Shown: positions 1 to 64,000 of the stretch, piece by piece
Position numbering within the stretch: position 1 is the stretch's first letter
Layout of the letters: every line of letters begins with the position of its first letter
NCBI GenBank assembly: GCA_963664305.2
Contig: CAXXLV010000002.1
Coordinates: 928,001-992,000, forward strand
Length of the DNA: 64,000 bases
Direction of reading: 5' to 3'
Source of the DNA: an uncultured Aliarcobacter sp.
Lineage (GTDB): Bacteria; Campylobacterota; Campylobacteria; Campylobacterales; Arcobacteraceae
The notes under the pieces: model-generated
Told to the model about the DNA's origin: nothing
Databases searched by the model: none
What the model saw: only the letters and a program-made list of their open reading frames with translations
Program-made: the position numbers and the translations under genes

Positions 1-184
1 TTAAATGCCCTTTTTTATAATCTTCATATGGTCTTAAATCAACTATTACTAAGTCTGGATTGTTTATATTTGTTTTTAACCAATCAATTGGTGTTATTGA
101 AGGTATTTTCTTTTCAATTGAATTTGAAAATAGACAAGAAATCAGAAGAAAAAAAACAAAAGGTATTTTAAATACTTTTTTCAT
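1..184 (-). CDS. Exported rhodanese/sulfurtransferase (5' part only; runs off the window edge; not in ORF track)
   Basis: Hand translation from ATG 184: MKKVFKIPFVFFLLISCLFSNSIEKKIPSITPIDWLKTNINNPDLVIVDLRPYEDYKKGHL. Signal peptide, then the rhodanese N-terminal signature (WL...LVIVDLR...Y..GH); AAGGA RBS upstream. Confidence 0.8.
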   Translation of the reverse strand, partial: MKKVFKIPFVFFLLISCLFSNSIEKKIPSITPIDWLKTNINNPDLVIVDLRPYEDYKKGHL

Positions 185-419
185 TATAGTCCTTTTAGAC
201 ATAAAGGTAGAAAATTTTAAGACAAAATGGATAAACATATGTTTAAAATGTATATAAAAAATATAAATTTAATTATATTACTTTATTAGTTTTATAATTA
301 GTTTTTATAATAATAAAAAATTTAGTTTATATTATAAATTTATTTTATAATTGTTTATTAAAAAGAACCTTTTTTATAGTATAATATTGAAATTTCAAAT
401 ATATATAGGATTTATTTAT

Positions 420-1769
420 ATGCATAAGATTTATTTATCTTTACTCATTGTTTCTTTAACCTATGCTCAAAGTATCAATTTTGATGAAGTTTTAGAAATG
501 ACTATAAAAAATAGTAAAGATTTAAAACAACAACAACTTAATATTGATTCATCAAAACTTGATTCAAAAATGATTGATTATATAAATTATGGAAAGCTTT
601 CTATTAGTGAAGAAATTAGTAGAACAAATCATGCAGGATATGTTTTTAATTCAAAACTATCTTCGAGAGAAGCTACATTTAAAGATTTTGGTTTTTCACA
701 AATGAATGAAGGATTAAATACAGCACCAATAGATTTAAACTATCCAGATGCAAGAAATAATTTCAATACAAAAATCACTTATGATATTCCACTTTTTACA
801 GGTTTTAAACTCTCAAATCAAAAAGATATTTTAAAACTTCAAGAAAAAGCAAATGAATTAAAATTCAATTTAGATAAAAAAAGTTTAGAATTTGAGGTTT
901 TAAAAGCTTACAATAGTGCAGTAGTTGCAAAAGATTTTGTTCAAGCTTTAGAAAAAGCAAAAATTGCAATATCGAAAATTGTTGAAAGTGCAGATGCTTT
1001 TCACAAAGAAGGATATGTTACAAAAATTGATGTAAATGAAGCAAAAGTTTATGAGCTTAATATAAACTCAACACTTATTGAAGCAAAAAACAATTTCCAA
1101 TTAGCTTTAGCTTATCTTAAATTTTTAAGTTCAAATGATGAAATAACTGATGTAAAAGAACTTGAAAATATCTATTTTCACTTCCCAAATGAAGAAGAGT
1201 TATATAAAAAAGCTTTAGAAAATAGAGATGAAGTAAAAATGCAAAATATTCAAGTAAATGCAACTAAAAAAAATATAGACATTGCAAATAGTGCGTATTA
1301 TCCATCTGTTTATTCTCATTTAGAATATGGATACAATGATAATAACTTAACAACTGATGATGACAAAGACTATTATATAGCTTTGATTGGAATTTCACTT
1401 ACTTTATTTGATGGAACAAGAGATGTTGAAAAAGAAAAAAATAAAATTGAACATATAAAAGCAACTTTAAATCAAGAAAAATTAAAAGATGGTATTAAAC
1501 TTGAATTAAAAAAAGCAATTTTAAATTTAGAAGCCAAAGATGCTATTTTAAAAGAGAAAATTGAAGCTAAAAATTTAGCAAACAATGTTTTAGAACAAGC
1601 AAAATTACAATATAAAAATAGACTAATCTCTATGACAACTCTTCTTTCTCAAGAAGCAAACTATAGAAAAAATGAATCAATGCTTATCCAAGCAAGATAT
1701 GAAAAATCTCTTGCTTTAGCGAATATAAATCTTATTTTAGGTCAAAATATAAAAGAGGAAAATAACTAA
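420..1769 (+). CDS. TolC-family outer membrane efflux protein
   Basis: Start moved to ATG 420 (AGGA RBS, signal peptide MHKIYLSLLIVSLTYA); two OEP-like repeats (YDIPLFTG; ISLTLFDG); first gene of an efflux operon. Confidence 0.9.
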   Translation: MHKIYLSLLIVSLTYAQSINFDEVLEMTIKNSKDLKQQQLNIDSSKLDSKMIDYINYGKLSISEEISRTNHAGYVFNSKLSSREATFKDFGFSQMNEGLNTAPIDLNYPDARNNFNTKITYDIPLFTGFKLSNQKDILKLQEKANELKFNLDKKSLEFEVLKAYNSAVVAKDFVQALEKAKIAISKIVESADAFHKEGYVTKIDVNEAKVYELNINSTLIEAKNNFQLALAYLKFLSSNDEITDVKELENIYFHFPNEEELYKKALENRDEVKMQNIQVNATKKNIDIANSAYYPSVYSHLEYGYNDNNLTTDDDKDYYIALIGISLTLFDGTRDVEKEKNKIEHIKATLNQEKLKDGIKLELKKAILNLEAKDAILKEKIEAKNLANNVLEQAKLQYKNRLISMTTLLSQEANYRKNESMLIQARYEKSLALANINLILGQNIKEENN

Positions 1770-2527
1770 TGATAAAAGCACTATTAACAACACTTTTTTG
1801 TATAAATTTATTTGCAGGAAGCCAAATAGAATTATCAGGAACAGTTGAATCAGATAATGAAAAAATAATAACAAGTAGAAATATGGGCTACATAAAAGAA
1901 GTTTACGCAAAAGAAGGTTCAAACGTAAAAAAAGGTGATATTTTATACGAAATTGATTCATCAAACATGGATTCAAATAAAAAAGAAATAGAATTAAATC
2001 TTCAAATTTTAGAAAATCAAAAAAACAATATAGAAGTAAATTTAAAAAGATATAAAAATCTATTAGCTCAAGATTTAGTTTCACTTTATGAAGTTGAACA
2101 AATGGAGTTAAATTTAACAAATACAAAAAATATGATAGATATCACAAAAGCAAAACTAAAAGAGATAAATGCTCAATATGATTATCTAAAAATAAAAGCT
2201 CCAAATGATGGGTTAATTATAAAAAAATCTATTAAAGCTGGTGAAATGTCAATGCCTGGAATGCCTGCGTTTGTTTTAACAGATTTATCAACACTTTTAA
2301 TTAAAACAAATATTTCTGAATCAAATTTAAATAACATAAAAATTGGTCAAAAAGTAAATATTGAAATAAGTTCACAAAATTTTAAAACAGAAGGAACAAT
2401 TAGTGCTGTTATTCCAAATACAGTTGATTTAACGCACTCTTTTGTATTAAAAATTAGCTTTGATAAAAAGGATTTTAATATCTATCCTGGAATGTACTCA
2501 AAAATTTTAGTTGATTTAAATAATTAG
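1769..2527 (+). CDS. RND efflux periplasmic adaptor (membrane fusion protein)
   Basis: Lipoyl-like halves (GYIKEVYAKEGSNVKKGDILYEID; IKAPNDGLI) around a coiled coil; PGM motif; overlaps tolC stop. Confidence 0.92.
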   Translation: MIKALLTTLFCINLFAGSQIELSGTVESDNEKIITSRNMGYIKEVYAKEGSNVKKGDILYEIDSSNMDSNKKEIELNLQILENQKNNIEVNLKRYKNLLAQDLVSLYEVEQMELNLTNTKNMIDITKAKLKEINAQYDYLKIKAPNDGLIIKKSIKAGEMSMPGMPAFVLTDLSTLLIKTNISESNLNNIKIGQKVNIEISSQNFKTEGTISAVIPNTVDLTHSFVLKISFDKKDFNIYPGMYSKILVDLNN

Positions 2528-2535
2528 GAATTTTA

Positions 2536-4095
2536 ATGAATAATCAAATAGATAAAAACCTAAATATAGCAGGAAAATTATCATTAGCTTTCATAAATCA
2601 TCCACTAACACTAATTTTTGGAATTTTTATTTTAGCATTAGGTTATATCTCATTAGTTTTTATGCCAAGAGAAGAAAATCCACAAATAAAAGTAAGTGGT
2701 GGAGTTGTAATAGTTGCACTTCCAGGAGCTAAACCTAGTGAAGTTCAAAAGGTAATAATCGAACCACTTGAAAAGAAAATTAGAGAAATTCAAGGGGTTG
2801 AACATATATATTCTTTTGCAAAAGATTCTGTTGGTATTGTTCAAGTTCAATATTATATTGGGGAAGATAAAGAAAAATCAAATCTAAAATTATATGACCA
2901 AGTGATGAGAAATATGGATTTGATGCCACAAAATGCAATGCAACCAATTATTAAAACAATGGATATTGATACAGATATTCCAATAGCTACAATTGCATTT
3001 TATAGCGTAAAAGAGAATAATAAAGATTTAGTTTCAAATACTGAACTTTATAATGAAGTTAGTCGTATTTCAAAAGAGATAAATAAAATAAAAAATGTAG
3101 CTCTTGTTGATTTAAAAGGTGAACATAAAGACCAATTTAATGTTTTAGTTGATGCAAATAAACTATCAAGCTATAACTTATCTTTAGGTCAAGTTATGAA
3201 ACAAATTCAAGCATTATCTTATAAAACTCCAAATATCACAACAAATACAACTGATTCTTCTGTTGTTGTTTTTGGTATTAAACAAGCAATTGAAAATGAA
3301 AATGATTTAAAAAATCTAATCATCTCTTATAATTTCCAAACACCTATTTATCTAAAAGATATTGCAACTATTGAAAAATCATATGATATAGAAAATAAAA
3401 AAGAGGCTTTACTTTATTTACCTAATGAAACAAATAATTTTGAAGCTTCTAGTCAAATAACACTAACAGCTTCAAAACTAAAAGGAGCTAATTCAGTTAG
3501 TATAAATGAAGAAATTTTTTCTTACATGAATTCAATAAAAGATGAATTATTAGCAAAAAATATAAAATATATAATAACAAGAGATGATGGATACACTGCA
3601 AATAAAGCTGTAAATGAACTTGTGTTTAGTTTACTTATTTCTATTGTCATTATTGCTATATTACTAATTTTTACTTTAGGATTTAAAGAAGCCATGATTG
3701 TTTCTCTTGCTGTTCCAATGATTTTATCACTTACACTTTTTATTGGCTTTATGTTAGGAGAAACGGTAAATAGAATTACTCTTTTTGCTTTAATTGTATC
3801 ATTAGGAATGTTAGTTGATGCAGCTATTATTGTAATTGAAAATATTCATAGACATAAAAATGAATCACCAATGATGGATATAGTACCATTAACAATAAAT
3901 GCCACAAATGAGATAGGAAATGCTACAAATATAGCTACAATTGCTATTATTATGACTTTTATTCCTATGTTCTTTGTTGGAGGTATGATGGGACAATTCA
4001 TGCATCCACTTCCAGTATTTGTGCCTATTTCTTTAGCTGTTTCTTTATTTGTTGCTTATGCATTCACTCCATATTTTGTAAAAAAATTTTTGTAA
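2536..4095 (+). CDS. RND permease, N-terminal half (AcrB/AcrD/AcrF family)
   Basis: PREENPQI and PGAKPSEV; TM4 motif GMLVDAAIIVIENI; GGMMGQFMHPLP; ends after TM6. Confidence 0.9.
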   Translation: MNNQIDKNLNIAGKLSLAFINHPLTLIFGIFILALGYISLVFMPREENPQIKVSGGVVIVALPGAKPSEVQKVIIEPLEKKIREIQGVEHIYSFAKDSVGIVQVQYYIGEDKEKSNLKLYDQVMRNMDLMPQNAMQPIIKTMDIDTDIPIATIAFYSVKENNKDLVSNTELYNEVSRISKEINKIKNVALVDLKGEHKDQFNVLVDANKLSSYNLSLGQVMKQIQALSYKTPNITTNTTDSSVVVFGIKQAIENENDLKNLIISYNFQTPIYLKDIATIEKSYDIENKKEALLYLPNETNNFEASSQITLTASKLKGANSVSINEEIFSYMNSIKDELLAKNIKYIITRDDGYTANKAVNELVFSLLISIVIIAILLIFTLGFKEAMIVSLAVPMILSLTLFIGFMLGETVNRITLFALIVSLGMLVDAAIIVIENIHRHKNESPMMDIVPLTINATNEIGNATNIATIAIIMTFIPMFFVGGMMGQFMHPLPVFVPISLAVSLFVAYAFTPYFVKKFL

Positions 4096-4105
4096 GGTAT
4101 TTAAA

Positions 4106-5761
4106 ATGAAATTAGAAAAATTTATATATAGTATTTTACAAAGTAATAAAAAATCATTTTTAGTTTATTTAATTACTTTTATTCTGTTTATTTTAAGTAT
4201 TTTAACTTTCCCAACACATATTACAAAAGCTAAAATGCTTCCAAGTAAAGATTCTGATACATTCTCAATTTATGTTGATTTAAAAGATGGTTCAAGTATA
4301 AATCAAACAAAACAAGTAGTTCAATGTATAGTAGAAAATATTCAAAAAGATGAAAATATTACTAATATTTCAGCTTTTATAGGTGAAGGTCAACCTCTTG
4401 ATTTTGCTGCTTTAGTAAAACTTAGTTCGTTAAAAGACAAAGAATCTCAAGCTGAATTAATGGTAAATATCAAAAAACAAGAGGATAGAGATATCACAAG
4501 TTATAATCTTGTAACAAAACTTCGAGGTGATGTTCAAAAAAATTGTTCACTAAATGAAGCAAATATCAAGTTTATAGAACTTCCTGCTGGTCCTCCTGTA
4601 CTTGCTTCAATAGTAACAGAGATTTATGGAGGGAGAAGTTTTGAAAGTAGAAAAGATTTTGCTTTAAAAATAGCTCAAATTTTAAAACATCAAGCAACTT
4701 TAGTTGATGTAGATGTTTTAGCTGATGATGAGTTTATTATGTATGAATTAGAAGTAAATAATAGCAAAGTTATTATGAGTAAAATTGATTTAGACCAACT
4801 AAAAAATATTTTATATTTAGCATTTGAAGGTATGAAAGTATCAGTTATAAATGATAAAAATGCTCAGAGTCAAATCCCAATTTTTTTAAGACTAAATGAC
4901 TCAAGAAATTTAAATGACTCTTCAAAAGAAGCTTTAAAAGCAAAACTTGAAAACCTAAAACTTATGAATAAAGAAGGAAATATGATAAATATTTCTGAAT
5001 TAGTTACAATAAAAGAGAGTTTAAAAGAACCAACTATTACATCAAAAAACTTAAATCTAATAATAAATGTAATTGCAGAAACTTCTAATGATAGTCAAAT
5101 TTATCCTCTTTTAAATGCAAGAGATGAAATGTTTGATACTTTAAATAATGATTATGAAATAATAAAAACAAATCTTCTAAATCTAGCATTTGTTGATAAA
5201 AAAACTAAAGAGAGATTTGATTTAGTATTTGATGGAGAATTAAAAGTTACAATTGATACATTTATTGATTTAGGTGGAGCATTTATAATTGCACTTGTTT
5301 TAATATTCTTCTTAATGGTTATGTATTATAAAAGTTTTGCAATATCTGCTGGAATTGTATTATCTAGTTTTATTTCAATTATTGGAGTAATTTTTGCTCA
5401 TATAATTATGGATTTATTTACAACCGATACTTTTTATTTAACAGCTACTTCTCTTATTGGATTTATTGGTCTTATTGGAATAAATTCAAGAAACTCTACT
5501 TTGATTATTGATTTTTCAAAACAATTAATAGAAGAAAAAGGATTAGGTATAAATGAAGCTATTGCAAAAGCAACAGCAACAAGGTCAAAACCTATTATTT
5601 TAACTGTTTTAACAATGGTTTTTGCAAGTGCATTGATTGCAAATGATGCAGTATTTGGAGGACTTGGAGTTGCACTAATTGGAGGAACTCTTATCTCTTA
5701 TGTTGTTTCTATGTTTTTTGTTCCTGTTATCATAAAAAATCAGTTAAAAAAGATTTTATAA
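4106..5761 (+). CDS. RND permease, C-terminal half
   Basis: Own RBS (AAGG) and ATG; KMLP and PAGPPV motifs; TM10 GINSRNSTLIIDF; TRSKPIILT. Confidence 0.9.
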   Translation: MKLEKFIYSILQSNKKSFLVYLITFILFILSILTFPTHITKAKMLPSKDSDTFSIYVDLKDGSSINQTKQVVQCIVENIQKDENITNISAFIGEGQPLDFAALVKLSSLKDKESQAELMVNIKKQEDRDITSYNLVTKLRGDVQKNCSLNEANIKFIELPAGPPVLASIVTEIYGGRSFESRKDFALKIAQILKHQATLVDVDVLADDEFIMYELEVNNSKVIMSKIDLDQLKNILYLAFEGMKVSVINDKNAQSQIPIFLRLNDSRNLNDSSKEALKAKLENLKLMNKEGNMINISELVTIKESLKEPTITSKNLNLIINVIAETSNDSQIYPLLNARDEMFDTLNNDYEIIKTNLLNLAFVDKKTKERFDLVFDGELKVTIDTFIDLGGAFIIALVLIFFLMVMYYKSFAISAGIVLSSFISIIGVIFAHIIMDLFTTDTFYLTATSLIGFIGLIGINSRNSTLIIDFSKQLIEEKGLGINEAIAKATATRSKPIILTVLTMVFASALIANDAVFGGLGVALIGGTLISYVVSMFFVPVIIKNQLKKIL

Positions 5762-5767
5762 TCTTTT

Positions 5768-6367
5768 TTAACTAAACAATTTCATCTGTTTTATAGTCTC
5801 ATCATCTATTTGTAAATTTCTGTTTTTTAGCTTTTCCATAACTTTAATTTTTCTATCTTCATTTAAGTTCTGCCCTACTTTTATCTTGCAACTTTGTGTT
5901 TCAATTTTCAACTCAATAATTGCAGTTTTATCAAGCATTTTTGTGTACATTGCTTTATCATAAGCAATTTTTTCAAAACTATCTTCCTTTTGAAACTTTT
6001 TCATCAAAGCATTTAAAACATCAGCTTTTTTATTTCCATCTTCTATAAATTTCAACTTTCCTTCAAACAAAACTGAAGCAAAAAACTGTGTTGCAGGACA
6101 TGCTGCCATCGTATCACTAAAATATGAAGGTATAAAAGAGTATGGTTTTACTACTAAAAAAGCTGCATTGGGATTTGAGTTTATAGCTTCTATTTTTCTT
6201 CCTTCTTTTGCACCATGAAAAAAGATAGAATCTTCAAAAAATACAAAATTTAAAGCAACAACATAAGGTTTACCCTCACTTATCAAACTCAAAGTTCCAT
6301 ATTCACAAACTTTTAATATCTCATTTATGCTATTTTCATCTTTTACATCAAACTCTTTTCTTCTCAT
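5768..6367 (-). CDS. Pyridoxamine 5'-phosphate oxidase-like (NimA-type) flavin-binding protein
   Basis: MRRKEF start; YGTLSL..GKPYVVALNFV; FFHGAKEGRK; KVGQN. Confidence 0.85.
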   Translation of the reverse strand: MRRKEFDVKDENSINEILKVCEYGTLSLISEGKPYVVALNFVFFEDSIFFHGAKEGRKIEAINSNPNAAFLVVKPYSFIPSYFSDTMAACPATQFFASVLFEGKLKFIEDGNKKADVLNALMKKFQKEDSFEKIAYDKAMYTKMLDKTAIIELKIETQSCKIKVGQNLNEDRKIKVMEKLKNRNLQIDDETIKQMKLFS

Positions 6368-6456
6368 CTTTTTCCTTTTTAAGTAATTATTCGTATAATA
6401 TCAATATTTTGTACCTAATAAAAGATACACTTTTTAGTTTTTTAGTAAGGACAGTT

Positions 6457-7824
6457 ATGTATAAATTTGATAACAATTCACCTCTTTATATTCAACTTTA
6501 TGAACAAATGAAAAATAAAATAAATAATGAACTAAAAGCTGGAGTAAAACTTCCTTCCATAAGAAAAATAGCAAATGATTATAAACTTAGTAAAACGACT
6601 GTTCAAACTGCTTATAATCAACTTTGTTGCGAAGGATATATACAAAGTATTGAAAAAAGTGGTTATTATGTTTGTGAAGAGATTTACCAAAAATTCAACT
6701 CTCAAATTGAAAATAAAAAAGATGAAATAAAAGAAGAGAAAAACTATAAAATAAACTTTTTCCCTGCAAGTCTTGATAAAAACTCTTTTCCAAAACAAAT
6801 TTGGTTAAAATTTTATAATAAAGTTGTAAAAGAAGATGTTCATTATGGTGTATATTCAAATTTTCAAGGTGATTATGAGCTAAGAAAAGAGATAAAAAAA
6901 TATCTTCTAAACTCAAGAGCAGTTTTGTGTAATACAGAACAAATTATCATCACAAATGGATTTTCTAATTCTATGTTTCTTCTGGCAAATATTTTAAAAA
7001 AAATTTCAAATAAAGTTGCTATTGAATCTCCTGGATATAAAGTTGCAAGAAAAGTATTTGAGTTATCTTCTTTTGAAATAAATGACATTCCTGTAAATAA
7101 AGATGGTTTAGATTTGGATTTTTTAGAAAAAAGTGATTCAAAGATTTTATATACAACTCCTTCACATCAATTTCCAACTGGAATAACAATGCCAATTGCA
7201 AATAGAATAAAACTTATAAATTGGGCGAAGAACAATGATGCTTTTATCATTGAAGATGATTATGATAGTGAACTAAGCTATTATAATCGCCCTATTCCAT
7301 CTATGCAAAGTTTAGAAAATAGTGATAGAGTTATCTATTTAGGTACTTTTTCAAAAGCTCTTTCTCCTGCTTTGAGAGTATCTTATATTGTTTTGCCAAG
7401 CTGTTTGTTGGATATTTATCATGATGTTTTTGATTTTGTATTTTCACAAGTTCCAATAGATATTCAAAAAACATTGACACTTTTTTTAAAAGAAGGATAT
7501 TGGGAAAAACATCTTAGAAAAATCAGAAATTCAAATAGAAAAAAACATAATTTAATGAAAGAGTATTTAAAAATCTATTTAAAAAATGAGATAAAAATTA
7601 TAAGAGAAGGAAGTGGATTAAATTTTTTGATAAAACCGCTTGTAAATATTGATTTAGAAAAGCTTGAAAAAACAGCCAAAGAAAAAGATGTAAAAATCTA
7701 TTTTAAAGAGTTTTTTAATCTTGAAAAAGTAATAGCTTTAGGATTTGGTGGTTTTGAAGAGTTTGAAATAGAAAATGCAATAAAAACTTTTAGCGAAATT
7801 TGGTTCGAAGTTAAAAGAGTTTAA
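6457..7824 (+). CDS. MocR/GabR-family regulator (GntR wHTH + PLP aminotransferase domain)
   Basis: Start ATG 6457 after AAGGA; PLYIQLY..KLPSIRKIA; TPSHQFPTG; IIEDDYDSE; GTFSKALSPALR. Confidence 0.93.
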   Translation: MYKFDNNSPLYIQLYEQMKNKINNELKAGVKLPSIRKIANDYKLSKTTVQTAYNQLCCEGYIQSIEKSGYYVCEEIYQKFNSQIENKKDEIKEEKNYKINFFPASLDKNSFPKQIWLKFYNKVVKEDVHYGVYSNFQGDYELRKEIKKYLLNSRAVLCNTEQIIITNGFSNSMFLLANILKKISNKVAIESPGYKVARKVFELSSFEINDIPVNKDGLDLDFLEKSDSKILYTTPSHQFPTGITMPIANRIKLINWAKNNDAFIIEDDYDSELSYYNRPIPSMQSLENSDRVIYLGTFSKALSPALRVSYIVLPSCLLDIYHDVFDFVFSQVPIDIQKTLTLFLKEGYWEKHLRKIRNSNRKKHNLMKEYLKIYLKNEIKIIREGSGLNFLIKPLVNIDLEKLEKTAKEKDVKIYFKEFFNLEKVIALGFGGFEEFEIENAIKTFSEIWFEVKRV

Positions 7825-7852
7825 AATAATTTTTTAGTAAAAAGGATATTCA

Positions 7853-8374
7853 TTGGAAATCTTAAAATATGAAAAAATAGAAGCTTCTTTTAAACCTTGG
7901 AATGAGGATTATTTTGATGTTGCAAAAGCTTTGATTAACTTTATCTCTACAAAAGAGTTTGAAGTTATACATATTGGTTCAACTTCATTTATGGTTGATG
8001 GAAAAGGAATAATCGATTTATCAATTTTATATAAAAACAATGATTTAAATAAAGCCATAAATCATATAAAATCTTTAGGTTTTCAAGACCAAATAAGCCA
8101 AAATCCTTTTCCAAAAGAACGTCCTAGAAAAGATGGAATGGTTATTTTTAATAATTCAAAATATATTATTCATCTACATGTTATAGAAAACAATTCAATA
8201 GAGCATATAAAACAATTAAAATACAAAGAATATATGCTTTCAAATCCAAGTGCAAGAAAAGAGTATGAAAATAAAAAACTAGAGATTTTGAAAAAAGGAA
8301 TAATTGAACAAGAAGAATATGGAAAAGAGAAATCTCCTTTTGTAAAATCAATTATTACTAAAATTGATATTTAA
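7853..8374 (+). CDS. GrpB-family nucleotidyltransferase-fold protein
   Basis: HIGSTS..GKGIIDL; HLHV; YENKK..YGKEKSPFV. Confidence 0.8.
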   Translation: MEILKYEKIEASFKPWNEDYFDVAKALINFISTKEFEVIHIGSTSFMVDGKGIIDLSILYKNNDLNKAINHIKSLGFQDQISQNPFPKERPRKDGMVIFNNSKYIIHLHVIENNSIEHIKQLKYKEYMLSNPSARKEYENKKLEILKKGIIEQEEYGKEKSPFVKSIITKIDI

Positions 8375-8451
8375 CTACACTTTTAAATCACAAAAAAGAA
8401 CCTTTTAGATAAACTATCAAAAAATTAATTACTATAAATTTTGAGGAAAAA

Positions 8452-9405
8452 ATGAAATATAAAATATTTGTAGATGGACAACACGGAACAACAGGATTAA
8501 AAATCCATGAAATGTTAGATGGACGTGATGAAATAGAACTTTTATCTATAAAAGAAGAAGAAAAAAAAGATTTAAATAAAAGAAAAGAACTTTTAAATAG
8601 TGCTGATTTAGTATTTTTATGTCTTCCTGATGCTGCTTCTATTGAATCAGTTAGTTTAATCACAAATGAAAATGTAAAAGTAATTGATGCAAGTACAGCT
8701 TTTAGAACAAATCCTTCTTGGACTTATGGAATACCTGAAATAACTCCAACTCAAAGAGAAAAAATCAAAAATTCTAAAAGAGTTTGTGTTCCAGGATGTC
8801 ATGCAAGTGGACTAATCATTGCTATGAAACCTTTGATTGTAAATGGTATATTAGCAAATTCTCAGAAATTAATTTGCCATTCAATTACTGGATTTAGTGG
8901 TGGTGGAAAAGCTATGATTGATGATTATGAAAGTGGAAAGCTTGAAGATATTGGAGGTCAAAGACCTTATGCTTTAGGACTTCATCATAAACATCTTCCT
9001 GAAATGAAATATGTTTTAGAGTTAGATGAAGCTCCACTATTTACTCCAAGTGTTGGAAACTTCAAACAAGGTATGCTTGTAATGAGTTATTTAGTAAAAA
9101 AAGATTTCAAAAAAACAGTTTCAAGAGAAGAAATTTTAGAAGTTTATAAAAATTATTATAAAGATGAATTTTTTATAAATATAATAGAGGACAATGAGTC
9201 ATACCTTGATGCAGGCTTATTAAATCCAATGAAATGTAACAATACTAATACTTTAGAGATTTCTGTTTATGAAAATGATACTGATATGGTTGTTATTTCA
9301 AGACTAGATAATCTTGGAAAAGGTGCGAGTGGAGCTGCTGTTCAATGTATGAACATTATGTTAGGACTTGAAGAATCTAAAGGTTTAAACTCAAGAAAAA
9401 ACTAG
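8452..9405 (+). CDS. argC: N-acetyl-gamma-glutamyl-phosphate reductase (type 2)
   Basis: IFVDGQHGTTGL; FLCLPD; IDASTAFR; PGCHAS; DNLGKGASGAAVQ. Confidence 0.95.
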   Translation: MKYKIFVDGQHGTTGLKIHEMLDGRDEIELLSIKEEEKKDLNKRKELLNSADLVFLCLPDAASIESVSLITNENVKVIDASTAFRTNPSWTYGIPEITPTQREKIKNSKRVCVPGCHASGLIIAMKPLIVNGILANSQKLICHSITGFSGGGKAMIDDYESGKLEDIGGQRPYALGLHHKHLPEMKYVLELDEAPLFTPSVGNFKQGMLVMSYLVKKDFKKTVSREEILEVYKNYYKDEFFINIIEDNESYLDAGLLNPMKCNNTNTLEISVYENDTDMVVISRLDNLGKGASGAAVQCMNIMLGLEESKGLNSRKN

Positions 9406-9424
9406 AAGATTAACTTCTAGTTTT
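9398..9424. terminator. Bidirectional intrinsic terminator between convergent genes
   Basis: aaaactagaag-attaa-cttctagtttt perfect inverted repeat. Confidence 0.75.
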
Positions 9425-9884
9425 ATAAATCAATTACCATTGCAATTTCATCACAAATTGGAAAGTGTTTACATCTAATACAATCTGCCCAAATTTTGTG
9501 TTCAGGTATCTCTTCTTTTGAAATTTCTCTAAAACCACAACTTTCAAAAAAACCTTTTTCATAAGTTAAAGATAAAACTTGTTTTATTCCATATTGTTTT
9601 GCTTCATTAATACAAGCTTCAACTAGTTTTTTACCAAGTTTCAATCCTCTAAACTCTTTTCCAACAACTAAACTTCTTACTTCAGCAAGTCTTGGAGAAT
9701 GAATATGAGTTGCCGTAAATCCTGCTAATTTTCCATCAACTTCTACAACTGTATAAGAACGAATTGTTGTAGCCATCTCATCTTCAGTTCTAAGTAAGAT
9801 TTTTCCTTTTTCAACTTCTTCTTTTACTAATGCTTGCATTAAAGGTATATCAGCAACTGTTGGCTTATAAAATCTAATTTCCAA
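9423..9884 (-). CDS. Short GNAT N-acetyltransferase, probable N-acetylglutamate synthase (short ArgA type)
   Basis: LAEVRSLVV; LSLTY; FFESCGF; PEHKIWADCIRCKHFPICDEIA. Confidence 0.85.
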   Translation of the reverse strand: MEIRFYKPTVADIPLMQALVKEEVEKGKILLRTEDEMATTIRSYTVVEVDGKLAGFTATHIHSPRLAEVRSLVVGKEFRGLKLGKKLVEACINEAKQYGIKQVLSLTYEKGFFESCGFREISKEEIPEHKIWADCIRCKHFPICDEIAMVIDL

Positions 9885-10476
9885 ATAAATATCCTGTAAT
9901 TTTATTTTGAAGGTCCATTATACCTCTTTTTTTAAGGTTTGATATAAAAATACCTTCTGGATAAATTCTTTTTAATTGTGCTAAATCGTTTTGTTTTAAT
10001 TTATCAGTTTTTGTAAAAGCATGAACAATAATTTGGTCACCTCTTTTAATTTCATTTAAAAATTCATCAACGTTTTTATCAATTTCAAGTTCTGGATGTC
10101 TTGAATCAATTAAATGTACAAAGATTTGTAAATTAGGTCTTAACTGCAAATATTCAGTTAAATTCTTATTCCACTGAGCTTTTAAACTTTTTGCAACTTT
10201 TGCATAACCAAATCCAGGTAAATCAACAAATCTTGAATAAATATAAGGCATTTCTTCATTTTCAGTTTTGAACTTAATTTCAAAATAGTTTATTAATTGT
10301 GTTTTACCTGGTGTTGAAGATGATTTTGCTAAACCATTTCTATTTGTTAACGTATTTAAAAGTGAAGATTTCCCAACATTAGATCTACCTAAAAATGCCA
10401 CTTCTGCTACATTTGGAGCTGGTGAGTCATTTACACTTTGAGCAGATTGCAAAAATTTTGCATCAACTATTTTCAT
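9874..10476 (-). CDS. engB: Ribosome biogenesis GTPase YihA/YsxC
   Basis: GRSNVGKSS; PGKTQLIN; DLPGFGYA; TKTDKL. Confidence 0.96.
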   Translation of the reverse strand: MKIVDAKFLQSAQSVNDSPAPNVAEVAFLGRSNVGKSSLLNTLTNRNGLAKSSSTPGKTQLINYFEIKFKTENEEMPYIYSRFVDLPGFGYAKVAKSLKAQWNKNLTEYLQLRPNLQIFVHLIDSRHPELEIDKNVDEFLNEIKRGDQIIVHAFTKTDKLKQNDLAQLKRIYPEGIFISNLKKRGIMDLQNKITGYLFGN

Positions 10477-10967
10477 TGATTTGTTCCTTTATTTTCGCCA
10501 CGGTTTACATTAATGATAAATCTAACTGGTTTATTTTCGCTACCTTTTACTTTAGCTTCACCACTTATTTGATTTACATAAATTGTATCACCATATACTT
10601 TTCTATCATCATTTTTTTCTTGTAAAAATCCATTTCCAATAATTGTATACTCTTGTTTTTGTGGAGAATAAATAATTTTATCTCCATTACCAATATAATG
10701 TTTATCTTGAGTAACTATTTCAAAATCAGCTTTTCCTGTAGCTTCATATTTTAATGGTACTTTTTTATTCTCTTTATCTGTTGCAAAATAAACATCTACT
10801 CTATTTGCATTTAATTTATCTTGTCCCATTTTTATTTTTACATCACCTGTAAAAATAGAAATACCTTTTTTATCATCTGCTTGAAAATCTTGAGCATCAA
10901 TTACTAAAGTTTCAGTTTGAGCAAATAAAAGTGTAGAACATAATAGAGTTCCAATTAAATATTTCAT
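10473..10967 (-). CDS. lptA: LPS transport periplasmic protein LptA
   Basis: Signal peptide; OstA-like beta-jellyroll (FTGDVKIKMG); position after kdsC-lptC. Confidence 0.88.
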   Translation of the reverse strand: MKYLIGTLLCSTLLFAQTETLVIDAQDFQADDKKGISIFTGDVKIKMGQDKLNANRVDVYFATDKENKKVPLKYEATGKADFEIVTQDKHYIGNGDKIIYSPQKQEYTIIGNGFLQEKNDDRKVYGDTIYVNQISGEAKVKGSENKPVRFIINVNRGENKGTNQ

Positions 10968-11509
10968 TTTTTTCCTTTTAAATTTTTATCAACATCTATT
11001 TCAAAATGTGCATTTTTTGCAGTAATATAATCATTATTTATATCTAAATATAAATTTGTACCTTTAAAAAAATGAGTATTATATATACTTTCAAAAGGTT
11101 TACTGTTTTTTGCTATTTTATTTATATCATCATAAATTAATTCGTTTGTATCTACTTTTATGAAATTATCTCTTTTATATTTTACATTGTTTGTTAAAGT
11201 ATAAACATCGCCTTTTTTAACTATTAAATCAGCTTTTAAATTTTCACTATTAAAATCTTTTGATTTGTCCTGATTTTTCAAAGTAATATTTGCATTAAAC
11301 ATTTCATCTCTTTTTTCATATTTAACAGCTTGATCTGCGATAACAATCCTATGTACGCTTTTATCATCTAAAGTATACATTATTGGTTTTTCAAAAACAA
11401 CTAAAGGTAAATCCTTTTCAGCTGTATTCTTTTTTAAATTATTTACTGGAATAAAATATGAAACTGTTGCTATAAATAAAAGAGCAAATAAAAAAGATTT
11501 TATACCCAT
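10964..11509 (-). CDS. lptC: LPS export protein LptC
   Basis: N-terminal TM plus beta-rich domain; between kdsC and lptA. Confidence 0.75.
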   Translation of the reverse strand: MGIKSFLFALLFIATVSYFIPVNNLKKNTAEKDLPLVVFEKPIMYTLDDKSVHRIVIADQAVKYEKRDEMFNANITLKNQDKSKDFNSENLKADLIVKKGDVYTLTNNVKYKRDNFIKVDTNELIYDDINKIAKNSKPFESIYNTHFFKGTNLYLDINNDYITAKNAHFEIDVDKNLKGKK

Positions 11510-11997
11510 GCGTTTAAAAAATCCTCTTCTAATCCATCTTCTTTAAATATATATTCAAGCATTTCTCTTACTGCTCCATTTCCACCACTATTTTGACAAA
11601 TTACATGTACAAAATCTTTCAAATAATGTGTTCCATTAGCTGGTGTAAAAGAAAGCCCAGCTTTTTTTAACATATTATAATCATTTAAATCATCACCAAT
11701 AGCTGCAACTTGATTCCAATTTAATCCTTCTTTTTCAAGGATTTTTTCTAAAACTTCTTGTTTATTTTTAATACCTTGATATAAATGAGTAATATTTAGT
11801 TCTTTTGCTCTTTTTTCAACTATTGAAGAGTTTCTTCCTGTTATTATTGCAGCTTTTTTACCAAAGTTTTTTGTCCAAACAGCTATTGCTAAACCATCAG
11901 CAACATCAAATGATTTTGTCTCTTCACCTGTTGAAGTATAAGAGATTTTACCATCTGTTAAAGTTCCATCAACATCTAAAACAATTAATTCAATCAT
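11500..11997 (-). CDS. kdsC: KDO 8-phosphate phosphatase
   Basis: LDVDGTLTDG; IITGR; IGDDLND; GGNGAVRE. Confidence 0.95.
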   Translation of the reverse strand: MIELIVLDVDGTLTDGKISYTSTGEETKSFDVADGLAIAVWTKNFGKKAAIITGRNSSIVEKRAKELNITHLYQGIKNKQEVLEKILEKEGLNWNQVAAIGDDLNDYNMLKKAGLSFTPANGTHYLKDFVHVICQNSGGNGAVREMLEYIFKEDGLEEDFLNAWV

Positions 11998-12566
11998 AAA
12001 ACACCTTTTGTACTAGGAATTCCTAATTTTTCATTTTTAACTAATGCTCGTCTTAAAGCTACCGCAAAAGCTTTAAATGAAGCTTCTAAAATATGATGTT
12101 TATTTCTTCCTCTATCTTGAATAATATGAGCTGTAATTCCTGCATTTCCTACAAGTGCATGAAAAAATTCTTCAACAAGTTCAACATCAAATTCTCCAAC
12201 TTTTCCACTTACATTTACTTCATAAACTAAATATGGTCTATTTGATAAATCTAAAGCACAAGTTGTAGCTGCTTCATCCATAACAACTGTTGCATTTCCA
12301 TATCTTTCAACGGCAGTAATTGGGAAAATTGCTTTTTTTAAAGCTTGACCTAAAACTATTCCACAATCTTCAACTGTATGATGCGCATCAATATGTAAAT
12401 CACCATCACATGATAAATCAATATCAATTCCACTATGTTTTGATAAAGCTTCCAACATATGGTCAAAAAATCCAACACCAGTTTGGATATTAGATTTACC
12501 ACAACCCTCTATTTGTATTTTACATTTAATATCTGTTTCTTTTGTTTTTCTATTAATTTCTACCAT
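11994..12566 (-). CDS. hisB: Imidazoleglycerol-phosphate dehydratase
   Basis: TGVGFFDHML; DAHHTVEDCGI; NKHHILEASFKA; PSTKGVL. Confidence 0.97.
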   Translation of the reverse strand: MVEINRKTKETDIKCKIQIEGCGKSNIQTGVGFFDHMLEALSKHSGIDIDLSCDGDLHIDAHHTVEDCGIVLGQALKKAIFPITAVERYGNATVVMDEAATTCALDLSNRPYLVYEVNVSGKVGEFDVELVEEFFHALVGNAGITAHIIQDRGRNKHHILEASFKAFAVALRRALVKNEKLGIPSTKGVL

Positions 12567-12575
12567 TTTAATTTC

Positions 12576-13577
12576 CTATTTAATAACCATTGCATTAGTT
12601 AAACCATTAGAATTTTTAAATCTTTGAGCCTCTTCATAACTTTTGAAACCTTTGATAAATACTTTATACAAAGTTTTACCATTTACAAAAGCTTTTTCAG
12701 ATTCAACCTTATTTGAACTAAATTTTCTTTGATAATCACTTACAGTTTTTTGAGCACCTTCAATTTTACTAAATGCTCCAACTTGAAGACTATAAATTCC
12801 AGTTGAAATAGGTGCAACTTTTGGTTTATTATTTACAACAACTGGTGCTTTATTTACAGTATTTACAGTTGGCGTTTTTACTGTAGTTTTTGCAACTATT
12901 GGTGTTCCTACTGTTGGAGGAATTGTAACATTTGTTGTTGTAATTTTATCCTCTTTTATATCTAAAGGTTCAAGTGCATCTACTTTTTCTACTTGATTTG
13001 ATGGTTTAACTTCACTTTGAGCCAATTCAGTATATGGTGCATTTTTATTTTCTATTTCACCATTATATCCAAGAACTGTGATTTTTACATTTGCAGTTCC
13101 TCGTCTAACCATATCTATTTCATTGGCTGCTTTATTTGATAAGTCAATGATTCTTCCTTTAACAAAAGGTCCTCTGTCATTTACCCTAACAATTATTGAT
13201 TTACCATTATCTAAGTTATCAACTCTTAATACTGTATTCATTGGTAAAGTTTTATGAGCTGCTGTCATATCATACATATTATAAACTTCACCATTTGAAG
13301 TTCTTTTAGAGTGAAAGTCTGGTCCATACCAAGATGCAATACCTTCAAAATTATCTCCAATATTTGCAATAAAAGGATAATATTTTATACCAAATACACT
13401 ATAAGGTCTCATTGTATATTTATGCATTTCTTTTGAATTATTTATTTTAGAGTTTTTTGTATCTTTATAAAATTTCAAATAATCATCACTATAATTCTTT
13501 TGTGAACATCCTGTAAACAAAAATAGACTTGAAAATCCTAAAAATAAACTATATTTTATACTACTTATAAATTTCAA
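12576..13577 (-). CDS. rlpA: Septal ring lytic transglycosylase RlpA (lipoprotein, SPOR domain)
   Basis: Lipobox FTGC; GIASWYG; TAAHKTLP; VNDRGPF; C-terminal LQVGAFS. Confidence 0.95.
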   Translation of the reverse strand: MKFISSIKYSLFLGFSSLFLFTGCSQKNYSDDYLKFYKDTKNSKINNSKEMHKYTMRPYSVFGIKYYPFIANIGDNFEGIASWYGPDFHSKRTSNGEVYNMYDMTAAHKTLPMNTVLRVDNLDNGKSIIVRVNDRGPFVKGRIIDLSNKAANEIDMVRRGTANVKITVLGYNGEIENKNAPYTELAQSEVKPSNQVEKVDALEPLDIKEDKITTTNVTIPPTVGTPIVAKTTVKTPTVNTVNKAPVVVNNKPKVAPISTGIYSLQVGAFSKIEGAQKTVSDYQRKFSSNKVESEKAFVNGKTLYKVFIKGFKSYEEAQRFKNSNGLTNAMVIK

Positions 13578-14829
13578 TTTTCTCTCCTACTTTTATCAAA
13601 TTACTGTTTTTGTTATTATCAGCTTTTAATTTTTTTGCATCAATATTGTATTTTTTTGCAATTGATAAAAAAGAATCACCTTTTTTTACAATATAAATTA
13701 TTGGCTCTTTTTTTGTTGTTATTTTTTTTGTTTGAGGTACTTTGTTATTCTCTTTTGAATTTACATTTTTCTTAACATCTTTTTTAACCTCAGTTACAAC
13801 AGGAGCTTTAACTATCATTATTTTTTGATTATAAGCTTCTACTTTATCATGAGGTATATAGATATTATAAAGCTTTGAATCTGTTGGTAAAGACTCTTTT
13901 TTTATGTGTTTGTTTATACTTCTAAATTCATTGTAATTCATACCTACAATATTTGCTAATGATTTTAATTGTAAACCTTTATGAGCTTTTACTTTTTCTA
14001 ATTGATATTTACTTTTTTTATCTATACTTTTAAATAAATCTCTATTTGCAATTATTGAAAATGCTACTATTTTTTGAAGATAAACTAAACTACTGTCTGG
14101 AAGATAATCGTTTGATTTATTGTTTCTAACTATATATGAAAAATCTAAATTCCCATCTCTTTTTCCTAAATGATTATATATTTCATATAAATCACTTAAA
14201 CCAGATTTATTCTTTTTATATTCATCTAAATAACTTTGATAAACCTTTATTCTTGAATCATCAGCTTTAGTTGGATTTTCTTCTAAATATTTATCTAAAG
14301 AAGCTTTAGCCATTCCATAGATAACTCTTCCTTCACCACAATTATATGCTAAAAGAGCCAAATACCATTTGTCTAACTTTTTATAATACTTTCTTAAATA
14401 ACTACTTGCAGCATTTGTTGATTTGATTAAATCCAATCTTTCGTCAATAAATTCATCATTTCTTAACTTAAGATTTGTTGCTGTTTGTGGCATTATTTGC
14501 CAAATTCCTGCAGGATTTTTTTTACCATTTAATTGATTTGAAAAACTTGATTCAAGCATTGGAATAAAAAATATTGCTTGAGGCAAATTTTCATTTTCTA
14601 TTTCTTCACGCACAATTTGAGCATTTAAAGATGATTTTTTTAAGATATTATTGTAATAATTTATATTTTGACTTGATGAATATTCTTTGAATATTGATTG
14701 AAAAGATGATTCATTTATAAAAGAAGTTTCAATATCTAAATCTTTTAAAACTTTTAAATCACTCTCATCTGTAATATTAGCTAATAAACTATTTACTAAA
14801 ATAAGTATTATAAAAAAAATTTTATTCAA
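13561..14829 (-). CDS. mltD: Lytic transglycosylase MltD-like (SLT + LysM)
   Basis: Catalytic LESSF; AGIWQIMP; AYNCGEGRV; LysM YIVKKGDS. Confidence 0.88.
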   Translation of the reverse strand: MNKIFFIILILVNSLLANITDESDLKVLKDLDIETSFINESSFQSIFKEYSSSQNINYYNNILKKSSLNAQIVREEIENENLPQAIFFIPMLESSFSNQLNGKKNPAGIWQIMPQTATNLKLRNDEFIDERLDLIKSTNAASSYLRKYYKKLDKWYLALLAYNCGEGRVIYGMAKASLDKYLEENPTKADDSRIKVYQSYLDEYKKNKSGLSDLYEIYNHLGKRDGNLDFSYIVRNNKSNDYLPDSSLVYLQKIVAFSIIANRDLFKSIDKKSKYQLEKVKAHKGLQLKSLANIVGMNYNEFRSINKHIKKESLPTDSKLYNIYIPHDKVEAYNQKIMIVKAPVVTEVKKDVKKNVNSKENNKVPQTKKITTKKEPIIYIVKKGDSFLSIAKKYNIDAKKLKADNNKNSNLIKVGEKIEIYK

Positions 14830-14864
14830 AAAGTCCTCTTTTCTTAATATAGTCTAGATTATAT

Positions 14865-15653
14865 CTAAGAAAGACTAGAAAACTCTTTAAATAATTTTTT
14901 TGCATTATTTGTTGTTAATTCTTGAATATCTTCATCACTAATTTCTAATAATTCTGACATCTTTTTAGAAACAAAAACTGTATAAAAAGGCTCATTTCTT
15001 TCACCTCTATGAGGATGTGGTGTTAAATAAGGTGCATCTGTTTCAATCAATAATTTATCTTTAGGAATTTTTGGCAAAATTTCAACTAATTTTTTTGCAT
15101 TTTTAAAAGTTAATACTCCACCTATTCCAAAATAAAAATTATGTTCAGCTAAAGGAAGTAAATGTTCACTTGCATTAAAACAGTGTAAAACTCCACCAAC
15201 CTCTTTTGCATTATAATCTATCAAAATTTGTCGTGAATCATTTGAAGCATCTCTAATATGAATAATTAAAGGTTTTTTTACTTTTTTTGCAAATTCTATT
15301 TGAGAAATAAAAACTTCTTTTTGTTTTTTTATATTCTCAATTTTTTCTTCTTCATTTTCAGGTAATCTAAAATAATCTAGTCCACATTCACCAATAGCGA
15401 TACATTTAGGATGATTTACATACTTTTCCATCATTTCTTCATTGTACATATCTATATCATATGGATGAATTCCAACTGCAAAATATACTTCATCATATTT
15501 TTCAGCTAACTCAACTGCTTTTGGTAAATCATTAAAATCAGCTCCAGGGATTAAAAATCCCTTTACACCATGACTTAGTGCATTAGAAATAACACTATCT
15601 ATGTCTTCGTAGTATTGTTTGTTGTCTAAATGACAATGAGTATCTATAATTAT
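14865..15653 (-). CDS. tatD: TatD-family hydrolase/DNase; full ORF appears to start at an ATA codon
   Basis: Frame continues upstream of the ORF-track start to (ATA)-IIDTHCHLD...AVGIHP; AAGGA RBS 7 nt before ATA 15653; GECGLDY, HCF, ETDAPY. Confidence 0.92.
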   Translation of the reverse strand: MIIDTHCHLDNKQYYEDIDSVISNALSHGVKGFLIPGADFNDLPKAVELAEKYDEVYFAVGIHPYDIDMYNEEMMEKYVNHPKCIAIGECGLDYFRLPENEEEKIENIKKQKEVFISQIEFAKKVKKPLIIHIRDASNDSRQILIDYNAKEVGGVLHCFNASEHLLPLAEHNFYFGIGGVLTFKNAKKLVEILPKIPKDKLLIETDAPYLTPHPHRGERNEPFYTVFVSKKMSELLEISDEDIQELTTNNAKKLFKEFSSLS

Positions 15654-15667
15654 TTTTTAATCCTTAA

Positions 15668-15973
15668 TTACGATAAAAATCTTTTATTTACTAAGTTAAT
15701 AATATTGTTAATTTGTGAAATGTCTCCAGCTTTAATCCAAGCACTAATTCCAAAATTTTTAAAAGCATCATAATCACTGTCATCTTCGATTACAGCAATA
15801 GATACAAATTTTTCTTTACAAACACTGTGTTTATTTTCTTCAAATTCAAATATTGAATCAATATTTATAATTGCAATATCTGCTTCTCCACTTGTACCTG
15901 ATTGAAAATGTTCAACAGTAAACTCTGGACTAAATAAAGACTCATCAATATCACAAAATGTTACAATTTTCAT
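15668..15973 (-). CDS. Small protein, probable degenerate receiver (REC-like) domain
   Basis: ADIAIINID and AFKNFGISAWIK resemble REC beta3 and alpha4-beta5; AAAGG RBS. Confidence 0.55.
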   Translation of the reverse strand: MKIVTFCDIDESLFSPEFTVEHFQSGTSGEADIAIINIDSIFEFEENKHSVCKEKFVSIAVIEDDSDYDAFKNFGISAWIKAGDISQINNIINLVNKRFLS

Positions 15974-16023
15974 ATTACCACCTTTGTATTTTTATTAATT
16001 ATTCTATCTAAAAGATTATTAAA

Positions 16024-17352
16024 TTATAAGATATACCTTGCTGTATCAACATTTTCAACAATATCATCTAATTTTTCTGAAACAAGTTCTTTTGTAACAA
16101 TAACTTTTGTTCCTTTTTTTTCATCTGCTTCAAAAGAGATATCTTCAATAACTTTTTCAATAACAGTATGTAATCTTCTAGCACCAATATCTTCTGTTTT
16201 TTCATTTGCTGTAACAGAATATTTTGCAAACGCTCTTATTGCTTCATCATCAAATTCTAAATCAACACCTTCAACTTCTAGAAGTGCTTGGTATTGTCTT
16301 AAAAGTGAATTTTTTGTATTTGTTAATATTCTATATAAAGCATCTTCATCTAAAGACTCTAACTCAACTCTTAGAGGAAATCTTCCTTGAAGTTCTGGAA
16401 TTAAATCACTTGGTTTTGAAACATGGAATGCACCAGCAGCTATAAATAAAATATGATCTGTTTTTATTTGTCCAAATTTTGTTTGAACACTACTTCCTTC
16501 AACTATAGGAAGTAAATCTCTTTGTACTCCCTCTTTTGATGGATCTTGTCCATTATTTTTCTTACCTGAAGCAATTTTATCAATTTCATCTAAGAAAATA
16601 ATTCCACCATTTTCACATCTTTTTAAAGCTTCAACTTTTATAGCTTCAGTATCAAGTAAACTTTCACTTGCAACACTTCTTAATAAAACTTTTGCATCTT
16701 TGATTAAAACTTCTTTTTTAATTGTATCTTTATTTAATCCACCTAACATTTTGTTTAGGCTTTCTTGCATAGAACTCATATCAAAAGGCATTGATGAATC
16801 TAAAATTTCTATATGTGCTTTTTTAGGAATTTCTATCTCTATTTTTTTATCATCTAAAGAACCATCAAGAAGTTTCTTTTCCATTGTGTTATAAGTTTTA
16901 ATAAATGACTCTTTTGCACTTTCACTTGCAGTTTCAGGAAGCGGAGGAACTAATTTTTCAATAATTTTTCTATTTACTTCATCATCTATTTTGTCTTTGA
17001 TTTTTTCTTCAAACTCTCTTGTAACTAGATTTATACCTTCATAAACTAAATCTCTAATCATTGATTCAACATCACGACCTACAAATCCAACTTCAGTATA
17101 TTTACTTGCTTCCACTTTAACAAAAGGCAGTCCCATCATTTTTGCAAGTCTTCTTGCAATTTCAGTTTTACCAACTCCAGTGCTTCCTATCATTAAAATA
17201 TTTTTAGGCATTATCTCTTCTTGAAGTTTTGGTTCAACCATCATTCTTCTATATCTATTTCTTAAAGCTAATGCAATTGTTTTTTTTGCATTTTTTTGCC
17301 CAATGATATAATCATCTAAATAAGCAACTATTTGCTTTGGTGTCATATCCAT
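16024..17352 (-). CDS. hslU: ATP-dependent protease ATPase subunit HslU
   Basis: PKNILMIGSTGVGKTEIARRLAK; FLDEIDK; GVQRDLLP; GARRL. Confidence 0.98.
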   Translation of the reverse strand: MDMTPKQIVAYLDDYIIGQKNAKKTIALALRNRYRRMMVEPKLQEEIMPKNILMIGSTGVGKTEIARRLAKMMGLPFVKVEASKYTEVGFVGRDVESMIRDLVYEGINLVTREFEEKIKDKIDDEVNRKIIEKLVPPLPETASESAKESFIKTYNTMEKKLLDGSLDDKKIEIEIPKKAHIEILDSSMPFDMSSMQESLNKMLGGLNKDTIKKEVLIKDAKVLLRSVASESLLDTEAIKVEALKRCENGGIIFLDEIDKIASGKKNNGQDPSKEGVQRDLLPIVEGSSVQTKFGQIKTDHILFIAAGAFHVSKPSDLIPELQGRFPLRVELESLDEDALYRILTNTKNSLLRQYQALLEVEGVDLEFDDEAIRAFAKYSVTANEKTEDIGARRLHTVIEKVIEDISFEADEKKGTKVIVTKELVSEKLDDIVENVDTARYIL

Positions 17353-17358
17353 ATTTTA

Positions 17359-17895
17359 TTAATCCTCTAACTTCAATATTTTTATATTTTGATTTGTATA
17401 AATACAAAGTTCACCAGCAATCATAAGTGATTCTCTTACAAGTTCTTCTTCATCTAAAGTAGAATGCTTTGCAAGTGCTCGTGCAGCTGAAATAGCAAAA
17501 TTTCCACCACTTCCAATTGAAGCAATTGCTCCATCTTCTGGTTCAACAACATCACCATTTCCACTTAAAATAAATATTTTCTCTTTATTTAAAACTATCA
17601 TCATAGCTTCTAATCTTCTTAAAACTTTATCTTTTCTCCACTCTTTTGAAAAAGCGATTACTGATTTTAATAAATCACCTTTACAAGCTTCTAAATGTCC
17701 TTCAAACATATCAAAAAGATTAAAAGCATCTGCTGTACTTCCTGCAAATCCTGCAAGAATTTGGTCTTTATATAAAGTTCTAATTTTTGTTGCATTTCCT
17801 TTTAAAACTGTATTTCCAAAAGTAACTTGACCATCACCACCAATTACAGCTTTATTTTTACCTTTATAGGCAAGTATAGTTGTAGCATCAAACAT
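17359..17895 (-). CDS. hslV: ATP-dependent protease subunit HslV
   Basis: [30 protein letters not shown]. Confidence 0.98.
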
Positions 17896-17898
17896 ATA

Positions 17899-18345
17899 CT
17901 ATTCTCCAATTATATCAACTTTTAAAGTTGCATGAATAGCATGTCCTAATTTACAATCAATTTCATAAATCCCGATAGATTTAATTTTTTTATCTAATGA
18001 AATATTCTTTTTATCTAAAATTATAGAAAATTGTTTTTCTAATTCTTCACTTACTTCTTTGTTTGTAACTGAACCAATTAAATGTCCATTTGCTCCAATT
18101 TTATGTTTAATAGTTAATTTAGTTGCATTTAATTTTTCAGCTAATTCTTTAGCATCAGCTATTTCTTGTTCTTCTTTTAGAGCTAATTTTTTTTGTTCTG
18201 ATTTCCATCTATTTAGTACTTCTGTTGTTGCATGTAAAGCTAAGCCTTTTCCAATTAAAAAATTTTTTCCATATCCATCAGCTACTTCTTTAATCTCTCC
18301 AGCTTTTCCTAAACTTTTTACATCTTTTGTTAATAATACTTTCAC
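17899..18345 (-). CDS. rplI: 50S ribosomal protein L9
   Basis: [34 protein letters not shown]. Confidence 0.98.
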
Positions 18346-18415
18346 AATAACTCCATTCTATTTTAATTAAATTTATTTTACTATATTTTTTTTAAATGCT
18401 TCTAAAGAACAATTC

Positions 18416-19048
18416 TTACAGCTCTTTAGCTTTTAAATTTGTTTTTATTTTTCTTTTTTTAACATAATTATTCAATCCTATATGATTGTTATAACCTAAT
18501 AATTTTGAAATTTTACGTACACTTAATCCAACACTTAAAAGCTCTTCAATTTTATCTCTTTGTAAATCAAATTTAGATTTTTGAATAGTTCCTTTTGGTT
18601 TTCCTAAAGCCATACCATCAAGTTTTTTTGCAGTCAAAGCTTCTTTTGTTCTTAAACTCATCAACTCTTTTTCAAGACTTACTGTCATTGAAATAACACC
18701 TAAAATCATTTGAGTTAACATATCTTTATCATCTAATAAATCAAGATTTTGTTCAACAATTATAATTCTTATTTTATTTGTTAATAAAAATTTTACAATT
18801 TCTAATATAGTTTCAATTGTTCTTCCAAAAACATTTAAATTTGATACAATTATTGTTGAATTTTTTTCACAATTTTTAAGTAATTCTAAAATATTTTTCT
18901 CTTCACTTGGAGTACTAATTGTTATTTCAATATTCTTAGAAACTTGTATATTTTGTTTAGTTACGTATTTGTTTATTAGTTCAATTTGTTCTTGAGTATA
19001 TTTTTCATTATTTTCATTTTTTCTTACATAAGTAAAAATTTTTGACAT
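18416..19048 (-). CDS. Serine resolvase/invertase-family protein with degenerate active site and C-terminal HTH
   Basis: Resolvase architecture (YVR..; IIVSNLNVFGRT; EKELMSLRTKEAL; LGKPKG; GLSVRKISKLLG). Confidence 0.82.
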   Translation of the reverse strand: MSKIFTYVRKNENNEKYTQEQIELINKYVTKQNIQVSKNIEITISTPSEEKNILELLKNCEKNSTIIVSNLNVFGRTIETILEIVKFLLTNKIRIIIVEQNLDLLDDKDMLTQMILGVISMTVSLEKELMSLRTKEALTAKKLDGMALGKPKGTIQKSKFDLQRDKIEELLSVGLSVRKISKLLGYNNHIGLNNYVKKRKIKTNLKAKEL

Positions 19049-19259
19049 AAAAAATCCTTTTACATAAAGTAAATTAAAAATATTTTATATTAAACAATAT
19101 GTTTAATTTTTATATATTATATTTATACAAAATGTTATCACTTCTAAAATTAATTTCAACTTACAAATAACGACAAGAATCAACTATTAGAAGTACGATT
19201 GAATTAAAAGTTTTTTTTTGCTATTATCAATCTTCATATATTAAAATTAAAGGTTTTTC

Positions 19260-19814
19260 TTGAGAATAACTGTAGCTATTTCTGGTGCTAGTGGTACAAA
19301 TCTTGGTTTAAATTTCATTAAATATTTACCCAAAGAGATTGAAGTGTTTGTTGTGTTCTCTAAAAGTGCAAAAAAAGCTTTAAAATTAGAAAATAATATC
19401 TCAATAAATGAATTATTTAAAGACAATGAAAATATAACTGTTTTTAAAGATTCAAACATTGGTGCAAGTATTGCATCAGGCTCATTCAAAGTTGATAAAA
19501 TGATCATTCTTCCTTGTTCTATGAATACATTAGCAAAATGTGCTGTTGGAATTTCTGATTCACTAATTACTAGAGCTTTTACCGTAATGTTAAAAGAGAA
19601 AAGAGATATTGTAATAGCTCCAAGAGAGATGCCTTTAAGCACTATAGCACTAAAAAACATGTTAACTCTTTCTAAACTAGGTGTTACTATTGCACCTCCT
19701 ATTTTAGGTTATTATAGTAGTCAACAAAGTTTAGAAGAAATGGAAAAATTTTTAATTGGAAAATGGTTTGATTTATTAAAAATTGATAATAATTTATATA
19801 AAAGATGGGAATAA
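19260..19814 (+). CDS. ubiX: Flavin prenyltransferase UbiX
   Basis: AISGASG; ASGS; PCSMNTLAK; PREMP. Confidence 0.95.
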   Translation: MRITVAISGASGTNLGLNFIKYLPKEIEVFVVFSKSAKKALKLENNISINELFKDNENITVFKDSNIGASIASGSFKVDKMIILPCSMNTLAKCAVGISDSLITRAFTVMLKEKRDIVIAPREMPLSTIALKNMLTLSKLGVTIAPPILGYYSSQQSLEEMEKFLIGKWFDLLKIDNNLYKRWE

Positions 19815-19817
19815 GAT

Positions 19818-20309
19818 ATGTCAAATTGCAATATAAATTCATATAGAAAGGCCATATACAGTGGTACTTTTGACCCTATAACAAATGGTCATTTGGATAT
19901 TATAAAACGAGCAGCAAATATTTTTGATGAAGTAATAATTGCTGTTGCAAAAAGTGAAGCTAAAAAACCTATGTTCACTCATGAACAAAGAGTTTTATTT
20001 GCAAAAGCTGCTACGGAAGGGATTGAAGGAGTAAGAGTTTTAGGCTTTGATACTCTACTTGTTGATTTAGCTTTAAATTTAGAAGTTAATACAATTATTA
20101 GAGGATTAAGAGCTGTTTCTGACTTTGAATTTGAGTTACAAATGGGTTATGCAAACTCTTCTATAAATAAAAAAATTGAGACTTTATATCTTATGCCAAC
20201 TTTACAAAATGCCTTTGTAAGTTCAACGATAGTAAGAGAAATAATTAGATTTAATGGTAAATTTGAGCATTTAGTTCCACCAAGAGTTGTAGAATGTATG
20301 TCGTTATAG
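19818..20309 (+). CDS. coaD: Phosphopantetheine adenylyltransferase
   Basis: GTFDPITNGHLDII; RGLRAVSDFEFE; SSTIVRE. Confidence 0.97.
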   Translation: MSNCNINSYRKAIYSGTFDPITNGHLDIIKRAANIFDEVIIAVAKSEAKKPMFTHEQRVLFAKAATEGIEGVRVLGFDTLLVDLALNLEVNTIIRGLRAVSDFEFELQMGYANSSINKKIETLYLMPTLQNAFVSSTIVREIIRFNGKFEHLVPPRVVECMSL

Positions 20310-20863
20310 AAGGTATTGATACAGCTGGGAAATCTACACAATTAGAATTACTAAAAAAGAAATTTCCAAACGCAACTTTTACAAAAGAACCAGGTGGAAC
20401 ACCAATTGGAATAAAACTAAGAGAAATGGCACTTGGTGGTGAAGCAAAATCAAAAATTGCAGAGATGTTTTTATTTTTAGCAGATCGTGCAGAGCATATT
20501 GAAGAAGTTATAAAAAGCAATGAAAATAAAATAGTAATTTCTGATAGATCAATGATTTCAGGAATTGCCTATGCAAATCAACTTGATATTGATAAATTAG
20601 TAGAATTAAATTTAATAGCAACAAATAATACACTACCTACTCATGTTATTTTACTTGAATTAACACCTGAAGAGTTAAAATTTAGATTATCACAAAAAGA
20701 TAATGATTCAATTGAATTAAGAGGTATTGATTATTTAATAAATATTCAAAATAGAATGAAAGAAACAATAAAAAAACTAAATATAAATCATATTTTTATA
20801 GATGCAAGTTTAAAAATTGAAGAGATAGAAAAAAAGATAGAGGATTTTATAAATGCCAAATAA
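20294..20863 (+). CDS. tmk: Thymidylate kinase
   Basis: IEGIDTAGKSTQ; KEPGGT; LFLADRAEH; SDR. Confidence 0.96.
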   Translation: MYVVIEGIDTAGKSTQLELLKKKFPNATFTKEPGGTPIGIKLREMALGGEAKSKIAEMFLFLADRAEHIEEVIKSNENKIVISDRSMISGIAYANQLDIDKLVELNLIATNNTLPTHVILLELTPEELKFRLSQKDNDSIELRGIDYLINIQNRMKETIKKLNINHIFIDASLKIEEIEKKIEDFINAK

Positions 20864-22094
20864 TGAAACAAAAAATATCAAAACGATACAAAGCCTAAGA
20901 GGTATGAAAGATATTGTAAATGAAGAGAGTGCTTTATTTACTTATTTTGTTGAAAATGCTTCTAGAATTGCAAAAAATTATGGCTTTTCGTATATTGAAA
21001 CTCCCCTTTTAGAAGAAACAGCTTTATTTAAAAGAAGTGTTGGAGAAAGTTCTGATATTGTAAATAAAGAGATGTATCAATTCATCGATAAAGGTGAAAA
21101 TGACGTTTGTTTAAGACCTGAAGGAACAGCAGGAGTTGTAAGACATTTTGTTGAGAAAAAACTTGACCGTGCAGGTGGAAACTATAAATGGTATTATTAT
21201 GGTCCAATGTTTAGATATGAAAGACCTCAAAAAGGAAGACTTAGAGAATTTCACCAATTTGGTTGCGAAGTATTTGGTATTGATTCAGTTTATGAAGATG
21301 CAAATATTATCATTATGATAAAAGAAATACTTGAATTTTTTGGAATAGGATTTACTTTAAAACTTAATTCTTTAGGTTGTAAAGAGTGTATGCCTCCGTA
21401 TAAAGAAAATCTAGTTAAGCATTTAACAAGTTTCAAAGAAGAACTTTGTGAAGATTGTAATAGAAGGATTTTAACTAATCCTATTAGAGTTTTAGATTGT
21501 AAAAATGAAAAATGCCAATTATTATTACACAATGCTCCAAAAATCACAACAAGTTTATGTAACTCTTGTGACAGTGATTTTGAAAAATTAAAAGAGATTT
21601 TAGATTTTAACAATATTTCTTATGAAGTTGATTCAAATTTAGTTAGAGGATTAGATTATTATAATAAAACTGCATTTGAATTTGTAAGTAATGAAATTGG
21701 TGCTCAAAGTGCAATAGCTGGTGGTGGAAGATACGATAGATTAGTTGAATTTTTAGGTGGAAAATCAACTGCAGGAATTGGATTTGCTATAGGAATTGAA
21801 AGATTATTAGAACTTGTAAAAATGCCAGAATGTAACCAAGATGTGATATACATTGGTGCTTTAGATGAAAATTCTTTAAATACAGTACTAAAAGTTGCAA
21901 ATCAAAAGAGAAAAACAACAAAAACTTTAGTAGAATACGCGCCTAGAAGTTTTGGAAAACATTTTGGAATAGCTGAAAAATTAGGAGCTAATATTGTTGC
22001 GCTAATTGGCGAAAATGAGTTAAAAAATGGAACAATTTATATAAAAAATTTAAAAACTAAAGAAGAATCAAATTTAAAATTAGAGGAATTTTAA
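20853..22094 (+). CDS. hisS: Histidine--tRNA ligase
   Basis: LRPEGTAG; FRYERPQKGRLREFHQ; LVRGLDYY; GGGRYD. Confidence 0.98.
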   Translation: MPNNETKNIKTIQSLRGMKDIVNEESALFTYFVENASRIAKNYGFSYIETPLLEETALFKRSVGESSDIVNKEMYQFIDKGENDVCLRPEGTAGVVRHFVEKKLDRAGGNYKWYYYGPMFRYERPQKGRLREFHQFGCEVFGIDSVYEDANIIIMIKEILEFFGIGFTLKLNSLGCKECMPPYKENLVKHLTSFKEELCEDCNRRILTNPIRVLDCKNEKCQLLLHNAPKITTSLCNSCDSDFEKLKEILDFNNISYEVDSNLVRGLDYYNKTAFEFVSNEIGAQSAIAGGGRYDRLVEFLGGKSTAGIGFAIGIERLLELVKMPECNQDVIYIGALDENSLNTVLKVANQKRKTTKTLVEYAPRSFGKHFGIAEKLGANIVALIGENELKNGTIYIKNLKTKEESNLKLEEF

Positions 22095-22096
22095 CA

Positions 22097-23908
22097 GTGA
22101 AAAACAATTATGGTATAGATATTTGGAGTGATGGTAATTTTATTATTGAAAATGGTGTAGCAAAAGTTAATTTTGATTGTAAGCCTTCATTAATCTCTAT
22201 TGTAAAAGATATAAGAAAACAAGATTTTAAAGGACCTTTACTATTAAGATTTCCTCATATCACAAAAAAACAAATTAAAACACTCTTTAATACATTTAAT
22301 GCGAGTATTAAAGAGTATGACTATAAAGGAAAATTCAATGCAGTTTTTCCTTTAAAAGTTAATCAATTACCAAACTTTATTCATCCCTTAGTAAGTGCAG
22401 GAAAAAAATATAATTATGGATTAGAAGCTGGAAGTAAAGCTGAACTTATTATTGCTATGACATATAACAATATGGGAAGTCCTATTACTATTAATGGATT
22501 TAAAGATAAAGAAATGATTCATTTATGTTTCATTGCAAAAAGTATGGGACATAATATTACAATTATTATTGAAGGTTTAAATGAACTTGAGATGATTATT
22601 GAAGTTGCAAAAGAGACAAAATTAGAATCTCCAAACATTGGATTAAGAGTAAGACTTCACAGTGGAGGAAGTGGATTATGGGCAAAAAGTGGAGGGATTA
22701 ACTCTAAATTTGGTCTAACATCTACTGAAATTTTAGAAGCTTATGAATTAATGGAAGAGCATGATTTAGTAAAATATTTAACAATGATTCACTTCCATAT
22801 TGGTTCAGCTATGAATTCAATCAAACCTTTGAAAAAAGCTTTAAGAGAATCTGGACATATTTATGCAGAGTTAAAAAATCTTGGAGCAATGAATTTAACA
22901 TCAATTAATATTGGTGGAGGATTAGCTGTTGAATATAGTGCTTATGAAAGAACAAGATTCTATTCACTTTCAGAATTTGCAAATGATGTTGTGTTTACAT
23001 TAAAAGAGATTGCAAAACAAAAAGGTGTTGATGAACCAAATATTTTCACTGAATCAGGAAGATTTATTAGTGCTGCTTCAACTGTTTTAATTACTCCAGT
23101 TCTTGAACTATTCTCTGCTGAATATGAACTTGACCATTTAAAATTAAAAGAGAAAAATCCACCTTTAATTCAAGAATTATTTGACTTATTTAGAGATATG
23201 ACTAAAAAAACAGCTTATGAGTTTATGCACGATAGTATTGACCATATGGAATCTTTATTAACTCTATTTGATTTAGGTTATATTGATTTACAAGATAGAT
23301 CAAATGCTGAGATTTTAACACATCAAATTATCAAAAAAGCTATTTCATTACTTCAAATTGATGATTATGAAGAGTTAAAAAAACTTGATGAGAATATTCA
23401 AGAAAAATATTTATTAAACTTCTCATTATTCCAATCATTACCAGATTATTGGGGAATTGACCAAGAATTTCCAATCATGCCAATAACACATCTTGATAGA
23501 AATCCTACAAGAAGTGCATCATTATGGGATATTACTTGTGATAGTGATGGTGAATTACCATTTGATATCAAAAAACCTTTATATTTACATGATGTAAATT
23601 TAAATAAAGAGGATTATTTTATTGGTTTCTTTAATGTTGGAGCTTATCAAGATACATTAGGAATGAAACATAATCTTTTCTCTCATCCAACAGAAGTAAA
23701 TGTTGTATTTAAAGATGATGAAGTTATTTTAGAAAAAGTATTAGAATCTCAAAAAATTATAGATATATTAGAAGATATTGATTATGATACAGATGAAATT
23801 AGAAAAATTTTAAGTAAACACTTATCAAAAGATATTTATCAAGTATTAGAAAAATATCTAAATGAAAATAGTTACTTAAAAACTATATGGAGTTATTATG
23901 ACGAATGA
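22097..23908 (+). CDS. speA: Biosynthetic arginine decarboxylase
   Basis: FPLKVNQ; GLEAGSKAEL; HFHIGS; ESGRF; DITCDSDG. Confidence 0.96.
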   Translation: MKNNYGIDIWSDGNFIIENGVAKVNFDCKPSLISIVKDIRKQDFKGPLLLRFPHITKKQIKTLFNTFNASIKEYDYKGKFNAVFPLKVNQLPNFIHPLVSAGKKYNYGLEAGSKAELIIAMTYNNMGSPITINGFKDKEMIHLCFIAKSMGHNITIIIEGLNELEMIIEVAKETKLESPNIGLRVRLHSGGSGLWAKSGGINSKFGLTSTEILEAYELMEEHDLVKYLTMIHFHIGSAMNSIKPLKKALRESGHIYAELKNLGAMNLTSINIGGGLAVEYSAYERTRFYSLSEFANDVVFTLKEIAKQKGVDEPNIFTESGRFISAASTVLITPVLELFSAEYELDHLKLKEKNPPLIQELFDLFRDMTKKTAYEFMHDSIDHMESLLTLFDLGYIDLQDRSNAEILTHQIIKKAISLLQIDDYEELKKLDENIQEKYLLNFSLFQSLPDYWGIDQEFPIMPITHLDRNPTRSASLWDITCDSDGELPFDIKKPLYLHDVNLNKEDYFIGFFNVGAYQDTLGMKHNLFSHPTEVNVVFKDDEVILEKVLESQKIIDILEDIDYDTDEIRKILSKHLSKDIYQVLEKYLNENSYLKTIWSYYDE

Positions 23909-24647
23909 TGAAATAAATAATAAAGAAAATATCTCTTTATGGCAACAGATAAAAGAGGATTTTTCTGTTCCAAAATTAAATGACCCAGCATTAGATTCAA
24001 ATATTGAACTATTTTTCAACTATCCAGGTGTTTGGGCAATTGCAAATCATAGAATTGCACATAAATTATATAATAGCGGTTGGAAAAAACTAGCTCGAGC
24101 TCTTGTAGGAATTGGTTCAATTTTTACTAAAACAGATATTCATCCAGCTGCAACTATTGGAAGAAGAGTATTTATCGACCATGCAATTGGAGTTGTAATT
24201 GGTGCAACTGCTATTGTTGAAGATGATGTTTTAATCTATCAAGGTGTAACACTTGGTGGAGTAAGTCTTAACAAAGGGAAAAGACATCCAACAATTAAAT
24301 CAAATGTGGTAATTGGAAGTGGAGCAAAAGTTTTAGGAAATATAACTATTGGTCAAAACTCAAAAATTGGAGCAAATTCAGTTGTAGTTTGTGATGTTCC
24401 TGAAAATTCAACTGCTGTTGGTGTTCCTGCAAAAATTATAAAAAGAGATAATAAAAATTGTAAATTAGCCCATGGTGATTTACCTGATATCAACAAAGAG
24501 ATGTTTAAATATCTACTTGAAAGAATCCATGTTCTTGAAGTTGCTTTAAAAGAAGAAGATGGAATTGATGTTAGTGAAAAAGATGAAAAATTAGAATCAG
24601 ATTATAATAATTTTATAGAGGCAATGAACTCAATCAAAAAGGCTTAA
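23898..24647 (+). CDS. cysE: Serine O-acetyltransferase
   Basis: DIHPAATIGRRVFIDH; QGVTLGG; KRHPT; VGVPAK. Confidence 0.96.
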   Translation: MTNDEINNKENISLWQQIKEDFSVPKLNDPALDSNIELFFNYPGVWAIANHRIAHKLYNSGWKKLARALVGIGSIFTKTDIHPAATIGRRVFIDHAIGVVIGATAIVEDDVLIYQGVTLGGVSLNKGKRHPTIKSNVVIGSGAKVLGNITIGQNSKIGANSVVVCDVPENSTAVGVPAKIIKRDNKNCKLAHGDLPDINKEMFKYLLERIHVLEVALKEEDGIDVSEKDEKLESDYNNFIEAMNSIKKA

Positions 24648-24648
24648 T

Positions 24649-25386
24649 TTGATTTTTGAATTATTAGCTTTTGGTTTAATTGCTGGTTTTATGTCTGGTT
24701 TTTTTGGAATTGGAGGAGGAACTATCCTTGTTCCAATTTTAGTTCTTGCTGGATTTATGATGAAAGAAGCCGTTGCAATATCTATCATGCAAATGGTTTT
24801 TTCTTCAATTTACGGCTCATTCTTAAATGTAAAAAAAGCTCAATATGTTTTAAAAGATGGTTTAATAATTGGCTTTGGAGGTTTCGTTGGTGGACTTCAA
24901 AGTGGATTTATTGTAAAAAATGTTTCAAATGAATTTTTACAATATATCTTTATAGCTGTTTTAGTTTTTTCTATAGTTAAAATCTTTTATTCTCCAGCTC
25001 AAAGAATAGATGAAGAGACGAAAAGTCAAAATAAATTTATCTTATTTGTAATTGGTTTTTTCATTGGAGCAGTTGCAATGAGTATTGGAATTGGTGGTTC
25101 TATAATTTTAGCTCCAATTTTAGTAGGTTTTTTAAGATATGATTTAAAAGTAGCAACAGCACTTGGACTATTTTTTGTAATTTTTTCTTCTGTTGCAGGA
25201 TTTATTTCTCAATCTTTACAAGGATTAATGCTTTATTATGAAGGTTCTATTATAGGTATTGCTTCATTAGTTGGAGTATATTTTGGAATAAAAGTAAAAA
25301 ACATGGTTCATTCTACTTCATATAAAAAGTACGTTTTACTTTTAAGTATAGTAGTTCTTATTATTATGATTTATAAGACTTTTTAG
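24649..25386 (+). CDS. TauE/SafE (DUF81) sulfite exporter-family membrane protein
   Basis: GFFGIGGGTILVP and repeat SIGIGGSIILAP; about 8 TM segments. Confidence 0.88.
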   Translation: MIFELLAFGLIAGFMSGFFGIGGGTILVPILVLAGFMMKEAVAISIMQMVFSSIYGSFLNVKKAQYVLKDGLIIGFGGFVGGLQSGFIVKNVSNEFLQYIFIAVLVFSIVKIFYSPAQRIDEETKSQNKFILFVIGFFIGAVAMSIGIGGSIILAPILVGFLRYDLKVATALGLFFVIFSSVAGFISQSLQGLMLYYEGSIIGIASLVGVYFGIKVKNMVHSTSYKKYVLLLSIVVLIIMIYKTF

Positions 25387-25388
25387 TC

Positions 25389-26615
25389 TTATAAATTTTT
25401 TTGCTCTCTTAATTTATCTTTTTTACTTTTTCTTTTACCTTTTACAGGCGCATTTCCTTTTTCTTTTTTTATTGGTTTTCCAATTAATTCAAAACTTTCT
25501 ATCTCTTCTTTTTCTAATTTTATGTCGCATCTCTTTTCTATCAAAGAAAAATGTTCAAAATCTTCTAATCCTATAAATGATATAGCAATTCCACTTTTTC
25601 CAGCTCGTCCAGTTCTTCCAATTCTATGTATATAATCAGCTGTTGCTCTTGGTAAATCATAATTTACAACACAACTTATATCATCCACATGAAGTCCACG
25701 TGCTGCAATATCTGTGGCAAATAAAATCTTTATTTTTTTATTTTTAAAATCCTCAATTGTTTTATTTCTTTCATCTTGAGTTAAATCAGCATGAAAAGAA
25801 GAGGCATTAAATCCATATTTTCTAAATTTTGAAGCTATATTGTCACAAGCTCTTTTATTTGCCATAAAAACTAAAATTTGTTCCCAATTATTTGTAGATA
25901 CAAGATGTCTTAAAAGTGGGCTTCGATTTTCTATATTTACAGTTATTGCTCTTTGTTTGATACTTTGTACTGTTGGTGTTTCATCAATAGAAACTTCGAT
26001 AGCATTTTTTGTAATTTTTGAAATAATATTTTTTACTTTTAAAGGATAAGTTGCAGAAAAAAGAAGATTTTGTCTAGTTTTTGGAATCATTTCTAAAAGT
26101 GTATCTAACTCTTGTTCAAATCCTAAATCAAGCATTTTATCAGCTTCATCTAAAACCAAAAATTCTAACTTCGATAAATCTAATTGTTTTTTATCTAATA
26201 TATCAACTAATCTTCCAGTAGTTGCAACAACTATATCACAACCTTTTTGAATATCTAAAAGTTGAGTTGAAATACTTTCTCCACCAATAACACTCACTAT
26301 CTTTGGTTTTTTATCTAAGTATTTAGAAAATAAAGAAAAAGTATGAGAAATTTGTAAAGCTAATTCTCTTGTAGGAGTTAAAACTAAAACTTTTACTTTA
26401 GCTTTTCCTTCATAATTTTGTTTTGAAAAAAGTTCTAAAATAGGCAAAACAAAACTTGCTGTTTTTCCACTTCCTGTTTGAGCTTTTGCCATAATATCTT
26501 TTTTTTCTAAAATAAGTGGGATTACTTTTTCTTGAATTGGTGTTGGATTTTTATAATTACTCTCTTTTAAACTTTTATTTAAATCTTGAGAAATGATTAG
26601 TTTTGAAAATGGCAT
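25389..26615 (-). CDS. DEAD-box RNA helicase (RhlE-like)
   Basis: Q motif; AQTGSGKT; PTRELA; DEAD; SAT; HRIGRTGRAG. Confidence 0.96.
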   Translation of the reverse strand: MPFSKLIISQDLNKSLKESNYKNPTPIQEKVIPLILEKKDIMAKAQTGSGKTASFVLPILELFSKQNYEGKAKVKVLVLTPTRELALQISHTFSLFSKYLDKKPKIVSVIGGESISTQLLDIQKGCDIVVATTGRLVDILDKKQLDLSKLEFLVLDEADKMLDLGFEQELDTLLEMIPKTRQNLLFSATYPLKVKNIISKITKNAIEVSIDETPTVQSIKQRAITVNIENRSPLLRHLVSTNNWEQILVFMANKRACDNIASKFRKYGFNASSFHADLTQDERNKTIEDFKNKKIKILFATDIAARGLHVDDISCVVNYDLPRATADYIHRIGRTGRAGKSGIAISFIGLEDFEHFSLIEKRCDIKLEKEEIESFELIGKPIKKEKGNAPVKGKRKSKKDKLREQKNL

Positions 26616-26749
26616 ATAAAAAATCCTTTTTTTTGATTTTGTATTTTATGATTATTTACCTTTGTTTGAAGATAGATTATCAAATCTCTATTTTTACTTT
26701 TAGTTTCTATACTATATAATTCCAAAAAATTTTCACTAAAGGCTTACAA

Positions 26750-27217
26750 ATCGAAAACTCCATTTTACAAATAAAACTTACTTTAGTTTTGATATATGAA
26801 TTTTTGTTATCTTCTTACGATGTTCCTGTTTGGCTATTACTGATTATCTCTATTTTAGCTTTAACTTCAATTTTTAAATTTTTTATCTATCTTCAAAATC
26901 GTTCAAAAATAGAATATTTAAAATATATTGAAGATAATATTTATAATGCAAAATGGAAATGGAAATGGTCAAAAAATAAAATTGTAGATTTACAATGTTA
27001 CTGTCCAACTTGTGATGCAGTTTTAGTTTATGATGATACATCTCACATAAAACCAACTGAACTATTAAAAACTGAATTTATATGTGAAAATTGTAATTCT
27101 CAAATTATTGCAACTATTCGTGGAGGAAATAAAAACTACGCTATAAATGCTGTAAAACGAGAAATAGAAAGACGTGTTAGAACTGAAGAGTACAAAACAA
27201 GTATTAAAGATAATTAA
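26750..27217 (+). CDS. Membrane-anchored zinc-ribbon protein (start uncertain: ATC 26750 or TTG 26789)
   Basis: Hydrophobic N-terminal segment; CPTC...CENC; TATAAT at 26715 and AAAGG RBS 7 nt before an in-frame ATC. Confidence 0.7.
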   Translation: MENSILQIKLTLVLIYEFLLSSYDVPVWLLLIISILALTSIFKFFIYLQNRSKIEYLKYIEDNIYNAKWKWKWSKNKIVDLQCYCPTCDAVLVYDDTSHIKPTELLKTEFICENCNSQIIATIRGGNKNYAINAVKREIERRVRTEEYKTSIKDN

Positions 27218-27231
27218 TACTTGTTTCTTCT

Positions 27232-27741
27232 TTAAAACCAATATTGTGGATAATTTCTATTTTTATGTAAATTATTATAAAAAAGTGCCACAATTACTAA
27301 AATAATAGACCCCAATAAAGTTGGAAAAATCAAATAATCCCAATTTGCACCAAGTAAAAAAACTATCAAAGGATTCGAACCTGCTGGTGGATGAACTGTA
27401 TTTGTTGCAAGCATAACAGCAATTGCAGTAGCAAGTGCTAAGGCCATACTCCAATATTCATTTCCTAAAAAATGTAAAAAAGCTAATCCAATAAATGTAG
27501 ATAAAAAATGCCCTAAGATTACATTTCTTGGTTGTGAAAATGGACTTTTTGGAAATCCAAATAATAATACACATGAGGCTCCAAAAGAACCCATAACTAA
27601 AAGATTATCATAAGATTTTGTAAGATAACCAATAATAAATATAGAAATAAATCCACCAAACCAAGCAAAGGCTATTTCACTAATTGACGATTTTGTTGGA
27701 AGTGCTTCGCCCTGCCCTTTAAATTTTTTAAAATAATTCAT
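27232..27741 (-). CDS. HPP-family membrane protein
   Basis: SFGASCVLLFGFPKSPFSQPRN; VHPPAG. Confidence 0.93.
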   Translation of the reverse strand: MNYFKKFKGQGEALPTKSSISEIAFAWFGGFISIFIIGYLTKSYDNLLVMGSFGASCVLLFGFPKSPFSQPRNVILGHFLSTFIGLAFLHFLGNEYWSMALALATAIAVMLATNTVHPPAGSNPLIVFLLGANWDYLIFPTLLGSIILVIVALFYNNLHKNRNYPQYWF

Positions 27742-27769
27742 ATTTTTCCTTTGTAATATTTTATATCAA

Positions 27770-27784
27770 CCAAACGATTGTTTG
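27770..27784. promoter_or_regulatory. Putative TetR operator (copy 2), upstream of the HPP gene
   Basis: ccaaacgattgtttg, 15/15 identical to the copy at 28371. Confidence 0.75.
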
Positions 27785-27807
27785 TTTAAAAAAGGTAAAA
27801 AAAATCA

Positions 27808-28362
27808 TTAGATTAAACTAATGATTTTTTCACCTACTTTTAGATAATTTTGCGATGAATCATATAAATTCATCATCATTATGGTACCTTGAGTTAAAGC
27901 TACATACTCTTTGGCTAGATTTGATGCTTCAGTTTTTGAGTATTTGTTCTCAAAGATTTTTATTAAAGCATTTTCCCAATCTGTAAAATAAAGCTTTATC
28001 TCTTCTTTAAAATCAAGATTTAAACTACTAGCTTCCAAAGCTAAATTTCCAAGTAGACAACCACCTTTACTATGTAAAAAATAGTCATCAGTTTTTTTGA
28101 CTATTAGCTCGATTTTTTGTTTATCACTCAAATCACTTCTATAAGCAATAGAAAAAATCTCTTTTTTAAAATAATCATGAATATACTTCAAAGATTCTAA
28201 ACCTATCTCTTCTTTACTTTTAAAATGATGATAAACACTTCCTTTTATAAGCCCGCAAGCCTCAGCTATATTTGCCATTGAAGTATTTGAATATCCTCGT
28301 ATTTTAAAAAGTTTAATAGATTCTTTTAAAATCTCTTCTTTTGATGTTTTTTTGATTGCCAT
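27808..28362 (-). CDS. TetR/AcrR-family transcriptional regulator
   Basis: HTH TSMANIAEACGLIKGSVYHHFKSKEE; GGCLLGN (NemR-like C-terminal domain); start ATG 28362. Confidence 0.93.
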   Translation of the reverse strand: MAIKKTSKEEILKESIKLFKIRGYSNTSMANIAEACGLIKGSVYHHFKSKEEIGLESLKYIHDYFKKEIFSIAYRSDLSDKQKIELIVKKTDDYFLHSKGGCLLGNLALEASSLNLDFKEEIKLYFTDWENALIKIFENKYSKTEASNLAKEYVALTQGTIMMMNLYDSSQNYLKVGEKIISLI

Positions 28363-28370
28363 AATTTTAT

Positions 28371-28386
28371 CCAAACGATTGTTTGG
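28371..28386. promoter_or_regulatory. Putative TetR autoregulatory operator (copy 1)
   Basis: Palindrome ccaaac-gatt-gtttgg, 8 nt upstream of the tetR ATG. Confidence 0.8.
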
Positions 28387-28430
28387 TAAAACTTTAGCTT
28401 ATGGTAGCTTAAAGAATTATTCATAAAATT

Positions 28431-29111
28431 TTATTTTAATTTATTTTCTAAATTCACCATTTTAAATATGTGAGTATAAATATTAACATCCAAAGCATTT
28501 TCTACCATTTTGTATTTATCATCTTCTGACATTTCATTCCAACCCTTTAATTGTTTATAATCAATACCTTTATATGATAATAATTCTTCAGGTATAATTT
28601 CTTGAATTCTTATTTTTAATTTTTTTATATCTTCATCTAAATTAATTGAAATTGGAGTTATAAAATTATTACTAATAATTTTCAACATTAAATTAAATAA
28701 AATATCTGAAAAATATTCATAAAATTTTGTACAAGTTGCATCTTCAGTTAAAGGGAATAGAAGTTTAGTATCTTCAAATAAAAATATAATATTATATTTT
28801 GATAAATTTGAATGAGCCAATAAATTTCTTATTCTTCTAATTCCATATTCTTCATTGTTCAAAAACTCATATTCAATTTCACTAATATAATTTTTTTCTT
28901 TAAGTTTTTTAATAATATCTACAAAATTAATTTTATCAAATTTTCTTATTTGAGATTTAGCAATATTTTCTAAAATATTAAACAAATATATTAATGAAGC
29001 ATGTCCACTAAAATTCTCAACTTTAATTATTTCTTCACAAGATATTAACAAATTTCCATAATATCGTGAATATTGCCAAATATAACCTATTACTTCTTGT
29101 TTTGTATACAT
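28431..29111 (-). CDS. Hypothetical protein with HEPN-like RxxxxH motif
   Basis: Helical protein with IRRIRNLLAHS; upstream LENIAK. Confidence 0.6.
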   Translation of the reverse strand: MYTKQEVIGYIWQYSRYYGNLLISCEEIIKVENFSGHASLIYLFNILENIAKSQIRKFDKINFVDIIKKLKEKNYISEIEYEFLNNEEYGIRRIRNLLAHSNLSKYNIIFLFEDTKLLFPLTEDATCTKFYEYFSDILFNLMLKIISNNFITPISINLDEDIKKLKIRIQEIIPEELLSYKGIDYKQLKGWNEMSEDDKYKMVENALDVNIYTHIFKMVNLENKLK

Positions 29112-29137
29112 AAAATATAAATTCCCTTATTTCATAT

Positions 29138-29503
29138 TCATAATTTCTTCAAAGCATTATGTTCAAACAAAAACATCAAAGTTTCATTTACATAATATTT
29201 TATAGAATCTCTTGTGATTTTATCTAGCTTATATACTTTTTGTCCTCGAATACTTTTTCCTTTTCCAAAAAGAAAATTGTATTTATCACTTATATATCGA
29301 CCTCTAAACCAACCAATATGAATATAATTTTCTTTGACTTTTATATAACAAAATCCACCCTCTTTGGAATAAAGCGTAGTTATATTTTCACTATATTTTT
29401 CTTTTGCATCATTTACAATACAAATTTTTATAAAATCTCTTACATTCAAAAAAAGTTCAGCATATTCGCCATTGCTATCTTTTTCAAAAGAGGTTCTTTT
29501 CAT
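29138..29503 (-). CDS. DUF1801/YdhG-like protein
   Basis: HIGWFRGRYISDKYNFLFGKGKSIRG resembles the DUF1801 C-terminal motif. Confidence 0.6.
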   Translation of the reverse strand: MKRTSFEKDSNGEYAELFLNVRDFIKICIVNDAKEKYSENITTLYSKEGGFCYIKVKENYIHIGWFRGRYISDKYNFLFGKGKSIRGQKVYKLDKITRDSIKYYVNETLMFLFEHNALKKL

Positions 29504-30070
29504 CTATTTTATTTTTAACTCTTTAGAAGTATCATAAACCAGTTCATAATAGTTATTGTTGTTATATGAAAACTCTTTTATAACTTCAAGTCCAATTTTT
29601 CTAGTGTGTGCTTCATACGACCTTTGATTTATTTTATTTATAAAAGTTACAAGGATAGGAAATCTTTTTGCCATATTCTCTCTTGCAAAATCAAAAAGTT
29701 TTTCTAAAACTTGTTTTCCTCTATACTCTTTATCCACACAAACAGGACCATATTGATATGAATTTTTTGTAGTTAATTTTTGTCCTATATACTCCAGATT
29801 TTTTAAGTCTTCTATCATATAAACAAACATTGGCCATCTTGACCAAAAATCCCAAGATGCACTCATTACATAAGCAATTACTCTTTCATCTTCAACTGCT
29901 ATAAATAAACCTTGCTCTAAAGTTATCAAATCAACCATTTGCTCTTTTGTAAAAGCAGTTGTTATAAATCCATCTTTTTTATCTTCTTCATTTATAGTAT
30001 TGATTTGATATTTTGCGTGTAACTCTAAAACTTTTTCTATATCATTTATTTTTGCTATTTTAAAATTCAT
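29504..30070 (-). CDS. GNAT-family acetyltransferase
   Basis: YGPVCVDKEYRGK; INQRSYEAH. Confidence 0.82.
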   Translation of the reverse strand: MNFKIAKINDIEKVLELHAKYQINTINEEDKKDGFITTAFTKEQMVDLITLEQGLFIAVEDERVIAYVMSASWDFWSRWPMFVYMIEDLKNLEYIGQKLTTKNSYQYGPVCVDKEYRGKQVLEKLFDFARENMAKRFPILVTFINKINQRSYEAHTRKIGLEVIKEFSYNNNNYYELVYDTSKELKIK

Positions 30071-32454
30071 ATTTTTCCTAATTGTTTTTTTATTAGATAA
30101 TTTAATATACCACCATATTTAAAATATAAAAGCTCTAGTTTATTATCAAGTCTTGATAAAACTTTTAGATATTTTACCTCATCAGCTTTTTTTATTTCTA
30201 TTTCAAATTTCGAATTTATTTTTAAATCTGTTGTTTTGATAGTTATTAATTCATCACCTTTTAACTGCTCTAAATCATCTTCAATTAATTCAAGGGGTAA
30301 AATCCCTACTTTTATCAAATCTTCTTTAAAATTCTTTTCAAATGATTTTGCTACTATTACTTTTATACCTAATAGTTTTAAACCTTTAATTACTTGAATA
30401 TTATTATATGAAGTTGCAAATTTTTTATTTGATAAGATAATCAATGGCTTATTTTGATTTTTCATTTTTTGTGCATATTCATAAATAGTAACTATCTCTT
30501 TATTTTCAAAATCTTTTGTATATCCACCCTCTTTTGGGAATACTATTTTATTTTTTATTTTACTTATTGAAAAAAGACCTCTTTTTAAAACCTCAACATC
30601 ATCATATCTTTTTTCATAAGTTCCAAATTGGTCTGGTTTTAATCCTATTGATTCAAGATAAAATCCAACTTGAGTATATGGTGTTATTTCTCCATAAGGT
30701 ACTATATCTTTTGTTGTTATCTCTTCATCAAAAATTGCCAATATTTTTGCTTCATCTATATTTATATACTCTTCTTCTTTTTCTTCAAACATATCTAATA
30801 CTTTTTTATCAAAAGAGATTTCTTTTAGATTTTCAATAGTCTCTTTTTTCATATAGATATCTTTATACTTATTTTGATAACAAGAAGAATCTATACTTAG
30901 TAACTTACTATTTACTTCATTTGTACTAGGCCATATATCACTTAAACAAATATCTTGATATATAGTATCTTTAGTTATATCAAAATTTATATTTCCTTTT
31001 AAACTATATGCTAATACTAAAGCTGGCGACATAATCCAAGAAGATTTTATTTTATTATTAGAGTTATTCTCATCTAAAGAAGATATTGATACAACATTTA
31101 GATTAAACTCTTCTATCTCTGATATTAGTTCTTGAGTTAATTCTTTTGAACTCTCTATTACTATTTTAATTCCTAGATATTCAAAATATTTTAATAAGTC
31201 TAGTTTTTCTAGATACTCTTTTATCTGTAAAGAGTTTAATTCAAAAAATATTTTTATATTTTTATTTATTTGTACTTTTAGTTCACAAGCCTTTTTTGCA
31301 ACTAAACAAGCTTCTATCAAAAGTGTTAAACTTGAATTTGATGAAATAGTTGCTATTAAAATATCATTGTCTTTTACTACTCTTCCTTTCTTAAAAGAGT
31401 CTAACTTCAATGGTACATCTTTTACTTCAATTCTTTCAAATCCCTTTTTATAAATTATTGATGGTTTAATTGTTGAAAGATTAAATCTTATATATTCATC
31501 ATAAGTTAAATCTTGATTGTCATACATACCTTGTTTGATAAAATACTCTTTTATTAATGATGCATCAACTCCTCTTGTTTTTTCCACATAAGAAAGAGTA
31601 TTTTCATCCATTCCAAAATATCCACAAACTGCACCAAACTCTATAATTGTATTTGATAATGTAACTCTATCTTCTATACTGATATTTTTTAAACCGATTC
31701 CATAAAACTCAACTATCTTATTTTTTATATTACTTATTTTTAATATCTCTATTAAGGCATTTACAATATCACTTATACTTACACCTAATGATATATTTCC
31801 AAATAGCTCTATTCCTACTACACTTGGAAATTCTAAAATTATTGGTGAACCTAATATTGCAGATTTAATATCTATCTCGTTTAGTTTTATTCCTAATATT
31901 CCTATAGAGTTTGTCATACTAACTTGAGTATCAGTTCCAACAAGGGTTTCTGGAAATAAAAATATATCATTAGCTTTTTGTCTTGAATATAACATAGTTG
32001 ATAAATATTCTAAATTTATAAATGAAAAATCTTGATTATTTGAAGATATTACAGAAAAGTTTTCAAATCTTGCTAATGCTGATTTTAAGATATTAGTCTT
32101 TTCTATATCACTTTTATTATCAACTACTATCAAATCTGTAGTTATAGTTGGATTTATATTTTGATATTTATCTTTTAGAGGAATAAACTCTTTTAAAATT
32201 GATATTCCAAAGTTATCATTTATAACAACCCTATTTGGAAAGAATCCAATCTTTCTTAGATTATCTCTTTTTAAAAAAGTTTCTAATATATAATCATATT
32301 CACTTTCGTTTACATTTCTTATATTTGTTTCAAGTAGAATTTTTAAAGAGTTTGGTAACTTTCTTAAAATAGGATATTTTTCAAAAACTCTTTTTAAATC
32401 ATAGTAATGATAGCTTTTTTCATTAAATACAAAACTGTTTACAAACTTATTCAA
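30067..32454 (-). CDS. Aconitase A homolog lacking Fe-S ligands and catalytic residues (pseudo-aconitase)
   Basis: Colinear with AcnA (KLPNSLKILLE; NLEYLS; ETLVGTD; SPALVLAYSL; LSDIWPS; GILPL; YFKYGGIL) but active-site motifs replaced. Confidence 0.85.
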   Translation of the reverse strand: MNKFVNSFVFNEKSYHYYDLKRVFEKYPILRKLPNSLKILLETNIRNVNESEYDYILETFLKRDNLRKIGFFPNRVVINDNFGISILKEFIPLKDKYQNINPTITTDLIVVDNKSDIEKTNILKSALARFENFSVISSNNQDFSFINLEYLSTMLYSRQKANDIFLFPETLVGTDTQVSMTNSIGILGIKLNEIDIKSAILGSPIILEFPSVVGIELFGNISLGVSISDIVNALIEILKISNIKNKIVEFYGIGLKNISIEDRVTLSNTIIEFGAVCGYFGMDENTLSYVEKTRGVDASLIKEYFIKQGMYDNQDLTYDEYIRFNLSTIKPSIIYKKGFERIEVKDVPLKLDSFKKGRVVKDNDILIATISSNSSLTLLIEACLVAKKACELKVQINKNIKIFFELNSLQIKEYLEKLDLLKYFEYLGIKIVIESSKELTQELISEIEEFNLNVVSISSLDENNSNNKIKSSWIMSPALVLAYSLKGNINFDITKDTIYQDICLSDIWPSTNEVNSKLLSIDSSCYQNKYKDIYMKKETIENLKEISFDKKVLDMFEEKEEEYINIDEAKILAIFDEEITTKDIVPYGEITPYTQVGFYLESIGLKPDQFGTYEKRYDDVEVLKRGLFSISKIKNKIVFPKEGGYTKDFENKEIVTIYEYAQKMKNQNKPLIILSNKKFATSYNNIQVIKGLKLLGIKVIVAKSFEKNFKEDLIKVGILPLELIEDDLEQLKGDELITIKTTDLKINSKFEIEIKKADEVKYLKVLSRLDNKLELLYFKYGGILNYLIKKQLGKI

Positions 32455-32600
32455 AACTATTCCTTTTTAAAATTTCAAAATAAAAAAATATCTAAATTAT
32501 CTTTAATAATTTAATAAAGTATCATGAAAAGTATAAATATTAAAAAAATAACGATATAATAACAAAAAAATATTTTTTACAATTTTTACAAAAGAGTTTA

Positions 32601-34853
32601 TTGATGGCATCTTCTCAGAAAAACATATGGAGTTTATTTTATATAATAATTTTTTTAATAATCTCAAGTTCTATATTTTTAATATTAAATTTATACTCAA
32701 ACACTAAAAAAGATTTTATCATAGAAGAAGAAAATCTTACAAAAATTAAAGCAAATTCTTTAAGTGCTATTTTTTCTCAATATGAAACTATACTAAATAT
32801 AATAGAAAATCAGTTAATACTTGAAAAAAATTATCAATCTATTAATCTCTCTGAAAAAGTATTAGATTCTGTTCTTAAAAATGATAATAATATTTTAGGC
32901 TTTGCTTTATTTAAACCAAATGGCGATTTATATCTAACAAACAATAAAAATAATGAAAATTTTCCTAATCTACTTAAAAAAGAAGAGACAAGAAAATCCT
33001 TTGAATATACAATGCAAAAAGATAGTATTGTTTTAGGAAGAACTTACTATTCAGATATTAGAAAAAAACTTATATTACCAATTAGAAAAACTATACGAGA
33101 TGAAAATAGAAATGTTTTATTTGTACTTTCTATAATTATTGATGTTAATAAAATTCAATATTTTTCAAAAGTTGACAAATATAAACATCATGTTTTTAGA
33201 GGATTTGACTACTTTTATCAAATTTATAATGATAATACAAATATAGAGATAAATCCTTATGAAAAACCTATTCCTGAAAAACAATTACTAGAAATTAAAA
33301 AATTCGTTGAGCTAAAATATAATAAACCCATTAGTGAGTTAAAAGAGAGTGGAGAAGTTTTTACTTTTGAAAATAAAACTTTTAATTCATCAGATGAATA
33401 TTTAACATCAGTAAAATATTTAAAAGATTACGAATTATGGATAGTAACTAAATTTCCAATAAATGAAATTCATCAAATCTTTTTAAAAAAGGTAACTTAT
33501 CTATGTTTACTTCTATTAGCTATTTTTGTTATATTGTATTATCTATTCAAAATTATTATTAATAGTGAAGATAAAAAACAAAAAGCTTTAGAATTTCAAG
33601 CATATCATGACTATTTAACTAACTTATATAATCGTTTATTTATTATTGAAAAATTTAAAATTGAAAAAGAAAAACCTTTCTCACTATTTTTTATAAATAT
33701 TGATGACTTTAAAAGTATAAATAATAGTTATGGACATGATTATGGTGATGATATTTTAAAAGAAATGAGTTTACGTTTAATAAAAATTAAACAAAGTAAT
33801 GATTATCTTATTAGATATAGTGGAGATGAATTTATCTTTATCGTTTATGAAACTAATTTAGAAAAAACAAAATTATTCGCTTCAAAAATTTTAGAAACAT
33901 TACATCAACCTTACAATATAAATTCTATTACATTTACATTAAGTTGTAGTATTGGAATATCAAGATATCCTAATAATGCTAATAACTTTAATGATATAAA
34001 ACGTTATGCAAATATTGCAATGCATGAATCTAAAAAAGAAAAAAACAAATATACTATTTTTGAAGATTCTGTAAAAAATGAATATATCAAAAAACTACTA
34101 ATGGAAGAGGAATTAAAAAGCTCTTTAAAAAACAATGAAATATATATGATGTATCAACCACAAATTGATATAAATGGTAATTTATACGGAGTTGAAGCAT
34201 TAGTAAGATGGGAAAATAAAAAATTAGGATTTATTCCACCTGACAAATTTATAGAAATTGCAGAACTTACAGGTTTTATGAAAAAATTGGGAGATTTTAT
34301 TATAAAAACTTCCCTAAAAGAAATCACTGAAATTCAACAAATTTGTAATACTAAATTTCAATTATCAATAAATATATCTGTAAAACAATTTATTGAAAAA
34401 GACTTTTATAACAAAATGATGAATATGATTGAAAAAAGTGGTTTTAATATAAAAAATTTAACACTTGAAATTACTGAAAATGTTTGTATTGAAGATGTAG
34501 ATTATATAATCAATCTTTTAGAAAAATTTAAAAAGAACTCTATAAAAATATCTTTAGATGATTTTGGAACAGGTTACTCATCTTTAAGTTTATTAAAAAA
34601 ACTTCCTATTGATGAATTAAAAATTGATAAATCATTTGTTGATGATATTTTACATAATTCAAGTTCAAAAAAAATGATTGAAAATATTATATCAATAGGT
34701 AAAAATCTAGATTTGATTATTCTTGCAGAAGGAATTGAAGAATTAGAACAAAAAAATCTATTAGAATCATATGGTACAACTTTATTTCAAGGATATTATT
34801 ATTCAAAACCTCTAAAAAAAGATGATTTATTAGAATTTATCAATAAAAAATGA
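32601..34853 (+). CDS. Membrane sensor (Cache-like) GGDEF-EAL protein, probable c-di-GMP phosphodiesterase
   Basis: Two TMs around a periplasmic domain; HDYLTNLYNR; SGDEF; EALVRW; DDFGTGYSSL; AEGIE; QGYYYSKP. Confidence 0.92.
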   Translation: MMASSQKNIWSLFYIIIFLIISSSIFLILNLYSNTKKDFIIEEENLTKIKANSLSAIFSQYETILNIIENQLILEKNYQSINLSEKVLDSVLKNDNNILGFALFKPNGDLYLTNNKNNENFPNLLKKEETRKSFEYTMQKDSIVLGRTYYSDIRKKLILPIRKTIRDENRNVLFVLSIIIDVNKIQYFSKVDKYKHHVFRGFDYFYQIYNDNTNIEINPYEKPIPEKQLLEIKKFVELKYNKPISELKESGEVFTFENKTFNSSDEYLTSVKYLKDYELWIVTKFPINEIHQIFLKKVTYLCLLLLAIFVILYYLFKIIINSEDKKQKALEFQAYHDYLTNLYNRLFIIEKFKIEKEKPFSLFFINIDDFKSINNSYGHDYGDDILKEMSLRLIKIKQSNDYLIRYSGDEFIFIVYETNLEKTKLFASKILETLHQPYNINSITFTLSCSIGISRYPNNANNFNDIKRYANIAMHESKKEKNKYTIFEDSVKNEYIKKLLMEEELKSSLKNNEIYMMYQPQIDINGNLYGVEALVRWENKKLGFIPPDKFIEIAELTGFMKKLGDFIIKTSLKEITEIQQICNTKFQLSINISVKQFIEKDFYNKMMNMIEKSGFNIKNLTLEITENVCIEDVDYIINLLEKFKKNSIKISLDDFGTGYSSLSLLKKLPIDELKIDKSFVDDILHNSSSKKMIENIISIGKNLDLIILAEGIEELEQKNLLESYGTTLFQGYYYSKPLKKDDLLEFINKK

Positions 34854-34943
34854 TTTTAATAAATCCTTCTTTAAATACTGACTTAATGTATAATTATCAA
34901 ATCTTATCTTATAATAGTTGCTTTAAATTTTAAAGGCAAATTT

Positions 34944-37760
34944 ATGACAGATACTATAAAAATATTTAATGCTAAAGAAAACAATCTAAAAAATATCAAT
35001 TTAGAAATCCCTAAAAATAAGTTAATTGTATTTACTGGTTTATCAGGAAGTGGTAAATCAACATTAGCTTTTGATACACTATATGCAGAAGGTCAAAGAA
35101 GATATATTGAATCTCTTTCTTCATATGCTAGACAATTCTTGGATAAAGTTGGAAAGCCTGATGTTGAAAGAATTGAAGGTTTAACTCCTGCAATTGCAAT
35201 TGACCAAAAAACAACTTCAAAAAACCCTCGTTCAACTGTTGGAACAATAACTGAAGTATATGATTACTTTAGACTTTTATATGCAAGAATAGGAAAACAA
35301 CATTGTCATCAATGTGGTCAACCTATTTCTCAAATGAGTGCAAGTGATGTTATAAATCAAGTTTTATCTCTACCAAACGAATCAAAAATTGTAATTCTTG
35401 CTCCTTTAATAAACAGAAAAAAAGGAACATTTGCAGATTTACTTGAAAGCCTTAAAAATAAAGGTTATGTTAGAGCTATGATTGATGGAGTTATGGTTAG
35501 ACTTGATGAAGATATAGAATTAGCTAAAACTCAAATGCATACTATCAAAGTTGTAATAGATAGACTTACAGTAAAAGAAGAAAACAAAGAAAGAATTGCA
35601 CAAGATGTTGAAAAAGGTCTAAAAGAGAGTTTTGGAGAACTTGAAATTGAAATCATGAACCATGAAGAAGTAGGAACTGAAAAATTCATACATTATTCTG
35701 AACATATGGCTTGTTTTGATTGTAAAATCTCTTTTGAACCTCTTGAACCTCTATCTTTTTCATTTAACTCTCCAAAAGGTGCTTGTTCATCTTGTGATGG
35801 ATTAGGAATAAGATATGCTTTAGATATGAAAAAAGTAATTGATGAAGATTTAGATATTGAAAATGGAGCTATAAAAATCATCTATGGTTTTAATAAAGGC
35901 TTTTACTTTAAAATGCTTATTGCTTTTTGCGAACAAAATGATATAAATATTAAAATACCATTTAGAGATTTAGAAGAACATCACAAAAAAGCAATACTAC
36001 ATGGAACAGTTGATGAAGTAACTTTTTTCTGGAAAAAACATAAATTAACTAGAAAATGGGATGGTATAGTTAAACTTGCATACGACATGATTAAAGATGA
36101 AAAAGAGATGAGCGAATACATGACTGAAAAGAAATGTGACTCATGTAATGGAAATAGACTAAAACCTTCTTCTCAAAGTGTATTTGTAGCAAATAGAACA
36201 ATACCTGATATTTTAAATATTCCAATAGAAGATGCTCATACATTTTTCCAAGATGACAAAAACTTTGAATACTTAAGTGAACAAAACAGAATGATTGCAA
36301 CTCCTATTTTAAAAGAGATAAGAGAAAGAATCTACTTCTTATTTGATGTTGGATTAGGATATATAACTTTAGGAAGAGATGCACGAACTATAAGTGGTGG
36401 AGAAGCTCAAAGAATCAGGGTTGCTTCACAAATTGGTTCAGGTTTAACTGGAGTTATGTATGTTCTTGACGAACCATCTATTGGTTTACATGAAAGAGAT
36501 ACAAATAAACTAATCAAAACTTTAAGAGCCTTACAAGAAAAAGGAAATACTGTAATAGTTGTTGAACATGATAAAGAGACTATTCAAGCAGCTGATTATA
36601 TAGTTGATATTGGACCAAATGCAGGTAAATTTGGTGGAGAAATAGTTTTTGCTGGTACATTAAAAGAGATGAACAAAGCAAAAACTCTAACTGCTCAATA
36701 TGTAACTGGAGCAAAAAAGATAGATTATGTTCATAATCGTCCTCAAGAAGAGTTTATTGAAATTAAAAATGTAACTATAAACAACATAAAAGATCTTGAT
36801 GTTCAAATTCCACTTAAAAATCTTGTTTCAATTACAGGTGTTAGTGGTAGTGGTAAATCTTCACTTATTTTACAAACACTACTTCCTGTTGCAAAAGAAC
36901 TTTTAAATAGAGCAAAAAAAGTAAAAAAAGTTGATGGAGTTGAGATTGAAGGACTTGAAAAACTTGATAAAGTTATCTATCTTGACCAAAGTCCAATAGG
37001 AAGAACTCCTAGATCAAATCCAGCAACTTATACTGGGCTTATGGATGATATTAGAGATTTATTTGCAAAAACTAAAGAAGCAATGCTTAGAGGTTATAAA
37101 ATAGGAAGATTTTCTTTCAATGTAAAAGGTGGAAGATGTGAAAAATGTCAAGGGGAAGGTGAAATAAAAATTGAAATGCACTTCTTACCTGATATTATGG
37201 TGAAATGTGATGCTTGTCATGGTCACAGATATAATGCTCAAACTTTAGAAATTATGTATAAAGGGAAAAACATCTCTGATGTTTTAAATATGAGTGTTGA
37301 TGAAGCTTTAGAGTTTTTTGCAAAAGTTCCAAAATTAAAAGCAAAACTTCAAACATTAAGTGATGTTGGACTTGGATATATAACTTTAGGACAAAATGCT
37401 ATTACACTATCTGGTGGTGAAGCACAAAGGATAAAACTAAGTAAAGAATTAAGTAAAAAAGATACTGGAAATACTCTATATGTTTTAGATGAGCCAACAA
37501 CTGGTTTACACTTTGCTGATGTTGATAGATTAACAAAAGTTTTACATCACCTAGTAGAACTTGGAAACTCTGTACTTGTAATTGAACATAACCTTGATGT
37601 TATTAAAAACTCTGATTGGGTTATTGATATTGGACCAGAAGGTGGAAGTAAAGGTGGAAAAGTTGTAGATGAGGGAACTCCTGAATTTTTAGCCCAAAAC
37701 CATAAAAATTCTGGTTCTTATACTGGATATTATTTGGATAAAGAGATAAATGGAAAATGA
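34944..37760 (+). CDS. uvrA: Excinuclease ABC subunit A
   Basis: Two ABC cassettes (GLSGSGKS; GVSGSGKS), SGGEAQR twice, zinc fingers. Confidence 0.99.
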   Translation: MTDTIKIFNAKENNLKNINLEIPKNKLIVFTGLSGSGKSTLAFDTLYAEGQRRYIESLSSYARQFLDKVGKPDVERIEGLTPAIAIDQKTTSKNPRSTVGTITEVYDYFRLLYARIGKQHCHQCGQPISQMSASDVINQVLSLPNESKIVILAPLINRKKGTFADLLESLKNKGYVRAMIDGVMVRLDEDIELAKTQMHTIKVVIDRLTVKEENKERIAQDVEKGLKESFGELEIEIMNHEEVGTEKFIHYSEHMACFDCKISFEPLEPLSFSFNSPKGACSSCDGLGIRYALDMKKVIDEDLDIENGAIKIIYGFNKGFYFKMLIAFCEQNDINIKIPFRDLEEHHKKAILHGTVDEVTFFWKKHKLTRKWDGIVKLAYDMIKDEKEMSEYMTEKKCDSCNGNRLKPSSQSVFVANRTIPDILNIPIEDAHTFFQDDKNFEYLSEQNRMIATPILKEIRERIYFLFDVGLGYITLGRDARTISGGEAQRIRVASQIGSGLTGVMYVLDEPSIGLHERDTNKLIKTLRALQEKGNTVIVVEHDKETIQAADYIVDIGPNAGKFGGEIVFAGTLKEMNKAKTLTAQYVTGAKKIDYVHNRPQEEFIEIKNVTINNIKDLDVQIPLKNLVSITGVSGSGKSSLILQTLLPVAKELLNRAKKVKKVDGVEIEGLEKLDKVIYLDQSPIGRTPRSNPATYTGLMDDIRDLFAKTKEAMLRGYKIGRFSFNVKGGRCEKCQGEGEIKIEMHFLPDIMVKCDACHGHRYNAQTLEIMYKGKNISDVLNMSVDEALEFFAKVPKLKAKLQTLSDVGLGYITLGQNAITLSGGEAQRIKLSKELSKKDTGNTLYVLDEPTTGLHFADVDRLTKVLHHLVELGNSVLVIEHNLDVIKNSDWVIDIGPEGGSKGGKVVDEGTPEFLAQNHKNSGSYTGYYLDKEINGK

Positions 37761-38101
37761 AAATAGATTATAATATTTTCAATCAAAAAACTGCTATTGA
37801 TAGATTTATCTTTGCAATAGAAAATGGATATTTCGTTGAAGCGCATGAACTTCTTGAAGATGATTGGAATTTTTATAAAAAACAAGGTGAAATAAATAAA
37901 TCACTTGTGTTAAAAGGTTTGATAAATGGAGCAACTGCACTTGCTCTTTTTCATATTAAAAAAAGACCTGAGAGTTATAAAAAAGTTTGGCCAGTATTTG
38001 GGAAATATCTTCCACTTTTAGATAGTGTAGATTTTGAGGAAAAAGAAAAATATTACAAAGCAAAAGAAATACTAATTAAATTAAATGAAAGAATCAAGTA
38101 G
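37757..38101 (+). CDS. DUF309-family protein
   Basis: FVEAHELLEDDW...LKGLINGATAL. Confidence 0.8.
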   Translation: MKIDYNIFNQKTAIDRFIFAIENGYFVEAHELLEDDWNFYKKQGEINKSLVLKGLINGATALALFHIKKRPESYKKVWPVFGKYLPLLDSVDFEEKEKYYKAKEILIKLNERIK

Positions 38102-38121
38102 ATTTCACTACTTAATTCTTT
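38088..38121. terminator. Bidirectional terminator hairpin
   Basis: aaagaat-c-aagtag...ctactt-a-attcttt inverted repeat between convergent genes. Confidence 0.6.
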
Positions 38122-38490
38122 TTAAGAAGCAGTTGCTGCATCCTCACTTAAACTTAACATATAAGCTTTCATTTTCATCATCTCTTCTGTTGGGTATTGA
38201 TTTTCAACATTACCTCTTTCTACTTTTACATAAAAATCTTTAGATGAATCATTGTAACCAAAATTCATATTTGATAAAACTACTTCATATTTATTTGAAG
38301 AAGTCTGTTCATTTTTAGCAGCTTTAACATCAGAAGCTTCTTTGGCTTTTGATATAGCTTGTTGTTGTACTTGTTCCAAACTCTCTTTTGTTTTAACTTC
38401 AGAAGAATTTGAAGAAGCTTGAACTTTTTGCATTTCTAAAGCTTTATTATCGCTATATTGGTCTATTTTAGGTATCAATCCATATTCCAT
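38122..38490 (-). CDS. FlaG-like protein
   Basis: C-terminal NFGYNDSSKDFYVKV...QYPTEEMMKM matches the FlaG pattern. Confidence 0.65.
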   Translation of the reverse strand: MEYGLIPKIDQYSDNKALEMQKVQASSNSSEVKTKESLEQVQQQAISKAKEASDVKAAKNEQTSSNKYEVVLSNMNFGYNDSSKDFYVKVERGNVENQYPTEEMMKMKAYMLSLSEDAATAS

Positions 38491-38627
38491 AATAAGCTCC
38501 TTTCAGAAAAATCTTTTTATACGTTAATTATACAACAAATTCTTATTTTTTTTCAAAAAATTTATTTATTAAGTTTATTTTGATATTATTAGTTACAAAT
38601 TATATCAATTAAAAAAAGGAGTCCTGC

Positions 38628-38687
38628 TTGGAAGATAATTCCCCGAGGCAAAGTTTAGTTAAAAGTGAGAAAAAATGGAAATTTTAA
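38628..38687 (+). CDS. Putative leader peptide (19 aa, MEDNSPRQSLVKSEKKWKF) overlapping the CNNM gene start
   Basis: AAGGAG RBS, TTG 38628, TAA 38687; different frame from the CNNM ATG at 38675. Confidence 0.6.
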   Translation: MEDNSPRQSLVKSEKKWKF

Positions 38688-39730
38688 TCTTACTATTTGT
38701 TGCTGTTATTGGTACATCATTTTTATGTTCTATATTAGAATCTATTCTTTTATCTACAAATGTTTCTTACATCTCTGTTTTAGAAAAAAACAATCCTTTT
38801 GCTGGAAAACTGTTAAAAAAACTAAAAACTGACATTGATAAATCTATTGCATCAATTCTTATTTTAAATACTATTGCTAATACATTAGGTGCAACTCTTA
38901 TTGGAGTTCAAGCTCAAAATGTATTTGAAGAAGATGGTACATTAGTTATGGTTGTTTCAATTGTATTAACATTTATGATTCTATTTTTTGCAGAAATTAT
39001 TCCAAAAACAATTGGAGCAGTTTATTGGAAACAATTAGCTCCTTATGCACCAAGAATTATAAACTTTTTTATTTTTATAACTTATCCAATAATCATTGTA
39101 ACTCAATTTGTTACAAAAAAAATTGGTAAAGAAACAAGTGAAGCTAGTTCAAGAGAAGAGTTAATTCACTCTACACTTTTAAGTGAAGAAGAAGGTATTA
39201 TTGGAGATATGGAATCTCAAATTATTGAAAATACTCTGAAACTAAATAGTATAAAACTAAAAGATATACTTACTCCTCGTTCTGTTGTTTTTGCAATTGA
39301 AAAAAATACATTAATAAAAGACATAGTTGAAGACAAAAGAACTTTTAAATTTTCAAGAGTTCCAGTTTATGAAGGAACTATTGATAACATAGTTGGAATT
39401 GTTTTAACTAAAAAAATATTCAAACAAGCAATAACTGAGGGTGAAAAAAATCTTGAAGATATAATGAAACCTGTTTTTTCATTACATGCAAATATTCATG
39501 TTGCAAAAGCTTTAAATATGTTCATTCAAAAAAAAGAACATATGTTTATAGTTCATGATTCATATAATCAAACAGAAGGTATTGTTACATTAGAAGATTG
39601 TCTTGAAACTCTACTTGGTTTAGAAATTATGGATGAATTAGATACAACTGCTGACATGAGAAAACTTGCACTTAACAAAATGAAAGCAAAAAGAAAAGAG
39701 AAAGAAAAAAATTTAGAAAATATTAAATAA
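38675..39730 (+). CDS. CNNM/CorB-family (DUF21 + CBS pair) Mg2+/Co2+ transporter, paralog 1
   Basis: SFLCSILES; ILILNTIANT; EIIPKTIG; TPRS; FSRVPVY; GIVTLED. Confidence 0.92.
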   Translation: MEILILLFVAVIGTSFLCSILESILLSTNVSYISVLEKNNPFAGKLLKKLKTDIDKSIASILILNTIANTLGATLIGVQAQNVFEEDGTLVMVVSIVLTFMILFFAEIIPKTIGAVYWKQLAPYAPRIINFFIFITYPIIIVTQFVTKKIGKETSEASSREELIHSTLLSEEEGIIGDMESQIIENTLKLNSIKLKDILTPRSVVFAIEKNTLIKDIVEDKRTFKFSRVPVYEGTIDNIVGIVLTKKIFKQAITEGEKNLEDIMKPVFSLHANIHVAKALNMFIQKKEHMFIVHDSYNQTEGIVTLEDCLETLLGLEIMDELDTTADMRKLALNKMKAKRKEKEKNLENIK

Positions 39731-39750
39731 AAATTTTTGATAATTTTTTC

Positions 39751-39786
39751 AAAGTGAGTGTCAAATTGGCATTCACTTTTTTTTTG
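39751..39786 (+). terminator. Intrinsic terminator after the CNNM gene
   Basis: aaagtgagtgtca-aat-tggcattcacttt stem (G-U pairs) followed by a T tract. Confidence 0.75.
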
Positions 39787-39821
39787 ATATAATTAATAAA
39801 CTTAAATTTCAAAGGTCTTTT

Positions 39822-42185
39822 ATGAATAGCACTATTGATTATGAAAAATTAAAACTTTTTTATATAGGAAAAGAAAAAGTTGAAGATAGTTTTGTTCCAC
39901 TTGTTTATAAAAATAAAGATTTACTAACACATGCTGCAATTATTGGTATGACAGGAAGTGGAAAAACAGGACTTGGAATCTCTCTTTTAGAAGAAGCTGC
40001 TATTGATAATATTCCTTCAATTATTATTGACCCAAAAGGTGATATGACAAATCTACTTCTTACTTTTCCAAATCTAAATGGAAGTGATTTTGAACCTTGG
40101 ATTGAAGAACAAGATGCTACAAATAATGGATTATCTATTCAAGAAATGGCTAATAAAACAGCAACTTTATGGAAAACTGGACTTGAAAATGATTTCCAAA
40201 ACTCATCTAGAATTGAAAAGTTAAAAAATTCTGCTGACTTTACTATTTATACTCCAGGAAGTGATGCAGGTGTTCAAATATCAATTTTATCATCATTTAA
40301 AGCTCCTTCAAAAGAAGTTTTAGAAGATAATGATTTATTAATTTCACTTGTAAATTCAACTGTTTCATCTATTTTATCTTTAATTGCAGAACAAAATGAT
40401 TCATCTTCAAAAGAATCAATATTAATCTCTTCAATCTTTATGAACTATTTTACTTTAGGAAAAGATTTAACTTTAGAAGAACTAATCACTTTGATAGTTA
40501 CTCCACCATTTGCAAAAATTGGAATTTTTGATTTAGAGACATTTTTTGCTCAAAGTGAGAGATTAAAACTTGCATTAAAATTAAACACAATTATTGCAAA
40601 TCCATCTTTTAAAACTTGGATAGAGGGCGAAACTTTAGATATTTCAAACCTACTTTATGATGAAAATGGAAAAGCTAAAGTTTCTATTTTTTCAATTGCG
40701 CATCTAAACGATAGCCAAAGAATGTTTTTTGTAAGCCTTCTTTTAAATCAAATGGTTTCTTGGATGAGAAGACAAGAGGGAACTACTTCACTTAAAGCCC
40801 TACTTTATATGGATGAAATTTTTGGATATTTCCCACCAAATGGAAATCCACCATCAAAACAGCCAATGTTAACTCTTCTAAAACAAGCTAGAAGTTTTGG
40901 TATTGGAATTATTTTATCTACTCAAAATCCTGTTGATATTGATTATAAAGGTTTAGCAAATATTGGAACTTGGTTTATAGGACGACTTCAAACAAAACAA
41001 GATAAAGAAAAAGTAATTGATGGATTAAGTAGTGCAAATGAAGGAAATTTAGATAAAGATGAGATAATGAATCTTATATCTAGCCTTGAAAAAAGAAATT
41101 TTATTCTTAAAAATATAAATGAAGATGGAATAAAAATCTTTCAAACTAGATGGGCTTTATCTTATCTAAAAGGTCCTATTCCAAAAGATGGAATAAAAAA
41201 ACTAATGAGTGATAAAAGAATTAATTCATCTTCTAAAAAAGAAGAAAAAAATGAAGATACAATTACTCAAATAAATATAGAAAAAGGGATTGCTAAACCT
41301 ATAATCACATCAAATCTAAATGAAAAATATCTTTATGGTTCTCAAAACAGTGCTTATTATTTAGAACCTTATTTAGTTTGTTTTTGTGATATTCATTACA
41401 TAAATAGTACTAAAAATATAGATTTAGAAACAACAGAAATTTGTAAAATATATTTAGATGAAGAGATGAAAAATATAAACTTTGATGAGAAAGAAGAAGT
41501 AGAAAACTCTAATTTTGAAACAAAAGAGAGACCAAATTCACACTATTATGAATTACCTACTTTTATTCAAAGTGAAAAAGAGTTAAAAGCTATTGAGAAA
41601 GATTTTGTTGATTATATATATAGAAATTCTAAACTTACACTTTATAAAAATGATGAGTTAAAACTTACTTCAAAACAAAATGAAAGTTTAGGTGATTTTA
41701 AAATTAGATTACAAGATAGATTAAATGAAAAAATTGATTTAGAAGTTGAAAAACTTCAAACAAAATTTCAAAAAGAGAATGATTTAATAGAAAATAAATT
41801 ATCAAAACTTTATGAGAAACTTGAACGAGAAGAACAACAAGCAACATCAACAACTACTGATACATTAATTTCAATAGGAACTTCAATCTTAGGTGCTTTT
41901 TTTGGAAAAAGTTCAACAGCAACAACTCTTGGAAAAGTTGCAACTGGTGCAAGAGGAGCTACAAAAATCTTAAAAGAAAAAAATGATGTTAAATATGTGC
42001 AAAATGAAATAAATCAATTGGAAGAACAAAGAAACAGTTTAAAAACAATGCTTGAAAATGAAATTGAAAAAATCAACTCTACTAATTTAAGTTCAAATTT
42101 TCCAATCGAAGAGTTATTTATAAAACCAAAAAGAAGTGATATTTACAATGTTAAATTAGAACTTTTATGGCAGGAACAATTATGA
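39822..42185 (+). CDS. HerA/FtsK-like (DUF87-type) ATPase with C-terminal coiled coil
   Basis: THAAIIGMTGSGKTG; IIDPKGD; YMDEIFG; KQARSFG..STQNP. Confidence 0.85.
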   Translation: MNSTIDYEKLKLFYIGKEKVEDSFVPLVYKNKDLLTHAAIIGMTGSGKTGLGISLLEEAAIDNIPSIIIDPKGDMTNLLLTFPNLNGSDFEPWIEEQDATNNGLSIQEMANKTATLWKTGLENDFQNSSRIEKLKNSADFTIYTPGSDAGVQISILSSFKAPSKEVLEDNDLLISLVNSTVSSILSLIAEQNDSSSKESILISSIFMNYFTLGKDLTLEELITLIVTPPFAKIGIFDLETFFAQSERLKLALKLNTIIANPSFKTWIEGETLDISNLLYDENGKAKVSIFSIAHLNDSQRMFFVSLLLNQMVSWMRRQEGTTSLKALLYMDEIFGYFPPNGNPPSKQPMLTLLKQARSFGIGIILSTQNPVDIDYKGLANIGTWFIGRLQTKQDKEKVIDGLSSANEGNLDKDEIMNLISSLEKRNFILKNINEDGIKIFQTRWALSYLKGPIPKDGIKKLMSDKRINSSSKKEEKNEDTITQINIEKGIAKPIITSNLNEKYLYGSQNSAYYLEPYLVCFCDIHYINSTKNIDLETTEICKIYLDEEMKNINFDEKEEVENSNFETKERPNSHYYELPTFIQSEKELKAIEKDFVDYIYRNSKLTLYKNDELKLTSKQNESLGDFKIRLQDRLNEKIDLEVEKLQTKFQKENDLIENKLSKLYEKLEREEQQATSTTTDTLISIGTSILGAFFGKSSTATTLGKVATGARGATKILKEKNDVKYVQNEINQLEEQRNSLKTMLENEIEKINSTNLSSNFPIEELFIKPKRSDIYNVKLELLWQEQL

Positions 42186-42679
42186 AAAATAGTTTAGATG
42201 AATTTTTAGAACCAATAAAAAGTTTGACTATTAGCTCTTTAGATGATAAAGGAAATCCTTTTTCATCTTATGCTCCATTTGTAAAAATAAATCATAAATA
42301 TTATGTTTATTTATCATTGATGGCTAAACACTCTTCAAACTTAACAAAAAATCCAAACTCTTCAATCTTTTTTTGTGAAGATGAACAAGATTGTAAAAAT
42401 ATCTTTGCTAAAAAAAGAGTATCAATTCAGTGTACAACAAAAAGATTAGAACAAAATACAAATGAAGAAAAAGAGATATTAAAGCAATTTAGTAAAAAAT
42501 TTGGAAATGAGATAATAACAATGCTTCATAAAATGGGAGATTTTTATCTTTTTGAATTTACTCCTTTTTATGGAGAAGCTGTTTTTGGGTTTGGAAAAGC
42601 TTATAATCTTGGTGGAAAAAACTTTGATGAATTTTTAGATAGAGCAAACTTTGGAAATACAGGTCACGGTAAGAAATAA
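42182..42679 (+). CDS. HutZ/HugZ-like heme-binding split-barrel protein
   Basis: SSYAPF; YLSLMAKH; NIFAKKR; DFYLF; FGFGKAY; C-terminal His; ATGA overlap with the ATPase stop. Confidence 0.82.
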   Translation: MKNSLDEFLEPIKSLTISSLDDKGNPFSSYAPFVKINHKYYVYLSLMAKHSSNLTKNPNSSIFFCEDEQDCKNIFAKKRVSIQCTTKRLEQNTNEEKEILKQFSKKFGNEIITMLHKMGDFYLFEFTPFYGEAVFGFGKAYNLGGKNFDEFLDRANFGNTGHGKK

Positions 42680-42689
42680 AGACTAAACT

Positions 42690-43751
42690 CTATTTCTTAT
42701 CAAAAATTGTGCCATCACCTGAAATTAAAATAGCTAAACTTCTTGTACTATCAAACTGAGATAAAATAATCAATAAAATCATCATCAAAGGAACTGATAA
42801 AAACATTCCAATAGTTCCCCACATAGCACCCCAAATAACCAAAGATAAGATTACAACAAACTGAGAAATATTTAATTTATTTCCCATAAGTTTTGGATAA
42901 ATTATATTTCCAATTACAAATTGAACTACAACTAAAGATAAAGCTAAAAATAGAACATCTGATATTAAAGGAAATTGGATTAAAGCAAAAATAGTTGGAA
43001 TTAAAACTGCAATAATACTTCCAATAGTTGGAATAAAATTTAAAACAAAAGCAATAAATCCCCATAAAACTGCACCTTGTAAAGAAAAAAATTCACAAAT
43101 TAGATAAGTTAAAAAACCTGTAATCAAACTAATAACTGTAGTGATAAATATATAAGTTTTTACACCTTTTGAAATAGAAGCTAAAATATGTGTTGCTTTT
43201 TCTTTTGCCTCTTTTTTAGGGAAAAGTGCATTTATTTTTGCACCAAAAAACTGTTGGTCAATTAACAAAAAAAGTACATATAAAAATATTTGTATTAAAT
43301 TAGAAAAAATTGAACTAAAAGCACTTATTACTTTATTTATAACACTTGAAAGACTAAATTCTTGGAAAAACTTTTGTAAAGGTGTTGTAAAATCAATTGA
43401 TGTCATAAGTGTTAATTTATCAATCAAAGCATTTACTTTTCCATCTAGTTGTGAAATTGTAGAACTCAAACTCATCATACTTGTAGTAATAAAACTACCA
43501 AGTTCAATCATAAAATAAACTATAAAAATCAAAGATAATGGAATAGCTACAATATCTGCTATTTTAGGACTTAAAAAAGGCAATCTTTTGATTTGAGAAG
43601 CTAATGCGTTAATCAAAAACCAAATCAAAATAGCAATTGCAATTGGTGTTAAAATTGAACTTAAACTATTTAAAGCATAAACAACTAAAAATATAAATGC
43701 AAAAAAATAAAATGCTTTTGCAAAATTGGTATCTCTTTGTATTATTTCCAA
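42690..43751 (-). CDS. AI-2E-family transporter
   Basis: LNFIPTIGS; GNIIYPKLMG; WGAMWGTIGMFLSVP. Confidence 0.9.
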   Translation of the reverse strand: MEIIQRDTNFAKAFYFFAFIFLVVYALNSLSSILTPIAIAILIWFLINALASQIKRLPFLSPKIADIVAIPLSLIFIVYFMIELGSFITTSMMSLSSTISQLDGKVNALIDKLTLMTSIDFTTPLQKFFQEFSLSSVINKVISAFSSIFSNLIQIFLYVLFLLIDQQFFGAKINALFPKKEAKEKATHILASISKGVKTYIFITTVISLITGFLTYLICEFFSLQGAVLWGFIAFVLNFIPTIGSIIAVLIPTIFALIQFPLISDVLFLALSLVVVQFVIGNIIYPKLMGNKLNISQFVVILSLVIWGAMWGTIGMFLSVPLMMILLIILSQFDSTRSLAILISGDGTIFDKK

Positions 43752-43822
43752 AATCAGCCTTTAAAAATTTTAATAATATAATATCAAATTAAATAGAAAA
43801 AAGCCCATAAGAAAGATAAATA

Positions 43823-44485
43823 TTGCAAATTGAGAATCCTAGAGAAATCTGTTATAAATGTTATAGACCAAAATCTTCTTGCATTTGTGAACACCTTATA
43901 AATCCAATAAAAACTAATACTAAATTTGTCATTTTGATGCATCCAAAAGAGTTTAGAAAAACAAAAAATGGTACAGGACATATGACAAATAACTCTTTAG
44001 AAAATTGTGAGTTACATGTTGGAATTGATTTTACAAATCACAAAAGAGTAAATGAACTTTTAAAAGATGAAGATTTTGAACCATATGTTTTATATCCAGA
44101 TGTTAATAGTATAAAATTAAATACACAAAAATTACCAAGTGATAAAAAAGCTCTAATTTTTATTATTGATTCAACTTGGCCTTGTTCAAAAAAGATGCTA
44201 AGACTTAGTAAAAATTTGCAAAATCTTAAAAAGGTAAGTTTTGAACATGATAAATCTTCACAATTTAAAATAAAAACTCAACCAAATCAATATTGTTTAT
44301 CGACTATTGAATCAACTTTATGTGTTTTAGAACAGCTAAATAATCATAATATTGAAAATATATCAAAAGAGTATTTAGACAATTTTTTAAAACCTTTTGA
44401 AGAGATGGTTGAGTATCAAGTAAAATGTGCTTTTGATGAAAGTAACATAAGATACAAACTTCCTTTTAAAAAAGCTGTAATTTAA
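43823..44485 (+). CDS. DTW-domain tRNA-uridine aminocarboxypropyltransferase (TapT-like)
   Basis: CYKCYRP..CIC; HPKE; IDSTW; LSTIES. Confidence 0.88.
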   Translation: MQIENPREICYKCYRPKSSCICEHLINPIKTNTKFVILMHPKEFRKTKNGTGHMTNNSLENCELHVGIDFTNHKRVNELLKDEDFEPYVLYPDVNSIKLNTQKLPSDKKALIFIIDSTWPCSKKMLRLSKNLQNLKKVSFEHDKSSQFKIKTQPNQYCLSTIESTLCVLEQLNNHNIENISKEYLDNFLKPFEEMVEYQVKCAFDESNIRYKLPFKKAVI

Positions 44486-44595
44486 TTGATTATTTCCAAT
44501 TTTATAATAAATAAGGTTTTTTATTACGGCTTTTTAATCTATCTTTTGGTATTTTACAAACTTTGGAAAAATAAAAGTTATAGCTTGGAGATTGT

Positions 44596-46380
44596 TTGAT
44601 GAATAAACTAAAATTTGTTGTTTTTTCTATGTTTTTGATAAATAATTATCTATTTTCAAATACTCTTGAAGAACAAAACAAAAATACAAAAGAGATCTCT
44701 GTTGAACAAAATGAAGAAGATGAATTAAAAAGTTTTTTAAATAAAAATTACACTCCTCTTTTTATAAATAAAAAGACTATAAAAGAGTACTACACATTAA
44801 ACCAATTTAAACCATTTTGGACTCAAAAAGAAGAAATAAAAGATATTTCATTGACTCTTTTAGAAAAAATAAAAAATGACCCTGTTTTAAAACCAAATGC
44901 TAAAAAAATTTTTAAAATAGATGAAATTGAAAACAATATAAACTCTTCAGAAAATTCTAGAAAAAATATATTAGAAATTGAATTTATGATGACAGAGCTT
45001 TATGACAGATATGCGTACTATTTATTAAATGGTTCAATAGATTGGAAAGCTTTTCAAGAAAAACTTAGTGAACTTGAAAAAGATGATGAAATAAATGCCC
45101 AATGGGATAGATATGAAATCAAAAAAAATCATAAAGAGTTATTAAAAACTGCTATTGAAAACAATGATTTATCTATTGCATTAAAAGAGTTAGATTTTAA
45201 TTATCCTAATGCAAATAAATTAATTGATGAGATATCAAATCTTGAGAAAGTTGTACAAAATGGAGATTATATAAAATTACCTCCTTTTAAGACTTTAAGA
45301 ATTGGTGACCAATCTGAAGTTGTAAAAATTTTACGACAAAGACTAATGCAAAGTGAAGAGTTATCTAAAACTTGTGAAAATAGTATAAATGCTCAAAATG
45401 TAGTGACAAACAGTTTAACAACTAATCAAGATGAAAATGTACAAGAAATGGTTGAAGAAAAAGCTATGGTTTCTTGCGAAGAGATTTTTGATGAAGATTT
45501 AAAAAATGCAGTTATAGCATTTCAACAAAGTCATGGATTATATGCAGATGGAATTGTTGGTCTTCAAACACAAAAATTCTTAAATAAAAGTGCAAAAGAT
45601 AAAATAGAACAAATAAGAGTAAATCTAGAAAGAATGAGATGGCTTCCTAGAAATTTTGGGGAAAAATATCTATTGATTAATATTCCTGATTATAGACTAA
45701 AAATGATTGAAAACAATGATATAAAATTAAATATGGCAGTTGTTGTTGGAGAGAAAAAACATCCAACACCTATCTTTTCAGATAACATGTCTTATATTGT
45801 TTTAAATCCAAATTGGAATATTCCTGAAAGTATTGCAAAAAAAGAGATTCTTCCAAAGTTATTGAAAGACCCAAATTATTTAGCTTCAAAAGGTATAGAT
45901 ATTTATCAAGGTTGGCATAAAGATTCTGAAAAAGTTGAAACAACAGAAGTTTTAGATACTTTAATTTTACAAGATGTTGAAGCTGTTCCAAATTTTAGAT
46001 TTACGCAAGGTCCAAGTGATGAAAATCCTCTTGGTAAAATGAAATTTATGTTCCCAAATAAACATGCAGTTTATTTACATGATACACCTGCTAAAACTCT
46101 ATTTAACAATGCTAGACGAGCTTATTCTCATGGTTGTATTAGACTTTCAAGACCAGATGAATTACTTTCAACAATTGCAAATGATGATAAAAATATAAAT
46201 ATCGAAAAAGTAACTCAGATTTTAGAAACAGAAACTGAAAAAGAAAAAGCGATAGGATTAAGTAAAAAAATTCCCGTTCACATCATCTACCTAACTTCTT
46301 GGGTTGATGATAACGGGAAATTACAATTTAGAGAAGATATCTACGACTACGATAAAATACAAGAAGAACTTATATATTAA
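44596..46380 (+). CDS. L,D-transpeptidase (YcbB/LdtD-like) with peptidoglycan-binding domain
   Basis: FQQSHGLYADGIVG; NLERMRW; NPLGKMKFMFPN; YLHDTP; SHGCIR. Confidence 0.93.
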   Translation: MMNKLKFVVFSMFLINNYLFSNTLEEQNKNTKEISVEQNEEDELKSFLNKNYTPLFINKKTIKEYYTLNQFKPFWTQKEEIKDISLTLLEKIKNDPVLKPNAKKIFKIDEIENNINSSENSRKNILEIEFMMTELYDRYAYYLLNGSIDWKAFQEKLSELEKDDEINAQWDRYEIKKNHKELLKTAIENNDLSIALKELDFNYPNANKLIDEISNLEKVVQNGDYIKLPPFKTLRIGDQSEVVKILRQRLMQSEELSKTCENSINAQNVVTNSLTTNQDENVQEMVEEKAMVSCEEIFDEDLKNAVIAFQQSHGLYADGIVGLQTQKFLNKSAKDKIEQIRVNLERMRWLPRNFGEKYLLINIPDYRLKMIENNDIKLNMAVVVGEKKHPTPIFSDNMSYIVLNPNWNIPESIAKKEILPKLLKDPNYLASKGIDIYQGWHKDSEKVETTEVLDTLILQDVEAVPNFRFTQGPSDENPLGKMKFMFPNKHAVYLHDTPAKTLFNNARRAYSHGCIRLSRPDELLSTIANDDKNINIEKVTQILETETEKEKAIGLSKKIPVHIIYLTSWVDDNGKLQFREDIYDYDKIQEELIY

Positions 46381-46389
46381 ATCAAAAAA

Positions 46390-47475
46390 TTAGGCTTGTT
46401 TCTTCAAGTCTAATTTTTTCTCTATTCTTTTTTTATCTATAAGCATTTTATTTTGGATTTTACATCTATTTTTTGCAAGAACTTGCATATCTTCAACTTC
46501 ATCCATTTCATCAACAATTTCAACTCCTAAAAGTGTTTCAATTGCATCTTCTAAAGTTACAACTCCACTTGTTTGTCCATAATTGTCTTCAACTATAAAT
46601 AGATGTGTTTTTCTATTTATAAATTGGTCAATTAATGCAGAAACAGGAAGATTTTCAGAGATTTTATGAACAGGAACCATTATATCCCTAATAATTGTGT
46701 CATCTCTTTCTTCAACACTCTCTTCTAAAATAGTTTGATTAAATACAATTCCTACAACATCATCAATAGTTTCATCAAAAACAGGAATTCTTGAATGAAC
46801 ATACATCTTGTCATCTTCAATAGCATCTTCAACTTTTATAGTTGATTTAAGTGCAAAAACAACACTTCTTGGAGTCATAATATCTTGAGTTTTGATATTC
46901 TTTAATTTGAAAAGATTTTCAATCAATGCACTCTCTTTTGAAAGAATAGAACCCTCTTTTTCTCCCATAGTAACAGCAGCCATAATTTCATCTCTTGAGA
47001 AGTTTGACTCTTTTTCTTTTCCTTTTGATATTAAATTAGTTATAAACATAGATAACCAAACTAATGGATATGTTATTTTAATAAAAAAGCTAATTAAATA
47101 AGCAGAAGGAATTAATAGTTTTTTCCAATAAACTGCACCTATTGTTTTTGGAATAATTTCTGAAAAATATAAAATTGCCAATGTTAATAAAACTGCAATA
47201 ATAGTTTCCATTTCTTGACCAAAAAGTATTTGAGCTTGCGCTCCAACACCAGCAGCACCCATTGTATGTGCAAATGTATTTAATATTAAAATAGAAGATA
47301 TTGGTTTATCAATATTTGATTTTAAATCTTTTAACATTTCAATAGCTGAGGAATTTTCTTTTTTAGATAATGATTCAATATATGAAGATGTACTTGAAAG
47401 TAAAACAGCTTCTAAGACTGAACATAAAAAAGAGACAAATAAAGCAACAAGAAGATAAGTAAACAAAAGGGTCAT
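46390..47475 (-). CDS. CNNM/CorB-family (DUF21 + CBS pair) Mg2+/Co2+ transporter, paralog 2
   Basis: SFLCSVLEA; ILILNTFAHT; SEIIPKTIG; MTPRS; HSRIPV; GVVTLED. Confidence 0.92.
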   Translation of the reverse strand: MTLLFTYLLVALFVSFLCSVLEAVLLSSTSSYIESLSKKENSSAIEMLKDLKSNIDKPISSILILNTFAHTMGAAGVGAQAQILFGQEMETIIAVLLTLAILYFSEIIPKTIGAVYWKKLLIPSAYLISFFIKITYPLVWLSMFITNLISKGKEKESNFSRDEIMAAVTMGEKEGSILSKESALIENLFKLKNIKTQDIMTPRSVVFALKSTIKVEDAIEDDKMYVHSRIPVFDETIDDVVGIVFNQTILEESVEERDDTIIRDIMVPVHKISENLPVSALIDQFINRKTHLFIVEDNYGQTSGVVTLEDAIETLLGVEIVDEMDEVEDMQVLAKNRCKIQNKMLIDKKRIEKKLDLKKQA

Positions 47476-47537
47476 TTTTCACCCTCTAAATAAGAAATAA
47501 ATAAGCCACACCTACGATAGGAGTCGTTTAAGTTCAT
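47472..47537 (-). CDS. Putative leader peptide (21 aa, MNLNDSYRRCGLFISYLEGEK) coupled to the CNNM start
   Basis: AAGGA RBS 8 nt before ATG 47537; TGA stop overlaps the CNNM ATG (ATGA). Confidence 0.65.
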   Translation of the reverse strand: MNLNDSYRRCGLFISYLEGEK

Positions 47538-47582
47538 AAAGTTAATCCTTTTAAAATTTTTAGGAAGGATTATACCATACTT

Positions 47583-48713
47583 TTATTTTATTAGAGAGAT
47601 ATTGTTCTGTATATGTTTTATATCGCCTATTGTTAAATGATGTTTTTCTTCTAAAATTTTCATAAAAAACCTAACTTCTGCATTTGTAAAACCATCAAGT
47701 TCTTTGTCTTTCATAGAAACATTGTTTTCTTCAAGTCTTACTCTTTTTAGTTTTCCATTCATCTCTTTTACATAATAAACAATATCAAGTTCTGTTTGAT
47801 TTACTTTTTCAATAGTTGTAATAATTCTGTCTGTTTTAACTTTTAAGTCAAAATCACTATATAACTCTAAAAACTCTTTTGTAGTTAAATATCCTATATA
47901 AAGTTTTGTATATATATCAAAATAAAGACCTAATTTGGCAGATGAAAAAAACTTTAAATCAACACTAAATTTTGGATTTTGTCTTGAAGTATTTAAAATC
48001 CATTCTAAAGTTGGAAAATACTGGAACTTTTTGTATTTTATTTTACAAGCTTCAATATATTTTTTATTTTTTGGTACTTCTAAAGTTTGAACATCATTTT
48101 TTACTTTTTTTGCAAAAATTATCTTTTCAATTAAATCTTCATCATCTAAATCTTTAGTTACCCAAATAGTTGCGTATGAAGGAAAGTTTTTAAGCCCAAC
48201 AGAACCTTCTGTTACAACGATTAAAGCTTTAATATTTAGACTTGGGAAAATCATCTTTAATAAAGCATATTTTTTTACTAATCTTTTATTTAAACTAGCT
48301 GTTTTTTTAGATGTACTCATCTCAACAAAATAAACACTATCTTTTGTAAAAAATAGAGCATCAAACTCACTTATATCTTTGTAAGCTGATTTGTAAACGA
48401 TTTGAGAACTGCTATCTATTAAAAGTCCACTTTTTATAAAAAGATTTTCTTTATCTTGATATGGACCTTTTAAAACAAATCTAGTAATTTCTTCTTGTTC
48501 TAAAACATATTGAAGTAGTAATTCATATATGATATTTTCATAAATTTCACCTTTGAAACTACTATAAGCTGAAATGTATGAAATATCTTCTTTTGAGGTA
48601 TTGTTTTTTACTAAAGCTTTTAAGCTTTTATTATCGTATGAATAATGGAAAAGGTTCTCTTTTATATCTTCTATTTCTAATTGTTTTATTTTATCTGTAA
48701 TTGTAAATTGCAA
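47583..48713 (-). CDS. Hypothetical protein with PD-(D/E)xK nuclease-like motifs
   Basis: KGEIYE...SEFDALF...YFVEMS. Confidence 0.55.
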   Translation of the reverse strand: MQFTITDKIKQLEIEDIKENLFHYSYDNKSLKALVKNNTSKEDISYISAYSSFKGEIYENIIYELLLQYVLEQEEITRFVLKGPYQDKENLFIKSGLLIDSSSQIVYKSAYKDISEFDALFFTKDSVYFVEMSTSKKTASLNKRLVKKYALLKMIFPSLNIKALIVVTEGSVGLKNFPSYATIWVTKDLDDEDLIEKIIFAKKVKNDVQTLEVPKNKKYIEACKIKYKKFQYFPTLEWILNTSRQNPKFSVDLKFFSSAKLGLYFDIYTKLYIGYLTTKEFLELYSDFDLKVKTDRIITTIEKVNQTELDIVYYVKEMNGKLKRVRLEENNVSMKDKELDGFTNAEVRFFMKILEEKHHLTIGDIKHIQNNISLIK

Positions 48714-48770
48714 GGTTTCTCTTCTATTTCTATAATAGTCTTGATTATATCTAAAAAAATTTTAAATAGC

Positions 48771-49250
48771 TTAAATATTATCTTTAGTTTTAAAAAAACT
48801 TATTTTTCCCATATCATCAAACTTCATAAAAAGTTTTAAATCTTCTATAAAATTATCATCAAGTTTATCAAAACTTCTTTTCATACGTTTATAAACTCCT
48901 AAAAGATTTCTCTCTTTTGCTTTTTCCATTCCTCGTATTATGTAGTGATATCTTACAAGTTTTTTTGTGTACTCTGAAACTTTCCACTTTTTTATAATGT
49001 GATAACTTATCTCTTCATGATTATGAAATGAAAACTCTTTTGTTATTTTATCTTTTTCATTTTGGTAAGCAACATATGGTTTTCCAATATCATGTAAAAA
49101 TGCAGCAGCTAACATCTTGTATTCTTTAGCTTTTAAAATATGAAAAGCAACAGCAAATGTGTGTAATAAGACTCCGTATCTGTGCCATTTGTTTTGTTTG
49201 ATAAATAGTGTTATATAAAACTCTTTTTTTAATACTCTTTTTAATTTCAT
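48771..49250 (-). CDS. HD-domain protein
   Basis: WHRYGVLLHT; LHDIGKP; HEEIS; YH; FDD. Confidence 0.85.
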   Translation of the reverse strand: MKLKRVLKKEFYITLFIKQNKWHRYGVLLHTFAVAFHILKAKEYKMLAAAFLHDIGKPYVAYQNEKDKITKEFSFHNHEEISYHIIKKWKVSEYTKKLVRYHYIIRGMEKAKERNLLGVYKRMKRSFDKLDDNFIEDLKLFMKFDDMGKISFFKTKDNI

Positions 49251-49405
49251 AAAGGAATTTTATCATCAAGTTACTTTTTATTTCATTTTGTAATGTTTTT
49301 TTAACTTCAATAAAAAAATGTGTAAAATTATTAAAATCTTTCTAATAGGTTTTTACTATGATGAAACAAAATTACATTTAAAAACTACATATATAAAGGG
49401 TTAAT

Positions 49406-49948
49406 ATGACAAATTTTGAAGAAAATATACAACAGATGTTTAAAGGCATAGAATTATGCTTAAAAGAAAAATTACAATTTCCTACATTATCATTAATTTA
49501 TACAGTTATTGATAATTTGGCATATATTGCTTATGGAGATATTGGGGTAGAAAAAAGATATAAAAAATGGATAACTGAATATATGTTCAAAGAAAAAAAT
49601 CTAAATGTTACTCCTATGGATTTATATTCTGCAAGATGTGCAATTTTACATACATTAACACCTAATTCAAAAAAAACAAATGAAAAAAAAGCTTCAGTAA
49701 TTGCTTATTCTTGGGGAAATTATGATGTAAATATTCTTGATAAAAGTATTTCTTATTCTAATAAAGAATTAAAAGCTTTGCATATAAATGATTTATATGA
49801 CTCTTTACGCAAAGGAACAATAAAATTTCTTAATAGTGAAATTTTAAAAGAAAAAGAGTGTCTAAAAAGAATGGATGAACATTATGGAAAAATATCAAAA
49901 GAGATTCTAATAGACTATAACAATTCTTTTATAAATTCAAAAGGCTAA
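49406..49948 (+). CDS. Hypothetical protein with HEPN-like RxxxxH motif
   Basis: IDNLA...YKKWITEY...DLYSARCAILH. Confidence 0.6.
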   Translation: MTNFEENIQQMFKGIELCLKEKLQFPTLSLIYTVIDNLAYIAYGDIGVEKRYKKWITEYMFKEKNLNVTPMDLYSARCAILHTLTPNSKKTNEKKASVIAYSWGNYDVNILDKSISYSNKELKALHINDLYDSLRKGTIKFLNSEILKEKECLKRMDEHYGKISKEILIDYNNSFINSKG

Positions 49949-50148
49949 AACTTGACTTTCAGAAATATCAAACTCAATACCAAAATATAGAACTTATAGA
50001 GTTTAAAAATTCTCATGATAGATTTTTAATTATTGATAAAAATGAAGTTTATCATTTAGGAGCAAGCCTTAAAGATTTAGGTAAAAAATGGTTTGCATTT
50101 TCAAAGTTTGACCTAGAAAGTTTAGAGATTTTAAAAAGATTAAATTAA
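49945..50148 (+). pseudogene. Start-less 3' remnant of an ORF6N/RhuM-associated PLD-like domain gene
   Basis: Hand translation LKLDFQKYQTQYQNIELIEFKNSHDRFLIIDKNEVYHLGASLKDLGKKWFAFSKF...; in-frame stop just upstream (49918-49920), no RBS or start. Confidence 0.78.
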
Positions 50149-50155
50149 CAAAAAA

Positions 50156-50311
50156 TCAATCAAACCTCTTAAAATCATCATCTTCACTTCCATCTTTTTT
50201 TCTATTTTTAAATTTCCACATAGTTATAAAATATTTCACGCTAGCAAAACATAAAATAAAAGCTATTAAAAACATCACTATATAAATTATTATAATCATA
50301 CTTGTTTCCAT
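50156..50311 (-). CDS. Small single-pass membrane protein (51 aa; below ORF-track cutoff)
   Basis: METSMIIIIYIVMFLIAFILCFASVKYFITMWKFKNRKKDGSEDDDFKRFD; AAGGG RBS. Confidence 0.7.
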   Translation of the reverse strand: METSMIIIIYIVMFLIAFILCFASVKYFITMWKFKNRKKDGSEDDDFKRFD

Positions 50312-50379
50312 AATAAACCCTTTTTGTTTAGTATAACTCTTTTTAACTCTATATACAAGAATCTGCTATAATAACTCCC

Positions 50380-51201
50380 ATGAAAACATTTATTTTAAAT
50401 AACCTAACAAAACTAATTCTTGTGGCTTTTATGCTTACTGCTTTATTTTTTGCAAACTCTTTGACTATTGATGACAATGCCAAAAGCCTTATAAATGCCT
50501 CATTTAAACAAGCTGTTATTGTATTTGGAAGTGCAAAAGCTTTAAATGGTGTTATTTCGCTTGCACAAGGAACAGAAATTGATTTACCTTTAGTTGTTAT
50601 TGCAATTGGGGAAATACTTGACCCAATAAATGATTTAGTTGAACAATTTTCACTTGTAATGCTTGCAAGTTTAGTATCTCTTGGTATTCAAAAAATTTTA
50701 CTAAATTTTGTAACAAATGATTTATTTAACTACATTTTATTTGCTTTTATTATTATCTTTAATATTTGGCTATTCAAAAGATTTTCAAATGATGAAAATA
50801 TTAGAAGTATCTTCTTTAGAACTACTTTTATACTTCTATTTTTGAGATTTTCTATTCCTATGATGGGATATGTAAATAACATCAGTTACAACTATATCGT
50901 AAAACCTCAATACAACATAGAAACACTAAATGAAAATATTTTAAAAGTAAAAGAAGATGTAAGTAAAATAAATCAAGAAACGGTGCAACAAAAACAAGAT
51001 GAAAACTCTTTTATAGATAAGATTACTGAAAAATTTGATATGAAATTTTATGAGAAAAAAGTAAATGAATACAAAAATGCAGTTGATAATTCTAGTGAAT
51101 ATATGATTGATTTAATCATTGTTTTTATATTCCAAACTATACTTTTACCAATCATTTTTTTATATGTTTTGTATGTATTGATTAGAAAGATTGTTTTATA
51201 A
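50380..51201 (+). CDS. Conserved hypothetical membrane protein
   Basis: Several TMs; AKALNGVISLAQGT; GEILDPINDLVEQFS. Confidence 0.75.
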   Translation: MKTFILNNLTKLILVAFMLTALFFANSLTIDDNAKSLINASFKQAVIVFGSAKALNGVISLAQGTEIDLPLVVIAIGEILDPINDLVEQFSLVMLASLVSLGIQKILLNFVTNDLFNYILFAFIIIFNIWLFKRFSNDENIRSIFFRTTFILLFLRFSIPMMGYVNNISYNYIVKPQYNIETLNENILKVKEDVSKINQETVQQKQDENSFIDKITEKFDMKFYEKKVNEYKNAVDNSSEYMIDLIIVFIFQTILLPIIFLYVLYVLIRKIVL

Positions 51202-51897
51202 AAACAATCTTTCAAACTCTTTTAATATAGAAGTTGCAACAAAAGTATCATCAATTTTATTTAAAAGTTCTTCTTTATTTAACTCTTTCTTTTTAGATAC
51301 TTCACTTATATAATAATTCATAACTTCTTTATCAAATTCAGGATGAAACTGAACTCCCCAAGCACAATTTCCAACTCTAAAAGCATGATTTGAATCATGA
51401 TTATTTGAAGCTAATTTTATAGCATTTTTTGGAAGTTCTAAAACTGTTTGAGAATGAATAGTATGAGCTTTGAAACTATCTTCTAATTTTGAAAAAATAG
51501 TATCACTTTTAGCATTTTCATCTAAATTTATTTCAACTGTTCCTATTTCCATACCATTTTTATGATACCCAGAAACTCCACCTAAACTCTTTGCTAAAAG
51601 TTGATGTCCATAACAAATTGCTAAAAGAGGCACTTCATCATTTACTACGTTTTTTAACCATTTTTCAAGTTCTAAACTCCAAGCCTCTTCATCTGTAACC
51701 ATACTGTGAGAACCAGTTAATATAATCGCATCTGTTTTTCCAGGTATTGGTAAAATAGAATTTTGTTGAGCATCAATAATTGATACATCTATATCTTTAT
51801 TTTCAAACTTATTTATAATCCAATGTTCAAAATCATCAAGTTCTTTTCTCATAGATTCAAAAGTTGAACCACATTTTATAATATATAATTTTTTCAT
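51196..51897 (-). CDS. Class I glutamine amidotransferase (GMP synthase-like)
   Basis: ILTGS; AICYGHQ; GVQFHPE. Confidence 0.92.
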   Translation of the reverse strand: MKKLYIIKCGSTFESMRKELDDFEHWIINKFENKDIDVSIIDAQQNSILPIPGKTDAIILTGSHSMVTDEEAWSLELEKWLKNVVNDEVPLLAICYGHQLLAKSLGGVSGYHKNGMEIGTVEINLDENAKSDTIFSKLEDSFKAHTIHSQTVLELPKNAIKLASNNHDSNHAFRVGNCAWGVQFHPEFDKEVMNYYISEVSKKKELNKEELLNKIDDTFVATSILKEFERLFL

Positions 51898-52020
51898 AAT
51901 TCCCTCATATCAAAAGAAAAATTATATAAAATTTATTAACAAAATAATTTTTATATTGTTTAAAATTTAACCTTTGTAAGCAAAGCTTCACTAAAATAAA
52001 AAAAATTATTAAGGTTTAAA

Positions 52021-52710
52021 TTGCAAAAAAATATTTTAATCACAGGTTGTAGTTCAGGACTTGGACTTGCTCTTACAAACTATTATTTAGAAAAAAATTT
52101 TAGAGTTTTTGGAATCAGTAGAACCAAACCAAATATAGACAATCAAAACTTTATTCATATCAATTTTGATTTATCACAAGTAGATAAAATAAAAGAAAAT
52201 CTAACTGATATTTTAAAAGAGATAAACGAATTTGAAACAGTTTTTTTAAATGCTGGAATGTTGGGAAAAATCAAAGTTTTAAAAGATTTATCAATCGAAG
52301 AGTTAAATGAAGTTTATAGTCTAAATGTCTATGCAAATAAAGAACTTTTTGATATTTTGATGAATATAAAAGTTAAAAATATCATCATAATTTCATCAGG
52401 TGCTTCAAAAAATGGCTATAAAGGATGGGCAAGTTATAGTTTATCAAAAGCTGGAGTTAATATGCTTGCGAACTTATACTCAAATGAGATGTTAAATACA
52501 AAGATATTAGCAGTAGCACCTGGAGTTATAAAAACACCTATGACTGATTATATAAGATTTGAATTAGATGAGAATATCTTTCCATCAGTAAAAAAATTAA
52601 ATGAAGGTATAGTTCAAACGCCAGAAGAAACAGCTATAAAGTTAGATAATTTGATAAATAAAATAGATGAATTTGAATCAGGAAGTTATGTTGATGTGAG
52701 ATTGATTTAA
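52021..52710 (+). CDS. Short-chain dehydrogenase/reductase
   Basis: TGCSSGLG; NAG; SSGA; YSLSK; PGVIKT. Confidence 0.92.
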   Translation: MQKNILITGCSSGLGLALTNYYLEKNFRVFGISRTKPNIDNQNFIHINFDLSQVDKIKENLTDILKEINEFETVFLNAGMLGKIKVLKDLSIEELNEVYSLNVYANKELFDILMNIKVKNIIIISSGASKNGYKGWASYSLSKAGVNMLANLYSNEMLNTKILAVAPGVIKTPMTDYIRFELDENIFPSVKKLNEGIVQTPEETAIKLDNLINKIDEFESGSYVDVRLI

Positions 52711-52736
52711 AAAGAGTAATAATACTCTTTTTAAAT
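52705..52736. terminator. Bidirectional terminator
   Basis: atttaaaaagagta-ataa-tactctttttaaat perfect inverted repeat. Confidence 0.75.
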
Positions 52737-53986
52737 TAGTGATGATGTTTTAATTTTTTCTTTTTAATAGATTTAATATTTATAATCATTGCAATAGAAA
52801 CAACTAAAGCAACCACAAAGAAACCAGCAAAAACATAAAGTGTTTCAGAGTATGAACCTGTTCTATCTTTTACCATTGAAATAATAAGTGGTCCTACAAG
52901 TCCTGCTGCTGCCCATGCTGTTAAAATATAACCATGAATTGCACCAAGTTCTTTTGTTCCAAAGATATCTCCAATATACGCAGGTATTGAAGCAAATCCT
53001 CCTCCATAACAAGTCATAATAAAATATAAAACTACTTGAAATACAACTATCTCTTTGATTGAAGGCAACATATAAAATGCTAAGATTTGAGTTGCAAAGA
53101 AAACAACATATACAACTGGTCTTGTTAAATAATCACTTATTGAAGCCCACATAAGTCTTCCTGCTCCATTGAAAATTCCCATTAAACCAACCGCTGCCGC
53201 TGCTGCAATTGCAGAAATTCCTAAAACTTCTTGAAGTAAAGGAGAAGCAACACCAATAATTGCAATACCACAAGTAATATTTATAAATAACATAATCCAA
53301 AGACCATAAAATCTTGGTGTTTTAACAGCTTGTGCTAAAGTTAAGATTTCTAAATCTTCTTTTAATTTCTTTTTACCCTCTTTGATTTTTTGTTCAAATT
53401 TTTTAGGTAAATACTCATCATGTGGTTTTTCTAAATAAAGTGCAGAAGCAAACATAATTACAAAATAACTTGCACCTAAAATAAAGAATGTTCCAGCAAT
53501 TCCAACTGCTTCAATTAAGATTTTAATTGCAGGTCCCCAAATAGCAGATGCAAATCCAAATCCCATAATAGCAAGTCCTGTTGCCATACCTCTTTTATCT
53601 GGAAACCATTTTACTAGTGTTGATACAGGAGAGATATATCCTATTCCTAAACCACAACCACCTAAAACTCCATAAAAAAAGTAAAGTAACATTTTTGATT
53701 CCATCATTATTGCAAGTCCAGACCCCATTGTTCCTAAACCAAAAAGTGATGCAGAAATAATAGCTGAAACTCTAGGACCATTTTTCTCAACAAATTTTCC
53801 CATAAGTGCAGCAGATAATCCCAAAAAGAAAATTGCAATACTAAATGCAATAGTTACATCAGTTAAATCCCATTGCATTTGTGCTTGAATTGGTTTTACA
53901 TAAACGCTCCAAGCATAAACTGAACCAATACAGATATGAACACCAACAGCACTAAGTGCCATCAGCCAACGATTTTTTTCTATCAT
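52736..53986 (-). CDS. OFA-family MFS transporter (oxalate/formate/lactate-type)
   Basis: IGSVYAWS; KWFPDKRGMATG; GAIHGYILTAW. Confidence 0.92.
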   Translation of the reverse strand: MIEKNRWLMALSAVGVHICIGSVYAWSVYVKPIQAQMQWDLTDVTIAFSIAIFFLGLSAALMGKFVEKNGPRVSAIISASLFGLGTMGSGLAIMMESKMLLYFFYGVLGGCGLGIGYISPVSTLVKWFPDKRGMATGLAIMGFGFASAIWGPAIKILIEAVGIAGTFFILGASYFVIMFASALYLEKPHDEYLPKKFEQKIKEGKKKLKEDLEILTLAQAVKTPRFYGLWIMLFINITCGIAIIGVASPLLQEVLGISAIAAAAAVGLMGIFNGAGRLMWASISDYLTRPVVYVVFFATQILAFYMLPSIKEIVVFQVVLYFIMTCYGGGFASIPAYIGDIFGTKELGAIHGYILTAWAAAGLVGPLIISMVKDRTGSYSETLYVFAGFFVVALVVSIAMIINIKSIKKKKLKHHH

Positions 53987-54045
53987 TTATGTCTCCTAAA
54001 ATAAAAACGTGGATTTTAGCAAATTAAGATAAAATCACTCTTATT

Positions 54046-54948
54046 TTAGTTACAAAATACTAAATTTTTTAAGCTTTTTTCTTCATTGTCAGTTATAAAT
54101 TCATTTAGATTTTCTAATCTTTTTTCAAATCTAAAGGTAGGAGCAAACTCTTTGAATTTTTCTTTTATAAAATTACTATCAAGTTCTGGAGCATTTAAAC
54201 AAGATAAAATAATACAATTATCACTTGATAATTCATCTATTCTTTTTATGATTTTTTCATAATCTTTAGTTGCTGCAAAACTTCCTTTTTGAAAAGATGG
54301 TGGGTCAATAATGATAATATCATAAGGAGCTTCTTTTTTGATTCTACTCCATGATTTTAAAATATCATAAGGCATAAATTTTACTTTTTTTGTATCAAGA
54401 TTATTTAAATAATGATTTTCTCTTCCCGTTGTTAAAGCACCTTTTGCCATATCTACATTTACAACTTGTTTTGCTTCACTGTTTATTGCAACAACAGAAA
54501 AAGCACAAGTATAAGAAAAAAGATTTAAAATATTTTTATCTTTACAAATAGAACTTATATATTCACGCCCTATTTTCATATCTAAAAAAAGTCCAATATT
54601 TTTATTATAAAAGTTAATTTTATATTTTAAACCATTTTCTAAAACTATATAAAATGGTGGAATTTCTCCCTTTATTGCTTCATTTAGATTTTCATTTTTG
54701 TATCTTCTTTGAACTATAAAAGTTTCAAAACCTTTTATTGTTGCTACTTCATCAAGAAGTTTGATAATCTCTTCTTCTTTTTCATTTTCTTCAAAAAATG
54801 TAACAAATAAAATCTCATCTAAACTATCAACAGTTAAATAATTAAAATCATCATAGAAATTTCCTCGTCCATGGAAAACTCTTTTTATCTCTTTTGTTTT
54901 ATTTTCCAGATTTTTTAAAATAATCTCTTTTAACTTTTTTAGTTCCAT
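54046..54948 (-). CDS. RlmI/RlmK-like SAM-dependent methyltransferase
   Basis: RVFHGRG; NIGLFLD; LNLFSYTCAFS; IIDPPSFQKG; start ATG 54948. Confidence 0.88.
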   Translation of the reverse strand: MELKKLKEIILKNLENKTKEIKRVFHGRGNFYDDFNYLTVDSLDEILFVTFFEENEKEEEIIKLLDEVATIKGFETFIVQRRYKNENLNEAIKGEIPPFYIVLENGLKYKINFYNKNIGLFLDMKIGREYISSICKDKNILNLFSYTCAFSVVAINSEAKQVVNVDMAKGALTTGRENHYLNNLDTKKVKFMPYDILKSWSRIKKEAPYDIIIIDPPSFQKGSFAATKDYEKIIKRIDELSSDNCIILSCLNAPELDSNFIKEKFKEFAPTFRFEKRLENLNEFITDNEEKSLKNLVFCN

Positions 54949-54949
54949 T

Positions 54950-55426
54950 TTAAGCCTCAAACTCTTTAATAGAAATTACTTTATACTCAAAAATTTCACC
55001 ATTGATTTCAAATTCAAACTCTTGATTTAAACTTTTACCCAATAATGTTTTTCCAAAAGGTGATTTATTTGAGATTTTATTTTCATTTATATTAACTTCA
55101 AAAGTTCCAACAATAATAAAAGTTTTTAATTCATTTGTATCCAAATCTTCTATAACTACATGTGAACCAAAATTTACTTTTGTGTGAGGAATTTGTGTGA
55201 TATCTATTACTTCACTATTATTTATAATTTTATCAAGAAATCTAAGTCTTTTATCGCAATTTCTTATTTGTTCTTTTGCAGCAATATACTCGGCATTTTC
55301 ACTTCTATCGCCAAGTTGAGCTGCTATTTCTTTCTCTTTTACCCAAAAAGATTTCTCTTTTAGTAAACTTTTAAACTCTTCAACTATTTTTTCATAACCA
55401 TTTTTTGTAATTAAATCTTTATTCAT
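54950..55426 (-). CDS. Gre-family transcription elongation factor (GreB-like)
   Basis: AAQLGDRSENAEY..DKRLRFL; ISNKSPFG. Confidence 0.9.
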   Translation of the reverse strand: MNKDLITKNGYEKIVEEFKSLLKEKSFWVKEKEIAAQLGDRSENAEYIAAKEQIRNCDKRLRFLDKIINNSEVIDITQIPHTKVNFGSHVVIEDLDTNELKTFIIVGTFEVNINENKISNKSPFGKTLLGKSLNQEFEFEINGEIFEYKVISIKEFEA

Positions 55427-55438
55427 AAAGAAATTATA

Positions 55439-55738
55439 TTAAGTTTTTTTATATTTTTTCGTTAATCTCGCATAATCATAAAAATCACTTAACATCAAAT
55501 ATCTCATTTGCATATCTTGGAATTTTCTAACAACCATAAAATTTCCTTCATTAAAAAGCCTAACATCATCAATAAACTCTTTTGGATATTCAAGTTTTTC
55601 AGCTTTTATAGAAGAAAAACACTCCATAAAATCTAAAAAAAGGGATTCAATAATTTCCTCTTTCTCTTTTGAAGGTTGGGTTAAAAAATCCTGAACACTC
55701 TCGAACTCTTTACAAATTTCAATTAAACATTTGTGCAT
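55439..55738 (-). CDS. Hypothetical acidic helical protein (99 aa)
   Basis: ORF overlapping the upstream ArsC-like gene; no family recognised. Confidence 0.7.
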   Translation of the reverse strand: MHKCLIEICKEFESVQDFLTQPSKEKEEIIESLFLDFMECFSSIKAEKLEYPKEFIDDVRLFNEGNFMVVRKFQDMQMRYLMLSDFYDYARLTKKYKKT

Positions 55739-56145
55739 GAGTCACTACTTAAACAGCTATTTATTTTTTTATCTGTATCTATTTTTAGATTTAAAATTTT
55801 ATTGATTTTTTCAACATCAAAACCACAGATTTTATTTCCATTTATTTCCATCAATGGTCTTTTTATCAAAATTGGATTTTTTATCATAAGATTTATAACT
55901 TCATCTTTTGAGAGATTTTTTATATTTATTTCACCTGCTTTTATTTGCGGAGCAAAAGGATTAAACATCTCTTCTACACTTAAATCTTCAAAATAAGCAC
56001 TTAACTCTTCATAACTCCATTTTGTATCAAGCAAACTTTTTACTTCAAAATTAATACCATAACTTTTTAATAACTCTTTTTGTCTAGAGTTTCCTGAACA
56101 TCCTGTTTTTTCATAAAACTCAAAAGTATAAAACCCAAATCCCAT
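55723..56145 (-). CDS. ArsC/Spx-family protein, nitrogenase-associated type
   Basis: FYEKTGCSGNSRQKELL; FNPFAPQIK; PILIKRPLM; GFD. Confidence 0.82.
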   Translation of the reverse strand: MGFGFYTFEFYEKTGCSGNSRQKELLKSYGINFEVKSLLDTKWSYEELSAYFEDLSVEEMFNPFAPQIKAGEINIKNLSKDEVINLMIKNPILIKRPLMEINGNKICGFDVEKINKILNLKIDTDKKINSCLSSDSCTNV

Positions 56146-56159
56146 AATTTCCCCTTTTT

Positions 56160-56861
56160 TTAAATTAATTTTTCTGATAACTTTTTTATTGTCATTTTTT
56201 GAAGAAGATGTAAATTTGATTTTTCAATCCATTTATCCACCTCATTTTTATAATGTTTTAGTATTAAAATATGGATTTTTTCTTTTTTTTCTATAATCTC
56301 TTCTAAATGTTCTTTTAACTCTTCTTGGTTTAGTTCTCTTAAATCTTTTAGTTTAAAAAAAAGTGCTTCTTTAAAAGTTTCATCAATAAACTTTTCAGCT
56401 TTTTGCATAAAAATAGTTGCTTCTATTTCATCTGCAAATATGTCATTCCATTTTCTTCCATTTTTAAGCTGGTCAACTGCGACTTCTAAAAAAACTGGAA
56501 CAATATCCAAAACCTTATTTAACTCTTTGAAATCATCATCAACAAGGGAACGAAATAACATTCTAGTTCTATTTTTTATTTTTACTCGTAAATTTGGATT
56601 TTCAATTACTTCTTTATGCAAAAGAGTAAATCTTTTTAAAGCATTTAATTTTGAGTGATTAAAAGCCATTATTGAAACCAGAGGGTCAATATCTTTTATT
56701 TGAGCTTCACAAGAACCATTTGGTCTACAAAATGCCCAATAAAGTCTAGCTTCCATATCTGGATGATTTAGATATTTCTCATCACCTAAGGCTTCAAAAT
56801 CATCTTCATCTTTTAGTATTTCAACCTCATCTTTATATGTTAAATTGAATAACTCTTCCAT
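56160..56861 (-). CDS. Hypothetical protein (233 aa)
   Basis: ATG 56861 overlapping the VWA gene end; helical; no family recognised. Confidence 0.75.
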   Translation of the reverse strand: MEELFNLTYKDEVEILKDEDDFEALGDEKYLNHPDMEARLYWAFCRPNGSCEAQIKDIDPLVSIMAFNHSKLNALKRFTLLHKEVIENPNLRVKIKNRTRMLFRSLVDDDFKELNKVLDIVPVFLEVAVDQLKNGRKWNDIFADEIEATIFMQKAEKFIDETFKEALFFKLKDLRELNQEELKEHLEEIIEKKEKIHILILKHYKNEVDKWIEKSNLHLLQKMTIKKLSEKLI

Positions 56862-58020
56862 CTTTTTCAAACTTTCTTAGATTTTTTTTATTACTGATTA
56901 TAAAAAGTGTATTACATAAAAGAGATTCTGTTAATTCAAACTCTCCATCACTTAAAACAATCAATAAGCTATCATTTCTTACTTCACTTGATTTTTTTAA
57001 ATATCTCAAACATTCATCAAAATTTGTACCACCATTTGATTTTGGGATTAATAATTCATCACTTGAAAGGGGATTAAAACTATCAAACTTTATGATATAT
57101 TCACTTCGCACTTTTAAATCAAAAGGTAAAATCTCTACATTATATTCATAAAAACTATCTGCTATTTCGCCTATAATTCCCAAAAACTTTTTATATTCAT
57201 CAAGGGTTACACTAGAAGAACTATCAAGAGCTATATAGATATTTAGATTATCGTTTAGCTTTTTTGTTCCAGGCATATAAATACCATTACTTATGAACCT
57301 TTTATTTGGTCTTTCATAAGAGAGTTGTTTTTCAAAAAAAGAGCTTATTAAATACTCTTTTAACTCATCACTTAGATTTATTTCTGGTTTGATTAAAGTA
57401 TCTATTTCAATACTCATTCCCTCATATAAATTTGAAGCTTTTTTTGCAATACTCAAAGCTTGAATAATAATCCCATCAAGTTTTTCTTGATCTATTTTTT
57501 CATTTTTCACATACACCTCATCTAAATCTAGTTTTGATTTGTCATATTCATTTGAATCTAAAGTTCCATCTTTATCAGGATTTGTTTTTCCTATTTCTTC
57601 TTTTTTCTTTTTATAAAGTATTTCATATACCTCTTCAACACACTTATCTTTTAATGTTAAATCAAAAATCTCATCAACTGGTCTTGAACCAATATTTGTA
57701 AAAGTCGAAAGAATATTGTTTATTACAATATCACAAGCTTTATTCCAAATATAACTATCCCTTGTTTTTTGTCTATATGGATGTTTTAAAACTATATGAA
57801 GTAATGTGTGTGCGTAAAGGTAAGTTATCTCTTCTTTTGTATATTTCTTAAGTTTATTTGTATCAATAGTGATTTTAAAACCATTTGTTAAAAAAGCACT
57901 ATTTTTATTTTCATCATAAGAAGTTTCTATACTCAAAGCTAAAACAGATAAAAAAGGATGATTAAATAAGAAATTAACTCTTATTTTTTCAAATACATCT
58001 TTATATGATGTAGTCTGCAT
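56833..58020 (-). CDS. DUF2201-type metallopeptidase-like + VWA domain protein
   Basis: AFLTNG; AHTLLHIVLKH; WNKACDIVIN; MIDAS DSSSS; GGTNF; LSDGE. Confidence 0.85.
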   Translation of the reverse strand: MQTTSYKDVFEKIRVNFLFNHPFLSVLALSIETSYDENKNSAFLTNGFKITIDTNKLKKYTKEEITYLYAHTLLHIVLKHPYRQKTRDSYIWNKACDIVINNILSTFTNIGSRPVDEIFDLTLKDKCVEEVYEILYKKKKEEIGKTNPDKDGTLDSNEYDKSKLDLDEVYVKNEKIDQEKLDGIIIQALSIAKKASNLYEGMSIEIDTLIKPEINLSDELKEYLISSFFEKQLSYERPNKRFISNGIYMPGTKKLNDNLNIYIALDSSSSVTLDEYKKFLGIIGEIADSFYEYNVEILPFDLKVRSEYIIKFDSFNPLSSDELLIPKSNGGTNFDECLRYLKKSSEVRNDSLLIVLSDGEFELTESLLCNTLFIISNKKNLRKFEKDGRVIQFNI

Positions 58021-59008
58021 ATTTTTCAATCCACTCATCAAATTCACCTAATGTTGTAATCTCTTCATCTTTTACAATTAAATCTTTAATAAGCATTACT
58101 GCAAACTCAACTGGCAGTTTTTTACTATAAGCAAAGATATTTACAGCTTGATTACAATCTTTATATTTTTCAATAACTGCTGAACATAAAGCATATAAAG
58201 CACTAGGTTCGTTTGGAACTACATCACAAGTTCCTTCTAATATCTCATCAATATTTGGTAAAGTCTCATAAACTTTAATAAACGAAATAAACTCTATTGC
58301 AGCTGCATATCCAACTGTTCCATAAATAATTGGTGAGATAACTGATACATCACTCTCATTTTTTAAAATAGTTGATAACATACTCCAAGCTCTTGGCGTA
58401 CAAAAAGCGGGATTTGTTTCAGTAGAATTTGGAACTTCACTACTTAATAAATCAGGTCTAAATCCTAAAAAACCTAAAATATATGAATGAATACCATTTA
58501 AAATTGCCCAATTTTTAAAATCATCATATTTAGCTTCTAGTAATAAATGAACCATTCTATTTACAAGTGGACTTGGAAGTTTAAAAACAATTCCTTTATC
58601 ATTTATTTTATTTCCAGCACAAACTATTTTCCAATTTTTTGGAAGGGAATACTCCCCTATTTTTCTATCAAGAACTAACTGATAAATAGCAGCTTGAACA
58701 GAAAGTGAAGCTGAGTTTAACTCATCTAAAAATAATATTCCACTAGAGTTTTCATCTTTTGGTAAAAAAATTGGACTCATCCAAACTGTTTGATTATCTA
58801 AAATTGCAGGAATTCCTCGTAAATCAACTGCATCAAGTTGAGAAAGCCTAACATCAATCAACTCCAAATTATTCTTTTTTGCAATATCATTTACTATATA
58901 TGATTTTCCAATTCCTGGACTTCCATGTATAAATACAGGAATATCACTTTTTAATAATATTTGTAATTGTTTGTATAATTCTTGTGTTCCAATTGCAGGA
59001 GTTACCAT
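58001..59008 (-). CDS. MoxR-like AAA+ ATPase
   Basis: HGSPGIGKS; DLRGIP; LFLDELN; CAGN; PLVNRM; TPRAW. Confidence 0.92.
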   Translation of the reverse strand: MVTPAIGTQELYKQLQILLKSDIPVFIHGSPGIGKSYIVNDIAKKNNLELIDVRLSQLDAVDLRGIPAILDNQTVWMSPIFLPKDENSSGILFLDELNSASLSVQAAIYQLVLDRKIGEYSLPKNWKIVCAGNKINDKGIVFKLPSPLVNRMVHLLLEAKYDDFKNWAILNGIHSYILGFLGFRPDLLSSEVPNSTETNPAFCTPRAWSMLSTILKNESDVSVISPIIYGTVGYAAAIEFISFIKVYETLPNIDEILEGTCDVVPNEPSALYALCSAVIEKYKDCNQAVNIFAYSKKLPVEFAVMLIKDLIVKDEEITTLGEFDEWIEKYADYII

Positions 59009-59036
59009 ATTTCAACCTATTTTTTTCTTTCAAGTA

Positions 59037-59052
59037 TGCAATTTTTATACCT
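59037..59052 (-). promoter_or_regulatory. Sigma54-like -24/-12 element upstream of the AAA operon
   Basis: aGGTATAAAAATTGCA (GG-N10-GC); lacks the consensus T before GG. Confidence 0.45.
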
Positions 59053-59107
59053 TTTCTTTCAAAGTTCAGTTAAGTTATACTTCTACTTTTTAAAACTAGG
59101 AGTTGCT

Positions 59108-59986
59108 TTGCCATATATAAAAAAAGAGTTTGAAACAATAAAAGGTAAAAAGATTGAAGATTTTTTAGAAACTTTAAATCTTGATTTAAAACTAACTCTA
59201 TCTTTACTTGAAAAAGGCAAAATAAGTGATGAAAATAACAATCGTTTACAAAAAAATCAAATCTTAAAATCAAACTATATTTATATAACTATTTTTGAAC
59301 CTCTCTCATATGGTTTAAAACCAATATTTGAAACTTTTCATTTTGCTATTTTTGATAAACCAAGTGGAGTAACTGTTCATCCTTTAACTCATCAACTAAA
59401 CCTATATACTCTTTTAGATGAAATTAGATTTTATTTAGGAGAAAAAGCTTCTTTAGTTCATAGAATTGATACAGAAACATCTGGATTAGTTTTAGTTGCT
59501 AAAAATGCTTTTAGTGATATGTTTTTAAAAGCTATGTTTGAAGAAAAAGAGTATATAAAAAAATATAAAGCTATTGTTTTTGGAAAAATAGATAAAGCTA
59601 TAAAAATAGACACACCTATTACAAATAATGATGGAATTATAAAACTAAAAATGAAAACTCATCCAAACGGTAAAAACTCAACAACTTTGATAACGCCTAT
59701 ATCTTATGATGAAAATAAAAATCAAACTTTAGTTGAGGCTATCCCACTAACAGGAAGACAACATCAAATAAGAGTTCATTTAGACTCTATTGGTCACTCT
59801 ATAATTGGAGATACACTTTATGGAGTTGATATAGATTTTGCAAATGATTTTTTAAATAAAAGAGTTTCAGCTGAAAAAAGAGAAGAAGGTACAAAGGCTA
59901 AAAGATTGATGTTACAAGCAGATTATTTAGAGTTTAAATTTTTAGATACGATTTATAAATTTTCTTCAAAACAAAAGTTTGAGTAG
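59108..59986 (+). CDS. RluA-family pseudouridine synthase
   Basis: Start moved to TTG 59108 (AGGAG RBS); DKPSG..HP; HRIDTETSG; TGRQHQIRVH; GDTLYG. Confidence 0.93.
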   Translation: MPYIKKEFETIKGKKIEDFLETLNLDLKLTLSLLEKGKISDENNNRLQKNQILKSNYIYITIFEPLSYGLKPIFETFHFAIFDKPSGVTVHPLTHQLNLYTLLDEIRFYLGEKASLVHRIDTETSGLVLVAKNAFSDMFLKAMFEEKEYIKKYKAIVFGKIDKAIKIDTPITNNDGIIKLKMKTHPNGKNSTTLITPISYDENKNQTLVEAIPLTGRQHQIRVHLDSIGHSIIGDTLYGVDIDFANDFLNKRVSAEKREEGTKAKRLMLQADYLEFKFLDTIYKFSSKQKFE

Positions 59987-60010
59987 CCCAATCAAAAGAT
60001 TGGAACTACT
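59982..60010. terminator. Terminator-like hairpin between convergent genes
   Basis: agtag..ccaatc-aaaa-gattgg..ctact. Confidence 0.55.
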
Positions 60011-60012
60011 AA

Positions 60013-61170
60013 CTATTTTGCAAGTTTGTCAACCCACGCACTTATAGGTTTAACAATTTTTTGTAATAGGATACTTAAGATTATAAATGAAATCATCCAA
60101 GCAATTACTGCTGCCCAAGATGGTAAGAAGTCAAAAAACACATCATATCTTCCAATTAATGGCCAGTGAATTAAATAAACTTCAAATGAATAAATTCCAT
60201 AAATTGCTAAAAACTTATTATCAAATTTTTTCAATGAGAATATAATCATCAATGCAAGCATAATAACTATTGAAGTAAATTGGTCAACATAGAAACCTTG
60301 TCCTAAAATAGAAGTCAATGTTGGCCAATGATTTGCTGTTGTATGTAAAGACATATATACAACAAGAACTATCATAGCTAATATGATAATACATCTGAAT
60401 ATGTTTGAATTATTTCTAAACTCTTTAATAGAAGTTACTAGTTTATTTTCTTTATCTTTACTCTCTTGTAAAAGCCAAGCTAAAATAATACCAATAGAAA
60501 ATGCAACTGTATGAAGTCTATGAAGCCAGTTATCCCCTAAATTTAAAGGATTGTATGTTCCAATAAGTGTTGCAATTACTGCTAAAACTATAGCTGTTAA
60601 CCAAGGTCTTTTTGCACTAAAAAAGATTGGATATAAAATATAAAACATTAACATCCAAGTAATATACCAAAAAGGTGAGTTTACGTCACCAAATCCAACA
60701 GCCGTTGGGAACCAACCAAATACAGATTGAATCATATATGGAAGGGGATAAGTTATACCTAAAAAGATTGCATCAGCTGCAAAAATAATGATTAAAGCAA
60801 CCCAAAATGGAATAAATATCTTAATTACTCTTCTTTTGTAAAAATCTAAAGTACTCATCGGTTTTTTTAACATACTAACTGTTAAACCATAACCAGACAT
60901 AACCAAGAATAAATCTACTCCAACTCCAGCAATTATCGATAAAGGGAAAAGAAAATCAGGATTTGTAACTTTCATATATGCAAAGTGAGCAAATACAACT
61001 GTTAAAATACCAAAACCTTTTAACTCTTCAGTTACAGGAATTGGAAATATATCTGTTCTTTGAGATTTTCTAAATGTTAGTAATAAAACTACTAACAAAA
61101 CAGCAATAACGATATTTGTTGATAATCCTACATTATCAGTCAAAGTAATAGGCGACAACGTGTTTGGCAT
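60013..61170 (-). CDS. Acyltransferase family 3 (OafA-like) membrane protein
   Basis: LKGFGILTVVFAH; GVDLFLVMSGYG; FYKRR; WYI; YSFEVYLIH. Confidence 0.88.
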   Translation of the reverse strand: MPNTLSPITLTDNVGLSTNIVIAVLLVVLLLTFRKSQRTDIFPIPVTEELKGFGILTVVFAHFAYMKVTNPDFLFPLSIIAGVGVDLFLVMSGYGLTVSMLKKPMSTLDFYKRRVIKIFIPFWVALIIIFAADAIFLGITYPLPYMIQSVFGWFPTAVGFGDVNSPFWYITWMLMFYILYPIFFSAKRPWLTAIVLAVIATLIGTYNPLNLGDNWLHRLHTVAFSIGIILAWLLQESKDKENKLVTSIKEFRNNSNIFRCIIILAMIVLVVYMSLHTTANHWPTLTSILGQGFYVDQFTSIVIMLALMIIFSLKKFDNKFLAIYGIYSFEVYLIHWPLIGRYDVFFDFLPSWAAVIAWMISFIILSILLQKIVKPISAWVDKLAK

Positions 61171-61333
61171 TCAAGCTCCAAAAGTTAAGATATCATTAAA
61201 ACAATCCTCTATTTCCTTGTAAAATAAAGAATTAATTCTTCAGTGGTCAATATAATATCTTAAAATCTTTTATTAACTACTTATATAAAAATCATTTATT
61301 TAATTATAAAATACCTATAAATCGGTCTTTATT

Positions 61334-61765
61334 CTAATTCACTTCTAATTTTTTTTTGTGTAGTGTAAGCTTTGATGTTTTTAAATGTCCAGTTAAATCG
61401 CTATCCATATTCAACAAATGATAATGGAACCAATAAGGCAATTTTTCTAAATAAAATGATTTTAATATATTCATTCCAAATACACTTGCAGATTTATCAA
61501 TAAAAAACTCTAACTCTGCAATTAATTTATTATGCTCATTTTTGTGTTCCCTAACTCTTGGATATTTAGCTCTATCCATAAGTTTTTCTTCTTTCATAAA
61601 ATGATTTTTTGAATGCATAAGTAAAGCCATAGCTTTTGATTTTATACTGTCATTTGAACTTATATCTACACTATTGTAAATATCTATAAATTCCATATGT
61701 AAATTGTCCATAACTTCGTAATTTAAAAGATGATTTTCTTTTTTTATTAACTTTAACTCCTTCAT
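61334..61765 (-). CDS. Bacteriohemerythrin
   Basis: Complete ligand set: DNLH, HFMKEE, HKNEH, HLLNMD. Confidence 0.92.
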   Translation of the reverse strand: MKELKLIKKENHLLNYEVMDNLHMEFIDIYNSVDISSNDSIKSKAMALLMHSKNHFMKEEKLMDRAKYPRVREHKNEHNKLIAELEFFIDKSASVFGMNILKSFYLEKLPYWFHYHLLNMDSDLTGHLKTSKLTLHKKKLEVN

Positions 61766-61795
61766 TGTAATCCCCCTCCTATTTTGGAATTACAA

Positions 61796-61811
61796 TGCAA
61801 TTGGTATTCCA
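61796..61811 (-). promoter_or_regulatory. Sigma54-like -24/-12 element upstream of hemerythrin
   Basis: TGGAATACCAATTGCA (GG-N10-GC). Confidence 0.6.
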
Positions 61812-61816
61812 TAAAG

Positions 61817-63112
61817 TTATTTTTTTCTTGAATAGACCCAAGAAAAGAAAGTTAAAACTACATAAAGAAACACTATAAAAAACATTTGTTTTATTTCAAC
61901 TTGAAATTCATAATAAATTATCAATAAAGTACTAATTGATAATAAAATAATAGAAAGTATAGTTACAAAAGTTGACGATTTTGTTTTTTTTCGTATTTTA
62001 TAGTTTGCAATTGCCATAAGTAAAGAGACTATCAAAAAAGTTATACTACCAAACTCTAATATCAATTTTAAAGAACCACTTAATATCAAAATAAATGCTA
62101 AAACGGACATCATTATTATTGAATTTTTGGGAATATTATATTTATCTCTTTTTTCTAAGAATTTTGGGAAAAATCCATCTTTTGCTACAATTGACATTTG
62201 TCTTGACGCACCAAAAAGTGTCCCACTTATTGCACTACTTGTTGCAAGTAAAGCACCAACAATTACCAAATCATTTCCAAAATGTCCTAAAACTTTGTTT
62301 GCTCCTGATGCTAAAGCATACTCTTTATTTGCAATAATATCATCAAAAGAAATTGCTAAAATTGCCCCTAATGAAATAACTACATAAAGTAAAATTGCTA
62401 AAGCTATTGCACTATAAATTGCAAGAGGAATATTTTTTTTGGGATTATCCATTTCATTTACAGCATTTATAACCAATTGAAATCCCTCATAAGCAACAAA
62501 AGTGATTGAAGCTACGATTAAAATTGCTGAAAATTCTACATCTTTATTTTCATTTAATAATATTGGAATTGTTGTATTACTATTATTTATTAAAACAAAA
62601 GATATAACAATAAGAATAATTAGTTTTGTATAAACCATCAAATCTTCAATTTTTCCCATACCTTTTACACTCCAAAGGTTTATCACTGTAAAAACTAAGA
62701 TTACAAAACCAGCAACTAATTTTCTAATCATTTCATTATTTTCATAGGAAAAACTACTAAGAGCATAAGAAGAAAATGTATAAGAGTATAAAGATAAAGT
62801 ACTTATATATCCAAAAATTACCCACCATCCAATCAAAGATATTGCAAACTTTGAACTTGGAAATGTTCTTTTGAAAAAAGAATAAGTTGCTCCCTCATCT
62901 TTATAATAAACTCCTAATTTTATATATGAATATGCTGCAAATGATGCAACTATTCCACCTAAAATAATTGCAATAGGAGTATAAACACCTATCATTGATA
63001 CAGAAATTCCTAAAATTGTAAAAATTCCTCCACCAACCATTCCACCAAGTGCAATTGCTATTAATTCTAATATACCTAAAGATTTTCCTCTATTTCTATG
63101 AATTACATCCAT
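61817..63112 (-). CDS. APC-family amino acid permease
   Basis: Start ATG 63112; GGMVGGGIF; FVAYEGF; about 12 TMs. Confidence 0.9.
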   Translation of the reverse strand: MDVIHRNRGKSLGILELIAIALGGMVGGGIFTILGISVSMIGVYTPIAIILGGIVASFAAYSYIKLGVYYKDEGATYSFFKRTFPSSKFAISLIGWWVIFGYISTLSLYSYTFSSYALSSFSYENNEMIRKLVAGFVILVFTVINLWSVKGMGKIEDLMVYTKLIILIVISFVLINNSNTTIPILLNENKDVEFSAILIVASITFVAYEGFQLVINAVNEMDNPKKNIPLAIYSAIALAILLYVVISLGAILAISFDDIIANKEYALASGANKVLGHFGNDLVIVGALLATSSAISGTLFGASRQMSIVAKDGFFPKFLEKRDKYNIPKNSIIMMSVLAFILILSGSLKLILEFGSITFLIVSLLMAIANYKIRKKTKSSTFVTILSIILLSISTLLIIYYEFQVEIKQMFFIVFLYVVLTFFSWVYSRKK

Positions 63113-63192
63113 AGTTCCCCTTATAAAAACAAAATTGAAGTTGAGATAGTATAACACTAATATTTTAAGAAATTTTAAAAAGGATTTATTTA

Positions 63193-63888
63193 TTGAAATT
63201 TGAAACACTTATAAATGGAAAACTAATAAAAAGATATAAAAGATTTTTAGCTGATATTATTTTAGAAAATGGTGAAACAATAACTGCTCATGTACCAAAT
63301 AGTGGTGCTATGACTAGCTGTATAGAAGAAAATTGTGATGTTTGGGTAAGTTTTCATGATGACCCTAAAAGAAAATTGAAATATACATTAGAACTCACAA
63401 AAATGGGTGAAAATCTAATTTGTACAAATACAAGTGTTGCAAATAAAATCGCAATTGAAGCAATAAAAAATGGAACTATCAAGGAACTTCAAGATTATAA
63501 TTCTTTAAAACCAGAACAGAAATATGGTCAAAATAGTAGAATTGATATTTTACTAGAAAATGAAAAGCAAAAATGTTATGTAGAAGTAAAAAGTGTAAGT
63601 TTAAAAATAGACAATCATTTAGCCTTTCCTGATGCTGTAACTTCAAGAGGAACAAAACATCTAAAAGAACTTGAAGATATGGTAAAAAGTGGTCATAGAG
63701 CTGTTATGTTGTATATCATTCAAAGAGATGATGAATTGCCTTTTAGATTAGCTTGTGAGGTTGATAAAAAATATTGTGAAACTTTTAAAGAAGTGGCTAA
63801 AAATGGGGTTGAAATTTTAGTTTATCAATCGTCTATAAATCTTGAAGAAATTTTCGTAAAAAAAGCTTCAAATCTATCTTCATTTTGA
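63193..63888 (+). CDS. sfsA: DNA/RNA nuclease SfsA
   Basis: KRYKRFLAD; HVPNSG; SRIDILL; YVEVKSV; FPDAVTSRGTKHL. Confidence 0.96.
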   Translation: MKFETLINGKLIKRYKRFLADIILENGETITAHVPNSGAMTSCIEENCDVWVSFHDDPKRKLKYTLELTKMGENLICTNTSVANKIAIEAIKNGTIKELQDYNSLKPEQKYGQNSRIDILLENEKQKCYVEVKSVSLKIDNHLAFPDAVTSRGTKHLKELEDMVKSGHRAVMLYIIQRDDELPFRLACEVDKKYCETFKEVAKNGVEILVYQSSINLEEIFVKKASNLSSF

Positions 63889-63919
63889 TACAATTGCAAA
63901 AAATTTTATTAGGATTATA

Positions 63920-64000
63920 TTGAACTTAAAACAGATAAGCATTGCCATATATGCTACATACTTAACAAACAAATATGGCTTTAAATTAAAAAGAGCAAAA
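63920..64000 (+). CDS. 5' end of a gene running off the window
   Basis: AGGA RBS, then TTG; open to the edge: MNLKQISIAIYATYLTNKYGFKLKRAK. Confidence 0.6.
   Translation, partial: MNLKQISIAIYATYLTNKYGFKLKRAK

Follow-up and report, generated by a model that had tools for sequence, protein, structure and literature searches.

What does a short reading frame with a strong ribosome-binding site do in front of a putative Mg2+ transporter gene whose own ribosome-binding site is weak? The locus that poses this question lies in a 64,000-nt stretch of DNA from an uncultured Aliarcobacter sp., the whole of which we call the window and by whose positions all coordinates are given. A preliminary description, made from the sequence alone, had observed that the strongest ribosome-binding site of the intergenic region, AAGGAG, serves TTG 38628 and not the transporter, that this TTG opens a 19-codon ORF ending 10 nt past the transporter ATG in another frame, and that the transporter's own site is weak; it proposed a translation-coupled sensor of Mg2+ (or EF-P) analogous to the MgtL leader of mgtA. 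The observations stand: AAGGAG is the sole AGGA or GGAG on the forward strand of the gap (a single GAGG occurs at 38645), the ORF stops at TAA 38685-38687 in a frame different from that of the transporter ATG at 38675-38677, and the Shine-Dalgarno (SD) sequence of the transporter is GTGAG. The features of the locus, all on the forward strand, are these.

38581..38589, forward: predicted extended -10 promoter (TGATATTAT), from sequence; transcription start predicted at about 38595-38596
38616..38621, forward: Shine-Dalgarno AAGGAG of the leader; GGAG/AGGA followed by a start codon in 89/90 orthologues
38628..38687, forward: leader ORF, TTG start, 19 codons, MEDNSPRQSLVKSEKKWKF; 13-nt overlap with the transporter gene
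38640..38648, forward: C-rich run of rare codons TCC CCG AGG, leader codons 5-7; kept at the nucleotide level
38664..38670, forward: 5' arm AGTGAGA of a hairpin predicted by folding; holds the transporter's weak SD
38675..39730, forward: CNNM/CorB-family transporter, 351 aa, paralog 1 (Pfam; match to 7m1t/7m1u)
38688..38694, forward: 3' arm TCTTACT of the hairpin predicted by folding, directly 3' of the leader stop codon
39751..39779, forward: terminator-like hairpin and T tract, 3' of the transporter; 1 found against 0.2 expected

The Pfam scan places CNNM (DUF21; PF01595, E 9e-27) and CBS (PF00571) domains in paralog 1 and finds no CorC_HlyC domain. The protein matches 7m1t/7m1u with an E value of 6e-31, and its named close homologues are from Arcobacteraceae. 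TpCorC, for which Mg2+ export is reported as demonstrated, is described as binding Mg2+ through S43, S47, N90 and E130 (PMC7875539). By alignment to 7m1t and by spacing, paralog 1 keeps this S/S/N/E site as S15, S19, N65 and E107; the Gly of the site, a ligand that binds via its main chain, is Ala106. Family membership and the retained site residues suggest that paralog 1 exports Mg2+.

A TGnTAnnnT promoter motif recurs in 70/89 orthologues, 28-38 nt 5' of the TTG in 57 of them. The extended -10 at 38581-38589 is not among the sites listed by a -35/-10 scanner; promoters of Campylobacterota are not known to carry -35 boxes. With this promoter-like element upstream and the terminator-like hairpin downstream, the transporter unit looks monocistronic. 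Contigs from RNA runs come from relatives only, at shares of 0.06-0.13, and give no readable level, strand or start; those of four studies begin at 38607-38614 and extend into the transporter, a weak hint of a transcript. On the far side of the gap lies a divergent 122-aa gene (window 38122-38490, reverse strand) with a sub-threshold FlaG match (E 9e-4) and a promoter-like site at 38556-38527, and 3' of the terminator lies a gene for a HerA/DUF87-type ATPase of 787 aa (window 39822-42185, forward strand).

Conservation and composition of the leader

Orthologue-level matches numbered 118 in 151 genomes of the family, and we examined 90 of these loci, the 30 best plus 60 chosen for spread over genera. 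A fixed rule (GGAG or AGGA, then a start codon) identifies a leader in 89/90, across 20 genera, with the start shifted by hand to the family-typical in-frame TTG at L061 and L082. At the exception, L038, the transporter gene lies directly behind another reading frame and has no leader. The conservation of ribosome-binding site and frame that the preliminary description looked for in Arcobacteraceae orthologues is thus present, and the pattern occurs in every genus examined, related loci not being independent of one another. The start codon is TTG in 87/89 leaders; TTG use in genome G000 lies between 32/1110 (an estimate biased low) and 187/1267 (biased high). Not one stop codon interrupts 1109 codons of the leader frame, whereas the two other frames contain 85 and 165, and shuffling would keep only about 34/89 leaders open.

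The distance from TTG to transporter ATG equals 2 modulo 3 in 85/89 loci, with lengths of 32-65 nt, and the leader stop falls at +13 in 83/89, at +1 in two, and at -3..0 in four loci where the frame has changed. Because these four still stop within -3..0 nt of the ATG, what is conserved is the position of the stop and not a frame for fusion. A programmed frameshift joining leader to transporter was rejected on the same grounds: in 85/89 the transporter frame is not open upstream, and the four other loci stop before the ATG. By sequence comparison we regard the leader ORF as confirmed to be real and conserved in SD, frame and composition, and we strongly infer that it is translated.

The beginning of the leader is acidic. 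Residue 2 is Asp or Glu in 87/89 leaders versus 9% of N-termini in the genome; residues 2-7 hold on average 2.2 Asp, Glu or Pro versus 0.7 in the background, and residues 2-5 hold 0.02 Lys or Arg versus 0.81. This acidic content is modest, with one acidic residue at positions 2-4 in 46/89 leaders and two in 42/89, and with at least four Asp, Glu or Pro among six residues in 2/89 (the leader in the window has 3 of 6), which we count against an explanation based on intrinsic ribosome destabilisation (IRD). The D/N-S-P-R codons, whose conservation had been suggested as a check, are not invariant. Residues 9-15 vary freely, with 50 non-synonymous versus 15 synonymous single changes within genera, which argues that the act of translation outweighs the product. 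The motif D/E-P-x-S, by contrast, recurs across families in differing codons (Ser as AGT, TCC or TCG), a sign of selection on the peptide. NCBIfam returned no family for three leaders of 21-25 aa, and Rfam no match for the leader region beyond a chance mir-71 hit (E 4.3).

That TTGGA..TCCC and AGG are conserved as nucleotides could instead mark a purely RNA-based element, a riboswitch or protein-binding site in which the ORF is incidental. We consider this extremely improbable: the frame is open and indels come in threes, Rfam gives no match, and the 5' part has no stable or covarying fold.

The transporter start and its proposed coupling to the leader

Folding of the window pairs the transporter SD with codons 5-7 of the transporter's own gene. 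The pairing probability of the SD region, 0.90, ranks among the highest 0.3% of 1415 genes, and none of 186 genes with a hydrophobic start reaches 0.9. The native duplex between ribosome-binding site (RBS) and coding sequence beats cross-genus swaps in 16/20 genera (p 0.003, uncorrected); the three control windows of the swap test were not significant. For covariation, 62 of the 89 sequences were used, with duplicates dropped and at most four per genus: 74% of cells are paired, 41 with two-sided changes, levels of pairing and of two-sided change that 0/500 shuffles match, and the register is the best of seven (the other six slid), in a test that followed eight negative or control duplex tests, with the register chosen on the same sequences and with genera that are not independent. 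RNAalifold finds no consensus pair in the 62-sequence alignment, and the register of the hairpin shifts between genera. The SD is open in the genus-mates L007, L019, L023 and L026 (pairing 0.05-0.19). A hairpin over the transporter SD is probable on this modelling, with moderate covariation.

Other structures fared less well. The stem tgcttgg/ccgaggca of the preliminary description, with codons 5-7 in one arm, can form, yet not beyond shuffled sequences (-7.1 kcal/mol, z 0.24), and all 7 of its pairs are possible in only 3/89 orthologues. No covariation supports a duplex between the C-rich run and the start (9/20 genera) or the SD (3/20) of the leader itself, and both were dropped; a column scan of 47 leaders of equal length gave only invariant helices of 3-4 bp.

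We propose, at a probability of roughly 0.55, that the leader ORF controls the CNNM transporter by translational coupling: the hairpin would hide the RBS, completion of the leader would melt the hairpin, and, owing to the acidic start, whether the leader is completed would depend on Mg2+. What comparison shows is that the SD, the TTG, the open frame and the placing of the stop at the transporter's start are conserved. The predicted pairing of the transporter SD with codons 5-7 of its own gene would seal that start, and the geometry suggests that a ribosome terminating at +11..+13 would open the hairpin and let the transporter be initiated. Where Mg2+ is low, ribosomes would abort by IRD on M-E-D-N-S-P, slow decoding of codons 5-7 perhaps helping. 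By analogy with MgtL, MgtQ and E. coli CorC, the gene would then be silent when Mg2+ is low and expressed when it is high, and its product, judged by family and site residues, would export the ion. Sensing of Mg2+ by the leader would follow from the same analogy, and loss of leader translation is predicted from the RBS hairpin to lower the transporter.

Under the logic of MgtL/MgtQ, stalling or abortion on the leader would activate the transporter when Mg2+ is low, by way of an alternative structure formed with the C-rich run. We hold this to be very unlikely. The run does pair strongly with the transporter start/SD in genera g9, g12 and g21 (-8 to -11 kcal/mol), and orthologues share an operon with mgtE in 6 loci; but as a family-wide duplex it was rejected, native pairing exceeding swapped pairing in only 6-7/20 genera, and after abortion it would block the start and not free it. 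All 89 loci, moreover, keep the leader stop at the ATG, and CorB-type genes of Salmonella are described as induced by high Mg2+ (PMC13691977). What survives of the earlier analogy with mgtA is a conserved, acidic-start leader ORF before a CNNM gene; the architecture is not mgtA-like, with no terminator-like site within the leader, a stop that overlaps the start, and a geometry implying that completion switches the gene on.

What the leader may sense, and comparison with known systems

Codons 5-7 had been called strikingly GC-rich for this genome, and they are unusual: TCC, CCG and AGG make up 0.7%, 1.1% and 3.8% of its Ser, Pro and Arg codons. Across the 89 leaders, codon 5 is TCC in 64, CCC in 19, CAG in 4, GCC in 1 and CGC in 1; Ser5 is always TCC (64) and Arg7 always AGG (43/43). 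A TCC, CCC, GCC or CGC lies within codons 4-6 of all 89 leaders and almost never past codon 6. IRD gives no reason why TCC/CCC and AGG should be so strictly conserved as nucleotides. Slow reading of these codons could account for it, and so could a weak hairpin covering the start of the leader.

The first of these raises the prospect that the sensor is decoding or initiation rather than the nascent peptide, with wobble-only reading of TCC/CCC/CCG/AGG, EF-P, or Mg2+-sensitive initiation at UUG gating leader completion. Methylation by TrmD is Mg2+-dependent and offers a possible route to slow decoding of Pro codons. The universal presence of such a codon in positions 4-6 is in keeping with this, as is a tRNA search of all but 8000 bases of G000, which found no cognate tRNA-Ser(GGA), tRNA-Pro(GGG/CGG) or tRNA-Arg(CCU); a tRNA-Ser(GGA) at relaxed threshold was discarded as a pseudo-hit with 24% GC. 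GAC CCC, furthermore, is often kept in the long CNNM genes described below, even at loci of 27-30% GC. Against it, ACC and CTC are equally rare (1.3%) in spite of cognate tRNAs in G000, so that rarity reflects AT bias and is undercut as a proof of slow decoding. Pairing between the C run and GGA at the start of the leader is another possibility (mean probability 0.40; the columns are invariant and show no covariation). Pro-Pro occurs in only 17/89 leaders and 38/89 have no Pro in residues 2-9, on which grounds EF-P was set aside as a general input, and with it the EF-P sensor suggested earlier. On balance we judge a decoding or initiation sensor to be distinctly unlikely. G000 has a single U34 tRNA type for each of the Val, Ala, Gly, Pro, Ser(UCN) and Arg(CGN) boxes, and it encodes a SeC tRNA.

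The best reading of the comparison with known systems is that the leader family is real and unannotated and probably acts in the manner of YoaL-mgpA, from an acidic start like that of CorC, outside the MgtL family. YoaL, the leader of yoaE/mgpA in E. coli and Salmonella, is likewise a small ORF, lying out of frame across the start of a Mg2+-stress gene with a CorC domain. The downstream gene is reported to need its translation, a yoaL start mutation strongly lowering yoaE-lacZ (10.1101/511675); mgpA and corC are described as induced by high Mg2+, with YoaL suggested as the mediator (PMC12421838). We liken the two by arrangement. The protein downstream of YoaL is reported to have a TerC and not a CNNM membrane domain and belongs to another phylum, whereas a probable RBS hairpin and the acidic TTG start were identified in the Arcobacteraceae leader.

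The acidic start itself recalls E. coli CorC/YbeX, whose N-terminus MSDDNSHSSDT is reported to abort translation in an Asp-dependent manner by IRD, a process enhanced at low Mg2+ (10.1101/2021.02.02.429294). Both have acidic and small residues after Met (E-D-N-S in the leader, D-D-N-S in CorC), and the proposed logic, an exporter on at high Mg2+, is the same; the CorC element, however, is in frame with its protein, whereas the Arcobacteraceae leader is a separate ORF that would act via coupling. MgtL of mgtA and MgtQ of mgtB in Salmonella and E. coli are also short leaders with Asp/Glu/Pro starts before Mg2+ transporter genes; MgtL is described as carrying EPDP (10.1101/2021.02.02.429294) and MgtQ as needing only Asp2 and Glu5 (PMC8092293). 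In these systems abortion turns importers on via alternative stem-loops, MgtA being a P-type ATPase, whereas the stop of the Arcobacteraceae leader overlaps the start of a CNNM-CBS gene, a predicted exporter that would come on once the leader is completed.

As the preliminary description had supposed, no leader for CNNM genes in Campylobacterota is described in the literature searched, a body that most subscription papers fell outside. The cj0183 promoter has reportedly been the subject of one published study. The main text of a C. jejuni Ribo-seq preprint, as available, names only amino-acid leaders and a few others and has no mention of corC, hemolysin, CBS or Arcobacter, though its supplements may list such ORFs; the available portions of PMC13009471 and PMC13285730 hold no passage relevant to CNNM leaders. 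How bacterial Mg2+ exporters are induced at high Mg2+ is an open question, corB and mgpB being described in a 2026 preprint as induced 'through unknown mechanisms' (PMC13691977), and the leader makes this question directly testable. The element spans only 80 nt, comes in 89 natural variants and separates the candidate inputs, namely acidic residues, rare codons, UUG start and RBS hairpin, and it adds an unannotated small-ORF family to the Campylobacterota.

Paralogs, other families and long CNNM genes

A second CNNM gene in the window has a leader of its own.

46390..47475, reverse: CNNM paralog 2, 361 aa, 47% identical to paralog 1
47466..47487, reverse: predicted RBS hairpin of paralog 2 (AGAGGGT / ACCCTTT), 7 bp, -8.8 kcal/mol
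47472..47537, reverse: leader ORF of paralog 2, MNLNDSYRRCGLFISYLEGEK, 21 codons, ATGA overlap; SD AAAGGA at 47546-47551

This leader contains a single Asp, a point against the IRD reading. At the orthologue L105 the SD hairpin reads GGAGTGT / ACACTTC, a compensatory change, and at L124 the leader, MTRYRLYNLHLFKK, ends at -5 and is without an acidic residue. The run CGT AGG TGT of the paralog 2 leader in the window is shared by three orthologues. In the genus-mates L111 and L113-L116 (also in L125-L128), promoter and leader of paralog 2 have been lost and the upstream gene overlaps it by ATGA.

Beyond Arcobacteraceae, leaders ending at -4..+4 precede 12/15 stand-alone homologues from other Campylobacterota families (those of L099 and L101 read by eye), with starts that include MSDPEPSS, MSDPYS and MTQSEPDS. 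In a named set the count is 10/14 stand-alone non-Arcobacteraceae Campylobacterota loci (L139 by eye). None was found in 6 homologues behind mgtE (2 of them Pfam-confirmed) or in 5 genus-mates coupled to an upstream gene. In other phyla, 0/34 homologues have an SD-led acidic leader, by an SD-based rule that misses SD-free lineages and with some starts misplaced. Folding of the start region is stronger in genes with a leader (median -7.1, n=23) than in operon genes (median -3.45, n=30; p 0.002), and the SD pairing probability of leader and operon genes does not differ (0.56 vs 0.57, p 0.33). In Sulfurimonas/Sulfurovum-type loci (L093-L098 and many others) mgtE is followed after 12-34 nt by the paralog-1 homologue, which often starts with TTG and is leaderless. 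That close orthologues stand in one operon with the importer gene mgtE is odd for an exporter expressed at high Mg2+, and we count it against that reading. In G000 itself there was no MgtE match, and its two corA genes have no leader.

A similar start occurs in frame on longer genes. Among the 30 best PF01595 matches in 61 genomes of the phylum (L215-L244), a long subfamily with CNNM, CBS and CorC_HlyC domains in 3/3 scanned, all 30 have an AAGGA(G)-type SD and a TTG start, residue 2 is Asp or Glu in 26, and 20 begin with Asp-Pro. Scored with a profile derived from the leaders, each of the 30 exceeds the 95th percentile of starts in G000; neighbouring genes start with TTG in 5/15 cases. The long gene of L234 begins MDSYPIFM and the leader of L053 begins MDSYPPIFM. 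From these sequences the leader is likely a detached form of the element that long CNNM genes carry in frame, by descent or by convergence. More tentatively, and short of an even chance, the CNNM exporters of Campylobacterota may share a portable ribosome-based sensor, SD-TTG-Asp/Glu-(Pro/Ser), in frame on long CNNM-CBS-CorC genes and, on short CNNM-CBS genes, set apart in a leader ORF whose translation opens a hairpin-sealed start. If so, Mg2+ export would be induced at high Mg2+ with neither a transcription factor nor a riboswitch.

All of the comparative evidence would fit equally well if the coupled leader carried no signal and served as a constitutive limiter of dose, its TTG, rare codons and acidic start fixing a low output of a transporter harmful in excess. 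TTG in 87/89 leaders and in the best 30 long genes alike is what such a limiter would show, as is the replacement of the paralog 2 leader by direct ATGA coupling in 5 genus-mates. A weak SD alone would nevertheless be a simpler way to limit dose, and it is specifically the acidic start, free of Lys and Arg and resembling tested IRD starts, that has been conserved; we therefore rate a dose limiter as unlikely and retain Mg2+-dependent completion of the leader as the preferred reading.

Some minor observations concern the spacing and structure of starts in other families. At L099, L101, L140 and L141 the leaders begin MSDSSS or MSDYSS, with AAGGAG unusually far (about 16 nt) upstream of the ATG. 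In the Sulfurimonas/Sulfurovum-type loci mgtE starts a few bases past a TATAAT box. At a leaderless homologue in Helicobacteraceae (L159:575-600), GGGAGCGCGTCTCC just 5' of the ATG forms a hairpin over the SD.

Follow-up and report, generated by a model that had tools for sequence, protein, structure and literature searches.

A real, previously unannotated leader ORF of 21 codons precedes the gene of a short CNNM-CBS transporter in an uncultured Aliarcobacter sp., and its stop codon overlaps the transporter start codon. Conservation of this arrangement in related bacteria makes it very likely that leader and transporter are translationally coupled. By analogy with known leader peptides, and with an overall probability of roughly 0.5, we propose that Mg2+-dependent early drop-off of ribosomes within the leader would act as the switch of this coupling. 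The locus lies in a stretch of 64,000 nucleotides that was analysed as a whole and is called the window here. Its features are the following:

47569..47577, minus strand: predicted extended -10 promoter TGgTATAAT, read from sequence
47550-47546, minus strand: leader SD AAGGA with 8 nt spacer; an SD-like word was required of leaders and was found in 146/146 orthologs
47537-47472, minus strand: 21-codon leader ORF MNLNDSYRRCGLFISYLEGEK, starting at ATG 47537; frame and overlap conserved
47508..47534, minus strand: putative sensor segment, codons 2-10, with small residues, Asp5 and then rare codons, proposed from pN/pS, codon usage and AGG spacing
47511..47521, minus strand: small hairpin CCTA-TCG-TAGG, present here, not generally conserved
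47466..47487, minus strand: predicted 7-bp hairpin of AGAGGGT (47487-47481) with ACCCTTT (47472-47466), with the ATG in the loop and the transporter SD-like sequence hidden
46390..47475, minus strand: short CNNM-CBS transporter, paralog 2, 361 aa, with PF01595 and PF00571; no CorC_HlyC domain was reported

The leader TGA (47474-47472) overlaps the CNNM ATG at 47475 as ATGA. ORF, AAGGA, start codon and overlap had all been recognized in the preliminary description of the window and are confirmed, with the addition that they lie on the minus strand, which had been left unstated. The extended -10 at 47577-47569 suggests a transcript start near 47562, which would place the leader ahead of any other ORF of the mRNA; a promoter scanner that requires a -35 element made no call for it. 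A loose TGnTAnnnT-type pattern is found up to 60 nt upstream of 82 out of 97 distinct paralog-2 leaders, 51 of these at 30-33 nt from the start, counts for which no null was computed. One metatranscriptome contig from relatives spans 46702-47544 and bridges leader and gene; it comes from a single study, and strand and start are not resolvable from it. BLAST of both leader regions of the window (see below) against their own genome gave no second copy better than E 0.019 among the matches listed. Comparison of the 64-kb window with Rfam found no curated riboswitch or leader model at gathering threshold (0 matches).

The best PDB matches of the paralog-2 protein are 7m1u/7m1t and 7cfk, labelled 'hemolysin', which we take to be MtCorB and TpCorC. 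By motif and spacing, its residues S15, S19, N66 and E106 match the TpCorC Mg2+ ligands S43, S47, N90 and E130, and the S-S-E part of this pattern is present in 141 of 146 closely related proteins (P2, defined below). TpCorC is described as a Na+-dependent Mg2+ exporter with those ligands (PMC7875539). NCBIfam matches to GldE, PaeA (polyamine exporter) and CorC were all below cutoff. Judged by homology, the paralog-2 protein is a probable Mg2+ exporter. The genome also encodes bL31 and two corA genes, neither of which has such a leader. ORFs flanking paralog 2 (41 of 76 scanned) are unrelated to Mg2+, except for one MgtE, which adjoins a leaderless paralog-1-like gene.

Only two PF01595 genes were found in this genome. 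The second one, paralog 1, lies in the same window on the opposite strand and has a leader of its own:

38616..38687, plus strand: paralog-1 leader, with SD AAGGAG (38616-38621), TTG 38628, 19 codons and TAA ending at 38687
38664..38694, plus strand: predicted hairpin over the paralog-1 transporter start, -7.6 kcal/mol
38675..39730, plus strand: short CNNM-CBS transporter, paralog 1, 351 aa, assigned by Pfam

The two transporter proteins are 47% identical and their starts are 8.8 kb apart. It had been suggested that both paralogs share one leader architecture. This is true insofar as both have a conserved coupled leader in the -1 frame; the paralog-1 leader, however, stops 10 nt inside the transporter gene and not on ATGA. 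The further argument that two such leaders near each other are unlikely to be coincidental is not supported: the paralogs do not count as independent evidence, and their proximity is not general (the genes are far apart in genomes G034, G079 and G097).

Orthologs were collected from several sources. A search of 151 genomes of the family gave matches in 141; of 236 matches, 130 were taken into analysis and one was dropped for lack of a clear start. A further 74 loci came from named genomes and 79 from metagenomes; of these, 18 were dropped as partial or without clear start. The total is 265 loci including paralog 1 of the window; some loci are present twice across sources, hence counts of distinct leaders are given as well. 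Loci with at least 66% identity to the paralog-2 gene are designated P2 (n=146), those with 58-65% P2c (n=16), those with at least 60% identity to paralog 1 P1 (n=81) and the remainder P3 (n=22), the 66% boundary between P2 and P2c having been chosen after inspection of the data. In a protein tree of 139 thinned rows the leaderless P2c sequences group together as a single clade with SH-aLRT 99, and the P3 rows from Campylobacterales form a separate one.

An SD-led leader that ends at the start of the transporter is present at each of the 146 P2 loci, which amounts to 97 distinct leaders. Frame-breaking indels or internal stops, named in the preliminary description as signs that would speak against a functional leader, are absent from 96 of these 97, in which the stop stands at +1; the remaining one ends 8 nt early. 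Distances of 38, 50, 53, 59, 62, 65, 68 and 74 nt were observed, that is, eight length classes in a single phase. Hosts belong to four Campylobacterales families (Arcobacteraceae, Sulfurimonadaceae, Sulfurovaceae and Sulfurospirillaceae); judged by its named relatives, the genome of the window falls in the first of these. Since the P2 leaders are preceded by many different, unrelated upstream genes, the leader travels with the transporter. Among P1 loci, a leader is present in 80 of 81; all 77 distinct leaders start with TTG and 73 share the phase, the four exceptions stopping 3-6 nt before the transporter start.

Selection acts unevenly along the P2 leaders. Over 55 nearest-neighbour pairs, pN/pS is 0.18 in codons 2-8 and 0.80 after them. 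Because the first value is low and the second near-neutral, in a region that is still free of stops, P2 codons 2-8 appear to matter as protein and the rest as a read-through spacer. P1 leaders (36 pairs) have values of 0.54 and 0.53, with no excess of constraint at the N-terminus.

The transporter start itself is predicted to be closed by a hairpin. In the window its energy is -8.8 kcal/mol, which is matched by 0.6% of the 1424 start regions of this genome. Mean start-region energies are -7.05 kcal/mol in P2 (-6.55 in the 35 loci below 30% G+C) and -5.56 in P1, against -1.51 in P2c, which lost the leader, -3.31 in P3, which never had one, and -2.21 in the genome. Native windows fold better than chimeras in 86/105 P2 and 59/76 P1 cases, compared to 6/11 and 9/22 in the leaderless groups, and better than synonymous variants in 86/105 and 57/76, compared to 3/11 and 8/22; these register-free tests count related sequences as independent. 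The wobble base of Thr2 tracks its upstream partner, with 30 of 50 cases on the diagonal (permutation mean 16, maximum 26 in 20000), a figure that kinship inflates. No consensus structure emerged when two sets of ungapped start regions, of 67 and 59 sequences, were folded jointly, and the window hairpin in fixed columns (49 of 67 sequences) displayed no covariation, 473 of 500 shuffles scoring as high. Since the pairing register slides between subclades, support for the hairpin comes from the register-free tests only. This predicted hairpin, which would hide the transporter ribosome site, was missed in the preliminary description; it is lost in the sole clade that lost the leader.

In that clade the upstream gene itself ends on ATGA in 8 of 11 distinct regions and its tail resembles the last codons of the leader. 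Loss of leader and loss of hairpin represent a single event on the tree, i.e. one natural deletion. Constrained folding was used to model a ribosome on the leader: with the ribosome at codons 5-12 the unpaired probability of the SD zone is 0.02-0.05, and at codon 14 it is 0.77, which favours the notion that completion of the leader turns the transporter on. A scanner called the hairpin terminator-like (1 found, 0.1 expected); its U-tract is interrupted. The E-G-E-K codons of the leader constitute the 5' arm of this hairpin together with an A-rich spacer. An E-K pair before the transporter start, previously listed among the shared traits, recurs in 2/97 P2 and 2/77 P1 leaders and is not a general one. 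As for the small CCTA hairpin upstream, it is present and folds as had been described, but not better than shuffles (z -0.46; 51 of 200 fold equally well), and CCTA-nnn-TAGG occurs in only 16/97 and 0/77 leaders.

The beginnings of the leaders have a peculiar composition. Residues 2-7 are small, the P2 leader median lying at the 2nd percentile of residue volume (1425 genes); the window leader, with one Asp, lies at the 16th. Lys is nearly absent from these positions (0.03 versus 0.90). At least one Asp or Glu is found within residues 2-10 in 96% of P2 and 100% of P1 leaders, as opposed to 58% of genes. The codons GAC TCC TAT CGT AGG, read earlier as an N/D-S-x-R stretch, are indeed present in the window leader, but [ND]-S-x-R is found in 21/97 and 15/77 leaders only. 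What does recur is AGG, in frame in 70/97 P2 and 53/77 P1 distinct leaders. The ratio of AGG to AGA is 70:2 in P2 leaders versus 42:534 in the adjacent genes, and AGA to AGG is 569:51 in genes adjacent to P1 leaders. Leaders that lack AGG mostly contain Pro (24/27 in P2, 23/24 in P1, counts that reflect few clades), including EPD, DPD and DPEP forms, which are near the EPDP of MgtL.

The position of AGG is also constrained. In the window it occupies 47513-47511 on the minus strand, 38 nt before the transporter ATG; the same distance is kept in 50 of 70 AGG-bearing P2 leaders and one of 35-41 nt in 66, and in 69 of them AGG stands 15, 21 or 24 nt from where the leader begins. AGG is followed by YG in 66/70 P2 and 35/53 P1 AGG leaders. 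The longer pattern AGG-YGY-x-TTA is common to both clades (TTA at +3 in 32/70 and 32/53, respectively), which suggests common descent. The idea that the two leaders of the window are tuned to different signals found no support; the shared D..AGG-YGY-x-TTA rather points to one mechanism. Cys is present in 70/97 P2 leaders, and Arg and Cys interchange after AGG. A fixed pairing partner for AGG was not found (pairing mass 0.38 local, 0.29 downstream and 0.11 near the transporter start).

Codon-level conservation was seen for AGG, TCC and CCC. In this genome TCC makes up 0.7% of Ser codons, and CGT and AGG 4.0% and 3.8% of Arg codons. ARAGORN, applied to the genome minus 8 kb, found no Arg-CCT, Arg-ACG/GCG, Ser-GGA or Pro-GGG tRNA; AGG, CGY, TCC and CCC thus seem to require wobble reading. 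A 76-nt Ser-GGA tRNA candidate appeared only at a lowered ARAGORN threshold. Programmed frameshifting that would join leader and transporter was considered and rejected, because inspection by eye revealed no conserved slippery run in Sulfurospirillum-type leaders.

We propose that these elements work together as follows. The SD-led ORF has a fixed frame and overlap, selected codons 2-8 and a stop-free remainder. The hairpin is predicted to block direct initiation at the transporter, to stay closed with a ribosome at codons 5-12 and to open with one at codon 14 or beyond. Ribosomes terminating at ATGA would then re-initiate on the transporter. Judging from MgtL and YbeX, early elongation would be fragile while the nascent chain is short and consists of Asp and small residues, with Pro or slow rare codons (AGG, CGT, TCC) coming next. 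At low Mg2+ ribosomes would drop off in the first codons; at high Mg2+ they would be stabilised, the leader would be completed and export turned on. A slow codon that prolongs the fragile state might reconcile the single Asp with the conservation of AGG. The peptide itself is probably a by-product. The window leader has a single acidic residue among its first ten, which speaks against Mg2+ sensing, and with 1 D/E/P in the six residues after Met it has fewer than the 4 or more that strictly define intrinsic ribosome destabilisation, IRD (bioRxiv 2021.02.02.429294); four such residues in positions 2-7 are reached by only 8/97 P2 and 2/77 P1 leaders. Conservation of AGG at codon level and AGGYG are not explained by an amino-acid mechanism alone.

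Other explanations differ in how much of this evidence they cover. A chance ORF in an A+T-rich leader would be compatible with the background rate in this genome, where a stand-alone SD-led short ORF ending at the start is found at 14 of 1424 SD-start genes (about 1%) and an ATGA-type coupled one at 2, the window leader being one of them. Preservation at 146/146 and 80/81 orthologs, in eight P2 length classes of one phase, effectively refutes it and upholds the earlier claim that the arrangement exceeds chance. Read in either of the alternative frames, P2 leaders are free of stops in only 10/97 and 3/97; openness of the leader frame itself is due to selection of ORFs, the non-circular result being the presence of a leader at every P2 locus. 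Purifying selection on codons 2-8 could also indicate a peptide that acts in trans, e.g. by binding the transporter, but this is very improbable given a length that varies from 13 to 25 residues across relatives, a nearly neutral C-terminal half, the lack of any family match and the strict cis position. Constitutive coupling deserves more attention: the leader would simply feed ribosomes to the hairpin-blocked start, awkward codons would cap the dose of an exporter that drains Mg2+ if overmade, and no signal would be involved. All evidence for coupling fits this scheme, as do the invariant weak TTG start of the P1 leaders and of 30/30 long CNNM genes (see below), the clade that swapped its leader for direct coupling to an ordinary upstream gene, and the existence of coupled uORFs without known signal, described as common (PMC13285730). 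On the other hand, a weaker SD or promoter would be a simpler dose limit, and selection for Asp and small residues, alternation of Pro and AGG and the 38-nt AGG spacing are left unexplained. We therefore regard constitutive coupling as possible, yet rather unlikely.

If a signal is involved, it need not be Mg2+. The leader might sense decoding capacity, that is, supply or modification of tRNAs for AGG, CGY, TCC and TGY (arginine, cysteine, wobble-uridine modification, polyamines), and gate a cation or polyamine exporter. Conservation of AGG, TCC and CCC as codons, the ARAGORN result, the frequent Cys and the weak PaeA match, although below cutoff, are in line with this. Amino-acid attenuators, however, usually have longer runs of one codon type; 27/97 and 24/77 leaders lack early AGG and have Pro or acidic residues instead, and Arg and Cys replace each other after AGG, so this explanation is unlikely. 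Slightly less likely still is a switch at RNA level, with AGGYG acting as internal SD-like pause or pairing element, or the hairpin as weak terminator, and a paused ribosome setting expression. The frequency of AGGYG in both clades and the terminator-like score agree with it, and mgtQ offers a precedent for abort-on control of translation (PMC8092293). Yet AGG has no consistent partner, a modelled ribosome at codons 5-12 leaves the SD paired, the U-tract is interrupted, Rfam has no match in the window, and the stop-start overlap would need no conservation.

Coupling with Mg2+-dependent drop-off, the reading we prefer, would be confined to certain clades. The preliminary description envisaged a family-wide uORF system for CNNM transporters, which is too broad: leaders were found in 0/22 P3 loci, dedicated leaders in 0/16 P2c loci, and none in 4 paralog-1-like genes of another family, one of which was verified to lie directly behind mgtE. 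Other families contributed five more short CNNM genes, of which L290 and L291 have leaders, the latter with DPEP, and L295, L345 and L346 have none. Four short-CNNM loci outside Campylobacterota (L200, L201, L318 and L319), a small sample, have no evident leader.

Long CNNM genes of about 430-480 codons are the usual form in the two families of the order that were sampled most. Of 32 such loci 30 were parsed, and all 30 begin with SD and TTG, usually followed by an in-frame D/E-P/S segment. Their 20 distinct N-termini have D/E at position 2 in 17 cases, Pro at position 3 in 14 and Lys at positions 2-7 in none. In one long CNNM gene (L335) MDSYPIFM is in frame, compared with MDSYPPIFML in the out-of-frame P1 leader of L065. 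Judging from such likeness, the leader may be the former N-terminus of the transporter, split off by a frame change. Tentatively, CNNM exporters of Campylobacterales could possess one ribosome-based Mg2+ sensor, either fused (long genes) or split off as leader (short genes), with Pro mostly replaced by wobble-read AGG about 38 nt from the start; we consider this generalization possible, but doubtful. The AGG swap, if true, would mean that Mg2+-dependent drop-off of ribosomes can be triggered by a codon, which would be new.

Published leader peptides whose mechanism has been worked out act on importers; for switching on Mg2+ export, the YbeX N-terminus and YoaL have the status of proposals in the papers considered here. 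The present locus is a 62-nt cassette with about 170 natural variants, among them a natural deletion, Pro-for-AGG swaps and the in-frame form of long CNNM genes. With these variants one can ask if efflux is set by the stability of the ribosome, and if an acidic/Pro cluster can be replaced by a slow codon. We found no published account of these leaders; supplements of PMC8632094, PMC11109978, PMC11955535 and the bioRxiv papers cited here could list such a uORF. A survey of Arcobacter intergenic regions (PMC6429828) contains no DUF21, CBS or CNNM term in its text or 11 supplements.

Several known systems resemble the leader in part. E. coli MgtL (MEPDPT...) is reported to abort early, more so at low Mg2+, small residues favouring and bulky ones opposing the abortion (bioRxiv 2021.02.02.429294). 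Like the leaders described here, it is a short leader of a Mg2+ transporter with acidic residues and Pro right after Met, and leaders of relatives contain EPD, DPD or DPEP. In contrast, MgtL (mgtA of E. coli and Salmonella) serves an importer; it acts through Rho-dependent termination at 140 nt before the gene, and its completion means off. The window leader runs into the start codon of a gene for a probable exporter, and its completion is predicted to mean on; it contains a single Asp, lacks Pro and includes the rare codon AGG. mgtQ (Salmonella mgtC-mgtB) and corL (leader of corA) are likewise small ORFs that set Mg2+ transporter expression via translation efficiency and RNA folding; mgtQ has Asp2, Glu5 and an RBS-hiding stem (PMC8092293), and corL starts with UUG (PMC11552253). 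Both differ in controlling importers, in that poor translation raises expression, and in the use of alternative stems or Rho without stop-start overlap.

YoaL is an overlapping leader of yoaE/mgpA, which encodes a CorC-domain exporter of excess Mg2+ in E. coli and Salmonella. Running in the -1 frame, YoaL stops 10 nt into the gene, which is exactly the geometry of the paralog-1 leader. Loss of the YoaL start is reported to lower yoaE-lacZ strongly (bioRxiv 511675), and mgpA to be induced at high Mg2+ (PMC12421838), where the part of YoaL in the Mg2+ response itself is given as untested. YoaL differs in its length of 52 aa and Arg/His-rich start, has no sequence likeness to the leaders, and the membrane domain of YoaE is TerC, not CNNM. 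The Asp/Ser-rich N-terminus of YbeX/CorC aborts translation in E. coli, an effect suggested to increase efflux when Mg2+ is high (bioRxiv 2021.02.02.429294). As in our leaders, Asp and small residues stand at the very start, where they would gate a Mg2+ efflux factor of the CorC family, and long CNNM genes of Campylobacterales carry a YbeX-like segment in frame. In YbeX, however, the segment is part of the protein, whereas the leader forms an ORF of its own that has fewer acidic residues and would be coupled via a hairpin. By these analogies, the leader would combine MgtL/YbeX-like sensing with YoaL-like wiring and be a member of neither family.

Two further features of the window lie at or near the leaders:

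47583-48713, minus strand: 376-aa ORF, upstream of the paralog-2 leader
38628-38642 (and P1 orthologs): small stem beside the P1 leader start, GGA/UCC pairing, read by eye

The 376-aa ORF has no match in Pfam or NCBIfam, and its homologs sit 5' of paralog 2 in several relatives. In P2c, the leaderless subclade of paralog 2 (L020, L021 and L023-L029), leader and promoter appear to have been deleted. Here the homolog of this upstream gene (window 48713-47583) is apparently joined to the last codons of the leader and ends on ATGA, the predicted hairpin over the transporter start is gone, and the P2c branch is long.

In many leaders of P1 (close orthologs of paralog 1), GGA directly following the TTG start can pair with UCC 7-10 nt downstream. 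The UCC serves as a Ser codon in some of these leaders and straddles adjacent Tyr and Pro codons in others, and pairing is possible in both cases. The small stem near the paralog-1 leader start is also present in the computed fold.

Long CNNM genes from other Campylobacterales and genus-mates (L302-L313, L325-L344) were also analysed. All 30 of the 30 parsed genes possess a Shine-Dalgarno sequence and TTG start, located 7-20 codons 5' of the first ATG that an annotator might choose, and D/E-P/S segments are then in frame (for example MDPD, MDPSE and MDSYP). This N-terminus is a candidate fused form of the putative Mg2+ sensor encoded by short-CNNM leaders.

Paralog-1-like CNNM genes without leader and with TTG starts occur immediately 3' of mgtE at three loci (L286, L288, L289); the neighbour was verified by Pfam at L288, and the other two have similar 3' ends. 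The two genes would form an importer-exporter pair in one apparent operon. Tandem pairs of short CNNM genes, with no evident leader upstream, were observed in five genomes of another family (L297-L301).

In G000, the genome containing the window, mgtE was not found. Its two corA genes (L347, L348) both lie within operons, and neither has a leader ORF. A tRNA search of this genome less 8 kb detected no Arg-ACG/GCG, Arg-CCT, Ser-GGA or Pro-GGG, nor Gly-GCC, Ala-GGC or Val-GAC. Since these were not found, the tRNA set would be minimal, with four-codon boxes read by single U34 tRNAs.

Paralog 1 (window 38675-39730) and paralog 2 may differ in coupling ion more than in the signal sensed by their leaders, as residue comparison with the Na+-dependent Mg2+ exporter TpCorC suggests. 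Mapped by spacing alone, His70 of paralog 2 (window 47475-46390) occupies the position of TpCorC Asn94, a residue tied to Na+ sensitivity (PMC7875539). By the same spacing-based mapping, 137 of the 140 P2 proteins that could be parsed (close orthologs of paralog 2) carry His at this position, as do 22/22 of P3, the third short-CNNM clade, which has no leader; as in TpCorC, it is Asn in all P1 proteins (81/81).
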